Origin: an uncultured Gammaproteobacteria bacterium
GTDB taxonomy: Bacteria > Pseudomonadota > Gammaproteobacteria > GCA-002705445 > GCA-002716945
Length of the DNA stretch: 53,711 bases
Assembly: GCA_902605525.1 (NCBI GenBank)
Contig: CACLCV010000004.1
Coordinates: forward strand, 1-53,711
Direction: 5' to 3'
Part shown: positions 1-53,711 of the stretch, piece by piece
Position numbering within the stretch: the stretch's first letter is position 1
Layout: every line of letters starts with the position of its first letter
Position numbers and translations under genes: made by a program
The notes under the pieces: model-generated
Seen by the model: the letters and a program-made list of their open reading frames with translations, nothing else
Database searches by the model: none
What the model was told of the DNA's origin: nothing

Positions 1-1014
1 ATAAAAACTATTAATCATGAAAAAGTTGATAGAACGCCTATATGGATTATGCGTCAAGCTGGAAGATACCTTCCAGAATATATTAGAACTAAAAATAAAG
101 CGGGCGGATTTATGGGGTTGATAAGAAATCCTGAACTAGCCTGCGAAGTCACAATGCAACCGCTCGCGAGATATCCATTGGATTCTGCAATTTTATTTTC
201 CGATATTTTAGTTGTTGCAGATATATTTGAAATGAATCTTAGATTTGAAGATAAAGTTGGTCCGATATTTGATAATCCATTAAGAACAGAGTCTGATTTA
301 AGTGCTCTACCAAATGAACTAGATGTATCAAAACTATCTTATGTAAATGAGACAATTAAGAATATTAAAACTGAACTAAAGGATTCACTTCCTCTTATAG
401 GATTTATAGGTAGTCCTTGGACAGTTGCAACATACTTAGTTGAAGGTAATTCAACAAAAAAATTTACCTACATTAAGAGTATGATGACTGCAAATCGAAA
501 TCTTCTTGAAAAAATCTTACAAATGGTTACAAAAGGTAGTATCGATTATGTAAACGAACAAATTAAACACGGCGTAGATGCTCTAATGATTTTTGATACT
601 TGGGGAGGTCTTCTGTCTAAAGACGAGTACTACAATTTTTCTATAAAATATATTGAAAATATCATCTCATCGACAAATTCAAGTCATGTCCCTATAATTT
701 ATTACAGTCGATGTAAGTCTAATTTTGATATGTTAAGAAATATGGGCATAGATTGTGTAGGTATAAGTTCTGAGAACAATCTTGGAGATATATATCAATC
801 ATTAGATAAAAAGATTGCGGTGCAAGGAAATTTTAATCCCGACATACTACGAGAAGACAAGACGCTCATTAAAAAAGAGGTGATCAGAACTCTTGAGAGT
901 TTTCCATATGAATCTGGACATGTCTTTAATTTAGGCTCCGGCATAACGCCTGATATTGATCCGGATAAGGTTTCCTACCTGGTAGAGCAGGTTCATGAAA
1001 TAAGCTCAAAATGA
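1..1014 (+). CDS. hemE: Uroporphyrinogen decarboxylase, 5'-truncated by the window edge
   Basis: Frame is open from base 1 (IKTINHEKVDRTPIWIMRQAGRYLPEY), so the true start lies upstream of the window; URO-D motifs PIWIMRQAGRYLPEY, AILFSDIL, FNLGSGI. Confidence 0.95.
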   Translation: MKTINHEKVDRTPIWIMRQAGRYLPEYIRTKNKAGGFMGLIRNPELACEVTMQPLARYPLDSAILFSDILVVADIFEMNLRFEDKVGPIFDNPLRTESDLSALPNELDVSKLSYVNETIKNIKTELKDSLPLIGFIGSPWTVATYLVEGNSTKKFTYIKSMMTANRNLLEKILQMVTKGSIDYVNEQIKHGVDALMIFDTWGGLLSKDEYYNFSIKYIENIISSTNSSHVPIIYYSRCKSNFDMLRNMGIDCVGISSENNLGDIYQSLDKKIAVQGNFNPDILREDKTLIKKEVIRTLESFPYESGHVFNLGSGITPDIDPDKVSYLVEQVHEISSK

Positions 1015-1520
1015 ATAATAAAATTTACATGATAGGTTCAATGGGCTCAGGCAAATCAAGTATAGGTCGTCTGTTAGCCAAAAAACTTCATTTGCCTCAT
1101 TATGACTTAGATAAAACAATTGAGCATAATGAAGGCATGTCAGTAACAGATATTTTCAAAAAATATAATGAGGAATATTTTAGAGATAAAGAATCCGTAA
1201 CTTTAGAAAAATACTCTACATTCAAAGAATTCGTAATTTCAACTGGCGGTGGAGCAATCTTAAGAGATAAAAATCAAAAAATATTCACTAATGGTTGTGT
1301 CATATACCTAAAAATATCATTGGATGCTCAATATGAAAGAATTAAAAATAGATCTCATAGACCCTTACTAGAAAATAAAGATATAAAAGCAACCTTAGAA
1401 AACCTTGATAAAACAAGAAATGTTATTTATGAAAAAGCGTCTGATATTGTAGTCGACGTTTCATATTTAAGTAAAGAAGATGTAATATCTAGTATTATTG
1501 ATAAGTTGAAAATGAATTAA
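1011..1520 (+). CDS. aroK: Shikimate kinase
   Basis: Walker A GSMGSGKS, STGGG, RPLL lid; ATGA overlap with hemE; directly precedes aroB. Confidence 0.95.
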   Translation: MNNKIYMIGSMGSGKSSIGRLLAKKLHLPHYDLDKTIEHNEGMSVTDIFKKYNEEYFRDKESVTLEKYSTFKEFVISTGGGAILRDKNQKIFTNGCVIYLKISLDAQYERIKNRSHRPLLENKDIKATLENLDKTRNVIYEKASDIVVDVSYLSKEDVISSIIDKLKMN

Positions 1521-2597
1521 ATGAAAAAAATAAATCTAAAGACATCAAATACAAATGTGCCGATATATGTCGGGGATGGTATTTTAAATAATTTTGAAAT
1601 CTCAAAATATGTTTTCAATAAAGATGTGTTAATAATAACTAATACAAAGGTTGGTAAGCTGTATTTGAATAAAACGAAGAGACTCTTCAAAGAATATAAA
1701 GTTAATTCGCTTGTATTACCAGATGGTGAAAAGTACAAAGACAATGAAACATTAAAAAAAATATATGACTTCCTTGTAAAAAATCACTATGACAGATCAC
1801 TAACTATTGTTGCATTAGGTGGGGGTGTTATTGGTGATTTGGTAGCATTTGCTGCAGATACGTTTATGAGAGGAGTTTCATTGATACATATTCCTACAAC
1901 ATTGTTATCTCAAGTAGACTCATCAATTGGAGGTAAATGTGGGATAAATCATAAATTAGGTAAAAACCTAATCGGATCATTTAAGCATCCAAATTTAGTT
2001 TTAATAGATACTTCTGTCTTGAAATCTTTACCAAAGAGAGAATTCCTGGCAGGTATGGCAGAAGTTATAAAGTATGGCTTAATTAAAAATAAAACTTTCT
2101 TTAACTTCTTAAATAATAATTATAAAAAAATATATAGACTAGATGAAGATTATATTATTAAAGTGGTTACAACTTGTGCCTCTACAAAAGTTAAAATAGT
2201 AAAAGATGATGAACTTGAAGGTGGTATAAGAGCATTATTAAATTTTGGTCATACTTTTGGACATGCTATCGAAGCATCTAAAAATTATAAAGGGATTCTT
2301 CATGGAGAGGCAGTTAGTATAGGCATGAATATTGCTTCAGCAATATCTGCAGATCAAGAGTTGATATCTCATGAAGATTATTGTGAAATAGAAGATATGA
2401 TTCTAAGATTAGGTTTGCCCACACAAATACCTAAAAAAATTACCTCAGTATCGATAATGAAACATCTTGGACATGATAAAAAGAGAGTGTCTGGTAAAAA
2501 TAGATTCGTTCTTTTGAATAATATAGGTAGTGCTTTTATATCGGATCAACTTGAAAATAAATATCTAAAAGATTTATCTAAAAACTTCATCAGTTAA
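1521..2597 (+). CDS. aroB: 3-dehydroquinate synthase
   Basis: GGGVIGD, PTTLLSQVDSSIGGK, LLNFGHTFGHAIE, HGEAV motifs. Confidence 0.97.
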   Translation: MKKINLKTSNTNVPIYVGDGILNNFEISKYVFNKDVLIITNTKVGKLYLNKTKRLFKEYKVNSLVLPDGEKYKDNETLKKIYDFLVKNHYDRSLTIVALGGGVIGDLVAFAADTFMRGVSLIHIPTTLLSQVDSSIGGKCGINHKLGKNLIGSFKHPNLVLIDTSVLKSLPKREFLAGMAEVIKYGLIKNKTFFNFLNNNYKKIYRLDEDYIIKVVTTCASTKVKIVKDDELEGGIRALLNFGHTFGHAIEASKNYKGILHGEAVSIGMNIASAISADQELISHEDYCEIEDMILRLGLPTQIPKKITSVSIMKHLGHDKKRVSGKNRFVLLNNIGSAFISDQLENKYLKDLSKNFIS

Positions 2598-2633
2598 TTC
2601 TAAAATTAATATTTATGGTAATATGTTATTACT

Positions 2634-5600
2634 ATGACGATAGGACATAAATTAAAAAACTCGCTGTATTCTCCTACTTTTGAAAGGGATAATTGTGGTT
2701 TTGGTTTAATTGCTAACATGGATGATAACCCGTCCAACTGGGTAATCGATACAAGCATAGAAGCTCTCAATAGATTAAAACATAGAGGTGCAGTATCAGA
2801 TGATGGTAAGTCTAGCGATGGGTGTGGTCTATTAATAAAAAAACCTGATGAATTTTTCCATCACTGTGCACAAGAAATGGGCATTGACCTTGTTGATAAT
2901 TATGCATTTGGAACAATTTTTTTACCTAAAAATAAATCTAAGCACAAAAAAATTAAAGAGACTTTTTTCTTTCAAATAAAAAAATTAGGAATGGAAGTCC
3001 TTGGCTGGAGGAGTGTTCCCATAAATAAAAAAGTGTGTGGTAAAGATGCCCTAGCCTCACTTCCCGATATTCAACAAATAATAATATCTGCATCAGAAGA
3101 TCTACATGAGAATGAGTTTGAGAAGAAATTGTATATCGCTAGACTTCAGGTCGAAAAAATTCTTAATGAGCCTGATCTATATATATGTAGTATGTCCTCG
3201 AAAGTAATCTCATATAAAGGATTAATAGTTTCGGAAAATATTCAAAAATTTTATCCAGATCTCGTTCATAAAAAAATGAAAACATCTTTATGTGTATTCC
3301 ATCAAAGATTTTCAACAAACACTTTACCACAGTGGAAGTTAGCTCAACCATTTAGACATTTAGCGCATAATGGAGAAATTAATACTATACAAGGTAATAG
3401 ACATTGGTATATGGCAAGAAGAAATAAACTTGATATTGCAGACTTACCTGAACTTAAGGACATGCACCCGATTGTTTCTATGAGTGATTCTGATTCTTAC
3501 TCTTTAGATAATATGCTTGAGTATTTATTGGCAGGTGATATGGGTATATTTAGAGCTATGCGTACTCTCTTACCTCCAGCTTGGCAAAACAATAATCAGA
3601 TTGATAAAAAACTTAAAGCTTGCTTTGAATATCACTCAATGCATATGGAGCCCTGGGATGGACCAGCGGGTATTGTACTTACAGATGGGAGATATGCAGC
3701 CTGCGCACTTGATAGGAACGGTTTAAGACCAGCAAGATATATTATAACAAAAGATAGGCATATAACTCTAGCATCCGAAGTAGGTGTATATGATTATGAT
3801 GACTCAGAAGTTTTACAAAAAGGAAGACTCGCTCCTGGAGATATGCTGGCAGTAGACACATTGAATGGCGAAGTTTTACTTTCTGATGATATTAATAAAA
3901 TATTGAAAGACAGGCATCCGTATGATGAGTGGTTAAATAAAAATTCAACTAATTTAAGTGAATATGATTTAAAAAAAGAAACTCCTATGAAATATGATAA
4001 TGAGAAGCTAATAGCTTATAAGAAGTTCTATGGGGTCTCACTTGAAGAAGAAGTTGATGTAATTCTACCACTAGCTAAACTTGCTGTCGAAGGAACTGGA
4101 TCTATGGGAGACGATACTCCTATGCCTGTATTATCAAAGCAATCACGATCTCTTTATGATTATTTCAGACAGCAATTTGCACAAGTAACCAATCCACCAA
4201 TTGATTCCCTAAGGGAGACAAGCGTAATGTCTCTTGAGACTTGTCTTGGAGTTGAGAGAAATTTATTTGATGAATCATCTCTTCATGCAGGAAGACTTAT
4301 TTTAGATTCTCCAGTGTTGTCTAACCAGGTATTTAAAAAATTAATTACTTATAAGAAAAAAGGGTTTTCAAACGACACCCTAAGCCTACACTATGACAAA
4401 AACATTGACCTTGAAGAAGCTATTAATACAATTTGTGACCGAGCTGTTCGTAGTGTGAAGAAGGGAAATGTTCTTATAATATTATCTGATCAAGATCTTA
4501 ATATGGATCAACTTACAATACCTGCAGCAATGGCTGTCGGTGCTGTTCATCATAGACTTATTAACGAGGGAGTGAGATGTGATTGCAATATCATCGTTGA
4601 GACAGCATCTACATGGAATTCACATCACTTTGCAGTCTTATTGGGTTATGGTGCATCTGCAGTATACCCTTACCTCGCATTCAATATTATAAATGACTTA
4701 ATTATAAGGAATAGTTTTGACAGAAAATCTTATGCCTCTCATGTACAAAATTTTATAAAAGGTATCAATAAAGGATTATTAAAAATAATGTCTAAGATGG
4801 GAATATCTTGTGTATCAAGTTATAGGGGTGCACAACTGTTTGAGACAATAGGAATTGATTCTGATGTTATTAATCTTTGTTTTAAAAATAATACATCAAG
4901 AATTGAGGGTGCAAGCTTTAAAGACATTGAAAATGATTTGAGAAAAAATAAGGAATATTCTCTAAAGAAATCTGAGGGTATCACTAAAGGTGGACTTCTC
5001 AAATTCACAGCTGGAGGTGAATATCATGATTACAACCCGGATGTCGTTAGAACATTACAAGCCTGTGTAACTAGTGGTGAATATGAGGATTATAAAAAGT
5101 TTTCTTCTTTAGTCAACTCCAGAGATCCAAGTTTTCTTAGAGATTTATTTATTTTAAAAAATAAGGATTCTATACCTATAGAACAAGTTGAATCATCTAA
5201 AAGTATACTAAAAAGGTTTGATACTGCTGGAATGTCACTTGGAGCTTTATCTCCAGAGGCTCATGAAGCTCTTGCTATTGCAATGAATGCCATTGGTGGT
5301 CGATCAAATTCGGGTGAAGGTGGTGAAGATATTAAAAGATATAACTCCCCTAAAACATCTAAGATTAAACAGGTGGCTTCAGGCAGATTTGGAGTTACAC
5401 CACACTATTTAGTAAATGCTGATGTTATTCAAATAAAAATAGCGCAAGGCGCTAAACCAGGTGAAGGTGGTCAACTTCCAGGTGATAAAGTAGATCAGTA
5501 CATAGCTAAACTTAGATATTCTGTACCGGGTGTGACTTTAATTTCACCACCACCACATCATGATATATACAGTATTGAAGACTTAGCTCAACTTATATAT

Positions 5601-7085
5601 GACCTAAAGCAAGTAAACAATAAAGCTTTGGTATCGGTGAAATTAGTGTCGCAAAAAGGAGTTGGAACTATAGCTGCAGGAGTAACTAAAGCATATGCGG
5701 ATTTAATTACTATATCTGGATATGACGGCGGGACTGGTGCAAGTCCATTAACATCAGTGAAGTATGCTGGTGCTCCATGGGAAATGGGTATTGTAGAAAC
5801 ACAACAGACGCTGATGCTCAATAAACTGAGACATAAAGTACGAATACAAACTGATGGAGGACTTAAAACAGGTTTAGATGTCATAAAGGCAGCAATTTTT
5901 GGAGCTGAGAGTTATGGTTTTGGTACTTCCGTGATGGTTGCATTAGGTTGTAAATATCTTCGTATATGCCACCTTAATAACTGTGCCACAGGTGTTGCGA
6001 CTCAAAATAAAATACTGAGAATGAAACATTTCTCAGGTAGTCCTGAAAGAGTCATAAATTACTTTAAATTTATTGCCCAAGATGTAAGAGAAATTTTGGC
6101 GTCAATCGGAGTTAAATCAATTGATGAACTTATAGGACAAACTCAATACTTATCAATAAGTAAAGGAATCACACAAAAACAAAAATCTTTGAGTCTCAGA
6201 AAAATGTTAACAGTGTCAGATAAGAATTCTCCAAAGTATTGTGAGGTAAGGTCTAATAAGCCTTTCGATAAAGGAATATTAGCAAATAAAATACTTAGGG
6301 ATTCAAAAAATGCTATATCGGAGCGTAAAAGTATAAGTCTAAATTATAATATCAAGAATCTTGATCGCTCAATCGGCGCAAGCTTATCTGGTGCGATAGC
6401 TAAATTATATGGAAACCATGGATTTTCAAAAACGCCAATTAAATTAAACTTTTTTGGGACAGCAGGTCAAAGTTTAGGTGTATGGAATGCAGGGGGTGTA
6501 GAAATATATCTGACAGGTGATGCTAATGATTATGTTGGAAAAGGAATGTCTGGTGGAAAAATTATAATTAAAGCATCATCAGATTTTAAAAATATAGCTG
6601 ACAAGAATAGCATTATTGGAAATACATGCCTGTATGGAGCCACAGGTGGTAAAATGTTTGCTGAAGGAAAAGCAGGGGAACGATTTGCTGTAAGAAATTC
6701 AGGAGCAACGGCTGTCGTTGAAGGTGCAGGTGATCATTGCTGTGAATACATGACTGGTGGTTGTTCGTTAATTTTAGGGGAAGTAGGCAACAATTTTGGT
6801 GCTGGAATGACAGGCGGCATAGCTTTTGTGTATGATAAGAATAATGCTCTTACAAAGAATCTTAATGCTAGCTCTGTTGAACATATTGATTTATCAACTA
6901 TAGATAAAACAACATTAAAATACTTCAAAGAGCTTGTTAGAGACTATATTAAAGAAACAGGAAGTAAAAAGGCTAAAGCAATAATGAAAAATATTAATAT
7001 TGAACTTAAATACTTTAAATTAGTAAAACCAATTAATGCATCAATGGAAGATATAATAAAAAATACTATCAACAAAGTTGCTTAG
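2634..7085 (+). CDS. gltB: Glutamate synthase large subunit
   Basis: N-terminal Ntn Cys (DNCGFG), HQRFSTNT, EPWDGPA, IKIAQGAKPGEGGQLPG, 3Fe-4S motif CKYLRICHLNNC; 1483 aa. Confidence 0.97.
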   Translation: MTIGHKLKNSLYSPTFERDNCGFGLIANMDDNPSNWVIDTSIEALNRLKHRGAVSDDGKSSDGCGLLIKKPDEFFHHCAQEMGIDLVDNYAFGTIFLPKNKSKHKKIKETFFFQIKKLGMEVLGWRSVPINKKVCGKDALASLPDIQQIIISASEDLHENEFEKKLYIARLQVEKILNEPDLYICSMSSKVISYKGLIVSENIQKFYPDLVHKKMKTSLCVFHQRFSTNTLPQWKLAQPFRHLAHNGEINTIQGNRHWYMARRNKLDIADLPELKDMHPIVSMSDSDSYSLDNMLEYLLAGDMGIFRAMRTLLPPAWQNNNQIDKKLKACFEYHSMHMEPWDGPAGIVLTDGRYAACALDRNGLRPARYIITKDRHITLASEVGVYDYDDSEVLQKGRLAPGDMLAVDTLNGEVLLSDDINKILKDRHPYDEWLNKNSTNLSEYDLKKETPMKYDNEKLIAYKKFYGVSLEEEVDVILPLAKLAVEGTGSMGDDTPMPVLSKQSRSLYDYFRQQFAQVTNPPIDSLRETSVMSLETCLGVERNLFDESSLHAGRLILDSPVLSNQVFKKLITYKKKGFSNDTLSLHYDKNIDLEEAINTICDRAVRSVKKGNVLIILSDQDLNMDQLTIPAAMAVGAVHHRLINEGVRCDCNIIVETASTWNSHHFAVLLGYGASAVYPYLAFNIINDLIIRNSFDRKSYASHVQNFIKGINKGLLKIMSKMGISCVSSYRGAQLFETIGIDSDVINLCFKNNTSRIEGASFKDIENDLRKNKEYSLKKSEGITKGGLLKFTAGGEYHDYNPDVVRTLQACVTSGEYEDYKKFSSLVNSRDPSFLRDLFILKNKDSIPIEQVESSKSILKRFDTAGMSLGALSPEAHEALAIAMNAIGGRSNSGEGGEDIKRYNSPKTSKIKQVASGRFGVTPHYLVNADVIQIKIAQGAKPGEGGQLPGDKVDQYIAKLRYSVPGVTLISPPPHHDIYSIEDLAQLIYDLKQVNNKALVSVKLVSQKGVGTIAAGVTKAYADLITISGYDGGTGASPLTSVKYAGAPWEMGIVETQQTLMLNKLRHKVRIQTDGGLKTGLDVIKAAIFGAESYGFGTSVMVALGCKYLRICHLNNCATGVATQNKILRMKHFSGSPERVINYFKFIAQDVREILASIGVKSIDELIGQTQYLSISKGITQKQKSLSLRKMLTVSDKNSPKYCEVRSNKPFDKGILANKILRDSKNAISERKSISLNYNIKNLDRSIGASLSGAIAKLYGNHGFSKTPIKLNFFGTAGQSLGVWNAGGVEIYLTGDANDYVGKGMSGGKIIIKASSDFKNIADKNSIIGNTCLYGATGGKMFAEGKAGERFAVRNSGATAVVEGAGDHCCEYMTGGCSLILGEVGNNFGAGMTGGIAFVYDKNNALTKNLNASSVEHIDLSTIDKTTLKYFKELVRDYIKETGSKKAKAIMKNINIELKYFKLVKPINASMEDIIKNTINKVA

Positions 7086-7087
7086 AA

Positions 7088-8770
7088 ATGGCAAACATTG
7101 ATAGAGCGTTTATTGATCAAGTTTTAGCTTCTACAGACATAGTTGAGCTCATAAAAGAGAAAGTGGCTCTCTCAAAAAATGGAACAAACTATAAGGGTCT
7201 CTGTCCATTTCATAATGAAAAAACTCCATCTTTTAACGTATCGTCTAATAAACAGTTTTACCATTGCTTTGGTTGTGGAGCATCTGGTGACGCTATAAAA
7301 TTTTTAACTGAACATGATCATTTAACATTTATCGAAGCTCTAAGTAAACTAGCACAAGCTGCAAATATTGAAATGCCTGATAGTACAAAGAAAAATGACA
7401 TGACATATAACCTTTTCATATCAAATAAAAAAGCAGCAGATTTTTATAATAAAACTTTAAACTCTAGTAATAATGCAAATGCATATTTATCAAAGCGTGA
7501 TATTAATCAAACCATGATTGAGACTTTTCAGATCGGCTTAGCTAATGATAGCTGGGATGATCTGACAAAGATATTTACAAAAGAAAAAATAACAGAAAAT
7601 GCGCTCGAGGCAGGCCTCTTAATTAAAAGTAACAGTAAAATATATGATAGGTTCAGAAATAGAATCATGTTTCCTATTAGGAACTCTACTGGGAATATTA
7701 TTGGATTTGGCGGAAGAATATTTAACCAACAAGATGGTGCAAAATATCTAAACTCCCCTGAAACTAAATTGTTTCATAAAAGCTATGAGCTATATGGCTT
7801 GTATGAAAGTAAGAAGAGTATCAGTCAAGAGGATAAGGTTTTAATTGTTGAAGGATATACAGATGTAATCGGATTACATAACTGTGGTATTAAAAATTGT
7901 GTTGCCACTTTAGGTACTGCATTCACAAAATTCCACTTTAAAAAACTTATAAGATATACAAATAATATAATCTTTTGTTTTGATGGCGATGTTGCAGGTA
8001 AATCTGCAGCATGGAAAGCAATAAATAATTGTCTGCCAGAATTAAAAGATGGGGTGCAATTAAGTCTTATTTTCCTTCCGGAAGATACAGATCCAGATGC
8101 TTTCGTGAAAGAAGACAAAGATGAGTTTTTAAATTTGATAAACAATGCAATGCCTTTATCACAATTCATTATTCAATCTTTAAAATCAAAGTTAGATATA
8201 GATTCTGTAGAGGGTCGTACTACATTCCTAATAAATGCTAAAAAAATAATCGACCAGATGCCTGATATTACATACACCACAATTTTAAAGAAAGAATTTG
8301 AAAATATCGGCGGTAATATTATAAAAAAAAATATTGCCCCAAAAGTAGAATCAGTAAATGCCGAAATTAGTATCCAAAAAGATCACTTCGATATCAAAGA
8401 ACTCACGTTAATCAACATACTATTGGAGTACCCTAACCTCCTTAAAGATAGGACTTATGCCAAATATATAAGTAATAGTGTGCTAAAAGATATTTATGAG
8501 TCTGCATTGAAAGAGAAAAAAATGAATCAAAATTTTAAGGCTGCTCACATAATCAATCGATATACTGACGATCATATTATCCATAAAATAATGACCATGG
8601 AATCAAATGAAAAATCTGAAGATTCAGCAAGATTAACAATCAATGAAATAGCTTCTCAACTTGAAAAGAATTCAAATGAAGATATATATTTTGACCTATT
8701 AAATCGCTATTCAGATGGTGAAAAATTATCTGATGATGAAAGACAATTCATCAAAAACTTCAAAAAATAA
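7088..8770 (+). CDS. dnaG: DNA primase
   Basis: Zn finger CPFHNEKTPSF...CFGC, DRFRNRIMFPI, KYLNSPET, TOPRIM VEGYTD and FDGDVAG. Confidence 0.96.
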   Translation: MANIDRAFIDQVLASTDIVELIKEKVALSKNGTNYKGLCPFHNEKTPSFNVSSNKQFYHCFGCGASGDAIKFLTEHDHLTFIEALSKLAQAANIEMPDSTKKNDMTYNLFISNKKAADFYNKTLNSSNNANAYLSKRDINQTMIETFQIGLANDSWDDLTKIFTKEKITENALEAGLLIKSNSKIYDRFRNRIMFPIRNSTGNIIGFGGRIFNQQDGAKYLNSPETKLFHKSYELYGLYESKKSISQEDKVLIVEGYTDVIGLHNCGIKNCVATLGTAFTKFHFKKLIRYTNNIIFCFDGDVAGKSAAWKAINNCLPELKDGVQLSLIFLPEDTDPDAFVKEDKDEFLNLINNAMPLSQFIIQSLKSKLDIDSVEGRTTFLINAKKIIDQMPDITYTTILKKEFENIGGNIIKKNIAPKVESVNAEISIQKDHFDIKELTLINILLEYPNLLKDRTYAKYISNSVLKDIYESALKEKKMNQNFKAAHIINRYTDDHIIHKIMTMESNEKSEDSARLTINEIASQLEKNSNEDIYFDLLNRYSDGEKLSDDERQFIKNFKK

Positions 8771-8829
8771 TACACGTACTTCAAAATAATACTCTTTATT
8801 ATAAGGTAATAGTCGTATAGACTGCTCTG

Positions 8830-9990
8830 ATGTATTATTTTACATCTGAAAGTGTATCCCCTGGTCATCCTGATAAGTTATGTGACCACCTCTCTGATAC
8901 CATTCTTGATCATGTTTTAGAACAAGATAAAAACTCTAGAGTAGCTTGTGAAACATTTGTTAAAGGTAAAGAAAATCAGCCTGGAACAGTTGTAGTTGGT
9001 GGCGAAATAACCACGAAAGGGAATCTAAATGTAGATGAGTTGATTAGAAAAACAATTCTAGAGATTGGTTATGATTCGAATGAATTAGGATTTAATGGTA
9101 ATGAGTGTGAAATTATAAAATTATTAACTAAACAATCGCCTGATATACAAATGGGAGTTGACCGAGCCGAACAAAAAAAACAAGGTGCGGGTGATCAAGG
9201 GTTAATGTTTGGTTATGCGTCAGATGAAACTGAGTTTCTAATGCCAGCTCCTATTTATTATTCGCATCGTCTAGTGGAAAAACAAACTGAGCTACTTAGG
9301 TCAAAAAAAGTGTCATGGCTTAGACCTGATGCTAAAAGTCAAGTTACTTTTCAGTATGAAAATGATAAACCAAAATTTATCGACACAGTTGTTCTATCTA
9401 CCCAACACTCCTCAGATATTTCTTTAGAAGATCTTCGAGAATTTGTAAAAAATGAAATTATATTTAAAGTTATACCAAGTTCACTTATTAATAATACAAC
9501 AAGAATTTTTATAAATCCTACAGGAAATTTTGTAGAAGGTGGCCCTTTAGGCGACTCAGGATTAACTGGAAGAAAAATTATCGTTGATACTTATGGAGGG
9601 ATGGCAAGACATGGTGGAGGTGCATTCTCAGGAAAAGACCCATCTAAAGTTGATAGGTCTGCAGCTTATGCTGCTAGATATATAGCAAAAAATATAGTCG
9701 CTGCAAAATTAGCAACAAGATGTGAGATTCAATTATCTTATGCGATTGGAGTAGCTGAACCTACATCAACATTGGTTAATACATTTGGTACTGGTACAAT
9801 TTCTGATGAGAAAATATCCAGTATAATTAGTAATGTTTTTGATTTAACTCCTTATGGAATTATAAATTCATTAGATTTATTAAACGTTAAATACAAACCA
9901 ACTGCTGGATTTGGGCATTTTGGAAGAAATGATAAGAATTTTACTTGGGAACAAACAGATAAGATTGATATACTACAATCTGCAATTTAA
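8830..9990 (+). CDS. metK: S-adenosylmethionine synthetase
   Basis: [42 protein letters not shown]. Confidence 0.98.
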
Positions 9991-10004
9991 ATACGAGGTT
10001 AATT

Positions 10005-11318
10005 ATGGAATTAGATAAAGTTAAGAGAATTAAGGACGACTACAAAGTTGCTGACATGAGTCAAGCAAGTTTTGGACACAAAGAAATTAGAATTGCAGAG
10101 ACAGAAATGCCTGGATTAATGGCGCTTAGAAAAGAATATGGTTCATCCAAACCTCTCAATGGTACTAGAATAATTGGTTGTCTTCATATGACAATTCAAA
10201 CTGCGGTATTAATAGAAACATTAGTTGAATTAGGGGCTGAAGTTAGATGGTCATCATGCAATATATTTTCAACTCAGGATCATGCGGCAGCGGCTATTGC
10301 TGATCAAAATATTCCTGTATTTGCCTGGAAAGGTGAAACTGAAGAGGAGTACATTTGGTGCTTAAAGCAATCGATTGAGGGTAATCCTGAGTGGAAACCA
10401 AATTTGTTGCTGGATGATGGTGGTGACTTAACAAGCATGATTCACAAAGAATATCCACATCTTATCGATGATATTAAAGGTGTCTCAGAAGAAACAACAA
10501 CTGGTGTTCTTCGATTATATGATATGGCGAAAGAAGGATCGCTGATGATGCCAGCAATAAATGTAAATGATTCTGTTACCAAATCAAAATTTGATAACCT
10601 CTATGGTTGTCGTGAGTCACTTGTAGATGGTATAAAAAGAGCAACTGACACAATGATAGCTGGCAAGCACTGTATCGTATGTGGATTTGGTGATGTTGGA
10701 AAAGGCTCAGCTGAGTCATTAAGAGCGCTAGGAGCTAAAGTTATGATTACAGAAATTGATCCAATTTGCGCGCTTCAAGCATGCATGGAAGGTTACGACG
10801 TTGTCAGACTAGAGGATAAGATTGCAGAAATAGATATTTTTTGCACAGCAACTGGAAATTATAATGTAATCAATCATGATCATATGAAGAATATGAAAAG
10901 CGGAGCGATAGTTTGCAATATTGGACATTTTGATAATGAGATAGATGTTGCTAGCCTTAAAGATTATGAATGGGATAATATCAAACCACAAGTTGACGAA
11001 ATAACATTTCCTGATGGCAAAAAGATTGTCTTATTAGCTGAAGGGAGGCTTATTAATCTTGGTTGTGCTACAGGTCATCCAAGTTTTGTTATGTCATGTT
11101 CATTCACTAATCAAGTAATGGCTCAAATCGAGCTATGGGAAAATAACTCAAAATACGAAAAACAAGTATATGTTTTGCCTAAGCATCTTGATGAGAAAGT
11201 AGCGTTACTTCATCTTGAGAAACTTGACGCTAAAATTACTAATCTTACTGAGGAACAAGCTGACTACATAGGCGTGAATACTTCAGGACCATTCAAAAAA
11301 GATACTTACAGATATTAA
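10005..11318 (+). CDS. ahcY: Adenosylhomocysteinase
   Basis: [35 protein letters not shown]-terminal [10 protein letters not shown]; GAGG RBS upstream. Confidence 0.98.
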
Positions 11319-11334
11319 TTAGTTAAGACTAATT

Positions 11335-12690
11335 ATGAATTGCTCTAGATTAGTAAAAAAAGATCTAAAAACTGTGTGGCATCCGTGTACACAGATGAAA
11401 GATCACGAAAAGATTCCTATGATCCCAATAAAATCAGGCAAAGGAGTTTGGTTATATGACTATGATGACAATAAATATCTCGACGCCATAAGCTCTTGGT
11501 GGGTGAACATCTTTGGCCATTCAAATACTTATATTAATAACAGCATTAAAAAGCAATTATCAAAACTTGAGCATGTACTTCTTGCTGGCTTTACTCATGA
11601 ACCGGCGATAAATCTTGCTGAAGGATTAATGTCAATCACACCCAAAAAAATTACAAAATGTTTTTTTACCGACAATGGATCATCGTCTATCGATGCTGCG
11701 ATGAAAATGAGTTATCACTATTGGCAAAATAAAGGTAAGAAATCTAAAAAGGGTTTTATTGCCCTATCTAATAGCTACCATGGCGAAACTTTAGGTTCTT
11801 TATCAGTAAGTAACATAGATCTATATAAAAAAACTTATGAAAGCATACTTAAAGATACAATCATTGTTGATTCGCCTGATAGTTATCGTAAGAAAGAGAA
11901 TGTGTCTGAACAAGAACATTCTGAACAAATGTTCAATAAGATGTTTAAAGCTCTAAAAGATAACCACAGAAATGTTTGTGCGGTGATTGTTGAACCATTA
12001 ATTCAATGCGCTGGATATATGAGAATGTACCATTACAAATACTTAGAGTTACTTAGAGAAGCTTGTACTAAATTCAATGTTCATCTTATAGCTGATGAAA
12101 TCGCAGTTGGCTTTGGACGAACAGGAACTATGTTTGGGTTTGAACAAGCTAAGATAACACCAGATATTATATGTTTATCGAAAGGTATCACAGGCGGTTA
12201 TATGACTCTATCAACCATACTCACTACTGATGATATATATGATGCCTTTTATGATGAATATGAAAAGCTCAATGCTTTTCTCCATTCACATAGCTATACT
12301 GCTAATCCTATCGCTTGTTCAGCTGCTAATGCAACCTTGGATTTATTTAAAAAGAAGAAGGTTATTGAAAATAATAAAAAGTTATCACTTCATATGAAAA
12401 AATGTTTTGAGTCTTTAAATGACCATCCGCATGTATCTGACGTAAGGCAGAAAGGCATGGTGCTTGCAATAGAGTTAGTTAAGAATAAAAAAAAGAAACT
12501 TGCTTACGATTGGAAAGAACGAAGAGGTATCAAAGCATATCTTCATGGCTTAAAGAATAATGTTCTCATGAGACCTCTCGGTAATGTACTTTACTTTATG
12601 CCCCCTTATGTTATTACAAAAAAAGAGATATCATTTGTATCAGAAATTATGAAAGAAGGCGTAGATGAAGCAACAAAAAAAAATTCATAG
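11335..12690 (+). CDS. bioA: Adenosylmethionine-8-amino-7-oxononanoate aminotransferase (class III PLP)
   Basis: VWHPCTQM, SSWWVN, SYHGET, LIADEIAVGFGRTG, LSKGITGGY, HSHSYTANP, RPLGNVLYFMPPY. Confidence 0.93.
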   Translation: MNCSRLVKKDLKTVWHPCTQMKDHEKIPMIPIKSGKGVWLYDYDDNKYLDAISSWWVNIFGHSNTYINNSIKKQLSKLEHVLLAGFTHEPAINLAEGLMSITPKKITKCFFTDNGSSSIDAAMKMSYHYWQNKGKKSKKGFIALSNSYHGETLGSLSVSNIDLYKKTYESILKDTIIVDSPDSYRKKENVSEQEHSEQMFNKMFKALKDNHRNVCAVIVEPLIQCAGYMRMYHYKYLELLREACTKFNVHLIADEIAVGFGRTGTMFGFEQAKITPDIICLSKGITGGYMTLSTILTTDDIYDAFYDEYEKLNAFLHSHSYTANPIACSAANATLDLFKKKKVIENNKKLSLHMKKCFESLNDHPHVSDVRQKGMVLAIELVKNKKKKLAYDWKERRGIKAYLHGLKNNVLMRPLGNVLYFMPPYVITKKEISFVSEIMKEGVDEATKKNS

Positions 12691-13396
12691 ATTATTTGTT
12701 AATTCGGAACTAAAAAAAGATACTCACACTTGCTCTAGTGAGCTATCTCGTAGGATAATGAATGTACTGCGCATCAAAGAAAGTGATGAATTAATTATAT
12801 TTAATAATCATAAAAATCAATATTTATGCTCTCTTGACTTTGAAAACAAAATAGTCACGCTCACATTTAAGAAAAGTATGGCTTCCGATACATTCCTGAA
12901 AAAGAAAATTTCTCTTGCTGTATCTATCGTAAGTATGAAAATGATGGATTTAATAATCCAGAAATCTGTAGAATTAGGAGTAACTGAATTTCATCCAGTT
13001 TATACGAATAGAAGCCAATATAAAGATATAAGTAAAAAAATATCTCACTGGGAAAAGATTATTATTCACGCAAGTGAACAGTCAGGAAGATGTGAATTGA
13101 TGAAAATTTATCCACCTTTAACATTAGATGAGTATATTATTTCTAATAGTAAAGGTCCAAGATATATACTCCATCAACATGGTGAGGTTTTTTCTGATAA
13201 TGAATTATCTGGTGACCATATATCTTTTTTCATAGGACCGGAGGGAGGCTTTGAGGATATTGAACTAAATACTTTTATGAAAAATGAATGGAAAATGAAA
13301 AAAATTAGTGTGAATATACTTAGGACTGAAACTGCATGCATATCTGCGATAACATTAATAAATAATTATGAAAGCTTTTCAAGACATAGTTTATAG
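12665..13396 (+). CDS. rsmE: 16S rRNA m3U1498 methyltransferase
   Basis: KSVELGV, ASEQSGR, IGPEGGF, ILRTETA; follows bioA. Confidence 0.93.
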   Translation: MKQQKKIHRLFVNSELKKDTHTCSSELSRRIMNVLRIKESDELIIFNNHKNQYLCSLDFENKIVTLTFKKSMASDTFLKKKISLAVSIVSMKMMDLIIQKSVELGVTEFHPVYTNRSQYKDISKKISHWEKIIIHASEQSGRCELMKIYPPLTLDEYIISNSKGPRYILHQHGEVFSDNELSGDHISFFIGPEGGFEDIELNTFMKNEWKMKKISVNILRTETACISAITLINNYESFSRHSL

Positions 13397-14603
13397 CAAT
13401 AGAAAGAACCATGAAAATATTCATGAAAAAATAATTGCTAGCCACCAACAAATTGAGGGTTGGTTCAGAAATCAGTGGCTCAAATATCCTGCTCCTTTTT
13501 ATTCCTCTATAGATATTAGAAATTCTGGATTTAAAATATCACCTATTGATACAAATTTATTTCCAGCTGGTTTCAATAATCTCAATAGTGATTTTCAATC
13601 ACTTTATGTTACTGCTGTTAAACATTCATTAGACATTCTTAAAACAAAAATTAATAAAATTCTTATTATCCCAGAGGATCACACTAGAAATGAGCGCTAC
13701 TTGGACAGCCTTGGGTATCTATCAACGCTGATTGAAAAAGCAGGTTATGAAGTAAAAGTGTCGAAACCAAGTATCACGGACAATAGTAAATTCAAAAATA
13801 TAAATTCTTTACTAGAATATGATGGGTTTATTCCTGATGCAATTCTTCTTAATAATGACTTATCTGCAGGTGTACCATCATTTTTAGATAATGTTAAACA
13901 AGTAATATTACCATCGAAAAATATTGGATGGACGAAACGTTCTAAAACAGATCACTTTAACTACTACAGTGATGTATGTAGTAATTTTAGTAATCTTTTA
14001 GAGATAGACTCTTGGATGATTGATCCTGAATTTAGAAACTGTGGTGAAATTAATTTTAAAACAAAACAAGGTGAAGATTGCTTGGTATATAATGCAGAAA
14101 AGCTATTTAAAATAATTTCGGAGAAATATGAAAAATATGATATTGATGAAAAGCCTTTTATTATTATAAAAGCTGATTCAGGAACTTATGGAATGGGCGT
14201 TATATCGATTGATTCTATTGATCAAATTAAGAATCTCAATCGCAAGCAAAGAAATAAAATGTTATCAACAAAAGGCAATGTTTTATTAAATAAAGTTATA
14301 CTTCAAGAGGGAGTATATTCATTCGAGGAAACCAAAGAGTCATGTAATGTGGCAGAGCCAGTTATATATTCTTTCTCTAATTTTCTTATTGGTGGTTTTT
14401 ATAGAACTCATGAAAATAAAGCAAATAATGAAAACTTAAACTCTCCTGGTATGATATTTCAACCGATACCCTTAAATGATATATGTATTTCTCCCGATTT
14501 AAGCCTTGATATAGATTCACAAATAAATAAGTATTATGTGTATGGTGTTGTGGCTCGCCTTGCAATTCTTGCAGCCGCTAAAGAACTGTTCAATCTTGAT
14601 TAA
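13368..14603 (+). CDS. gshA: Glutamate-cysteine ligase, ATP-grasp-like GshA type (non-E. coli family)
   Basis: PFYSSIDIRNSGFKISPIDTNLFPAGFNNL, IKADSGTYGMG, ILQEGV, EPVIY, GGFYR; immediately upstream of gshB. Confidence 0.88.
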   Translation: MKAFQDIVYSNRKNHENIHEKIIASHQQIEGWFRNQWLKYPAPFYSSIDIRNSGFKISPIDTNLFPAGFNNLNSDFQSLYVTAVKHSLDILKTKINKILIIPEDHTRNERYLDSLGYLSTLIEKAGYEVKVSKPSITDNSKFKNINSLLEYDGFIPDAILLNNDLSAGVPSFLDNVKQVILPSKNIGWTKRSKTDHFNYYSDVCSNFSNLLEIDSWMIDPEFRNCGEINFKTKQGEDCLVYNAEKLFKIISEKYEKYDIDEKPFIIIKADSGTYGMGVISIDSIDQIKNLNRKQRNKMLSTKGNVLLNKVILQEGVYSFEETKESCNVAEPVIYSFSNFLIGGFYRTHENKANNENLNSPGMIFQPIPLNDICISPDLSLDIDSQINKYYVYGVVARLAILAAAKELFNLD

Positions 14604-14605
14604 AT

Positions 14606-15544
14606 ATGTATGTAATCGGTATCTTAATGGACCCTATTGAATCTGTAAATTTCAAAACAGATTCATCAATTAGTATTATTAACTCATTACAAAAAAAAGC
14701 TCGTATCAAACTTATTTTACCAGATACTATTTTTACTGAATCAAATTGTGTTTATGCAAAGGTGTCTGATTTTTGCATTAACTCTCTTAATAAAAGAAAG
14801 TATAGACTGAGTAACAAAAAAATTATTAACTTAAATAAGTTAGATTGTATTTTTTTTAGAAAAGACCCTCCTGTAGATCATCACTACCTAACATTAGTAC
14901 AAATAATTAAAGAACTTGAATTCCAAAATACTCTTGTTTTAAATTCACCGGATTCTTTACTAAAATTTAATGAAAAATTACTTGGATATCAATTGTCTAA
15001 TCCAAAAATACCAACAATTATAGGAGATAACCAAAAAAAAATATTAGATTTCTTGATTCAGCATAAAGAAGTTGTTTTAAAGCCAATAAATTTGATGGCA
15101 GGTAGTGGAATTATAAAACTTCAATATAATAAACATGCACATACACTAATAAATCAATATATAAAGAAATATAAAATTATAATTGCTCAAAAATATCTAA
15201 AAGAAATTAAAAATGGCGATAATAGAATTATAATATATAACGGTATAATTGAAAAAAATGTCCTTACACGCTTTCCTGCAAAAGGTGACTTCCGAGCAAA
15301 TCTAGCATGTGGCGGTAGTTATGAAATAACTAAACTGAATAATAAATATCTTCCTCTATTAAATGAGGTAGCATCATTTCTAAAATATTATAGGATATTT
15401 TTTGCGGGTGTGGATATGATAGGTAAATATATTACTGAAATAAATATTACTTCACCAACTGGTGTACAGCAAATACGAAATAGATTATCCACGAAAATAT
15501 CAAATGAACTTTTAAAAATAATTAATAAATATCACGGGTCTTGA
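14606..15544 (+). CDS. gshB: Glutathione synthetase
   Basis: MDPIE, FFRKDPP, NEKL, FRANLACGG, GVDMIG, EINITSPTG. Confidence 0.93.
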   Translation: MYVIGILMDPIESVNFKTDSSISIINSLQKKARIKLILPDTIFTESNCVYAKVSDFCINSLNKRKYRLSNKKIINLNKLDCIFFRKDPPVDHHYLTLVQIIKELEFQNTLVLNSPDSLLKFNEKLLGYQLSNPKIPTIIGDNQKKILDFLIQHKEVVLKPINLMAGSGIIKLQYNKHAHTLINQYIKKYKIIIAQKYLKEIKNGDNRIIIYNGIIEKNVLTRFPAKGDFRANLACGGSYEITKLNNKYLPLLNEVASFLKYYRIFFAGVDMIGKYITEINITSPTGVQQIRNRLSTKISNELLKIINKYHGS

Positions 15545-15551
15545 TAATTAA

Positions 15552-15971
15552 ATGAATAATTGTTTCTTACTTGGTATTGATTATGGTTCTAAAAAGACAG
15601 GTTTAGCGATAGGCCAAAGCATTACAAGAAATTCACGACCATTAAAAGTTATATATTGTAATTATATAGATGAAATAAAAAAAGTTATCTACGAATGGGA
15701 TATTAAAAAAATAGTCATTGGATATCCTGAATATAAGAAAGAAAACAATGTTCACAAAGAGATAAAATCTTTTGCAGAGGATATTCAAGGGTCATTAGAT
15801 TTTGATATAGAAATTATATTTCATGATGAGCTCCTAACTAGTGAGATGGCCAGGAATAGTTTTGCTGAGATGAGAAACAGTGGTGTAACTAAAAAGAAAT
15901 CCTCAGATTATGATGATATATCTGCATCTATTATCTTGCAAAGCTGGATTAATGAAAATATTATTGATTAG
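15552..15971 (+). CDS. yqgF: YqgF/RuvX family RNase H-fold nuclease (pre-16S rRNA processing)
   Basis: LGIDYGSKKTGLAIG, DELLTS, DDISASIILQSW. Confidence 0.9.
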   Translation: MNNCFLLGIDYGSKKTGLAIGQSITRNSRPLKVIYCNYIDEIKKVIYEWDIKKIVIGYPEYKKENNVHKEIKSFAEDIQGSLDFDIEIIFHDELLTSEMARNSFAEMRNSGVTKKKSSDYDDISASIILQSWINENIID

Positions 15972-16910
15972 ATGAAAATAAATCATAGTATTCAGATTCA
16001 AGACAATAAACTCAAGCACTTTCTGAATATCAAGTCCTTACCCAAAGCTCATATATTAGAGTTAATATCAAAAGCAGAGGATATTCATAATAATAACAAA
16101 ATATCAAAATACCCAAATAAAGTAGTTGCTAGCTTATTTTTTGAACCGAGTACTCGTACAAAAACAACTTTTGAATTAGCCTCAAAAAAGATTTCAGCAG
16201 ATTTTATTAATATTGATATATCTAATTCTTCAACTTCAAAAGGCGAATCTATATTGGATATGATTAAAACAATAGAAGCAATGAGCTGTCAAATGTTTAT
16301 AGTTAGACATTCTGTTCCTGGCACAGCGCATTACATTGCAGAATCAGTAAGTAATAATATCTCTGTAATTAATGCCGGAGATGGGTCTAATGAACACCCT
16401 ACTCAAGCAATGCTTGATATGTTTACTATCAAAAAACATAAAGGGCGTTTCGACGATCTAAAAGTTTCAATAGTTGGTGATATTCTTCACTCTCGTGTAG
16501 CAAAATCACTTATATATTCACTAAATATTTTAGGAACTAAAGAAATAAGTATTATTGGTCCTAAAAGCTTAATACCAGAGAACTACAGCAAAATGAATGT
16601 AAATTATTTTTCTGATATGAACAAAGGCATTGAGGATGCAGATGTTATCATTATGCTTAGATTGCAAAAAGAAAGGATGCATGATGCATTAATATCTATG
16701 GACTCATACTATGATGATTATGGATTAAATAAAAATCGACTTGAATACGCAAAAAGTGATGTAATAGTTATGCACCCTGGGCCAATCAATAGAGGAATAG
16801 AAATTGAATCTTCTGTAGCAGATGGACCAAATTCAGTTATATTAAATCAAGTTTCATATGGTATATCTGTAAGGATGGCTATCATGTCTATGTTGTTTGA
16901 TAATAATTAA
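15972..16910 (+). CDS. pyrB: Aspartate carbamoyltransferase catalytic subunit
   Basis: FFEPSTRT, INAGDG, HPTQAMLD, RLQKER, HPGPINRG. Confidence 0.97.
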   Translation: MKINHSIQIQDNKLKHFLNIKSLPKAHILELISKAEDIHNNNKISKYPNKVVASLFFEPSTRTKTTFELASKKISADFINIDISNSSTSKGESILDMIKTIEAMSCQMFIVRHSVPGTAHYIAESVSNNISVINAGDGSNEHPTQAMLDMFTIKKHKGRFDDLKVSIVGDILHSRVAKSLIYSLNILGTKEISIIGPKSLIPENYSKMNVNYFSDMNKGIEDADVIIMLRLQKERMHDALISMDSYYDDYGLNKNRLEYAKSDVIVMHPGPINRGIEIESSVADGPNSVILNQVSYGISVRMAIMSMLFDNN

Positions 16911-16912
16911 AC

Positions 16913-17569
16913 ATGCATTTAAATTATATTGATAACTATAAAAGTATAATTGAAATTATCAATGAACATAAAAAAGTTAATAATAGAGATATTCGTCTTA
17001 TAGTTGTCTCCAAAACGCAAGATTATACAAAAATAATTGAACTTGAAAAGCTTGGACAGAGAGATTTTGGGGAGAATTATTTAGATGAAGCTAGAGAAAA
17101 AATTATACAAGTAAATAATCCAAACATTGTTTGGCATTACATTGGGTCAATCCAATCAAATAAAATAAAAAAGATATCTGAAAACTTCTCATGGATTCAT
17201 ACTGTTTCATCCGAAAAGCATGCTCATAAAATAAATGATGTTTGTAGTAAACTGGATAAAATTATGAATATATGTATACAAATTAATATTGATAATGAAG
17301 AAACGAAAGGTGGTGTAGACATAGAGGAATATAATAATCTTTCGTTAATTGTTCGGAACATGAAAAACATAAGATTAAGAGGAATAATGGCAATACCAAA
17401 GGTTAGTCAATCCTCTGTAAAGTCATTTGCTAAAATGAAAGATTTGTATGATAGACATCAATATTTAGATACACTGTCTATGGGAATGAGCAAAGATTAC
17501 ATTTCTGCAATTGAATATAATGCAAATATGCTTAGAATAGGCCAACAAATATTTGGTAAAAGAACATGA
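16913..17569 (+). CDS. yggS: PLP homeostasis protein, YggS family
   Basis: VVSKTQ (PLP lysine), FGENY, WHYIGSIQSNK, LSMGMS, LRIG. Confidence 0.93.
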   Translation: MHLNYIDNYKSIIEIINEHKKVNNRDIRLIVVSKTQDYTKIIELEKLGQRDFGENYLDEAREKIIQVNNPNIVWHYIGSIQSNKIKKISENFSWIHTVSSEKHAHKINDVCSKLDKIMNICIQINIDNEETKGGVDIEEYNNLSLIVRNMKNIRLRGIMAIPKVSQSSVKSFAKMKDLYDRHQYLDTLSMGMSKDYISAIEYNANMLRIGQQIFGKRT

Positions 17570-18363
17570 TAAATCGAGTGACAATAATTGGAGCAGGTAA
17601 TCTTACTAGTTCGCTGCTTACAGCAATTCATAGAAATAGATTTTCATATAAAATAGATGTTATTGATACTAATAAAAAAAAGAAGTTTAGTTTAAAAAAA
17701 TTTAATGTAAATTTCTTTTCATCGTATACAGATGTTGTGACTAGATCTAACCTAATCATACTTATGGTAAAACCAAATAACTATATTGAGGTTATCAAGG
17801 AGATAAATCCTCTCTTATCTGAAAAAACGATCTTAGTTAGCTTTATGGCTGGCATCCGGTGTACTTCAATAAAAAATAAACTTAGTCAAGATATTCCTGT
17901 AGTACGATGCATGACTAATATAACTATTAGTGATTCTGAAGCACATATCTTTTATCATATGAAGCCTTTTTCAAAAAATATAGCTGATATACTTAATAAA
18001 TTTTTCGGCACTTTCTCTAAATTAAAAAAATGTATTAATGAAGGTGATATTGACAAAATTACAGCACTCTACGGCAGTGGCCCAGCATATTATGTCTACT
18101 TCAATAAAATTATAAAAGATGTGTTTATTAATATGGGTTACAGCGAAAAAGATGCTACTATTTTTACAAATGATCTAATGCGTGGAACATCAAAAATAAT
18201 AAAAAATAATAAAAACTCTGATGATATTATATCAGCTATCGCCTCAAAAGGGGGTACTACACAAGCTGCATTAACTGAATTAAAAAATAATAAAGTTGAC
18301 AGTACGATTCTAAAAGCTATAAAAAAGGCATATAAGAAATCAAAAAATATACTTAAAAAATAA
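17566..18363 (+). CDS. proC: Pyrroline-5-carboxylate reductase (divergent)
   Basis: IIGAGN, VKP, VSFMAG, VVRCMTN, GSGPAY, SKGGTT; canonical yggS-proC-yggT position. Confidence 0.85.
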   Translation: MINRVTIIGAGNLTSSLLTAIHRNRFSYKIDVIDTNKKKKFSLKKFNVNFFSSYTDVVTRSNLIILMVKPNNYIEVIKEINPLLSEKTILVSFMAGIRCTSIKNKLSQDIPVVRCMTNITISDSEAHIFYHMKPFSKNIADILNKFFGTFSKLKKCINEGDIDKITALYGSGPAYYVYFNKIIKDVFINMGYSEKDATIFTNDLMRGTSKIIKNNKNSDDIISAIASKGGTTQAALTELKNNKVDSTILKAIKKAYKKSKNILKK

Positions 18364-18911
18364 TGTCAGGATCAGCATCAATAATTTATTTATTCCTAAG
18401 TGCTTGTCAATTCATTATCTTGCTAAGGTTCTTTTGTCAGGCATGTAAAGTTAATTATTATAATCCTGTAACACAATCAATCGTTAAACTGAGTGGATAT
18501 CTAGTCAAGCCTTTTGAATATATTGGACTTAATCTCACGGCTTATTTTTTATTTATAATATTATTTCTTTTCACATTTTTAAAATTATATCTTCCTCTTA
18601 TATTCAACAGTCAGACCTATCCATTAGATAATTTATTAATTATATCTCTAGGCTATCTACTGCGTGACATAATTAATATCTACTGGTACCTAATAGTAAT
18701 CTCAGCTATTAAAAGTTGGTTTAATGTATTTGTAAACCACCCTGTTTTTGGCCTTGTAGATGAATTATGTGAACCTATTTATCGTTATATCAGATCAATA
18801 GTACCCACATTATCCGGAATTGATTTTTCACCTATAATAATCCTTGTGTTATTACAGATATTAGAGATAGTATTAATTCCTAGAATTTTTAACTTAACGA
18901 GCTTACTATAA
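18363..18911 (+). CDS. yggT: YggT family membrane protein
   Basis: Hydrophobic, two YGGT repeats ([11 protein letters not shown]; [12 protein letters not shown]...GIDFSPII). Confidence 0.88.
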
Positions 18912-18912
18912 A

Positions 18913-20007
18913 TTGGATATTATTAAGGAACATAAGCTTTCAATAGACATACCATTGAAGCTAAAGTCTGGCAAAACATTAAATTCATATGATTTAGTTT
19001 ATGAAACATATGGTCAGCTCAATGATAATAAAGATAATGCTGTTCTAATCTGTCATGCTCTGTCTGGCAATCATCATGTAGCTGGTTATCACGAAGGTGA
19101 CAATAAACCTGGCTGGTGGGATAATATGATTGGCTCAGGCAAACCTATTAATACCAATAAACTCTTTGTTGTATGTGTAAATAACATAGGCGGATGCCAT
19201 GGTTCAACCGGACCGGCAAGTATTAATATAGAAACAGGAACAAATTATGGTTTTGATTTTCCTGTCGTTACAGTACAAGATTGGGTAAATAGTCAAAAAG
19301 TTCTAATGGATAATTTAGGTATTAACAAATGGCAATTCGTTGTTGGAGGTAGTCTTGGAGGTATGCAAGCTTTCCAATGGACACTTGATTATCCAGATTA
19401 TATTGACAATGCAATTATTATTGCTGCTGCCCCGAAATTAACAGCTCAAAATATTGCATTCAATGAAGTCGCTAGACAAGCAATCATGAACGATCCAGAT
19501 TGGTGTGGAGGTAATTATTTAAAAGAAGATAAAATTCCAAAAAGAGGATTAGCTTTAGCTAGAATGCTAGGCCACATAACATATTTATCTGATAAGTCTA
19601 TGGCTGAGAAATTTGGGCGTGATTTAAAGCAAGAAAAGATTGGCTTCAATTTTGATGTAGAATTTCAAATAGAAAGTTACCTGAGATACCAAGGTGAAAA
19701 GTTTGTTAACTCATTTGATGCGAACACATATCTTTTGATGACTAAAGCTTTAGATTATTATGATCCTGTTAGTGATAGTGAATTTATAGATAAAATATCT
19801 TCAACAATGACGAAGTTTTTATTAATATCTTTTACATCTGATTGGAGATTCCCCCCTAGCAGATCAGAAGAAATTGTAAAAACTTTAATAAGTTATAACA
19901 AAAGTGTTTCATATGCATGTGTCAAATCTGACGGAGGACATGATGCATTTTTAATGAAAAATGATAATTATTTTGATGTTATGAGAAATTTTATCGAGAA
20001 TAATTAG
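18913..20007 (+). CDS. metX: Homoserine O-acyltransferase, MetX family (acetyl vs succinyl specificity not determinable); TTG start
   Basis: CHALSG, nucleophile [21 protein letters not shown]. Confidence 0.93.
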
Positions 20008-20008
20008 T

Positions 20009-20593
20009 ATGGCAAGAAAAGACTTTAAAGTAATTTCAGAGTGGGTGAAACAAGATTCTAGAATACTTGATCTAGGCTGCGGCGACGGCTCTCTTCTTAA
20101 GCTTCTTTCTAAAGAGAGGAACGGGAACGGTTATGGTGTGGATACATCCATAGATAAGATTATAAAATCTCTAGACAATAATATAAATGTTATTAATGCT
20201 GATATAAACAACAAATTAGATTACTTTAGTGACGATAGCTTTGACTATGTAATATTAGCTCAATCTTTACAAGTGGTTAACAATCCTGTGGATTTGATAA
20301 AAGAAATGCTAAGAATCGGAAATGAAGTTATTATTTCGTTCCCTAACATGGGTTACTGGAAATCAAGATTTTACCTTTTTTTGAAAGGCAGAATGCCTGT
20401 AACAAGTGAATTGCCATATAGCTGGCATTCGACTCCAAATATACATTTATGCACTATTAAAGACTTTAAACAGATGTGCCATACAAATAACTTTACAATT
20501 GTTGATGAGGTAATTAGCAGCGGCAAAGGTAGCACTGTATCTCCAAGTCTGAGTAATTTACTAGGAGAGTCTGCAATTTTTAAAGTCAGATAG
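20009..20593 (+). CDS. metW: Methionine biosynthesis protein MetW
   Basis: ILDLGCGDG, FDYVILAQSLQ, SFPNMGYW, PNIHLCT; follows metX. Confidence 0.93.
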   Translation: MARKDFKVISEWVKQDSRILDLGCGDGSLLKLLSKERNGNGYGVDTSIDKIIKSLDNNINVINADINNKLDYFSDDSFDYVILAQSLQVVNNPVDLIKEMLRIGNEVIISFPNMGYWKSRFYLFLKGRMPVTSELPYSWHSTPNIHLCTIKDFKQMCHTNNFTIVDEVISSGKGSTVSPSLSNLLGESAIFKVR

Positions 20594-21029
20594 CTCTCTC
20601 ATTTTTCAGATTAATAAAATCTTGATGTTTAACATAAATTAAGTCGCAAACTTTCCTGATTGTGTAATCTTCATACTTATCAATTTTGGAATCTATATAT
20701 GCTATATCCCACATAAAACCAATAATAACTAGCTTTTGCTTGTAGCTACATTCTTTGTTAATAATATCTGTCCATTCGTACAGGGATATCATTTTATTAT
20801 GATGATTATTACTAGCAGAAAAAACCTCTGCTATCTCGTCATCCGTAAGAGAAAATTTATCTTTAATTAATGATATTATCTTTTCTTGCTCTTCTGGATC
20901 ATAATCATCATCGCTTTTAGACACCTCTATTAGGAGAATGCATGTAGCTAGTTGCAGTTGATGAATATCTAGATCATTGTCACTTTTAGGTTCACTAGAT
21001 TTTTTGAAAAGCTTGTCTAGTAAATTCAA
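20586..21029 (-). CDS. TerB family (tellurite-resistance-like) protein
   Basis: LLIEVSKSDDDYDPEE...MWDIAYIDSKIDKYEDYTIRKVCDLI resembles the TerB fold. Confidence 0.72.
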   Translation of the reverse strand: MNLLDKLFKKSSEPKSDNDLDIHQLQLATCILLIEVSKSDDDYDPEEQEKIISLIKDKFSLTDDEIAEVFSASNNHHNKMISLYEWTDIINKECSYKQKLVIIGFMWDIAYIDSKIDKYEDYTIRKVCDLIYVKHQDFINLKNERAI

Positions 21030-21032
21030 CTT

Positions 21033-21362
21033 TTAATTAAATGTTTGTTTTAGTGAGTACGAGCCGCTGTTGTCATATTCATAAAAGAATATATCTACAA
21101 ATGGGTGATCAACTGGATCTATATTTTGATCAGATGTTAGATTAGATTCTGCAACATATGTCTCATTGCCTTGTCCATGAACAAGTACATGGTACCAGGG
21201 TTTGTTTTTATCAGGCTTAGACTTAGCTACTGATTCATACCATTCATCAGTTCCTTGAAAGTTTGGATCTGCATCAACTATTACACCACGATACTTGAAT
21301 TTTGAGTGATAAACAATTTGTCCGAGACTGAATTTAGCGTTTTTTGGTGATAATTCTGACAT
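21033..21362 (-). CDS. hspQ: Heat shock protein HspQ (YccV-like domain)
   Basis: AKFSLGQIVYH..FKYRGVIVDADP, PWYHVLV, TYVAESNL, HPFV. Confidence 0.88.
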   Translation of the reverse strand: MSELSPKNAKFSLGQIVYHSKFKYRGVIVDADPNFQGTDEWYESVAKSKPDKNKPWYHVLVHGQGNETYVAESNLTSDQNIDPVDHPFVDIFFYEYDNSGSYSLKQTFN

Positions 21363-21410
21363 ACTTCTATTATATGTCTTTAATCATTCTTTTTAAAGCA
21401 ACTTTGTAAA

Positions 21411-22943
21411 TTATGAATAAAGAAAAGTAACATTTATTCTACGGTTTATATATTTGTTATCAAAGTTTATGTCATCAGTTGCATGATATAGCTTAGAGTT
21501 GAATATAACAGCTCTGTTAGCTTTATAAGGGATTCTTATATAATCAGATTCACTTACATCAAGTAACATTTTTTCTGAATTTATAGAAGAATTATAATCA
21601 GAAAAGCTAGAAGTCTCGTTAGGCTTTTTCTTCCAAATAATCATTCCCCCAGAGTGATTATCTAGGTTTGCATTCTCAGAAGTTAGCCATAAATTAACAT
21701 TCACTTTAGCGTCGTCAGCATGAATCCCTATTCCTTTTTGTTGACTATCATATTTAAAGGCCCAGGCTTGAGTTAGATGATATTTATTAAATATATTTGG
21801 TAGTTTTAAAGTTAAATCCTTACTAAACTGCAAAATTGGTTTGTTTGCCATACCTGTCCCTAAAAATGTTCCAACATATCCACGTGGGTATGGTCTCTTA
21901 AAAATATTTGCACATCTGAAAAATATTTTTAGGTCAATTAGAAATTCTTTAGATAGTATATCATCAACAACACAAATTTCAGGTTGTGATGATGTATATA
22001 CAGATTGAATATTTTCATAGTCAAGATTTTCATTTAAATAAGGAGGTTCTGTTTTAACTGGTTTGTTATATTTAATTTGATGTAAAGTTGAAATAAACTT
22101 TAAATCACCTTCCTTATAATCTTTAGAATCCATATTATTAACTTTTTCTAAAGTATTAAAATAATCTTGAGTAATTTTCATATTTCTTATACCGTCAACG
22201 TCTGAGTCAATATGACAAATCTGTTCATATTCATGCTTTACTAAATACTCTAATACTTTTCTATCTTTCATATCTAAGAGCGTTTTTATATTAGGAGATA
22301 TTTGTGATTTCTTCTCAGCTATTTTAAATAAAGATGATGATTTATCCAGATTATTATTCCATAGATATGCAAGTGCATAATTACAAATTATTTTTTGGTC
22401 AAATGATTCATTTATATGGATACTATCTAAGACTTCGATACAGTCATTTAAATCTGATGATTTTTTATCTTTATTGTAGATTTGAAGATATATACCAATG
22501 ATATTTTGATCAAAGCGGATATTTTCTTTATCGAATTTTTTACCATCTTTAAGTACCTTTAGTGCATCATGATATTTTTCTTGAGCTAGGTAACAATTGG
22601 ATAAATTTAAATAAGATTTAGTGAAGCTTTTTTCATGGCTAATTGCTTTTTTTAGCATTAATTCACATTGCTCATAATCGTTTATATTTCTTAGAGATAT
22701 TGCATAATTATTTAATAGTTCACAATTTTTAGGTTTGATAGAAAATGCTTTTTCATAATATTTAATAGATGATTTATAATTTTTATTCTGACTCAGTACA
22801 ACACCATGTAAATGATTTGAATCAAAATCATTAGGATATTCAGTTAATATTTTAAGATAAATTTTATCAGCCTCATCAATACTGCCTTTTTTATGGCAGT
22901 CTAAAGCTTTCGTTAATAATTTATTTAAATTCAGTGTTTTCAT
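21411..22943 (-). CDS. TPR-repeat protein with C-terminal putative 2OG-Fe(II) oxygenase domain
   Basis: N-terminal TPRs (DFDSNHLHGVV, NCELLNNYAISL, TKSYLNLSN); C-terminal HxD (IHADD), distal His (LYHATD), RRINVTFLY. Start moved to ATG 22943 because the longer ORF runs into tRNA-Phe. Confidence 0.7.
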   Translation of the reverse strand: MKTLNLNKLLTKALDCHKKGSIDEADKIYLKILTEYPNDFDSNHLHGVVLSQNKNYKSSIKYYEKAFSIKPKNCELLNNYAISLRNINDYEQCELMLKKAISHEKSFTKSYLNLSNCYLAQEKYHDALKVLKDGKKFDKENIRFDQNIIGIYLQIYNKDKKSSDLNDCIEVLDSIHINESFDQKIICNYALAYLWNNNLDKSSSLFKIAEKKSQISPNIKTLLDMKDRKVLEYLVKHEYEQICHIDSDVDGIRNMKITQDYFNTLEKVNNMDSKDYKEGDLKFISTLHQIKYNKPVKTEPPYLNENLDYENIQSVYTSSQPEICVVDDILSKEFLIDLKIFFRCANIFKRPYPRGYVGTFLGTGMANKPILQFSKDLTLKLPNIFNKYHLTQAWAFKYDSQQKGIGIHADDAKVNVNLWLTSENANLDNHSGGMIIWKKKPNETSSFSDYNSSINSEKMLLDVSESDYIRIPYKANRAVIFNSKLYHATDDINFDNKYINRRINVTFLYS

Positions 22944-22948
22944 ATTAT

Positions 22949-23022
<74 letters not shown>

Positions 23023-23027
23023 ATATA

Positions 23028-23294
23028 TTATTTTTCTGGAGTAAAACCTTGAGGAGCTTGCGAGCCGTCACCGAAAAAGAATTTTTCCATTTCTTCTTCT
23101 AAAAATTTTCTTGCTTTAGGATCCACTGGGGTTAATCTCATTTCATTAATAAGCATTGTCTGATGACTAACCCATTGTTCCCATGCCTCTTTTGATATAC
23201 TTTCTTGTATTTTTTTACCAATATCTCCAGGATATGGAAGATAGTCTAATGCTTCTCCCTCTTTTTTTAACTTTTTACACATTATTTTTTTCAT
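23028..23294 (-). CDS. yggX: Oxidative damage protection / Fe(II)-trafficking protein
   Basis: IMCKKLKKE, PYPGDIGKKI, SKEAWEQW, QTMLINE. Confidence 0.95.
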   Translation of the reverse strand: MKKIMCKKLKKEGEALDYLPYPGDIGKKIQESISKEAWEQWVSHQTMLINEMRLTPVDPKARKFLEEEMEKFFFGDGSQAPQGFTPEK

Positions 23295-24315
23295 ACTCAG
23301 ACCTATATATGTCTAATGCCTTATCTTGATATTTTGGCACACCAACATTAATGTTTGCTAGATTATACCAATTCTTACTTGATAAACTAACTTTTTTGTC
23401 ATTTTTCAAAAAATAAAAGAAGGTATTAAACATTATTTTTTTATCCGTTACTCTGTGAATTATATTACTTCTGTATATTGGCTTAATATCAGAAATATTA
23501 TTACGTAGCATCCATTTACTTGTATGTGAATTTAAAGTGAAGATTGGACTAGAATATAATCCCTGCCAGAGTTTACCAACTTTAATTTTTTCTAAATATA
23601 TTTGATTGCTTTGATTTATTATCACAATAAGATTCATTTTGATATCGTTGATTTTTTTCTTTATTTTTTTCTCTTTTTTATGAGTTGGATTGTAACGACA
23701 GCCTACTGATTTCAATGGGCATCTACAACATTCTGGGTTAGTTCTTTTACATATAACTGAACCAATATCCATCATGCCTTGAATAAAGTCTGAAGTGTAT
23801 TTTAATGGTGTTATCGAGACTGATTTATCCCATAATTTTTTTTCTAAGATAGTTTTGTTTTCTTCTACTATTTCATAAAAACGACTTAATATTCTTTTGA
23901 CATTACCGTCTAGTATCGCCTTATTTGAAAACCCAGAAAATGTGGAAATTGCAGACGCAGTAGTTCTTCCAATGCCAGGCAATGATAAGATATCATCATA
24001 TTTATGTGGAAAGTTATAGTTGTGTTCTCTTGCTATAATTTGAGAACTAAGATGTATATTTTTTATTCGACTGTAATAACCAAGCCCGCTCCATATGAGC
24101 ATCAAATCATCTAAATCTGCTGATACAAGACTCTTGAGATTAGGATATTTCTTTATGAATTTTAAATAATATGGAATAACAGTATTTACTTGTGTTTGTT
24201 GAAGCATTATTTCAGATATCCATATCTTGTAAGGGTCTTTAACTTTCCATGGAAGATTATTTCTTCCATGTTTTTTATACCACTTAAGTACTAAATTAGA
24301 TAAATTTGATGACAC
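23275..24315 (-). CDS. mutY: A/G-specific adenine glycosylase
   Basis: WISEIMLQQTQV, WSGLGYY, LPGIGRTTA, LDGNVKR, 4Fe-4S CKRTNPECCRCP. Confidence 0.95.
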   Translation of the reverse strand: MSSNLSNLVLKWYKKHGRNNLPWKVKDPYKIWISEIMLQQTQVNTVIPYYLKFIKKYPNLKSLVSADLDDLMLIWSGLGYYSRIKNIHLSSQIIAREHNYNFPHKYDDILSLPGIGRTTASAISTFSGFSNKAILDGNVKRILSRFYEIVEENKTILEKKLWDKSVSITPLKYTSDFIQGMMDIGSVICKRTNPECCRCPLKSVGCRYNPTHKKEKKIKKKINDIKMNLIVIINQSNQIYLEKIKVGKLWQGLYSSPIFTLNSHTSKWMLRNNISDIKPIYRSNIIHRVTDKKIMFNTFFYFLKNDKKVSLSSKNWYNLANINVGVPKYQDKALDIYRSEYEKNNV

Positions 24316-24318
24316 TGT

Positions 24319-25116
24319 CTAAAATGGAAGTTTAATATTAATTTCTGATTGAATTTTTTCTTGAATTTTATCTTTTATGGACTTAATGGCCTTGGATTTA
24401 ATTTCTTCTTTAAGTCTCTTTGTTATTAAATCTGATATTTTAATATCTATTTCAGGGGCATTATAATTGCCTGATATAAGAACAGGTAGCTCAGTTTCGA
24501 GTAAGTATTTAGGATAAAATTTATTATATTTTTTTTTGACAATCTCATCAGTTCTTATTTTCGTAGACGCACTAATATTTACTGTCTCTTTAGAAGGATT
24601 AATTTTACCAAAGCCTACACCTTCAAGTAATTCTGTCTTAAGTCTAATATCTTTGATTTGTAAAATATCATCTTGGAAATAGCCTTTTGTTTCAATAAGT
24701 TCGATATCAGAATACTTAGTATTGTTTATATAATAATTTCTCCCTGCAAGAAGGTTGTAAGATTTAATTATAGATTCATCTATATTAATGCCATATAACT
24801 TTGAAGCCTTTAAGCTTAACGAATCGATATCAAACCGTCCTGTTAAAATTTTTGATACTGATACAGAAGCATTAAATTCCTCAGATTGTAGTATTAAAAT
24901 ATTGTTTTTTTTAACAGATAGTTTTTTAGCTTTAATTTTTGTATTGAAACCTAAGTCTAAGCTTAAATCTCCCAATATTTTGAAATCAATATTTGCTTGT
25001 TCTGAAATCACTTTTTCAAGATTAACCTTATGATCATTTATATCAAATAAGACTGTCACGTAAAAAAAGGTTATGATTATTATAGAAGATAAAATATAGA
25101 TAATATTTTTGATCAT
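24319..25116 (-). CDS. Short AsmA-family protein
   Basis: N-terminal TM anchor then AsmA-like start (FDINDHKVNLEKVISEQ...LGDLSL); C-terminal LPVLISGNYNAPEIDI; asmA-mutY position. Confidence 0.65.
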   Translation of the reverse strand: MIKNIIYILSSIIIITFFYVTVLFDINDHKVNLEKVISEQANIDFKILGDLSLDLGFNTKIKAKKLSVKKNNILILQSEEFNASVSVSKILTGRFDIDSLSLKASKLYGINIDESIIKSYNLLAGRNYYINNTKYSDIELIETKGYFQDDILQIKDIRLKTELLEGVGFGKINPSKETVNISASTKIRTDEIVKKKYNKFYPKYLLETELPVLISGNYNAPEIDIKISDLITKRLKEEIKSKAIKSIKDKIQEKIQSEINIKLPF

Positions 25117-25590
25117 TTATTTTTTGATGAAATCCCCAGACTTCCCTCCAGTTTTTGATAGCAACATAATATTATTAATCTGCATACCTCTATCTAAATA
25201 TTTACACATGTCATAGATTGTCATTAGCGCTATTTCAACACCAACTAGCGCTTCTATTTCAACACCTGTTCTACCTTCCGATTTGACCGTTGCGTAACAA
25301 TGAATTTTACTTCGACTTTCTTCAATTTTAAATTCTATAGATACTGCGCTGATTGGTATTGTGTGAGCTAGAGGAATAAGATTAGATGTCTGTTTGACAG
25401 CATTTATACCTGCAATTCTCGCAGTATTTAGGACATCACCTTTTTTGTTATTTAATTGTAGTACAGAATCAAATGCCTGTTTATTTAATATAATTTCACC
25501 AGAGGCTTTAGCAGTTCTGAAAGTTATCTCTTTTTCACTGATGTCTATCATATGTAGATCACCAGATTGATTAATATGATTATTCTTCAT
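25117..25590 (-). CDS. moaC: Cyclic pyranopterin monophosphate synthase
   Basis: HMIDISEK, KKGDVL..ARIAGI.AVKQT..LIPLAH, TGVEIEAL, IYDMCK, KTGGKSG. Confidence 0.95.
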   Translation of the reverse strand: MKNNHINQSGDLHMIDISEKEITFRTAKASGEIILNKQAFDSVLQLNNKKGDVLNTARIAGINAVKQTSNLIPLAHTIPISAVSIEFKIEESRSKIHCYATVKSEGRTGVEIEALVGVEIALMTIYDMCKYLDRGMQINNIMLLSKTGGKSGDFIKK

Positions 25591-25593
25591 TGT

Positions 25594-25627
25594 TTGTCAA
25601 CATAAGTATATTACAATAGTATAGCAA
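25594..25627. promoter_or_regulatory. Overlapping divergent sigma70-like promoters for moaC (-) and rdgB (+)
   Basis: Plus: TTGTCA-17-TAGTAT; minus: TTGCTA-17-TATGTT. The AT-rich background lowers certainty. Confidence 0.4.
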
Positions 25628-25647
25628 ATATATTGTCTTGAAGTTTT

Positions 25648-26250
25648 ATGAAAATATTCTTAGCCACTAAAAATAAAGATAAAATAACTGAGTTTCAGGA
25701 AATACTTTACAATATGAATGTTGAATTAGTTACCTGCCATGACATTGACATTCCAGATGTTGAAGAGACAGGCTCTACATTTGTAGAAAATGCAATACTA
25801 AAAGCTAGAAGTGCTTCGAATTTTACCTCTCTACCTTCTATAGCTGATGATTCCGGTATAGAGGTTGATTTTTTAAATGGTCGTCCAGGGGTGTGGTCTG
25901 CAAGATATGCAGGTGAAGATGCGACTAATAAGGAGAATAATAATAAACTTTTAGAAGAACTGGATGGTGTTCCTGATATTAAAAGAGGGGCATGTTATAG
26001 ATGTGTCATAGTTTTCATGAGATTTTCAAATGATCCGTTTCCATTTATTGCACAAGATTCATGGAGAGGGAGAATTAATGATAAACATCAGGGTACTAAC
26101 GGCTTTGGATATGATCCTATTTTTTTCTTGCCTGATAGAAATATAACTTCGGCAGAACTAAGGCCAAGTGATAAACATGAAATAAGTCACCGAGGTAAGG
26201 CTCTTCTAAAATTTTCTAATTATTTTAAAAATTATGTTAAAAATTCTTAA
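25648..26250 (+). CDS. rdgB: Non-canonical purine NTP pyrophosphatase (dITP/XTP)
   Basis: ATKNKDK, EETGSTFVENA..KA, ADDSG, PGVWSARY, FGYDPIF, SHRGKA. Confidence 0.96.
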   Translation: MKIFLATKNKDKITEFQEILYNMNVELVTCHDIDIPDVEETGSTFVENAILKARSASNFTSLPSIADDSGIEVDFLNGRPGVWSARYAGEDATNKENNNKLLEELDGVPDIKRGACYRCVIVFMRFSNDPFPFIAQDSWRGRINDKHQGTNGFGYDPIFFLPDRNITSAELRPSDKHEISHRGKALLKFSNYFKNYVKNS

Positions 26251-27718
26251 ATCAAAATTATATTTTTTACTGATACTAACTTTCATTGCCTCATGTGCAA
26301 AAAATCCTGTTTCAGGTATGCCAGATTTTGTAACTATTACTGAACAGCAAGAAGTAGAAATGGGAAGAGCTTATCATAAAGAGATACTTAAAAATTCTAA
26401 AGTGCTAGATAATAAGGAGCTTACTAAATATTATGTTGAACTAGGAGAAAAAATTGCAAAATCTAGTCATCGTCCTAATTTGAATTGGAAGTTCACTATA
26501 ATTGATGATCCAACTTTTAATGCTTTTGCTACTCCGGGCGGGTATGTTTATTTTTATAGAGGATTGCTTGCACATTTTAATTCGGAAGCTGAACTTGCTG
26601 GTGTGCTAAGTCATGAAATTGCCCATATCACTGCAAGGCATGCAGTAAGGGGTATGAGTACTGCACAAGTAACCAACTTACTTATAGGTCTTGCGGCATC
26701 AAGCGTCCCCGGAGGATCAATTTCGAATAGCGGATTTAATTTACTTAATCAAATTGTAAACAAGGGCTATAGTCGAAAATATGAATCTGAAGCAGATAAT
26801 ATAGCTAAGGAATATCTTGGTAGAAATGGATACAACCAAAACGCCATGGCAAATTTTCTGAAGACTATGAAGAGTGCAGACGATCTTGAAAATGAAATTG
26901 CAAAAAAGGAAGGTAGGCCGATTAGCGCTGGATATCATAATATTTTCTCAACTCATCCCTCTACTGAAAATAGAATTGAAGCGATGAATCAAACGGAAAG
27001 CATGGCTGGCAAAAAAAATAAAGATGCCTTTCTTAAAATGATTGATGGGCTTCCTTATGGCACAAGTGATGACGAGGGCTATATGAGATACAATACCTTC
27101 TATCATCCCTTTTTTGCTATAAAATTTAGTATTCCTAAGGGATGGGAATTAGAAAATCTTCCAGATAAATTAATTATTACAAATAAGGAATCAGAAATAG
27201 TTCTAATAGCAGATAATCTTTTAAGAGATGATATTGAAAATGGTTTTTCTCCTAAAGACTACCTAGATCAGAACATTGATAAAACATCATTCTTATCTAC
27301 TAATGAACTGATTGAACAAAAACCTCTTAATAAAAATAAAATATCTGGCTATACTTATCTATATAAAACTTCATCTATAGTTGATATTACTTATACTAGA
27401 TACTCTGTCTTTTTTGATATTCATCAAGAAGATAAAAAACCTAAAGCATGGATATTTATAAAAAAGTTTAAGGAGATTAACGATGATAATACTTCGAAAA
27501 TTATAGAAACATCATTTCAAAAGATGACTGAAGAAGAAGTAAGTAAATCTCAGGGCTTAAGAATCAAGGTGGTAAGATTCAGGGAAGGAATGTCATATAA
27601 AGAATTAGCTGATAACAGTCCGCTTGGAAGATATGCTGAGGGTAGACTTAGATTATTGAATGGACATTATCCAGAGGGTACACCAGAGGTGGGTACTTTA
27701 ATCAAAATAGTGGAGTAA
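26234..27718 (+). CDS. M48 family Zn metalloprotease lipoprotein with C-terminal LysM-like domain
   Basis: Lipobox IASC, NAFATPGG, HEIAH, YSRKYESEAD, STHP; C-terminal LRLLNG...GTLIKIV. Confidence 0.82.
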   Translation: MLKILKSKLYFLLILTFIASCAKNPVSGMPDFVTITEQQEVEMGRAYHKEILKNSKVLDNKELTKYYVELGEKIAKSSHRPNLNWKFTIIDDPTFNAFATPGGYVYFYRGLLAHFNSEAELAGVLSHEIAHITARHAVRGMSTAQVTNLLIGLAASSVPGGSISNSGFNLLNQIVNKGYSRKYESEADNIAKEYLGRNGYNQNAMANFLKTMKSADDLENEIAKKEGRPISAGYHNIFSTHPSTENRIEAMNQTESMAGKKNKDAFLKMIDGLPYGTSDDEGYMRYNTFYHPFFAIKFSIPKGWELENLPDKLIITNKESEIVLIADNLLRDDIENGFSPKDYLDQNIDKTSFLSTNELIEQKPLNKNKISGYTYLYKTSSIVDITYTRYSVFFDIHQEDKKPKAWIFIKKFKEINDDNTSKIIETSFQKMTEEEVSKSQGLRIKVVRFREGMSYKELADNSPLGRYAEGRLRLLNGHYPEGTPEVGTLIKIVE

Positions 27719-27720
27719 AT

Positions 27721-28977
27721 ATGAAAGGAAATATATTTTATGCGCAGTCTGGAGGCGTAACACCTGTGATTAATGCTACTGCTGCTGGAGTTATTGATGC
27801 ATACAATAAAAATAAAAAAAGTTTTGGAAAATTATATGTAGGAAAAAATGGAATACTTGGAGCTTTAAATGAAGAATTGATAGATATATCTAAAGAGGAT
27901 AAAACTCAATTAGCCCTTCTGAAACAAACACCTGGGGGAGCTTTTGGTTCTTGTAGACTTAAACTAAGTGATTTTAAAAAATCGAAAAAAGATTTCGAAC
28001 GCCTATATGAAGTATTTAAGAAACATAACATAAGATATTTTTTTTATAATGGGGGAGGTGATTCTCAAGATACAACTAATAAAGTCAGTAAATTTTTTAA
28101 AGAAAGAAATTACTCAATAGTTTGCATTGGTTTACCCAAGACGATTGATAATGATTTACCTGTAACAGATAACTGTCCAGGATTTGGCTCTGTAGCCAAA
28201 TACATAGCTACATCGACACTAGAAGCATCCTTAGATGTAAAGTCTATGTGTGAAACATCTACCAAAGTTTTTGTCTTAGAGGTTATGGGAAGACATGCAG
28301 GTTGGTTAGCTGCATCAGCAGGGGTTATTAAAGAAAAAGCAGGAGATGCTCCTCATCTTATTCTTTTTCCTGAAATTCAATTTAATCAAGGTTCTTTTTT
28401 AAAAAAAGTAAAAGAGACAACTATGAAATATGGATATTGTGTAGTCGTTGCATCTGAGGGAATAAAAGGTAGTAAAAATAAATTTCTCAGTGATAGTGGA
28501 TTAAAAGATAGTTTTGGGCACGCTCAACTAGGTGGTGTTGCGCCAGTACTGTCATCTATCATAACTAGTAAACTTAAATACAAAGTTCATTGGGCAGTTT
28601 CTGATTACTTACAGAGAGCTGCAAGACATGTTGCATCAGCGGTAGATGTAGAGCAAGCGTATGCTCTTGGGTTAGAATCAATAAAAGTTGCCAAGTTAGA
28701 GAATAACATTATGCTTACAATTAAAAGTACTACAATCAAACAAAAGTATAAATGGTCTATCAGCTCAACGAGTCTTGATAATGTTGCAAATGTAGAGAAA
28801 ATGTTACCTAAAAATTTTATTAAGTCTAATGGATTTGAAATTACTAGATCATGTAAAGAATACATTTCAAATCTTATTCAAGGCGAAGATTACCCGAGCT
28901 ACGATAATGGATTCCCCCAATATGCAAAACTCGAATGTAAAACTATTAAGAAGAAACTTCCGGCTTATAAATCATAA
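27721..28977 (+). CDS. pfp: 6-phosphofructokinase, probably pyrophosphate-dependent
   Basis: AQSGG, NGGGDS (Asp at the PPi-specificity position), PKTIDND (Lys), EVMGRHAGW, SEG, QRAARH. Confidence 0.88.
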   Translation: MKGNIFYAQSGGVTPVINATAAGVIDAYNKNKKSFGKLYVGKNGILGALNEELIDISKEDKTQLALLKQTPGGAFGSCRLKLSDFKKSKKDFERLYEVFKKHNIRYFFYNGGGDSQDTTNKVSKFFKERNYSIVCIGLPKTIDNDLPVTDNCPGFGSVAKYIATSTLEASLDVKSMCETSTKVFVLEVMGRHAGWLAASAGVIKEKAGDAPHLILFPEIQFNQGSFLKKVKETTMKYGYCVVVASEGIKGSKNKFLSDSGLKDSFGHAQLGGVAPVLSSIITSKLKYKVHWAVSDYLQRAARHVASAVDVEQAYALGLESIKVAKLENNIMLTIKSTTIKQKYKWSISSTSLDNVANVEKMLPKNFIKSNGFEITRSCKEYISNLIQGEDYPSYDNGFPQYAKLECKTIKKKLPAYKS

Positions 28978-29958
28978 TAGCTTGGTATCAGGGACAGTTT
29001 GTATATCCATTAAAGCTTTAATAAATTGTTCATCACTATTCAAACATGGGATAAAAGTAAATTCTTTTCCACCATGTTCAAAATAATCTTCCTTAGATTC
29101 TCTCCCAATTTCATCTATAGTTTCTAAACAATCTGACGAAAACCCAGGGCAAAATACATGTAAATTTGTTATACCTTCTTTTGGAAGTTCTTCTAGCCTA
29201 GATGACAAGTAAGGTTTTATCCATTCAGCTTTTCCAAATCTAGATTGAAAAGCAATCTCATACTCATTCTCAGTTAATTTCAATTCATTAGCAATCAGAT
29301 GTGCCGTATGTAGACATTCTTTTTGGTATGGCTCATCATCACCTATATATGATTCGGGAATACCATGAAAGGAAAACAAAAGTTTATCTGGTTTACTGAG
29401 TAACTTTTGTGATGATCTTATTTTGTCTGCACATGCTTTAATATACAAATTATTATCATGAAAACTGGATACAGCATTTATGCTGACCCCTAAAAAATAA
29501 TTTTTATCCTTTTTAATTAAGTGTCGGATAAGTTCAAAAATAGATAGGGTTGTTGTTGTTGAATATTGAGGAAACATAGGCAGAATCGTTATATCTTTGT
29601 ATCCTTTTTCAATCGATTCATAAAGAATTTTTTTAATGGATGGATTTCCATATCTCATTGCCGTATCGAAATATAATTCAGAGTCAAACTCTCTTGCCAT
29701 ATCTCTTAGGTGACCAGTTTGTGCATAAGTGTGGAAAAGTAATGGGGATCCCCATTCAGTCCAAACTTTGCGATAAAGTTCAGCGCTTTTTTTTGGTCTT
29801 GTCCTAAGTATGACTAGATTTAATAATGTTAACCAAAATAATCTAGGCAATCGTATAACATATTTATCAGATAGGAATTCTTTTAAATATGTTCTAACTT
29901 CTTTTTCATATGGCTGATCTGGAGTCCCCAGATTGACCAAAATAGTTACTTTAGACAC
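28972..29958 (-). CDS. hemH: Ferrochelatase
   Basis: LVNLGTPD, GSPL, AMRYGNP, PQYS.TT, FSFHGIP, FQSRFG..WIKPY, SDCLETIDEI. Confidence 0.97.
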   Translation of the reverse strand: MSKVTILVNLGTPDQPYEKEVRTYLKEFLSDKYVIRLPRLFWLTLLNLVILRTRPKKSAELYRKVWTEWGSPLLFHTYAQTGHLRDMAREFDSELYFDTAMRYGNPSIKKILYESIEKGYKDITILPMFPQYSTTTTLSIFELIRHLIKKDKNYFLGVSINAVSSFHDNNLYIKACADKIRSSQKLLSKPDKLLFSFHGIPESYIGDDEPYQKECLHTAHLIANELKLTENEYEIAFQSRFGKAEWIKPYLSSRLEELPKEGITNLHVFCPGFSSDCLETIDEIGRESKEDYFEHGGKEFTFIPCLNSDEQFIKALMDIQTVPDTKLL

Positions 29959-29961
29959 TTC

Positions 29962-30546
29962 TCATCCCTTTGTAAATCTTTTGCGAATTCTGCTTGTTTT
30001 AGGGACATGGGACAATAGGAAGTCCATTTGGTCTGCAAGAATTGTTCTTCCTCTTAGTATTAAATATTCAACCCTGGATGGTATAAATGGTACAGCTAGC
30101 AATGGCATACCTGCTTGTTCGGGTGTTCTGTCACCTTTTTTATTATTACAGACTTTGCAAGCAGTGACTAAATTTGTCCATTTATCCTCACCCCCTTTAG
30201 ACAGTGGGATTACATGATCTCTAGATAAGTTTTTAAGAGTAAAGGTTTCACCACAATACATGCATGTTTTGGCATCTCTATGGAAAAGGGTGAGATTTGT
30301 AAGGGGTGGAGTGTAATCTGAGTATGATACCTTGCTATAATTCTTAGTTGCAATTATAGAATTTACTTCAATTTTGCTTCTCAAGCCCGTTACTCGGTTA
30401 ATACCCCCTCTCACTAATAGGGAACTGTTGCCACATTCATAAGTTACCTGATCGTTATAATACAATCTCACAGCAGTCTGGTAGGTGATCCATCCTATTG
30501 GCAGCCCGGCATAATTTAGCCTGAGGATCTGTCTTGATATATCCAT
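29962..30546 (-). CDS. HNH endonuclease with N-terminal extension
   Basis: RDAKTCMYCG, SRDHVIPLSKGGEDKWTNLVTACKVCNNKK. Confidence 0.88.
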   Translation of the reverse strand: MDISRQILRLNYAGLPIGWITYQTAVRLYYNDQVTYECGNSSLLVRGGINRVTGLRSKIEVNSIIATKNYSKVSYSDYTPPLTNLTLFHRDAKTCMYCGETFTLKNLSRDHVIPLSKGGEDKWTNLVTACKVCNNKKGDRTPEQAGMPLLAVPFIPSRVEYLILRGRTILADQMDFLLSHVPKTSRIRKRFTKG

Positions 30547-30890
30547 ATATCCTATATATTACATGAAAATGTCGATTAAGAATCTTAAATTTAAATGAAA
30601 AAAGTTTATATTTAATGCACTATATTGGACATTTATTAACAGGACAAAGCTTTCAACGTTTCCTGTCGAATATCATATGTTTATGTCAATGAATATGAAA
30701 TAATATAATTCTTATTTGGATATATATATGATATATATGCATATTTTATTTCGACCATAAGTTGAACGATTTGAGAAAGGTTATGATGCAGTTAAGTTTC
30801 GACATTTTATATTAGATTTATTCACAGAATTATCCACAGAAGCTGTGGATAAACTATAATTGTTTTATAACAAAAGCCTCATAAAACATA
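30547..30890. other. AT-rich intergenic region with clustered DnaA boxes; candidate replication origin or DnaA-regulated locus
   Basis: TTATTCACA 30818-30826, TTATCCACA 30830-30838, TGTGGATAA 30844-30852, weak TTATTAACA 30633-30641; alternating AT tract at about 30720-30750. Confidence 0.55.
30818..30852. promoter_or_regulatory. Three DnaA boxes
   Basis: All three fit the consensus TTWTNCACA; the last two are exact TTATCCACA and form an inverted pair. Confidence 0.8.
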
Positions 30891-30906
30891 GTTTATAATA
30901 TTGGGT

Positions 30907-32871
30907 ATGCAAAAACTTATATCTGTGGCATTAGATGTGCCGATAAATCAACTGTTTGACTATATTGCTGAAAATCAAGACATTAAAATTGGTTGTAGGG
31001 TAAAGGTACCCTTTAGGAGCTCTACCAGAACAGGAATAATTGTAGAAACTAAAAAATTGAATACAGGCCAGACTGCCTACAAGATAAAAAATATACATAA
31101 AGTGCTTGATAAGAGTCGCGTTTTGTCGATTGAGATGATGGAGACGTGTAAATGGGCTGCAACATATTATCACTATCCTATAGGGCAAGTATTATTTAAT
31201 GCTCTAACTCCTATTCATAGAAAAGGTTCTCCATCACCTGATAGAAAACTAATCTTTAATGAGAACAGTTCAAAGTATCAATTGAAACTTAATGAAGAGC
31301 AGTCAAAAGTTGTTATAGATATTTACAAGAATATCAAACAACATCAAGTACACCTTTTAAGAGGAGTTACTGGATCAGGTAAAACAGAAGTCTATACTCA
31401 ATTAGCAATTGATTTGTTACAAAATGATGCACAAGTACTTATAATGGTACCTGAGATAAACCTAACCCCTCAAACAGTAAATAGATTTAAAAAATATCTT
31501 GATCTAGAGCCTTTAGAATATCATTCTAATCTAACACCACTCCAAAAATTTAAAGTTTGGAGAGCCTGTAAAGAGGAAGATAGGCTTATAATCATAGGAA
31601 CAAGATCGTCAGTTTTTTTACCATTTAAGAATTTAAAGCTATTGGTTATAGATGAGGAACATGATCAATCATATAAGCAGACAGAAAAATTTAAGTATAA
31701 TGCTAGAGATATTGGTATTGTTAGAGCTAAATCTTTTGACTGCCCCGTTGTACTAGGTACAGCTACACCCTCTTTTGAGACAATTCATAACGTCAGTATA
31801 AAAAAATATAAGCAACATTTACTAAAAAGTAGATATTTCAAGTCAATGTTACCGCTTGTGACAATAGTAGATACATCAATTGATAAACCAGATGAAGGTC
31901 TATCAAAAACTCTAAAAGATAAAATGAAGATAGAATTAAATAAGAATAACAAAGTAATCCTATTTATTGGGAGAAGAGGGTTCAGTAATACAGTTATCTG
32001 TAGTGAATGCAAGACAATTGTTAAGTGTCCAAAATGTGATTCCAATATAACATACCATAAAAATGTTGAGAGATTGATATGTCACCATTGTGGATTTAGT
32101 CAAAACTTTGACTCGGTAAAGCCTTGCTGTGAAAACCCTTGCTTGGTTCCTCTTGGTATAGGTACGCAAAGAATAGAAAATAAAGTCAAAAACTTGTTTC
32201 CAGATAAAAATACACTAAGAGTTGATAGTGATAATATTTCATCAAAGAGTGATCTCAAAGATTTCATTAAAAAAGCAAATAACAATGAAATTGATATATT
32301 TATAGGAACACAAATGATTGTTAAAGGACATGATTTTGAGGATGTATCATTAGTTGGAATTATTAATATTGATGCAGGGTTATATAGTACTGATTTTAGA
32401 GGCTTAGAAAAGACAGGTCAGCTGATAACTCAAGTATCAGGTAGAGCCGGTAGGCAAAAAGTTAGGGGAAACGTTATAATACAGACTAATAATCCTAAGC
32501 ATGAATTACTTCAAAAAATACTTAGAGAGGGATATGAGAAGTTCAGTAAGGTAGCGCTTAAACAACGCAAAACAGTTAATCTTCCGCCTTATAGTCACAT
32601 AGGAGTTGTTAAAGTTTCTTGCTCAATTAGACAACTTGCAAAAATGACGCTGGTAAACGCAGCAAAACTTAAAAAAAATAAATCTATATTTGTATATGGT
32701 CCTGCACCATCACAAACATCAAAAAAAAATAATCAATACTTTTATCAGATAATCATAGGGTCAGAAAGCTCGAGTCTTTTATCAAAACATATAACAATAA
32801 TTAAGTTATACTTATCCAGCATAGATAAAAGAATAAAATGGTACATTGATATTGATCCTATAGAACAATGA
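30907..32871 (+). CDS. priA: Primosomal protein N' (replication restart helicase), short form
   Basis: VALDVP..LFDY, GVTGSGKTE, PEINLTPQ, DEEHD.SYKQ, two CxxC Zn pairs, KGHDF, QVSGRAGR, IDIDP. ATG 30907 preferred over TTG 30901. Confidence 0.94.
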   Translation: MQKLISVALDVPINQLFDYIAENQDIKIGCRVKVPFRSSTRTGIIVETKKLNTGQTAYKIKNIHKVLDKSRVLSIEMMETCKWAATYYHYPIGQVLFNALTPIHRKGSPSPDRKLIFNENSSKYQLKLNEEQSKVVIDIYKNIKQHQVHLLRGVTGSGKTEVYTQLAIDLLQNDAQVLIMVPEINLTPQTVNRFKKYLDLEPLEYHSNLTPLQKFKVWRACKEEDRLIIIGTRSSVFLPFKNLKLLVIDEEHDQSYKQTEKFKYNARDIGIVRAKSFDCPVVLGTATPSFETIHNVSIKKYKQHLLKSRYFKSMLPLVTIVDTSIDKPDEGLSKTLKDKMKIELNKNNKVILFIGRRGFSNTVICSECKTIVKCPKCDSNITYHKNVERLICHHCGFSQNFDSVKPCCENPCLVPLGIGTQRIENKVKNLFPDKNTLRVDSDNISSKSDLKDFIKKANNNEIDIFIGTQMIVKGHDFEDVSLVGIINIDAGLYSTDFRGLEKTGQLITQVSGRAGRQKVRGNVIIQTNNPKHELLQKILREGYEKFSKVALKQRKTVNLPPYSHIGVVKVSCSIRQLAKMTLVNAAKLKKNKSIFVYGPAPSQTSKKNNQYFYQIIIGSESSSLLSKHITIIKLYLSSIDKRIKWYIDIDPIEQ

Positions 32872-34568
32872 ACAAAAAAATAAAATCTAAAATAGTTGAT
32901 ACTTTAAATAAGCTCTATAGCTCTTTTGAAAGTATAGATAGCCTAACAATAGAAATAAACCGAACCACTGATGCATCTCATGGAGACCTCTATACAAATG
33001 TTGCTATGAAGTTAGCAAAAATACTTAAAAGAAGTCCTATGTTAATAGCTGAAGAAATAACGAAAAACTTAGAAGCAATGGATAGTATCGAAAAAATAGA
33101 AATTGCGACACCTGGATACATAAATTTTTTTCTTACAAAGTCTAATAAGTTTAACGAAATAAACAGAATCATGACTGATGACTTAATAGTCTTGAAAGAA
33201 AATAATAAAAAAAATGTACACATAGAATTTGTATCAGCAAACCCTACAGGCCCACTTCACATCGGTCATGGAAGAGGTATGGTTATTGGAGATACAACTG
33301 CAAGGTTTTTATCATATCAAGGGCATTCTGTTAATAGAGAGTATTATGTGAATGATGCTGGTAGGCAAATTGACCTACTACTTGTAAGTGTACTATTAAG
33401 TTACCTTAATAAAGAGGATCATGTATTCAGTGATGAGAAGGAGAGTGATGAGGGTCTTTTAGTTACCTATAAAGGATTATATATAAAGGATGTCTCAAAT
33501 ATTGTTTCGAATGTTCTTAAAGATATTGATAGTCAGAAAGTTTTAAGTTTACTTAACGAACCAATAGATATTCTAATAAAATTTCTCAGAAAACATAAAA
33601 ATTATTTAAATATTAGAAAAACATTAGTTGATGTAATTATAAATGATTATATCAAAGAAGATTTATCATCAGTTAATATAGCGTTTGATAACTGGTACTT
33701 TGAAAGTGAACTATATAAAACAGGTCTTCTCAAACAAATACTTGTCGATTTAGATAATAGAAATTTAAGCTATAAAAAAGATGGCGCTCTATGGTTTAAA
33801 AATACTAAGTATGGTGAAGAAAAAGATAGAGTGCTAGTAAAAAGTAATGGGGATATGACATACTTTGCCACAGATATTGCTTATCATACGCATAAGTTTA
33901 AACATTATGATTTATTAATTGATATCTGGGGAGCTGATCATCATGATTACGCAGCAAGGTTGAAAAACGCGATGAAAGCTCTTGGATATGATGTCGATAA
34001 TAGATTACAAATACATTTAATTCAATTTGCTAATTTAATTAAAGGTGGCAAATCTATTTCTATGTCAACTAGAAGTGGTGATTTTTATCCGCTGCAAGAT
34101 TTAGTCAAAGAAATTGGATGCGATGCAACCAAGTTTTTTTACTTGACTAAAAAAAAGGAACAACATCTCGAGTTTGATGTCGACCTTGCAATTGAGAAAA
34201 ATAAAAATAATCCTATATATTATATTCAATATGCTCATGCCAGAATAAAAAGAATAATAGATGATTTGAAGCAACAAGATATTAAAAAAGAAGCTTTAAA
34301 TAATTTAAATACTAAAAATGAAAATCAACTTATAGAATTAATTAATCTGTATCAAGATACGATAAATAAGTCTATTAGAGAAATTAGACCAGATATAATT
34401 ACAAATTATTTATATAAGCTTTCACAAGTTTTTCACTCATATTATGCTGAAACTAAAATTCTCTCCTCAGAAATTAAAGGTGAAAAAATTCTACTTATCA
34501 AATGTGTAGATAAAATTATTCTAAATGGATTTCAATTACTTGATATTGAGCCAATGGATGTAATGTAA
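32868..34568 (+). CDS. argS: Arginine-tRNA ligase
   Basis: EFVSANPTGPLHIGHGR, YYVNDAGRQ, WGADHHDY, MSTRSG, YIQYAHAR. Confidence 0.97.
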   Translation: MNKKIKSKIVDTLNKLYSSFESIDSLTIEINRTTDASHGDLYTNVAMKLAKILKRSPMLIAEEITKNLEAMDSIEKIEIATPGYINFFLTKSNKFNEINRIMTDDLIVLKENNKKNVHIEFVSANPTGPLHIGHGRGMVIGDTTARFLSYQGHSVNREYYVNDAGRQIDLLLVSVLLSYLNKEDHVFSDEKESDEGLLVTYKGLYIKDVSNIVSNVLKDIDSQKVLSLLNEPIDILIKFLRKHKNYLNIRKTLVDVIINDYIKEDLSSVNIAFDNWYFESELYKTGLLKQILVDLDNRNLSYKKDGALWFKNTKYGEEKDRVLVKSNGDMTYFATDIAYHTHKFKHYDLLIDIWGADHHDYAARLKNAMKALGYDVDNRLQIHLIQFANLIKGGKSISMSTRSGDFYPLQDLVKEIGCDATKFFYLTKKKEQHLEFDVDLAIEKNKNNPIYYIQYAHARIKRIIDDLKQQDIKKEALNNLNTKNENQLIELINLYQDTINKSIREIRPDIITNYLYKLSQVFHSYYAETKILSSEIKGEKILLIKCVDKIILNGFQLLDIEPMDVM

Positions 34569-35398
34569 TGAAGCAGAACACGATAGCTCTGGTCTATGAT
34601 TTTGACGGAACACTTACCCCAAAAACAATGCAAGAGTACACAATCATTCCTAGATTGAAATTAAATTCTAATAAATTCTGGGCAGATATTCTAAATGAGG
34701 CTAATGCAACCGATGGAGAAATTATGATGATATATATGAGACAACTCATTAGTCATGCTGAATCCTTAGGTATTAAAATTACGAAAGATGAATTTACATT
34801 TATGGCAGATAAAATTAAATATTTTAGAGGTGTAAAGGACTGGTTTACAAATATTAATGATTACATTAAGGAAAACCATAAGAATATAAAAATTACTCAT
34901 TATGTAATATCTGCTGGGCATCATGAAATCTTACAAGCTACATCTATTAGAAAAAATTTAACTAATGTATTTGGTTCTCAGTATTATTTTGATAAACATG
35001 GTAATGCAACATTTCCTAAAATTGTTGTTACTGATACAACAAAAACACAGTTTCTTTTCAGAATTAATAAAGGTAAAGAGAAGTTTTCTGAATCAATTAA
35101 TAGTCATATGCCTGAAAACAGTCGTCCTATTCCATTTGAAAATATGATATACATTGGAGATGGTCTTACTGACGTGCCTAGCATGGCATTAATTAAAAAA
35201 CAAAACGGACATGCTATTTCTGTTTATCCAAAAAAAAGTAATCAGCAAAAAAAAGTCTCTAATGACTTACTATCTGCAAATAGAGTTGATTTTATTGCAG
35301 AAGCTGATTACACAAAAAATAGTCCTCTCTACAAAAAAATGTGTCTTCTGATTGATATGATAAGCGCTAGAATTAAGTATGAGAACGCAGTAAGTTGA
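34568..35398 (+). CDS. HAD-superfamily hydrolase, substrate unknown
   Basis: Motif I DFDGT, motif II ISAG, motif III K (TTKTQ), motif IV GDGLTD; TAATG coupling to argS. Confidence 0.82.
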   Translation: MKQNTIALVYDFDGTLTPKTMQEYTIIPRLKLNSNKFWADILNEANATDGEIMMIYMRQLISHAESLGIKITKDEFTFMADKIKYFRGVKDWFTNINDYIKENHKNIKITHYVISAGHHEILQATSIRKNLTNVFGSQYYFDKHGNATFPKIVVTDTTKTQFLFRINKGKEKFSESINSHMPENSRPIPFENMIYIGDGLTDVPSMALIKKQNGHAISVYPKKSNQQKKVSNDLLSANRVDFIAEADYTKNSPLYKKMCLLIDMISARIKYENAVS

Positions 35399-35400
35399 TT

Positions 35401-35784
35401 TCAACTCTGATCAATGATTTTCATACCTGAATTTCTGTCTAGAAATTTATATTGTATATTTATAACTCTAAAGTATTGCTTAATATGATCCAAGACAACA
35501 TCTAATTTAAATTCTTTACAGCTGTATATGTCTAGTTGGATTATACCAGGGTCTGGCTCATCCCATATATGGATTACTATGTGACTGGTTTCGATTAAAG
35601 CCATGCATGTGGTACCTCGATTGCCTGGTTGATCAACGTAACTAACAGCTGGTCCCTGCATTAATTTCATATCAATTTTTTCAATGAGTTTTTTCATCCA
35701 TTCAAGAACTTCATGAAGAGATTCCTCAGCAGGACAGTCACCTACTTCAGCTCTTAAAACAAGATGTTTATGGTCTAATTGCAT
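35401..35784 (-). CDS. Pyruvoyl-dependent decarboxylase of the AdoMetDC/SpeD fold (substrate uncertain)
   Basis: HL at N-terminus, ALIETSHIVIHIWDE (autocleavage Ser67), QLDIYSC (Cys89); next to speE. Confidence 0.8.
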   Translation of the reverse strand: MQLDHKHLVLRAEVGDCPAEESLHEVLEWMKKLIEKIDMKLMQGPAVSYVDQPGNRGTTCMALIETSHIVIHIWDEPDPGIIQLDIYSCKEFKLDVVLDHIKQYFRVINIQYKFLDRNSGMKIIDQS

Positions 35785-35838
35785 AATAATAAAACTTAAA
35801 TATAATCAAAATTAATATATTCATGGATAAAAAAACTT

Positions 35839-36561
35839 ATGAAAACTAAAAATATATATTATGAGCATGATGACACCTCTGGGACATCAATTGGTGTAAA
35901 GTATGAAAAATATTTATATAATTGTCAAAGTAAATTTCAAAGTATTGAAGTTGTAAAAACATTAAAATATGGCAATGCACTCTACTTAGATGGATGCTTT
36001 ATGCTCTCAGAGACTAATCAAGATTATTATCATAATACATGCCTAAATTTGACTACTAAGAAATCAAAGAATATTTTAATAATAGGAGGAGGAGATTATG
36101 CTATTGCAAGTATGTTAGTTCGACGAAACAGTAATACTAAAATAACTATTGTGGAAATTGATGAAAAAGTAGTGCAGGCCTCCAAAAAATATTTTCCAAA
36201 ACATTTTAAACTTACTAAAAGTCAATTAAAAAATATAAAATTGGTTCTAGATAATGGGATGACTTTTTTAAAGCATGATCTAAATAAATATGATTGTATA
36301 ATAATTGACTCTACCGACCCAGTAGGTCAAGCAAAAATATTATACTCTAAAAAATTTATTAAACTTTGTAATGCTTCACTTATGAGAGGAGGGACTCTAA
36401 TTCAGCAATCAGGATCACCCATAAATGATATGAAAAGTTTAATTAAGCCGCTGGTAAAGAAGTATGGTGACATTGGAATGAAAAAGATAGTTTTATCAAG
36501 CTTTCCTATGCCACTATATCCTACTGGTACTTGGTCTTTTATTAGTGCTAAAAGAGCGTAG
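35839..36561 (+). CDS. speE: Spermidine synthase-like aminopropyltransferase (divergent, short C-terminus)
   Basis: SKFQSI, ALYLDG, YYH, LIIGGGD, VEIDE, IIDSTDP, YPTGTWSF. Confidence 0.8.
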   Translation: MKTKNIYYEHDDTSGTSIGVKYEKYLYNCQSKFQSIEVVKTLKYGNALYLDGCFMLSETNQDYYHNTCLNLTTKKSKNILIIGGGDYAIASMLVRRNSNTKITIVEIDEKVVQASKKYFPKHFKLTKSQLKNIKLVLDNGMTFLKHDLNKYDCIIIDSTDPVGQAKILYSKKFIKLCNASLMRGGTLIQQSGSPINDMKSLIKPLVKKYGDIGMKKIVLSSFPMPLYPTGTWSFISAKRA

Positions 36562-36575
36562 CTTGCACTACGCTC
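36550..36575 (-). terminator. Intrinsic terminator of the torF-glnK-amt transcript
   Basis: Minus strand GAGCGTAG-TGCAAG-CTACGCTC-TTTT, about 20 nt after the amt stop. Confidence 0.7.
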
Positions 36576-36593
36576 CCTTAGGATATGCTTGTA

Positions 36594-37871
36594 TTATTGC
36601 TCTGGGTAAACTGAAGGTTTAGCACCAGAAGCTTTGCTGAATTCTGGATATGCTTCTAATCCACATTCAGAAATGTCTACACCCTCTGATTCTTCATCTT
36701 CGGATACTCTTAAACCAAAGAACATTTTGATTAATGACCAGAAAATATAACTAACTATGAAAGTCCATAGGAATATCATAAGTGCGCCATAAACTTGAGC
36801 ACCAAAAGATCCTCCAGTTAGTGTAACAGCTAGAAGTCCCCATATTCCACAAGTTCCGTGAGCTGAAATTGCTCCAACCGGATCATCGATTTTCATCTTA
36901 TCGAGCATAACAATTGACATAACAACTATTAGACCACCAATCGCACCGATGATAAGTGCAAGCCCTGGTGTTGGCGCCAAAGGTTCAGCTGTTATTGAAA
37001 CAAGTCCACCTATAGCTCCGTTTAATGCCATTGTTAAGTCTGATTTACCAAACATTAGTTTAGAAATAATTAGTGCTCCCATTACGCCACCGGCTGCTGC
37101 TAGGTTGGTATTAACAAATACCATTGATACAGCATTAGCTTCTGCAACGTTTGAGATGATTAGCTCTGATCCACCATTAAAGCCGAACCAGCCTAACCAT
37201 AAAATGAATGTTCCTAGAGTAGCTAGAGGAAGGTTTGCACCTGGCATAGCATTTACTTTACCATCTGTGTATTTTCCTTTTCTTGAACCAAGTACTAACA
37301 CACCAGCTAGTGCAGCAACCGCTCCACATAGATGTACTACACCAGAGCCCGCAAAATCTGAGAATCCAGCTTCGTCTAAGAAGCCGCCACCCCATTTCCA
37401 ATAGCCTTGTACTGGATAAATTATACTGGTCATAACAACACAGAATAATAAAAATGGCCATAATTTCATTCTTTCAGCAACTGCACCAGAAATGATCGAG
37501 CAAGCTGTTGCAACAAACACTACCTGGAAGAAGTGATCTGAAATACCTGAATAATAAATGTCGCCACCGCTGGCAATAGCTGCCTCGGCAGTATTATCAG
37601 CCCCTAAAAAGAATGAGAGCTCAGGTATCACACCTGTACCTCCACCTGGATACATCAAGTTATATCCGACGACCATATACATGATGACCGATATCGAATA
37701 TAAAGATATATTTTTTGTAAGAATTTCCGCTGTATTTTTTGCTCTGACGAGACCAGATTCAAGCATGGTGAAACCTGCTGCCATCCACATGACAAAGGCT
37801 CCCATAACTAGAAAGTAGAATGTGTCTAAAGCATAAGCAAGTTCAATGACTTTACCTTCTAAAGCTTCCAT
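36594..37871 (-). CDS. amtB: Ammonium transporter
   Basis: ATACSIISGAVAER, DFAGSGVVH, WFGFNGGS, DDPVGAISAHG (twin His intact); GGAG RBS. Confidence 0.96.
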   Translation of the reverse strand: MEALEGKVIELAYALDTFYFLVMGAFVMWMAAGFTMLESGLVRAKNTAEILTKNISLYSISVIMYMVVGYNLMYPGGGTGVIPELSFFLGADNTAEAAIASGGDIYYSGISDHFFQVVFVATACSIISGAVAERMKLWPFLLFCVVMTSIIYPVQGYWKWGGGFLDEAGFSDFAGSGVVHLCGAVAALAGVLVLGSRKGKYTDGKVNAMPGANLPLATLGTFILWLGWFGFNGGSELIISNVAEANAVSMVFVNTNLAAAGGVMGALIISKLMFGKSDLTMALNGAIGGLVSITAEPLAPTPGLALIIGAIGGLIVVMSIVMLDKMKIDDPVGAISAHGTCGIWGLLAVTLTGGSFGAQVYGALMIFLWTFIVSYIFWSLIKMFFGLRVSEDEESEGVDISECGLEAYPEFSKASGAKPSVYPEQ

Positions 37872-37897
37872 TGCAATCTCCTAATTAATAACGTTAA

Positions 37898-38266
<369 letters not shown>

Positions 38267-38275
38267 CTAAAATTC

Positions 38276-38953
38276 TTAGAAACTATACCCTAAGCTGAAT
38301 GTAGCGTATGTAGTATCTTTATCTGCTGCTGTTGCTGCTGTTGAGTTTTCAGAGTTTCTTCCAAGAACAACGCCAACGTCAACACCACTTACAGTAGCAC
38401 CATATGAAAGTTCATATGCAAATCCAGACAATTCATCTTGGAAAGTCTGATAACTGAAATCAAGTGGTAGTCCTACAGGTGATAGAGGAACAGTAATTGT
38501 ATAATGTTCATAATCCAGATCTCCTGATGTTGGTTCATATGTACCTGCGAATGCAACATCTAATGCCATGAAACCCATATCAATACCCGCATTCATTTCT
38601 TCGTAGTCACCATCAAAATTGTCTGAGTAGTAGTAGCCAGTTGCACCTAAATACATTGGCATACCCATCATTTCAAAATTGAATCCAGCGTAAACATCAT
38701 ACTCCACTCCTGTGTCTACATCAGCCCACCATGTACCAGCATAAAAGCTACCTGCTTCATAATCTGCACCAAAGCTTGCTGCTGCATCTGATTGGTAGAC
38801 GCCTCTGTACCAATATTCAGACATGAATCCAACATTGTAGCTTACAGAGCTTGCATGATCATCTGCCACTGCTTCACCAGCATGTGCGAACATAGATAGT
38901 GACATCAATGCAGCCATAGCTAATGAAAGTGAAGATTTTAATAATTTTTTCAT
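38276..38953 (-). CDS. TorF-family putative outer-membrane porin
   Basis: Signal peptide (..AHA), SYNVGFMSEYWYRG, YDVYAG, C-terminal YSF; upstream of glnK-amt; AAGGAG RBS. Confidence 0.78.
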   Translation of the reverse strand: MKKLLKSSLSLAMAALMSLSMFAHAGEAVADDHASSVSYNVGFMSEYWYRGVYQSDAAASFGADYEAGSFYAGTWWADVDTGVEYDVYAGFNFEMMGMPMYLGATGYYYSDNFDGDYEEMNAGIDMGFMALDVAFAGTYEPTSGDLDYEHYTITVPLSPVGLPLDFSYQTFQDELSGFAYELSYGATVSGVDVGVVLGRNSENSTAATAADKDTTYATFSLGYSF

Positions 38954-39048
38954 TTATATTTCTCCTTTCGTAAAATGGTTATATTTTAGTTTATTAGTGA
39001 TAGTCGACATTCATCTATGACAAATAGTAAAGCTATCATTAGTAGATA

Positions 39049-39064
39049 TGCATAAACTGTGCCA
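39049..39064 (-). promoter_or_regulatory. Sigma54 (-24/-12) promoter of torF-glnK-amt
   Basis: Minus strand TGGCACAGTTTATGCA; exact GG-N10-GC spacing. Confidence 0.8.
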
Positions 39065-39168
39065 ACTTAAATATTATATAATTTAAGCCATAAGCTTTAA
39101 TCCCTGTATAATATTGTTTGTATATAGTATATAAAAATATCAATTTAAAAAAGGTTTAGGTGTGTATA

Positions 39169-39201
39169 TTTGCAAAATATTTGTAATAATTTTGTAATAC
39201 G
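39169..39201 (+). repeat. Three 11-bp direct repeats, OmpR/PhoB-box-like
   Basis: TTTGCAAAATA / TTTGTAATAAT / TTTGTAATACG at exact 11-bp periodicity. Confidence 0.4.
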
Positions 39202-39220
39202 ATAGGTTTTTTTATTTTTG

Positions 39221-39237
39221 TGCACAATATTAGTGCG
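39221..39237. promoter_or_regulatory. Putative NtrC enhancer site
   Basis: TGCACAATATTAGTGCG versus consensus TGCAC-N7-GTGCA; about 160 bp upstream of the sigma54 -24 element. Confidence 0.65.
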
Positions 39238-39252
39238 TTAAAGGAGTGCAAT

Positions 39253-39477
39253 ATGGAATCAAATAAAATTAAAGAATTAATAGAAGGAATTTTAAATATA
39301 CTTCCTCAAAATACACAAAACATGAAAGATGATGTAAAAGATAATCTTAAAATCTTACTCAGTGATTATTTGCGAAAAATTGATGTAGTCACGAGAGAAG
39401 AATTTGATGTTCAAAAAGAGGTTTTACTGAAAACGCGTGAAAAATTAGATGACTTAGAAGAGAAGTTCAAAAAATAA
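39253..39477 (+). CDS. ubiK: Ubiquinone biosynthesis accessory factor UbiK (YqiC/BMFP family)
   Basis: KIDVVTREEFDVQKEVLLKTREKLDDLE; AGGAG RBS supports ATG 39253. Confidence 0.9.
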   Translation: MESNKIKELIEGILNILPQNTQNMKDDVKDNLKILLSDYLRKIDVVTREEFDVQKEVLLKTREKLDDLEEKFKK

Positions 39478-39481
39478 ATTA

Positions 39482-39958
39482 TTATTTAGATTGGTCAATC
39501 ATATAATCTACAGCAAGCTTTACATCATCATCACTTAATGACATGAGGCCGCCTTTTGCAGGCATAACACCTATTCCATTAATTGCGTTGTTATAAAGAG
39601 TATCATTGCCTTTTACAATTCTTTCTGACCACTGGTCAACTTTTCCTGTAATAGGTGCTCCTGCAGCTCCGCTCATGTGACATGACATACAAACAGAATT
39701 ATAAATATCTTTACCTGATTTAGTTGATGAAACTTCAATAACTTCAGTTTTAAATGTAGGGTTACTTGCTAGGTTGATTTTTTCAGAGGATAACAAGCGT
39801 TCTTCAGTAGCTTTTTCTTTCACAGCATCATAATTATCATTTGTTACAGATGATGCAAATACTTTGGAGAGTATAGTAATAATTATTGCTAATAAAATAA
39901 TGAAAAGGGTTATATAGCCGAATAACTTATAGAAATCTTTATCTGATGTGCCGCTCAT
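39482..39958 (-). CDS. Membrane-anchored cytochrome c5
   Basis: N-terminal TM, CMSCH, GAP..G....W..R, MPAKGG. Confidence 0.9.
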   Translation of the reverse strand: MSGTSDKDFYKLFGYITLFIILLAIIITILSKVFASSVTNDNYDAVKEKATEERLLSSEKINLASNPTFKTEVIEVSSTKSGKDIYNSVCMSCHMSGAAGAPITGKVDQWSERIVKGNDTLYNNAINGIGVMPAKGGLMSLSDDDVKLAVDYMIDQSK

Positions 39959-39985
39959 TTTTCTCTCATATTTTATCTTCAGTAG

Positions 39986-40013
39986 ATTATACTTGAAAAG
40001 TAATTTATTTGAA
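39986..40013 (-). promoter_or_regulatory. Sigma70-like promoter of cytochrome c5
   Basis: TTCAAA-16-TATAAT on the minus strand; GAGAG RBS before the ATG. Confidence 0.45.
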
Positions 40014-40022
40014 TAACTATTT

Positions 40023-40096
40023 GCGTCTGTAGCTCAGCTGGATAGAGCGTTAGCTTCCGAAGCTAAAGGTCAGAAGTTCGAATCTTCTCAGGCGCT
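40023..40096 (+). tRNA. tRNA-Arg (CCG), CCA not encoded
   Basis: GCGTCTG-TA-GCTC-AGCTGGATA-GAGC-G-TTAGC-TTCCGAA-GCTAA-AGGTC-AGAAG-TTCGAAT-CTTCT-CAGGCGC-T. Confidence 0.95.
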
Positions 40097-40942
40097 ATGT
40101 ATTCTCTCAGCTGCTAAAATTGTATTCTCTATTAAAGCACAAACAGTCATGGGGCCGACTCCTCCAGGAACAGGAGTTATTGAAGAAGCTTTTTCTTTTG
40201 CTGATTCAAAATCAACATCCCCACAAAGTTTTCCATCAATATTATGTATGCCCACATCAATAACAACGGCACCTTCTGGTATTTGGTCTCCCGAAATAAA
40301 TTTCGGCACACCCACAGCCACAATAATAACATCCGCATCAGAAAGTTTATGATTCAAATCTTTAGTGCGTGAGTGACACATAGTCACTGTTGCATTCTCA
40401 GACTGACACAATATCGATACAGGTTTACCAACAATGTTTGACCGGCCAATAACGGTTACATTCTTACCGTTTAAATCAGTACCAGATATTCTAAGCATCT
40501 GCATAATACCTTTGGGAGTACAAGAAACAAGGGTATCCTCACCTAAAAATAATTTACCAACATTAGTAGGGGTGAAACCATCAACATCTTTCGATGGGTG
40601 AATTCTATTAAGCACTTTTGCTACAGAAATATGATCTGGTAAAGGTAATTGAACAATTACGCCATGGATCAATGCATCATCGTTGATCTTATCAATTTCT
40701 GATAATATATCACTTTCACTTATCTCTGCGTCAAATCGTCTTACCTCAGATTTAATTCCAGCTTTTGCAGCAAATTTTTCTTTTTGTTTTACATAACTAG
40801 CTGATGCTTTCATTTCTCCTACAAGAATAACGACTAGGTTAGGAATGATATTCTTAGCTTTCAAAATCTCAACTTTTTTTGAGAGTTCCTCTTCAAGAAT
40901 GTGCTCTGCGACCTCTCTTCCACTGATAATATTTGCTGTCAT
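40088..40942 (-). CDS. folD: Bifunctional methylenetetrahydrofolate dehydrogenase/cyclohydrolase
   Basis: YVKQK, VQLPLP, KDVDGF, CTPKG, GRSNIVGKP, TPVPGGVGPMT; AGGAG RBS. Confidence 0.96.
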   Translation of the reverse strand: MTANIISGREVAEHILEEELSKKVEILKAKNIIPNLVVILVGEMKASASYVKQKEKFAAKAGIKSEVRRFDAEISESDILSEIDKINDDALIHGVIVQLPLPDHISVAKVLNRIHPSKDVDGFTPTNVGKLFLGEDTLVSCTPKGIMQMLRISGTDLNGKNVTVIGRSNIVGKPVSILCQSENATVTMCHSRTKDLNHKLSDADVIIVAVGVPKFISGDQIPEGAVVIDVGIHNIDGKLCGDVDFESAKEKASSITPVPGGVGPMTVCALIENTILAAERIHSA

Positions 40943-40951
40943 ATTTTTCTC

Positions 40952-41563
40952 CTATAAATCGTTTCTTTCACGTTCAACCAATAAATTTACAACGCCGTAT
41001 AACTCATCATAACTTGAAACATATGAGCCGCTAGTTAAAAACTTTCCATTAATAATAATTGTTGGTACAGAATCAATTTGATATTTTTTAGCTAGGTTAC
41101 TAGCTTTATTTACTCTTGCTTCTGTGCCAAAGCTATTATATTTTTCTATAAATTCTTCAGTATCAATGCCATGTTTGCCAAGAAAATCAGTCATTTGCTG
41201 TTCTGTATTCAATCGATTGTCTTCTAGATGTATTTCCTCAAAAATCAAGTTATGAACTTGATCAACTTTATCCATTTGTTTTAGAGCATAATAAAGTTTA
41301 GCATGGGGAATCCAAGAATCCCTAAGAGCAACAGGTAACTTAACTACTTTGGTATCCTTTTCTAAATCCGCTTCAATCCTATCCATAGTTGGCTCTAAGT
41401 TATAACAGTGAGGACACCCGTACCAAAAAAACTCATAGATGATAATATCTTTTGATTCTTGCTGTTTTTCAGTTGAAATTTGAACATACTTTTGTGCAAA
41501 TACATTCGATGGTGTAATTAAGATTAAAAAAAGTGCTAAGAAGGTAAATTTAATTTTAAGCAT
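40952..41563 (-). CDS. dsbA: Thiol:disulfide interchange protein DsbA
   Basis: Signal peptide, EFFWYGCPHCY, cis-Pro loop SVPTIIINGK. Confidence 0.93.
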   Translation of the reverse strand: MLKIKFTFLALFLILITPSNVFAQKYVQISTEKQQESKDIIIYEFFWYGCPHCYNLEPTMDRIEADLEKDTKVVKLPVALRDSWIPHAKLYYALKQMDKVDQVHNLIFEEIHLEDNRLNTEQQMTDFLGKHGIDTEEFIEKYNSFGTEARVNKASNLAKKYQIDSVPTIIINGKFLTSGSYVSSYDELYGVVNLLVERERNDL

Positions 41564-42177
41564 TAGTATAAACCTTCAATATAACTTGCCACAGCCTTCA
41601 TTTCTTCGTCGGTCATTCTATGAACTATATTTCTCATCATTTTATTATAATCATTTGATCGAGTAGATGTTTGGAAATTTTTTAACTGTTGATATGTGTA
41701 TTGTGAGTGTTGACCAGATAACATTGGAATCGCTGCTGCATAATTACCTTGTCCATTAGGCCCATGGCAACTTATGCATGCTTGCATCTTAATATCCATA
41801 TTCCCACCTCGGTAGATATTTCTCCCAAGCTTGAGGTAGTCATCTTTCACAACGCCAACAGTTGGCTTTAATGAAGCATAATAATCAGATAAGTTATTTA
41901 TATCTGAATCCGACAACGTCATTGCTATGCCATACATAACAGCATTATTCCTATTACCATCTGGACCTTTTTTAAATTCATGTAGTTGAGCTGCAAGATA
42001 TTTTGGATTCTGGCCTGCTAGTTTAGGCCATACTGGATTCAATGAAATGCCGTTATCACCATGACATGCAACGCATGATGCAGAGAGCTCTTTGCCTTTT
42101 GCAACATCAGAATAAGCAGGGTTTATAAGGGCTATAAAAAAGAAACTAACTATTAGTAATTGACGTTGAAATTTCAT
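41563..42177 (-). CDS. Diheme cytochrome c4
   Basis: Signal peptide, CVACH and CISCH, PKLAGQ, LSGQH; start placed at MKFQ (42177) because the upstream ATG overlaps the -10 box. Confidence 0.92.
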   Translation of the reverse strand: MKFQRQLLIVSFFFIALINPAYSDVAKGKELSASCVACHGDNGISLNPVWPKLAGQNPKYLAAQLHEFKKGPDGNRNNAVMYGIAMTLSDSDINNLSDYYASLKPTVGVVKDDYLKLGRNIYRGGNMDIKMQACISCHGPNGQGNYAAAIPMLSGQHSQYTYQQLKNFQTSTRSNDYNKMMRNIVHRMTDEEMKAVASYIEGLY

Positions 42178-42184
42178 TGGGGAC

Positions 42185-42212
42185 ATTATAACGAAATATG
42201 AATTTAGTTCAA
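42185..42212 (-). promoter_or_regulatory. Sigma70-like promoter of cytochrome c4-dsbA (leaderless geometry)
   Basis: TTGAAC-16-TATAAT, ending 7 nt before ATG 42177. Confidence 0.6.
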
Positions 42213-42223
42213 TCTATCTACAA

Positions 42224-44908
42224 TTATCCCTCACTCCAATTGTAACCATTAAAAGTGTTTACTATTAGAGGGACATTTAGCCTCTCAGCATGAATCATTA
42301 AATCACATATTTTTGGACCTATACTTTTTAGATCAGATTCTTTAATTTCAAAAACAAGCTCGTCATGTACTTGCATTATCATATAAACATCAGATATTTT
42401 TTCTTTATCTAGCCAGTTTTTTATTTTAATCATTGCAAGTTTTAGAATATCTGCAGCAGTGCCTTGTATAGGTGCATTAATAGCTGTTCTCTCGGCGCCA
42501 CTTCTTACTTGAAAATTAGAGTGGTTGATATTGGGAAGGTATACTTTTCTGCCATACATGGTTTCAATGAATTCTTGTTCTTTTGCTTTTTCTTTCAATT
42601 CATCCATGTATTGTCTCACCCTTTTATATTTTGCAAAGTATGTATCGATAATACTTTTAGCCTCTATGTTATCAATTTTAAGTTGACGTGCTAGACCATA
42701 AGCCGATATTCCATATATGAGACCAAAATTAATTGCTTTTGCTGCTCTTCTCTCATCTGAGCTGGGTTCGCCTTTTGTATTAAAAACTTTTCTAGCAGTT
42801 GATGAATGTATATCTTCCCCATCTACAAAGCTTTTTATCATTTCTGAATCGTCGGATAAGTGAGCCATGATTCTTAACTCAATTTGTGAATAATCAGCTG
42901 AGAATAACTTGAAACCTTGTCGTGGAATAAATGCTGATCTAATTTTTTTTCCGTCTGTAGTTCTGATTGGTATATTTTGTAAATTTGGTGAAGATGATGA
43001 CAGTCTTCCTGTAATTGTGATTGTTTGATTATATGAAGTATGGAGTCTCTTAGAAACAGAGCTGACTTGTACACCTAACTTGTCAGTATAAGTATTTTTA
43101 AGTTTCAAAAGGTTTCTAAATGATAAGATTAAGCTTGGTAGCTCATGGTCCTCTGCAAGCTGGGTCATAACGTCTTCATTAGTTGAAGGCTGGCCTTTTG
43201 GCGTTTTCTTGAGTACTGGAAGTTTAAGTTCATCATAGAAAATCTCTTGAATTTGTTTTGGAGAACTTATATTGAACTCTCTTCCTGAAATACTGTATAT
43301 TTGCTTCTCAATTTTTTCAATTCTCTTTTTAAGATTATTTGATTGCTTATCAAGTTCTTTGTTGTCTATTGATACACCAAGATATTCCATCTCAGCAATT
43401 ATCAACATTAGCTTAATTTCTATATTTGTGTATACATCATGTAATCGTTTGTCTTTTAATAGCTTAGATTTTAATTTCCCATAAACTAATAATGTCAGAT
43501 CAGAGTCCTCGCACGCATATGTAACTGCTTTTTGTATATCTACATCTGCAAATGTAATTTGGTCTTTGCCTTTACCAACGACATCTTCATAAGATATTGC
43601 CTCATGATCAAGGAACTTTGATGCCAATGTACCTAAATCATGTTTGCCACCTGAATTCAATACATATGACATTAGCATGGTGTCTTCGATAGATGTTTTG
43701 AAATTTATAGAATATTTTTTAATGACATTCATATCGTATTTAAAGTTCTGGCCTACAACTGTCAACTCTTTATGTTCAAACAACTCTTTTAACATGCTAA
43801 TCGCTTTATCAAATGGTATATTTTTATCTGCGTCGCTATTATGGCCTAGGGGGCAATAAAAACCATGATTATCCTTGTAAGAAATACTAAAGCCAACAAG
43901 TTCAGCTTCATTAAAATCAAGAGATGTTGTTTCAGTATCGAATGAGAATATTTTCATCCTGATGCATTTATCTATTACTTGTTTAAGCATGTTAATTGAT
44001 GTAACTAATTCATAATTTTTTTTCGTTTTTTTCTTAACAGTTTTTATTTGAAGTTGATTAGATAAAGACTTAAGTTCATATTTATTTATTATTGCCTCAA
44101 GAGAGTCCATATCAGGAGGCTTAATTAGAAACTCATTCACATCAATATTTATTGGTAAATCATCTTTTAATGCAACAAGTTTTTTTGCAAGCTCAACTGT
44201 TTCTAGAGAAGTCTCTAAATTTTCTTTTAATTTTCCTTTTAGTTCATGAGTATTTTTAAAAATACCATCAAGATTTTTATACTTTGTTAATAGTGATACA
44301 GCGGTTTTAGGCCCAACTTTTGGAACCCCTGGTATATTATCCGATGTATCGCCAACAAGGCACAAATAGTCAAATATTTGTTTTGGCTCAACACCAAACT
44401 TAGCAACAACACCCTCTATATCTAGTACTTTCGAATCAAAGTTATTCATTAGTACAACGCTTTTAGTCACAAGCTGTGCCAAGTCTTTATCACCGGAAGA
44501 TATAATTGTTTGAGTTTTATCTAATTTAATTTGATTAACAGCTGATGCTATAACATCATCTGCTTCAACACCATCTTCCTGAATAACTTTTAAACCATAT
44601 GCTTTAACAAGATCAATTATAGGTTTTGTTTGCTCAGATAGCTCAGACGGCATAGCATTCCTGTTGGCCTTATATGAGTCATAAATTGAGTGCCTAAAGT
44701 TTTTACCTTTTGCATCAAAGACCATTAGCAAGTACTTCGGATCATATTCACCAATGATACGATTCAGCATATTAGCAAAACCATGAATAGCCCCAGAATG
44801 AAGGCCCGTAGATGTTTTTAGATTAGGTAAGGCAAAAAATGCTCTATATAAATATGAAGAACCATCAATGATAATAAAATTATCTTTATTTTTTGCTTGG
44901 AAAACCAT
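42224..44908 (-). CDS. polA: DNA polymerase I (5'-3' exo, 3'-5' exo and polymerase domains)
   Basis: IDGSSYLYRAF, EADD, DNIPGV; proofreading FDTET/NFKYD/YACED; SADYSQIELR, AKAINFGLIYG, QVHDELVFE. Confidence 0.98.
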   Translation of the reverse strand: MVFQAKNKDNFIIIDGSSYLYRAFFALPNLKTSTGLHSGAIHGFANMLNRIIGEYDPKYLLMVFDAKGKNFRHSIYDSYKANRNAMPSELSEQTKPIIDLVKAYGLKVIQEDGVEADDVIASAVNQIKLDKTQTIISSGDKDLAQLVTKSVVLMNNFDSKVLDIEGVVAKFGVEPKQIFDYLCLVGDTSDNIPGVPKVGPKTAVSLLTKYKNLDGIFKNTHELKGKLKENLETSLETVELAKKLVALKDDLPINIDVNEFLIKPPDMDSLEAIINKYELKSLSNQLQIKTVKKKTKKNYELVTSINMLKQVIDKCIRMKIFSFDTETTSLDFNEAELVGFSISYKDNHGFYCPLGHNSDADKNIPFDKAISMLKELFEHKELTVVGQNFKYDMNVIKKYSINFKTSIEDTMLMSYVLNSGGKHDLGTLASKFLDHEAISYEDVVGKGKDQITFADVDIQKAVTYACEDSDLTLLVYGKLKSKLLKDKRLHDVYTNIEIKLMLIIAEMEYLGVSIDNKELDKQSNNLKKRIEKIEKQIYSISGREFNISSPKQIQEIFYDELKLPVLKKTPKGQPSTNEDVMTQLAEDHELPSLILSFRNLLKLKNTYTDKLGVQVSSVSKRLHTSYNQTITITGRLSSSSPNLQNIPIRTTDGKKIRSAFIPRQGFKLFSADYSQIELRIMAHLSDDSEMIKSFVDGEDIHSSTARKVFNTKGEPSSDERRAAKAINFGLIYGISAYGLARQLKIDNIEAKSIIDTYFAKYKRVRQYMDELKEKAKEQEFIETMYGRKVYLPNINHSNFQVRSGAERTAINAPIQGTAADILKLAMIKIKNWLDKEKISDVYMIMQVHDELVFEIKESDLKSIGPKICDLMIHAERLNVPLIVNTFNGYNWSEG

Positions 44909-44956
44909 TTGAATTTAGATATCGTTTGTTCATTAAAAGTTATATATCATAATTAC

Positions 44957-45883
44957 ATGTCTGTATACACAAATCTAAGCACTAAAGAAGTATCCCTATT
45001 ATTATCTAAATATAGCATTGGCACATTGAAGTCTTTTCAAGGAATATCCGATGGGATAACTAATACTAACTATTTCTTAAATACATCTAAAGGCAAGTAC
45101 ATAATCACAATTTTTGAGGATATTACAGAAAGTAAAGTGAAAAAATATCTAAAATTAATGAATTTCTTCTCAAACAACAACATGTGCTGTCCTGAAATAA
45201 TGCTGACAAAATCAGGAGATATTTCGTCAAAAGTTAAATCAAAACCATGTTCAATAATGGAAAAGTTGTCAGGGAAAACTATAAATATAACAAATGTCTC
45301 CTTGTGTAAATCAATTGGATCCATAATAGGTAACTTTCATAATACTGGAAGCAAATATAACTACAAGATATCAAACACTAGAGATATAAAATGGGTGAAA
45401 AAGAATATTGCAAAAATTAAAAATCATATTAGTAAAGAACAATTAGATATATTGAGCTACTCTAGCAAGGTATTTAGAAAAATATTTGAAATGAAACTAC
45501 CAAATGGAATGATTCACTCAGATTTATTTAGAGATAATGTTTTAGCCCGAGGCAATAAAGTCACTGGTATAATTGACTACTATTACTCGTTCAACGGGCC
45601 TTTGATATATGAATTAGCAGTAATAATTAATGATTGGTGCGTTAATAAAGATGGGTCTATTAATTTAATGAAATATAATAGCTTTTTAAACAGTTATAAT
45701 TTAGAAAGAAAATTAATAGCTATTGAGAAAAAACAAATGAATAATGCAATGATAGCTGCGGGTCTAAGATTTTATTTATCTAGATTAGTAGATATGATTT
45801 TTCCAAAAGTTGGAGAAATAACACATGTAAAAGATCCCTCCGCATTCGAAACAATCATTAAGAAAAGAATTAATTCAGCATGA
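44957..45883 (+). CDS. thrB: Homoserine kinase, type II (APH-like)
   Basis: MSVYT, GITNTNY, IHSDLFRDNV, GIIDYY, RFYLSRL, KDP. Start moved to ATG 44957 (the longer ORF overlaps polA). Confidence 0.92.
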   Translation: MSVYTNLSTKEVSLLLSKYSIGTLKSFQGISDGITNTNYFLNTSKGKYIITIFEDITESKVKKYLKLMNFFSNNNMCCPEIMLTKSGDISSKVKSKPCSIMEKLSGKTINITNVSLCKSIGSIIGNFHNTGSKYNYKISNTRDIKWVKKNIAKIKNHISKEQLDILSYSSKVFRKIFEMKLPNGMIHSDLFRDNVLARGNKVTGIIDYYYSFNGPLIYELAVIINDWCVNKDGSINLMKYNSFLNSYNLERKLIAIEKKQMNNAMIAAGLRFYLSRLVDMIFPKVGEITHVKDPSAFETIIKKRINSA

Positions 45884-46347
45884 ACTTCTCTAATAGAGTC
45901 TCAAGGTTAACAGAATATGTAACTATTCAATTCTTTTATATCATGTTTATAACGGTGATTATAAATATTGTTCTTCGATACTTATTCAATATAAATTATA
46001 TATTTCTTCAAGAATTAGTTATGTATATGCATGCGTTTATCTTTTTGTTTGGGATATCTTTATGCCTCAAAGAGGATACTCATGTTCGTATAGACATATT
46101 TTCAAGTAAGCTTGATACAGGTTATCGTAATTTGATTGATCAGATAGGTTTAATAATTTTTATAATACCTTTTTGTTTATTTGTCGTATATGAGAGCACG
46201 TCTATGATAACACGATCGTGGGCTATGCTGGAGGGTTCGAGTGAACCAGGTGGCTTACCTATTGTTTTCATTTTAAAATCATCAATTTATTTATTTTCTT
46301 TTTTAATATTTATACAAGCTGTAAATAAAGTTTTCAATAAGAGATAA
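45880..46347 (+). CDS. TRAP transporter small permease (DctQ family)
   Basis: Four TM segments, NIVLRY, QELVMY, HVRIDIF, SSEPGGLP. Confidence 0.9.
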   Translation: MNFSNRVSRLTEYVTIQFFYIMFITVIINIVLRYLFNINYIFLQELVMYMHAFIFLFGISLCLKEDTHVRIDIFSSKLDTGYRNLIDQIGLIIFIIPFCLFVVYESTSMITRSWAMLEGSSEPGGLPIVFILKSSIYLFSFLIFIQAVNKVFNKR

Positions 46348-46349
46348 GA

Positions 46350-47687
46350 ATGGATATAGTAATAATTTTTTTAATTGTTACGTTCTTATTTCTTTTAAGT
46401 GGTTTTCCGGTAGCGTTCATCTTATCTGGGATATCCTTATTATTTGCATTTATAGGTATTTTATTTGGTTTCTTTGATTATTCATATTTAATGGCATTTC
46501 CAGCTAGATTATTTGGCGTTATGGGAAATCAAAATCTTCTTGCTGTCCCACTATTTATTTTTATGGGTTTGATTTTGGAAAAAACAAAAATTGCTGAAAG
46601 CTTAATTCAAGACATGAATATCTTATTTAATAATTCAAATAGTGGATTAGCGATTTCAGTAGTTGTTGTTGGAGCACTTATGGCAGCTAGTACAGGAATT
46701 GTAGGTGCGAGTGTAGTGACACTTGGTTTACTGACTTATCCGGTACTTATTAAAAATGGATACTCACCAAGTGTTGCTTCAGGGACAATTTGTGCATCAG
46801 GAACTTTGGGGCAGATTATTCCACCTTCTCTAGTATTAATATTGCTTGCAGATGTATTGTCATCCTCATATCAACAAGCTCAATTAAATATGGGTATATT
46901 TAATCCAGAGAGCATAACTATTGCAGATTTATTTTTAGGAGCAATTTTACCAGGTTTAATGCTACCTATTTTTTATATCATTTATTTAAAATCATTAAAA
47001 ATTAAAACTGTGAATAAAGAATTATCGAATAAAAAATCAAACATATTGTCAGTCATATATCCATTAGGTTTAATGTTTATAGTGCTTGGATCTATAATCT
47101 TTGGAATTGCTACTCCATCAGAAGCTGCTGGTATTGGAGCACTTGGAGCAATAATTTTAGCTTATTCTAAAAATAATCTATCAAAATTAATTTTAGATAA
47201 GTGTGTGTTTGAATCAATTAAATTAACAAGTATGGTGTTTATGATTTTAATAGGAGCTATATTATTTTCTCTAGTATTTAGAGGCCTTGAAGGTGAAGAA
47301 TTCATTCATAAGTTTTTAGTAGAAATGCCTGATAATAAATTCATAACACTATTTATTGTTCTATCAATAATGTTCTTTTTAGGATTCATTCTAGATTTTA
47401 TAGAAATAACTTTTATTGTAATTCCCTTAATAGGACCTGCTCTTTTTACTCTTGGTTTTGATCCTTTATGGATTGGTATATTGATAGCACTTGTTCTTCA
47501 AACATCATTTATTACACCTCCTTTTGGTTTTTCACTATTTTACCTAAGAGGTGTTCTACCAAGGAATATAAAAACTACAGAAATATATAAAGGTATTATT
47601 CCATTTTTATTGATACAGATACTTCTAGTAATAGTGGTGTTTATTTTTCCTGATCTGGCTACAGCTTTACCAGAAATACTACTCTAA
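46350..47687 (+). CDS. TRAP transporter large permease (DctM family)
   Basis: GFPVAF, LLAVPLFIFMG, GTLGQIIPPS, ATPSE, FITPPFG. Confidence 0.95.
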   Translation: MDIVIIFLIVTFLFLLSGFPVAFILSGISLLFAFIGILFGFFDYSYLMAFPARLFGVMGNQNLLAVPLFIFMGLILEKTKIAESLIQDMNILFNNSNSGLAISVVVVGALMAASTGIVGASVVTLGLLTYPVLIKNGYSPSVASGTICASGTLGQIIPPSLVLILLADVLSSSYQQAQLNMGIFNPESITIADLFLGAILPGLMLPIFYIIYLKSLKIKTVNKELSNKKSNILSVIYPLGLMFIVLGSIIFGIATPSEAAGIGALGAIILAYSKNNLSKLILDKCVFESIKLTSMVFMILIGAILFSLVFRGLEGEEFIHKFLVEMPDNKFITLFIVLSIMFFLGFILDFIEITFIVIPLIGPALFTLGFDPLWIGILIALVLQTSFITPPFGFSLFYLRGVLPRNIKTTEIYKGIIPFLLIQILLVIVVFIFPDLATALPEILL

Positions 47688-48761
47688 TGAACTTAGATAA
47701 CCATCTTCAGATATAAGGGTCCATGGTCTTACCCGTTTCAGAAAGTTTGTATATGAATCATAAACTTTGTTTGATAGTTGATTTTTCTGACTCAACTCAA
47801 TTAAAACCTCATTACTAATTTTATTTAATTTAGCGAGGACTTCTTTAGGAAATTTTTTTATTTTTATTTGCTCTTGTTTGAAGTATTCAAGAGCTTGATA
47901 ATTTTTAGACATATAATCTGAAATCATGTCGATATTAGCAGCTTTACATGCAATATCTATGATTGATTTGTGTTCATCTGAAAGTTTATTATAAGCTTGT
48001 CGATTAATAATACATTCAAGGGTAGGGCCAGGTTCATGCCAACCGGGGTAATAGTAATACTCTGCCGCTTTATGTAAACCAAATGCTCTATCATTATAGG
48101 GACCAACCCATTCTGTAGCATCAATTACACCTGTTTGAAGGGATGTGAATATTTCAGAACCCGCAAGTGTAAATGGAGTTCCGCCCGCTCTTGCAAGTAC
48201 TTCACCTCCTAAACCAGGAATACGCATTTTTAAACCATTGAGGTCTTTTGTAGAATTAATTTCTTTATTAAACCAACCTCCCATTTGTACGCCTGTATTT
48301 CCTGCAGGCCTTGGTATTAAGTCAAAATCTTCGTACACTTTTTCCCATAATTTTAGTCCATCCCCATAATACAACCATGAATTCATCTCTTGTGCGGTCA
48401 TTCCAAATGGTACAGATGAAAAAAACTGTGCTGCTTCAGTTTTACCTTTCCAATAATAGGCTCCTGAATGTCCCATTTCCGCTCCACCTGATGAGACAAA
48501 ATCAAATACACCTAAAGGTGGGACTAGCTCTCCGGCTCCAAATACTTTTACGGTTAAGCTACCACCAGATAATTTGTTAATATATTTTGCAAGTGTTTCC
48601 GCTCCTGCACCAAGTCCAGGGAAATTTTTAGGCCATGAAGTGACCATCTTCCATTTTATTTTGTCACTTGCATTAGATTTTTTTGAATGTAACCCGGCTA
48701 CAACTGCACCTGCTGCAGCCAAACCCAAAGATTTAAAGAATTTCCTTCTATTATTTTTCAT
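47679..48761 (-). CDS. TRAP substrate-binding protein, TakP/alpha-keto acid type, Tat-exported
   Basis: Twin-Arg RRKFFK; WKMVTSWP, YYWKGK, QMGGWF, MRIPGLGG, EWVGP, YYPGWHEP. Confidence 0.9.
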   Translation of the reverse strand: MKNNRRKFFKSLGLAAAGAVVAGLHSKKSNASDKIKWKMVTSWPKNFPGLGAGAETLAKYINKLSGGSLTVKVFGAGELVPPLGVFDFVSSGGAEMGHSGAYYWKGKTEAAQFFSSVPFGMTAQEMNSWLYYGDGLKLWEKVYEDFDLIPRPAGNTGVQMGGWFNKEINSTKDLNGLKMRIPGLGGEVLARAGGTPFTLAGSEIFTSLQTGVIDATEWVGPYNDRAFGLHKAAEYYYYPGWHEPGPTLECIINRQAYNKLSDEHKSIIDIACKAANIDMISDYMSKNYQALEYFKQEQIKIKKFPKEVLAKLNKISNEVLIELSQKNQLSNKVYDSYTNFLKRVRPWTLISEDGYLSSLE

Positions 48762-48762
48762 A

Positions 48763-53711: not shown

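What the first reader, a model, noticed from the sequence alone, without database searches (positions are those of the whole stretch)
30547..30900. Candidate replication origin away from dnaA/gidA, upstream of priA
Seen: the largest intergenic region in the window (about 360 bp), with three consensus DnaA boxes within 35 bp (same-direction pair 3 nt apart, then an inverted box 5 nt away), one weak box, and an alternating AT tract resembling an unwinding element. No GATC cluster is evident. Established: gammaproteobacterial oriC normally lies by dnaA or gidA/mnmG, and neither is here. Inference: a relocated minimal oriC, a DnaA titration/reactivation site (datA/DARS-like), or DnaA control of the restart helicase, since the boxes lie about 40-75 nt upstream of the priA -10. 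Against oriC: across the window, genes converge toward the middle more than they diverge.
Basis: partly seen in the sequence, partly recalled or inferred. Interest (0 to 1): 0.7.

Follow-up and report, generated by a model that had tools for sequence, protein, structure and literature searches.

The report
DARS-like DnaA site upstream of priA
The DnaA-box cluster in front of priA is real, but it is not a replication origin; its three boxes are laid out like the E. coli DARS sites that recharge the replication initiator DnaA, inside a conserved 220-bp non-coding module in a roughly 1-Mb marine gammaproteobacterium.

Summary
At 30818-30852 lies TTATTCACA-gaa-TTATCCACA-gaagc-TGTGGATAA, the only DnaA-box cluster in the 753-kb assembly.

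It is not oriC. The window is collinear with two near-complete relatives. In both, gene orientation, third-codon-position skew and a dif-like site place the origin within about 40 kb of dnaA. The element lies 123-127 kb from dnaA, at one of the least likely origin positions.

The box-3 nt-box-5 nt-inverted-box geometry is exactly that of the E. coli DARS1 and DARS2 cores, and differs from datA.

- One copy per genome sits upstream of priA in 27 of 37 family genomes. The boxes are conserved while the spacers vary.
- The core occurs in 191 of 401 sampled genomes of the class, with no hits to the reversed control.
- Conserved blocks lie at fixed offsets on the box III side: Fis-like at -65, IHF-like at -97 and a distal box at -185. 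The distance to the priA promoter varies.
- IHF and Fis are encoded in this assembly and Hda in two relatives. The DnaA residues needed for DARS activity are kept except L290, which is M.

Best reading (0.6): a DARS-type DnaA-ADP reactivation module, possibly also modulating priA. The activity itself is untested.

The parts
30818..30826 (+). DnaA box III equivalent, TTATTCACA (one mismatch to the strict consensus)
   Evidence: It varies among relatives (TTATACACA, TTTTCCACA, TTATCCACA) but always stays a TTWTNCACA-type box.
30830..30838 (+). DnaA box II equivalent, perfect TTATCCACA, 3 nt after box III
   Evidence: Same spacing as E. coli DARS1 and DARS2.
30844..30852 (-). DnaA box I equivalent, perfect TTATCCACA on the minus strand, 5 nt from box II and in opposite orientation to it (head-to-head in the E. 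coli papers)
   Evidence: The 5-bp spacing between boxes I and II is stated for DARS in PMC6868365.
30753..30767 (.). Fis-like 15-mer GACCATAAGTTGAAC (family consensus GAYYATAARTTGWAC), at fixed offset -65..-51 from box III
   Evidence: Ungapped anchored alignment of 12-18 family sequences. A similar G..A/T..C block lies at the same offset in other families. Assignment to Fis is inferred from the consensus only.
30721..30733 (-). IHF-like site position (family consensus YAANNNNTTGATW at -97..-85). In the window it reads TATATATATGATA, with 2 mismatches, and lies inside the alternating AT tract.
   Evidence: It matches the consensus perfectly in G019, G014 and G023 and has 1 mismatch in most other relatives. 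E. coli DARS2 IBS1-2 lie at -87..-59 on the same side.
30668..30684 (.). Conserved block C (A..AA.CAT...TTT at -150..-134). It contains TATCATATGTTTA, one mismatch from the IHF consensus WATCARNNNNTTR.
   Evidence: Its function is not assigned.
30633..30641 (+). Distal weak DnaA box TTATTAACA, in the same orientation as boxes III and II, at -185 (at -173 to -176 in the other genera, where it can be TTATTCACA)
   Evidence: The same variant, inverted, recurs beside a perfect box in the dnaA-dnaN spacer.
30894..30899 (+). Likely priA -10 (TATAAT; TGTATAAT extended -10 in the other genera), 7 nt before the ATG, implying a near-leaderless priA mRNA
   Evidence: Family alignment. Its distance from box I varies from 29 to 47 nt among genera.
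30907..32871 (+). priA (replication restart helicase), downstream of box I
   Evidence: NCBIfam TIGR00595, 540.7 bits. The ATG at 30907 is conserved in relatives.
29962..30546 (-). Divergent upstream neighbour, a 194-aa HNH endonuclease-domain protein
   Evidence: Pfam HNH_5 6e-20. It is conserved at this position in G004 and G013.

Best explanation
The 220-bp stretch 30633-30852 is a DARS-type control site for the initiator DnaA, not an origin. What the sequence shows: three DnaA boxes in the exact DARS core layout (box III, 3 nt, box II, 5 nt, inverted box I). They are flanked on the box III side, at fixed distances, by a Fis-like site, an IHF-like site and a distal weak DnaA box. The mechanism is inferred by analogy with E. 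coli DARS1 and DARS2. ADP-DnaA, produced after initiation by Hda-dependent hydrolysis, binds box II and recruits further protomers to boxes I and III. The head-to-head pair on boxes I and II loosens the nucleotide pocket and ADP is released. Apo-DnaA then leaves, binds ATP and is competent for the next initiation at an origin about 125 kb away near dnaA. An IHF-induced bend at about -91, roughly midway between the core and the distal box, would fold the distal box onto the core. Fis would add growth-phase input. Divergent transcription of priA and the HNH gene would keep the spacer negatively supercoiled, which favours IHF binding at DARS2 in E. coli. A secondary effect of DnaA occupancy on priA transcription is possible.
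For: - **Geometry.** The same scanner (box-3-box-5-inverted box) recovers DARS1 and DARS2 in E. coli loci, finds nothing in datA, and finds exactly one site in the whole G000 assembly (sequences). The equal spacing at DARS1 and DARS2, with box I opposed, is stated in PMC5742627 and PMC6868365.
- **Selection on boxes and spacing.** There is one copy per genome upstream of priA in 27 of 37 family genomes. The boxes are kept while the 3- and 5-nt spacers vary, and the reversed control gives no hits.
- **Spread across the class.** The core is in 191 of 401 class genomes with no control hits. Both priA-linked and unlinked copies carry IHF-consensus and G..A/T..C blocks at the same offsets.
- **Fixed upstream offsets.** Across six genera the upstream blocks stay at fixed offsets, while the distance to the priA -10 varies from 29 to 47 nt.
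- **Partner proteins.** IhfA, IhfB and Fis (next to purH) are in G000, and Hda is in G004 and G013. DnaA keeps Q208, D269, F239 and K243.
- **Position.** The site lies 123-127 kb from dnaA in five family genomes, as DARS positions relative to oriC are conserved in E. coli (PMC5010248 abstract).
Against: - No biochemical or genetic test of DARS activity exists outside E. coli, and sequence cannot show ADP release.
- In the window itself the IHF-like site has 2 mismatches to the consensus.
- The order is core, Fis-like, IHF-like. In E. coli DARS2 the order is core, IHF, Fis (PMC11724364 abstract).
- DnaA L290, needed at DARS2, is M here.
- Hda was not found in the 73%-complete G000 assembly.
- The constant link to priA, always with the same polarity, hints at some promoter-related role.
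- High-affinity boxes would also titrate DnaA whatever else they do.
Confidence: 0.6

Rival explanations
1. The boxes are a DnaA-dependent operator for priA. DnaA bound to them represses or activates the restart-helicase promoter and so ties PriA supply to initiator status. They have no role in nucleotide exchange.
For: The core always lies upstream of priA with the same polarity, box I nearest the gene. This holds in the family and in 10 of 30 loci from other families. In G000 a consensus scan finds TCCACA-16-TATAAT overlapping boxes II and I. E. coli DARS1 also lies in a repair-gene promoter region, upstream of uvrB.
Against: The promoter that overlaps the boxes is not conserved even within the genus. 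The conserved -10 lies 29-47 nt from box I in the family and about 90-150 nt from it in other families, so there is no fixed operator-promoter geometry. In contrast, the upstream IHF-like and Fis-like blocks sit at fixed offsets. Nineteen or twenty of the 30 class loci carry the same module with no priA beside it. A simple operator would not need the exact 3- and 5-nt tri-box geometry.
Confidence: 0.17
2. The module is a DnaA sink or a datA-like site. It titrates DnaA or, with IHF, promotes hydrolysis of DnaA-ATP, so it acts negatively on initiation.
For: It combines high-affinity boxes with an IHF-like site between the core and a distal box, which loosely resembles datA. It is the only strong DnaA-binding cluster in about 1 Mb.
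Against: The E. coli datA boxes have a different arrangement, and the DARS-geometry scan finds nothing in datA. The head-to-head 5-bp pair plus a 3-bp tandem box is the defining DARS layout. Three or four boxes are a small sink.
Confidence: 0.15
3. The element is a relocated minimal oriC. Replication starts here, away from dnaA and mnmG.
For: It is the only DnaA-box cluster in G000, G013:C1 and G004:C2, 2.47 Mb in all. No canonical multi-box origin lies next to dnaA: the rpmH-dnaA spacer is about 80 bp with no boxes and the dnaA-dnaN spacer is 150 bp with 1-2 boxes. An AT-rich tract lies nearby.
Against: - All 46 window ORFs are collinear with G004:C2 and G013:C1.
- In those contigs the element site is among the worst origin positions. 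The log-likelihood differences from the best position are -25 and -23 for gene orientation, -9.3 and -48.8 for T/A skew at codon position 3, and -9.1 for G/C skew at codon position 3 (G013 only). The best positions lie within about 40 kb of dnaA.
- A conserved dif-like site sits at the orientation switch at about 600 kb, roughly opposite dnaA on a chromosome of about 1.1 Mb.
- Genes converge on the element.
- There is no GATC and no repeated 13-mers.
- The same module occurs at 4-45% of chromosome length from dnaA, often twice, in single-contig genomes.
Confidence: 0.03

Closest known systems
E. coli DARS2 (DnaA-reactivating sequence 2, rppH/ygdT-mutH intergenic region, 455 bp)
   Same: The three-box core has box I opposed to boxes II and III, with 5-bp and 3-bp spacers. 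The regulatory flank lies on the box III side. IHF-type sites there sit at a similar distance and in the same orientation: E. coli IBS1-2 at -87..-59 and the family site at -97..-85. A Fis-type site is also present. The host encodes IHF, Fis and, in relatives, Hda.
   Different: The neighbour is priA, not mutH. The Fis-like block lies between the core and the IHF-like site, not beyond IHF. There is a single distal weak box about symmetric to the core around the IHF-like site. The module is about 220 bp, not 455 bp. The boxes are closer to consensus: 1 mismatch in total against 5 in DARS2. Activity is untested.
E. coli DARS1 (bioD-uvrB intergenic region, 101 bp)
   Same: The core geometry is identical and box II is a perfect consensus. 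It lies in the upstream region of a DNA repair or replication gene. Like DARS1, it might act without accessory proteins.
   Different: Polarity relative to the downstream gene is reversed: in E. coli box III faces uvrB about 385 bp away, whereas here box I faces priA 54 bp away. DARS1 has no required IHF or Fis sites, but here conserved IHF-like and Fis-like blocks are present.
E. coli datA (DnaA-ATP hydrolysis locus)
   Same: It is a non-coding DnaA-box cluster with an IHF site, located away from oriC, that modulates initiator activity.
   Different: The box arrangement differs: widely spaced boxes plus a 3-nt head-to-head pair. The DARS-geometry scan finds no match in datA. The functional sign would be opposite.
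Gammaproteobacterial oriC (mnmG-mioC or rpmH-dnaA type)
   Same: It has consensus DnaA boxes, an IHF-like site and an AT-rich tract in an intergenic region.
   Different: It lies at the wrong chromosomal position by orientation, skew and dif. It has only 3+1 boxes, no 13-mer unwinding repeats and no GATC. The same module can occur twice per chromosome in other genomes.

Membership tests
DARS (DnaA-reactivating sequence) core | [quoted passage not shown] | tested here: met
   Boxes at 30818 (+), 30830 (+) and 30844 (-). The definition is in PMC5742627.
DARS (DnaA-reactivating sequence) core | Spacing identical to DARS1 and DARS2: 5 bp between boxes I and II, 3 bp between boxes II and III | tested here: met
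   The same scanner finds DARS1, DARS2 and this site, and only this site in G000. The 5-bp spacing is stated in PMC6868365.
DARS (DnaA-reactivating sequence) core | Non-coding chromosomal site away from oriC, at a conserved distance from it | tested here: met
   It lies in a 360-bp intergenic gap, 123-127 kb from dnaA in five family genomes. The origin maps near dnaA.
DARS (DnaA-reactivating sequence) core | Promotes ADP release from ADP-DnaA and regenerates ATP-DnaA | not testable with these tools
   This needs a nucleotide-exchange assay or in vivo initiation phenotypes.
DARS (DnaA-reactivating sequence) core | The host DnaA keeps the residues required for DARS activity (Q208, D269, L290) and the host has a DnaA-ATP hydrolysis system (Hda) | tested here: inconclusive
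   Q208, D269, F239 and K243 are kept, and L290 is M. Hda is present in G004 and G013 but was not found in the 73%-complete G000 assembly.
DARS2-type regulated module | IHF and Fis binding sites at optimised distances on the box III side, in the order core, IHF, Fis | tested here: inconclusive
   An IHF-consensus block lies at -97..-85 and a Fis-like block at -65..-51, at fixed offsets across six genera. The order is core, Fis-like, IHF-like, and the window's IHF-like site has 2 mismatches. Protein binding was not tested.
DARS1 / DARS2 orthologous loci | Located beside uvrB (DARS1) or mutH (DARS2), as in E. coli and reportedly Vibrio cholerae (PMC6090056) | tested here: not met
   The neighbours are an HNH gene and priA. 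No uvrB, mutH or rppH lies beside any of 30 class loci.
oriC | Lies at the switch of gene orientation and strand composition, opposite dif | tested here: not met
   The origin lies within about 40 kb of dnaA, and the element site is among the least likely positions in two collinear relatives.
oriC | Unwinding element with AT-rich repeats next to an array of DnaA boxes; GATC clustering in Dam-positive gammaproteobacteria | tested here: not met
   No repeated 13-mers were seen. The AT tract coincides with the conserved IHF-like position. No GATC occurs in the gap.
datA | datA-type arrangement of DnaA boxes around an IHF site | tested here: not met
   The boxes of E. coli datA (L169) are spaced differently, and no DARS-geometry match occurs in datA.
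DnaA-regulated promoter | Boxes at a fixed position relative to the -35/-10 elements of the regulated gene | tested here: not met
   The distance from the core to the conserved -10 is 29-47 nt within the family, and the core lies about 90-150 nt from the priA start in other families. The box-overlapping promoter is not conserved.

The most novel reading that the evidence does not exclude
The priA-linked module is the ancestral, widely retained form of the DARS device in Gammaproteobacteria in the broad sense. It is present in about half of the sampled genomes and is priA-linked in about a third of the sampled loci. It survives as the single DnaA-recharging site even in about 1-Mb streamlined ocean bacteria, whose origin has itself lost any recognisable multi-box array. 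If so, DNA-catalysed recycling of DnaA-ADP is a core, ancient part of replication control and not a speciality of E. coli. The E. coli uvrB and mutH sites would then be derived relocations.
Probability: 0.4. Interest if true: 0.7.

Novelty: new variant of a known kind. Interest (0 to 1): 0.55.

Why it matters
As far as the papers I could read show, DARS-mediated reactivation of DnaA has been demonstrated only in E. coli. Sequence candidates have been reported only for close relatives, at the uvrB and mutH loci. An element with the exact DARS core geometry is kept at a constant place beside priA in genomes under strong reduction. It also carries its own fixed IHF-like and Fis-like architecture. 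This suggests that the DnaA nucleotide cycle is controlled by chromosomal DNA sites far more widely than shown so far. It offers a compact 220-bp natural variant for testing which features of DARS are essential. For genome annotation, it warns that the strongest DnaA-box cluster of a small genome need not be its origin. In this family the real origin near dnaA has no conspicuous box array at all.

Tried and rejected
I replaced it with a per-gene likelihood that separates gene orientation from replichore, using all third positions and gene orientation.
- GC3 in G004 was uninformative.
- I looked for a canonical oriC beside dnaA and mnmG and anywhere in 2.47 Mb, with strict and relaxed box definitions. 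None was found.
- The sigma-70 match overlapping boxes II and I was rejected as the conserved priA promoter, because it is absent in genus relatives.
- Rfam gave no RNA family in 30300-31100.
- Fujimitsu et al. 2009, the original DARS paper with candidate lists, is not held under the PMC id I recalled from memory. I therefore could not check whether priA-linked candidates were listed there.
- A loosely specified literature search returned only irrelevant papers. Searches for 'DARS-like' and for DARS plus priA found no description of priA-linked elements.
- I did not attempt coverage peak-to-trough analysis. The expected depth difference between dnaA and priA is only a few percent, which is below what 20-kb read layouts can resolve.
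- Earlier scan notes supplied the lead of Fis and IHF sites at fixed offsets. I re-derived this from my own alignments and did not rely on the notes.

Full report
**Observation.** The window is contig C4 of a 753-kb, 30-contig, 73%-complete assembly with 31% GC. The only close named relatives are an uncultured marine gammaproteobacterial single-cell genome and a Mediterranean MAG. Between a 194-aa HNH-domain ORF (29962-30546, minus strand) and priA (ATG at 30907) lies a 360-bp gap. At 30818-30852 it reads TTATTCACA-gaa-TTATCCACA-gaagc-TGTGGATAA. A weak box, TTATTAACA, sits at 30633-30641. An alternating AT tract lies at about 30716-30745. No GATC occurs between 30530 and 31372. The assembly holds 19 perfect boxes, and this is the only place where two lie within 300 bp. 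It is also the only cluster of three or more TTWTNCACA boxes within 400 bp.

**Is it an origin? The dnaA region.** dnaA lies on another contig, in the classical array mnmG-mnmE-yidC-yidD-rnpA-rpmH / dnaA-dnaN-recF-gyrB. Gene names other than dnaA and mnmG are assigned from ORF order and size, not from family searches. The rpmH-dnaA spacer is only about 80 bp and has no boxes. The dnaA-dnaN spacer is 150 bp and has one or two conserved boxes and an AT-rich end. So there is no canonical origin next to dnaA.

**Is it an origin? Chromosome-scale test.**
- Two family members have near-chromosome contigs: G004:C2 (937 kb, same genus) and G013:C1 (781 kb, another genus).
- All 46 long ORFs of the window map to them in unbroken order, so their chromosome geometry applies to the window.
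- In both contigs gene orientation flips from mostly plus to mostly minus at about 600 kb.
- Exactly there, both carry the same dif-like sequence, TGTTCGTATAATATATATTATGT.
- Four-fold-site GC skew was too noisy. I therefore fitted each gene's third-position composition with separate terms for gene orientation and replichore, and scanned the origin position.
- The best positions were 70 kb (GC3) and 30-40 kb (TA3) in G013, where dnaA is at 53-54 kb. In G004 the best position was 60 kb (TA3), where dnaA is at 79-80 kb.
- Gene orientation alone gives 80 or 120 kb in G004, and 90 kb (50 kb nearly as good) in G013.
- The element, at 181 kb in G013 and 203 kb in G004, is among the worst positions. 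The log-likelihood differences from the best position are -9 to -49.
- With a chromosome of about 1.1 Mb, the point opposite dif falls at about 50-55 kb.
- In eight single-contig genomes from other families, the same three-box core lies at 4-45% of chromosome length from dnaA, often in two copies.

I reject the oriC reading (probability about 0.03).

**What it is.** The E. coli DARS1 core reads TTATCCACT-attcc-TGTGGATAA-cca-TGTGTATTA. The DARS2 core reads TTATTCACC-ttttc-TGTGGATAG-agt-TGTGAAGAA. Read on the other strand, both are box III, 3 nt, box II, 5 nt, inverted box I, which is exactly the arrangement here. The reviews and papers I read define the DARS core by these features: three boxes, equal spacing at both loci, and box I opposed with a 5-bp gap (PMC5742627, PMC6868365). 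A scanner for this geometry (up to 3 mismatches per box) recovers DARS1 and DARS2. It finds nothing in the E. coli datA region and finds exactly one site in the whole assembly.

**Conservation.**
- In the family, 27 of 37 genomes have exactly one copy of the pattern and none has a reversed-control hit. Wherever priA was also located, in all 20 genomes checked, the copy lies upstream of priA.
- PriA identity across these genomes falls to 47%. The 3- and 5-nt spacers differ (gaa, gat, att, gag; gaagc, gattc, aaatc and others), yet the boxes and spacing persist. This is the signature of selection on DnaA binding geometry.
- In a sample of 401 genomes across the class, 191 carry the core, usually once or twice, again with no control hits.
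- Of 30 fetched loci from different families, 10 have priA immediately downstream of box I, always with the same polarity. None is next to uvrB, mutH or rppH.

**The module around the core.** I anchored family sequences on the core without gaps and found blocks at fixed offsets across six genera.

| Block | Offset from box III | Window coordinates | Notes |
|---|---|---|---|
| Fis-like GAYYATAARTTGWAC | -65..-51 | 30753-30767 | Fits the Fis consensus as I recall it; the assignment is inferred |
| IHF-like YAANNNNTTGATW | -97..-85 | 30721-30733 | Perfect in three genomes, one mismatch in most, two in the window (TATATATATGATA) |
| Block C, unassigned | -150..-134 | 30668-30684 | Contains a one-mismatch IHF-consensus match |
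| Distal DnaA box | -185 in this genus, -173 to -176 in the others | 30633-30641 | The offset differs by about one helical turn between genera |

- The same IHF-consensus and G..A/T..C blocks occur at the same offsets in priA-linked and unlinked copies of other families, so the module is an autonomous unit.
- In E. coli DARS2, anchored the same way, IBS1-2 lie at -87..-59 on the same side.
- By contrast, the distance from box I to the conserved priA -10 varies from 29 to 47 nt in the family. This -10 is TATAAT at 30894-30899 (TGTATAAT in the other genera), 7 nt before the ATG.
- The promoter-like match overlapping boxes II and I in G000 is not conserved.
- No Rfam family matches the region.

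**Host factors.** IhfA, IhfB and a small Fis homologue next to purH are encoded in G000. Hda is found in G004 and G013, but not in the incomplete G000 assembly. DnaA is 50% identical to E. coli DnaA. It keeps Q208, D269, F239 and K243, and L290 is M.

**Mechanism.** The sequence shows the geometry, the conservation, the fixed architecture, the position about 125 kb from dnaA and the presence of partner proteins. Everything else is inferred by analogy with E. coli. ADP-DnaA would assemble on boxes II, I and III, and the head-to-head pair would release ADP. Apo-DnaA would then rebind ATP. An IHF bend, roughly midway between the core and the distal box, would fold the distal box onto the core. 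Fis would add growth-phase input. I give this reading 0.6. The rivals are a pure priA operator (0.17), a titration or datA-like negative site (0.15) and oriC (0.03). A combined role, recharging plus some effect on priA, is compatible with the best reading.

**Comparison and novelty.**
- The element passes the sequence-level definition of a DARS core.
- It fails orthology with the DARS1 and DARS2 loci, which have different neighbours.
- It differs from DARS2 in the order of the Fis-like and IHF-like sites and in having a single distal box.
- The papers I could read report DARS candidates only in E. coli-proximal species and, for Vibrio cholerae, at the uvrB and mutH locations (PMC4245941, PMC5742627, PMC6090056). 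The original 2009 paper was not available to me.
- Earlier notes of this scan describe similar priA-linked modules in many other genomes. They agree with my reading, which I reached before seeing them, and they prompted the offset analysis that I re-derived here.
- I class the element as a new variant of a known kind. This instance is notable as a single-copy version in a genome of about 1 Mb whose own origin has no recognisable box array.

Noticed in passing
G000:C3 31966-33629 (L001 268-1931); also G004:C2 about 78.8-80.3 kb and G013:C1 about 52.6-54.3 kb: No canonical oriC lies beside dnaA in this family. The rpmH-dnaA spacer is about 80 bp with no boxes. The 150-bp dnaA-dnaN spacer holds a conserved pair of boxes (inverted TTATTAACAG, then TTATCCACA about 16 nt later) and an AT-rich end, AAAAATAACATATAATATATAT. 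This is the best candidate for a very small origin, but it could simply be dnaN promoter control. No other DnaA-box cluster exists in 2.47 Mb of three genomes.
   Followed up: partly
G013:C1 599462-599489 and G004:C2 604773-604800: A conserved dif-like site, TGTTCGTATAATATATATTATGT, has 8 mismatches to E. coli dif but is identical in both genomes over these 23 bases. It lies exactly at the gene-orientation switch and marks the terminus.
   Followed up: partly
window 1-20593 and 25648-28977 (equivalent to G004:C2 205-234 kb): Most genes in the left 30 kb of the window, on the side of the element away from dnaA, are transcribed against the inferred direction of fork movement. This produces the local convergence and the local inversion of GC skew at the element. 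It might be an old inversion.
   Followed up: no
G000:C3 26631-28509: mnmG appears split into two overlapping ORFs (26631-27464 and 27451-28509), and the rsmG-like ORF downstream is short. These are probably frameshifts or assembly errors in the MAG.
   Followed up: no
window 29962-30546 (-): A 194-aa HNH_5 endonuclease-domain protein gives weak hits to the HNH domains of Cas9 and IscB. It is conserved next to hemH in G004 (77% identity) and G013 (62%), so it is a resident gene and not a mobile insertion.
   Followed up: partly
window 27721-28977 (+) and 28972-29958 (-): A PPi-dependent phosphofructokinase (NF010675, 581 bits) converges on hemH, and their 3' ends overlap by a few bases.
   Followed up: no
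whole window: GATC is under-represented: 126 sites against 181 +/- 14 expected from dinucleotide-preserving shuffles.
   Followed up: no
window 30894-30909: The conserved priA -10 lies only 7 nt before the ATG (it is an extended -10, TGTATAAT, in the other genera). This suggests a leaderless or near-leaderless priA mRNA across the family.
   Followed up: partly
L033 (G030:C15), rows: One genome of another family carries two tandem three-box cores about 270 bp apart upstream of priA (boxes at 439/451/465 and 711/723/737).
   Followed up: no

What the first reader, a model, noticed from the sequence alone, without database searches (positions are those of the whole stretch)
35401..35784. SpeD-fold decarboxylase with an ET/SH cleavage site: possibly an arginine or ornithine decarboxylase
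Seen: the residue before the pyruvoyl Ser67 is Thr (IET-SH), not the Glu of the common class I AdoMetDC motif (SE-SH). The KHL.RAEV, GNRG.T and LDIYSC..F pattern matches my recollection of marine phage SpeD homologues. Established: some AdoMetDC homologues from marine phages and bacteria are pyruvoyl-dependent L-arginine or L-ornithine decarboxylases. Inference: a cellular counterpart or donor of the phage genes. With the divergent SpeE and nearby argS, this could be a non-canonical agmatine- or putrescine-based polyamine module. A plain AdoMetDC role remains plausible given the speE linkage.
Basis: partly seen in the sequence, partly recalled or inferred. Interest (0 to 1): 0.65.

Follow-up and report, generated by a model that had tools for sequence, protein, structure and literature searches.

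The report
Phage-type pyruvoyl arginine decarboxylase, cellular copy
A small gene annotated as S-adenosylmethionine decarboxylase in a tiny (~1 Mb) marine gammaproteobacterium most likely makes agmatine from arginine instead, which would supply the only missing step of the cell's spermidine pathway; it is a cellular relative of an enzyme so far characterised only in phages of the ocean bacterium Pelagibacter.

Summary
Window 35401-35784 (minus strand) encodes a 127-aa AdoMetDC-fold proenzyme with IET|S67H and conserved His72 and Cys89. It is under strong purifying selection (dN/dS 0.04-0.10).

It is not a canonical AdoMetDC. It scores 35.9 bits against the class 1b equivalog cut-off of 75.65. 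Its only phage relatives are 11 pelagiphages and one uncultured phage, at 38-47% identity. These include HTVC201P, whose protein is a proven L-arginine decarboxylase with no AdoMetDC activity. All share the signature GN[RK]G.TC..IETSHI..H.WDE..P..QLD.Y.C.

Genome context points to arginine decarboxylation:
- The window's genome family (26 genomes) always keeps a second, class-1a-like SpeD and a SpeE.
- 22 of 26 genomes carry aguA, and it sits next to aguB in the two loci read.
- No genome has an arginine or ornithine decarboxylase of any other fold, apart from an extra AR-fold gene in one 70%-complete MAG.
- Outside this family, 23 of 30 genomes with this protein type have no SpeE at all.

Best reading (0.65): a pyruvoyl arginine decarboxylase (SpeDA) feeding agmatine -> putrescine -> spermidine. 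Rivals are plain AdoMetDC (0.12) and ornithine or dual decarboxylase (0.12).

Nothing here is biochemically tested. This is a new member of a known kind. The link to argS is unsupported and the direction of phage-host transfer is unresolved.

The parts
35401..35784 (-). 127-aa SpeD-fold proenzyme, proposed pyruvoyl-dependent L-arginine decarboxylase (SpeDA, HTVC201P type). Residues 1-66 (35587-35784) would be the beta chain and residues 67-127 (35404-35586) the alpha chain.
   Evidence: ORF; PF02675 at 55.1 bits; below the TIGR03330 cut-off; AF2 model with pLDDT 91, TM 0.71-0.76 to T. maritima AdoMetDC; clade with the HTVC201P ADC; dN/dS 0.04-0.10.
35584..35589 (-). Thr66-Ser67 codons. This is the predicted self-cleavage site; Ser67 would become the pyruvoyl group.
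   Evidence: Read on the DNA. It aligns with Glu62-Ser63 of T. maritima AdoMetDC. T66, S67 and H68 are invariant in 49 sequences.
35569..35571 (-). His72 codon, equivalent to T. maritima His68 (processing and catalysis).
   Evidence: Alignments; roles of the residues as stated in PMC10407285.
35518..35520 (-). Cys89 codon, equivalent to T. maritima Cys83 (catalytic).
   Evidence: Alignments; invariant.
35785..35838 (.). 54-bp AT-rich spacer between the divergently transcribed speD-like and speE genes; presumably holds both promoters.
   Evidence: Coordinates. Promoter-like hits are not above the shuffled expectation and there is no Rfam match. The promoter role is inference only.
35839..36561 (+). 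SpeE-family aminopropyltransferase, 240 aa with a short C-terminus. It is the consumer of decarboxylated AdoMet; the acceptor is probably putrescine.
   Evidence: PF01564 at 128 bits plus PF17284; best NCBIfam matches are below their cut-offs; best PDB relative is B. subtilis SpeE 1IY9; adjacent in all 32 related loci whose held sequence reaches that side.
34568..35398 (+). HAD-IB phosphatase, convergent with the speD-like gene with 2 nt between the stop codons. It is a conserved neighbour with no shown link to the pathway.
   Evidence: generic HAD-IB, weak MtnX-like hit; synteny.

Best explanation
The ORF encodes a self-processing pyruvoyl enzyme of the AdoMetDC class 1b fold. The proenzyme cleaves itself between Thr66 and Ser67, and Ser67 becomes the pyruvoyl cofactor, with His72 and Cys89 assisting. 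The mature enzyme most likely decarboxylates L-arginine to agmatine rather than S-adenosylmethionine, which makes it a SpeDA of the pelagiphage HTVC201P type.

In this roughly 1-Mb marine gammaproteobacterial lineage it would supply the first step of a five-enzyme spermidine route:
- Arg -> agmatine (this protein)
- agmatine -> N-carbamoylputrescine (AguA)
- N-carbamoylputrescine -> putrescine (AguB)
- putrescine -> spermidine (the adjacent SpeE)
- decarboxylated AdoMet supplied by the second, class-1a-like SpeD encoded elsewhere in the genome

Shown here: fold, catalytic residues, clade membership, gene content and synteny. Inferred: self-cleavage, substrate, and the assignment of roles to the two SpeD paralogues.
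For: (1) Closest characterised relative. HTVC201P AXH71538 is 39% identical. PMC9992855 reports that it decarboxylates L-arginine (kcat/Km 290 M-1 s-1), has no activity on Orn or Lys, and fails to complement E. coli speD. Canonical AdoMetDCs are far more distant: PDB E-values are 0.002-0.2 and TIGR03330 scores 35.9 bits against a cut-off of 75.65.

(2) Shared derived signature. The motif IETSH....H.WDE..P...QLD.Y.C includes a 2-residue longer Ser-to-Cys spacing. It is invariant in 49 cellular sequences, and most of the 150 best 50%-identity representatives carry the TSH + WD core with this spacing (89 exactly, about 110 with TSH).

(3) Tree. The window protein lies in a 52-row clade with the HTVC201P ADC (UFboot 84 / SH-aLRT 85). 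That clade is separate from canonical AdoMetDCs and from the SpeDC ornithine decarboxylase clade (99/98).

(4) Pathway hole in the genome family (26 genomes, 15 of high quality). AguA is in 22 of 26. It is adjacent to an AguB-like CN-hydrolase in G012 and G013, whose best NCBIfam hits are aguA and aguB. The AR-fold decarboxylase occurs exactly once per genome where found (none in G015 and G024; a second copy only in G043, a 70%-complete MAG that also holds the family's only arginase-fold gene), and in the window's own genome it is LysA (450 bits against a cut-off of 298). AAT-fold decarboxylases are 0 of 26 over the cut-off. PvlArgDC is 0 of 26. The arginase fold is 0 of 15 high-quality genomes.

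(5) A second SpeD. A class-1a-like homologue of 215-259 aa is found in nearly all family genomes. Its HLxESHIxFHxYxE and [SC]SC/TC motifs are kept in the 9 genomes aligned. It is the vertically expected gammaproteobacterial AdoMetDC.

(6) Distribution outside the family. 23 of 30 genomes that carry this protein type have no SpeE at all, including a complete 1.8-Mb Pseudothioglobus chromosome, so the type cannot be working as an AdoMetDC there. 29 of the 30 have AguA and/or an arginase-fold enzyme.

(7) The gene is functional: dN/dS is 0.04-0.10.
Against: No enzyme assay exists for any cellular member of this clade, and identity to the one characterised member is only 39%. Clade membership does not guarantee activity: the Sinorhizobium phage phiN3 homologue is a bona fide AdoMetDC yet groups with the ODC clade (PMC9992855).

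The gene sits head-to-head with speE, the classic partner of an AdoMetDC, while the class-1a-like paralogue is unlinked, very divergent (38 bits against a cut-off of 256), and also lacks the Pro of the HTYPE motif.

The window's own assembly (73% complete) contains no aguA or aguB. I attribute this to a missing block, because the flanking lolC, rhodanese and mfd genes are absent too.

One genus of the family, including a 100%-complete genome, has the speD-like gene, SpeE and the class-1a-like SpeD but no AguA and no arginase-fold enzyme. There, agmatine would have no known route to putrescine.

Support for the clade is moderate (84/85) and its interior is unresolved.
Confidence: 0.65

Rival explanations
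1. It is a divergent but genuine S-adenosylmethionine decarboxylase that supplies decarboxylated AdoMet to the adjacent SpeE. Under this reading the class-1a-like paralogue is the neofunctionalised or decaying copy, perhaps itself the ADC.
For: Divergent head-to-head arrangement with speE, conserved in all 32 related loci whose held sequence reaches that side. PF02675 match with the Ser/His/Cys residues intact. A Pro is still present two residues downstream in WDEPDP (alignment). The phiN3 precedent shows an AdoMetDC outside the canonical clade (PMC9992855). The class-1a-like paralogue is highly divergent and lacks the HTYPE proline.
Against: The same protein type occurs in 23 of 30 genomes with no SpeE and in phages of SpeE-less SAR11. 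HTVC201P does not complement speD (PMC9992855). The score is far below the AdoMetDC equivalog cut-off. This reading would leave the family's AguA-AguB without any source of agmatine. The class-1a-like copy keeps invariant catalytic motifs in the 9 genomes aligned.
Confidence: 0.12
2. It is an L-ornithine decarboxylase, or a dual Orn/Arg decarboxylase like phage UCP01, making putrescine directly for SpeE.
For: It shares LIETS and the Thr before the pyruvoyl Ser with the SpeDC clade (supplement alignment; PMC10407285 Fig. 8 legend). The clade is sister or near-sister to SpeDC. One genus with a complete genome lacks AguA and agmatinase yet keeps this gene and SpeE, which a direct ODC would explain. 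UCP01 shows that dual activity exists (PMC9992855).
Against: Only one of the four SpeDC diagnostic residues (Gln, Thr, Phe, Tyr) is present: the protein has Ala, Thr, Trp and Phe at those positions, as I placed them from the SpeDC domain alignment. It lies outside the well-supported SpeDC clade (99/98). The only characterised member of its own clade is Arg-specific with no Orn activity. Most of the family retains aguA, with aguB adjacent where examined, which a direct ODC would make redundant. The active-site region is identical in genera with and without AguA.
Confidence: 0.12
3. It decarboxylates some other amino acid, or it has lost catalysis and serves a structural or regulatory role like a prozyme.
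For: No member of the cellular clade has been assayed. The genomic contexts outside the family are heterogeneous.
Against: The Ser/His/Cys residues and about 26 other columns are invariant across phyla, and purifying selection is strong. All assayed AdoMetDC homologues act on AdoMet, Arg or Orn (PMC10407285).
Confidence: 0.05

Closest known systems
Pelagibacter phage HTVC201P 'AdoMetDC' (AXH71538), a pyruvoyl-dependent L-arginine decarboxylase (SpeDA; PMC9992855, PMC10407285)
   Same: Similar size (122 vs 127 aa), class 1b fold, 39% identity, and an identical core GN[RK]G.TC..IETSHI..H.WDE..P..QLD.Y.C with the same 22-residue Ser-to-Cys spacing. Both fall in the same tree clade.
   Different: This copy is cellular and chromosomal, in a gammaproteobacterium. 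It lies next to speE in a genome that also has a second SpeD. It is only 39% identical and is not assayed.
SpeDC, AdoMetDC-derived L-ornithine decarboxylases (e.g. Ca. Atribacteria PIU25646; the C-terminal domain of the D. phosphitoxidans fusion; PMC10407285)
   Same: The LIETS motif with Thr before the pyruvoyl Ser, a neighbouring clade, and frequent clustering with speD/speE.
   Different: The window protein lacks three of the four SpeDC diagnostic residues: it has SH..H.W where SpeDC has SL..GHF. It has a 2-residue insertion after the Trp and lies outside the SpeDC clade (99/98).
Canonical class 1b AdoMetDC (T. maritima TM0655, PDB 1TLU/1VR7; B. subtilis SpeD; TIGR03330)
   Same: Fold (TM 0.71-0.76), pyruvoyl Ser, His and Cys, and small size.
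   Different: 18-20% identity. It has E-T|S-H where the canonical enzyme has S-E|S-H, and WDEPDP where the canonical enzyme has WPE. It is below the equivalog cut-off, and its clade occurs mostly in genomes without SpeE.
Other SpeDA lineages (Ca. Marinimicrobia PIS27863, Gimesia maris, S. solfataricus SSO0536; PMC10407285)
   Same: The proposed reaction and pathway logic are the same: a SpeD homologue in a genome with agmatine-converting enzymes and no PLP-dependent ADC or ODC.
   Different: PMC10407285 treats these as independent emergences. I could not obtain their sequences, so the relationship was not tested. They are usually clustered with speY/speB, not speE.

Membership tests
AdoMetDC-fold self-processing pyruvoyl enzymes (Pfam PF02675) | Profile match above the gathering score | tested here: met
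   55.1 bits against a cut-off of 25, covering profile positions 5-106 of 107.
AdoMetDC-fold self-processing pyruvoyl enzymes (Pfam PF02675) | Ser (pyruvoyl precursor), His and Cys equivalent to T. maritima S63, H68 and C83 | tested here: met
   S67, H72 and C89 align and are invariant in 49 sequences.
AdoMetDC-fold self-processing pyruvoyl enzymes (Pfam PF02675) | Class 1b alpha/beta sandwich fold | tested here: met
   AF2 model with pLDDT 91. The top Foldseek hits are 1VR7, 1TLU and 1TMI at TM 0.71-0.76, followed by eukaryotic AdoMetDCs.
AdoMetDC-fold self-processing pyruvoyl enzymes (Pfam PF02675) | Autocatalytic cleavage into beta and alpha chains | not testable with these tools
   Needs SDS-PAGE or mass spectrometry of the expressed protein and an S67A control.
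Bona fide class 1b AdoMetDC (NCBIfam TIGR03330 equivalog) | Score at or above the curated equivalog cut-off | tested here: not met
   35.9 bits against 75.65.
Bona fide class 1b AdoMetDC (NCBIfam TIGR03330 equivalog) | E-S-H cleavage motif and the fully conserved Pro of H-T-W-P-E (PMC10407285 Fig. 8) | tested here: not met
   The protein has T-S-H and H-I-W-D-E-P. The Pro is displaced by a 2-residue insertion.
Bona fide class 1b AdoMetDC (NCBIfam TIGR03330 equivalog) | Obligatory co-occurrence with an aminopropyltransferase (SpeE) | tested here: inconclusive
   Met in the window's own family, where speE is adjacent. Not met for the protein type as a whole: 23 of 30 other carrier genomes lack PF01564.
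SpeDA, HTVC201P-type AdoMetDC-derived arginine decarboxylase | Clade membership with the characterised enzyme | tested here: met
   Same 52-row clade, with moderate support of 84/85. tblastn finds only pelagiphage-type proteins among phages.
SpeDA, HTVC201P-type AdoMetDC-derived arginine decarboxylase | Genome has agmatine-converting enzymes but no other ADC or ODC (the criterion of PMC10407285) | tested here: met
   Tested in the genome family: aguA in 22 of 26, with aguB adjacent in the two loci read. No genome has SpeA, SpeC, PvlArgDC or an AAT-fold enzyme, apart from a second AR-fold gene in the 70%-complete MAG G043, and the window genome's single AR-fold gene is LysA. The window's own 73%-complete assembly lacks the aguAB block together with its neighbours.
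SpeDA, HTVC201P-type AdoMetDC-derived arginine decarboxylase | Two SpeD homologues but one SpeE in the genome (the criterion of PMC10407285) | tested here: met
SpeDA, HTVC201P-type AdoMetDC-derived arginine decarboxylase | L-arginine decarboxylase activity and no AdoMetDC activity | not testable with these tools
   Needs an enzyme assay and delta-speD complementation.
SpeDC, AdoMetDC-derived ornithine decarboxylase | Four diagnostic residues Gln, Thr, Phe and Tyr around the processing site (PMC10407285) | tested here: not met
   Only Thr66 is present. The protein has Ala62, Trp74 and Phe92 at the other three positions, as I placed them from the SpeDC domains in the paper's supplement and the P0272/P0346-type sequences.
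SpeDC, AdoMetDC-derived ornithine decarboxylase | Membership of the single SpeDC clade | tested here: not met
   The SpeDC clade has 99/98 support and excludes the window protein.

The most novel reading that the evidence does not exclude
The lineage bypasses putrescine. Agmatine made by this enzyme is aminopropylated directly by the unusual short SpeE, whose acceptor-pocket residues DE and E are replaced by NQ and N, giving N1-aminopropylagmatine. That compound is then either the terminal polyamine, in the genus that has no AguA and no ureohydrolase, or is converted to spermidine by the very divergent AguA/AguB pair. The second option would be a ureohydrolase-free route that has not been described.
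Probability: 0.07. Interest if true: 0.75.

Novelty: new member of a known kind. Interest (0 to 1): 0.45.

Why it matters
AdoMetDC-derived arginine and ornithine decarboxylases were discovered in 2023. For the pelagiphage (HTVC201P) type, no cellular counterpart was reported, and PMC10407285 lists it only as a 'potential fourth emergence'.

This work shows that the type is a large, sharply defined subfamily:
- 932 clusters at the 50% identity level match at E <= 0.001, and 365 at E <= 1e-10; I inspected the signature only in the best 150.
- At least 589 viral contigs carry it.
- It sits in the chromosomes of several abundant streamlined marine lineages: this ~1-Mb gammaproteobacterial family, Thioglobaceae, HIMB59, Pelagibacteraceae and others.

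In the window's family it is the only candidate for the first step of polyamine synthesis. Current annotation ('S-adenosylmethionine decarboxylase') would therefore mis-describe both the arginine and the SAM budgets of these cells. The protein is about 14 kDa and needs no PLP, which fits genome and cofactor streamlining. The family also offers a clean test system: two SpeD paralogues, one SpeE, and AguAB in most members.

Tried and rejected
(1) AU test of 'window family + canonical AdoMetDCs as one clade' gave p = 0.34. I reject it as uninformative. On an unrooted tree with an unresolved interior it only asks whether the family can sit next to the root branch.

(2) Neighbourhoods of the gene outside the family. 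The neighbours I recognised by eye include alanine dehydrogenase, a nitrilase, an OYE reductase, membrane proteins and a glutamine-synthetase-like protein. No conserved polyamine neighbours appear, so context gives no functional signal there.

(3) The argS link. argS is simply the next gene but one in a conserved priA-argS-HAD block, and there is no reason to connect a tRNA ligase with polyamine synthesis.

(4) Regulatory RNA or promoter in the speD-like/speE spacer. There is no Rfam match, and promoter-like hits are at the shuffled expectation.

(5) The uncultured-phage ODCs (LBP, UCP01-04) and the bacterial SpeDA references of PMC10407285 could not be retrieved. They are not in the phage collection and cannot be fetched by accession. 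The tree therefore has only one assayed ADC, and its SpeDC clade is anchored by the C-terminal domain of one assayed fusion protein, transcribed from an OCR'd supplement figure, plus unassayed database relatives.

(6) Structure-based reading of the substrate pocket. The library holds no paper on the T. maritima ligand complexes and no coordinates were available. The idea that Asp75/Glu76 bind the guanidinium group remains speculation.

(8) Treating the absence of aguAB from the window's own assembly as real. I rejected this because the conserved flanking genes lolC, rhodanese and mfd are missing too.

Full report
**What is there.** The window carries one 127-aa ORF on the minus strand at 35401-35784. 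Reading the DNA confirms I64-E65-T66-S67-H68, with the Ser67 codon at 35584-35586. It also confirms GNRGTT (54-59) and LDIYSCKEF (84-92).

The protein matches Pfam AdoMet_dc at 55.1 bits against a cut-off of 25. It reaches only 35.9 bits on the class 1b AdoMetDC equivalog TIGR03330, whose cut-off is 75.65. Solved AdoMetDCs match only weakly by sequence, with E = 0.002 for Aquifex 2III and 0.09 for T. maritima 1TLU. In those alignments Ser67, His72 and Cys89 fall on the T. maritima processing and catalytic residues S63, H68 and C83, whose roles are stated in PMC10407285.

An AlphaFold2 model built on 49 homologues is confident (pLDDT 91). Its best structural matches are the T. maritima AdoMetDC entries at TM 0.71-0.76 and 16-20% identity, followed by eukaryotic AdoMetDCs. 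The gene is under strong purifying selection, with dN/dS 0.04-0.10 against close orthologues.

**Relatives.** Among 50,697 phage records, tblastn finds 12 hits: 11 Pelagibacter phages and one uncultured pelagiphage-like record, at 38-47% identity. One hit is HTVC201P, whose protein AXH71538 was identified in the record. PMC9992855 reports that this protein does not complement an E. coli speD deletion, has no activity on ornithine or lysine, and decarboxylates L-arginine with Km 0.87 mM and kcat/Km 290 M-1 s-1.

The window protein, its metagenomic relatives and the pelagiphage proteins share an identical core, GN[RK]G.TC..IETSHI..H.WDE..P..QLD.Y.C. The Ser-to-Cys spacing is 22 residues, against 20 in T. 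maritima and in the ornithine decarboxylase (SpeDC) domains printed in the supplement of PMC10407285.

The subfamily is large. A full scan of 1.84 billion cluster representatives gives 932 clusters at E <= 0.001 and 365 at E <= 1e-10. Most of the best 150 carry the TSH + WD core with this spacing: 89 exactly and about 110 with TSH. At least 589 IMG/VR viral contigs encode relatives, and none is more than 54% identical to the window protein.

**Phylogeny.** I built a tree of 63 rows from four groups:
- Proteins with assayed AdoMetDC activity: T. maritima, cyanophage S-PM2 and Sinorhizobium phage phiN3. Thermus phage phiYS40 was dropped from the careful run because of its long branch.
- The assayed ADC from HTVC201P.
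- SpeDC-type sequences: the C-terminal domain of the assayed Omnitrophica fusion protein, taken from the OCR'd supplement, plus its unassayed database relatives.
- Cellular and representative members of the new signature.

The tree resolves three groups. The first is canonical AdoMetDCs. The second is SpeDC plus phiN3 (98/94; SpeDC alone 99/98). The third is a 52-row clade (UFboot 84 / SH-aLRT 85) that holds the window protein, its family, Thioglobaceae, HIMB59, Pelagibacteraceae, Acidimicrobiales, Phycisphaerae and Bacteroidota genes, the pelagiphages, and the HTVC201P ADC. The inside of that clade is a star, so the direction of phage-host transfer cannot be read.

Of the four residues that PMC10407285 gives as diagnostic for SpeDC (Gln, Thr, Phe, Tyr), only the Thr is present here.

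**Genome content.** The window is contig 4 of a 753-kb, 73%-complete assembly of an uncultured marine gammaproteobacterium. Its relatives have genomes of about 1 Mb.

The genome holds a second PF02675 homologue, a 215-aa class-1a-like protein on contig 25. Both homologues are found in nearly all members of the family, typically about 46 kb apart. The long one aligns along its length with ordinary gammaproteobacterial class 1a SpeD and keeps HLxESHIxFHxYxE and the [SC]SC/TC motif in 9 genomes of 6 genera. It lacks a 12-residue insertion and the Pro of HTYPE. Other families of the class have only the ordinary class 1a enzyme. The long copy is therefore the expected vertical AdoMetDC and the short one is the addition.

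Across 26 family genomes (15 of high quality), the polyamine gene content is as follows.

| Enzyme class | Result |
|---|---|
| Arginase fold | 1 of 26; 0 of 15 high-quality |
| AR-fold decarboxylase | one per genome in 23 of 26; none found in two; two in G043 |
| AAT-fold Orn/Lys/Arg decarboxylase | 0 of 26 over the cut-off |
| PvlArgDC | 0 of 26 |
| Agmatine deiminase (AguA) | 22 of 26; 13 of 15 high-quality |

The single AR-fold decarboxylase in the window's genome is LysA, at 450 bits against a cut-off of 298. In G012 and G013, aguA is directly followed by a CN-hydrolase whose best NCBIfam match is N-carbamoylputrescine amidase.

The window's own assembly lacks aguAB. It also lacks the genes that flank them in relatives (lolC, a rhodanese-like gene, mfd), so the whole block is unassembled. 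SpeE is adjacent and divergent in all 32 related loci whose held sequence reaches that side, within a conserved block priA-argS-HAD-[speD-like]<>speE-amt-glnK-porin.

The family thus has agmatine-consuming enzymes, an aminopropyltransferase and a candidate AdoMetDC, but no known source of agmatine or putrescine other than this protein. This is exactly the reasoning PMC10407285 used to find SpeDA enzymes.

**Test outside the family.** Thirty genomes from other lineages carry the same protein type. Of these, 23 have no SpeE at all. That group includes all 7 Thioglobaceae (one a complete 1.8-Mb chromosome), all 4 HIMB59, all 5 Pelagibacteraceae and 3 alphaproteobacterial SAGs. An AdoMetDC has no known use without an aminopropyltransferase. 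Twenty of the 30 have AguA, and 29 of 30 have AguA and/or an arginase-fold enzyme.

**Best explanation and its weak points.** I conclude, at about 0.65, that this is a self-processing pyruvoyl L-arginine decarboxylase feeding agmatine -> N-carbamoylputrescine -> putrescine -> spermidine.

Several points count against this reading:
- No cellular clade member has been assayed, and identity to HTVC201P is only 39%.
- The phiN3 case shows that clade does not dictate activity.
- The head-to-head link with speE is what one would expect of an AdoMetDC.
- The class-1a-like copy is very divergent.
- One genus, including a 100%-complete genome, keeps this gene, SpeE and the class-1a-like SpeD but has neither AguA nor an arginase-fold enzyme.

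For that genus, three explanations are possible: ornithine or dual activity, uptake, or direct aminopropylation of agmatine. PMC11107197 shows that most spermidine synthases also make N1-aminopropylagmatine. The closest solved relative of this SpeE is B. subtilis SpeE, which that paper found to be an efficient N1-aminopropylagmatine synthase. The active-site region of the short protein is the same in genera with and without AguA.

**Comparison with what is known, and novelty.** The kind of enzyme, an AdoMetDC-derived ADC, is known (PMC9992855, PMC10407285). PMC10407285 lists phyla with cellular SpeDA and SpeDC enzymes but no Gamma- or Alphaproteobacteria, and it treats HTVC201P as an isolated 'potential fourth emergence'. 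Literature searches found nothing later on cellular homologues of that type.

The finding is therefore a new, cellular member of a known kind, together with the observation that the type is widespread in abundant streamlined marine bacteria. The argS link and the 'donor' claim are not.

**Limits.** All functional statements are comparative. The reference set of assayed enzymes in the tree is small.

Noticed in passing
G000 contig 25 (L002:1174-1821, minus strand); outside the window: A second SpeD homologue: a 215-aa class-1a-like protein with AHLNESHISFHSYFE. It lacks the 12-residue insertion and the Pro of HTYPE found in ordinary class 1a AdoMetDC. It is found in nearly all genomes of the family, and its catalytic motifs are conserved in the 9 genomes aligned. 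It may be a minimal class 1a AdoMetDC.
   Followed up: partly
L092 (CAYFGJ010000068.1, 5.6 kb): A contig binned into a MAG of the window's family is 86-89% identical in DNA to Pelagibacter phages HTVC103P and HTVC104P and carries their SpeD-like gene. This is either mis-binning or a related phage associated with this gammaproteobacterial lineage.
   Followed up: partly
L056, L065, L068, L072 (alphaproteobacterial SAG, HIMB59, Pelagibacteraceae SAG, Acidimicrobiales MAG): The SpeD-like proteins of these different phyla and classes are nearly identical to each other (terminal branches 0.01-0.13). This suggests recent cross-phylum transfer, perhaps phage-borne, or contamination of bins.
   Followed up: no
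G014 and G019 (one genus of the family; L047 = G019): This genus lacks AguA and arginase-fold enzymes, including a 100%-complete genome, yet keeps the short SpeD-like gene, SpeE and the class-1a-like SpeD. L047 also lacks the amt gene next to speE. G014 has two short copies.
   Followed up: partly
G043:C30:3163-6154: The only family genome with an arginase-fold gene has it next to a second AR-fold decarboxylase. This looks like an ODC/ADC + agmatinase cluster, acquired or contaminant.
   Followed up: no
window 34568-35398 (+): A HAD-IB phosphatase lies convergent with the SpeD-like gene, with stop codons 2 nt apart, and is syntenic in all 33 related loci. It has a weak hit to the MtnX-like (methionine-salvage) subfamily, which would fit recycling of the MTA released by SpeE. 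This is speculative.
   Followed up: no
window 35839-36561 (+): SpeE is short (240 aa). It has GGGDY in place of GGGDG, and LDGCFMLSETNQDYYHN where B. subtilis SpeE has LDGMVMTSEKDEFVYHE, so DE becomes NQ and the final E becomes N. DSTDP is retained. Acceptor specificity may differ.
   Followed up: partly
L079, L084 and others (Thioglobaceae loci): In several Thioglobaceae, the SpeD-like gene is followed on the same strand by a 314-aa nitrilase-type CN-hydrolase (LICWENYMP motif, recognised by eye), not an AguB-type enzyme.
   Followed up: no
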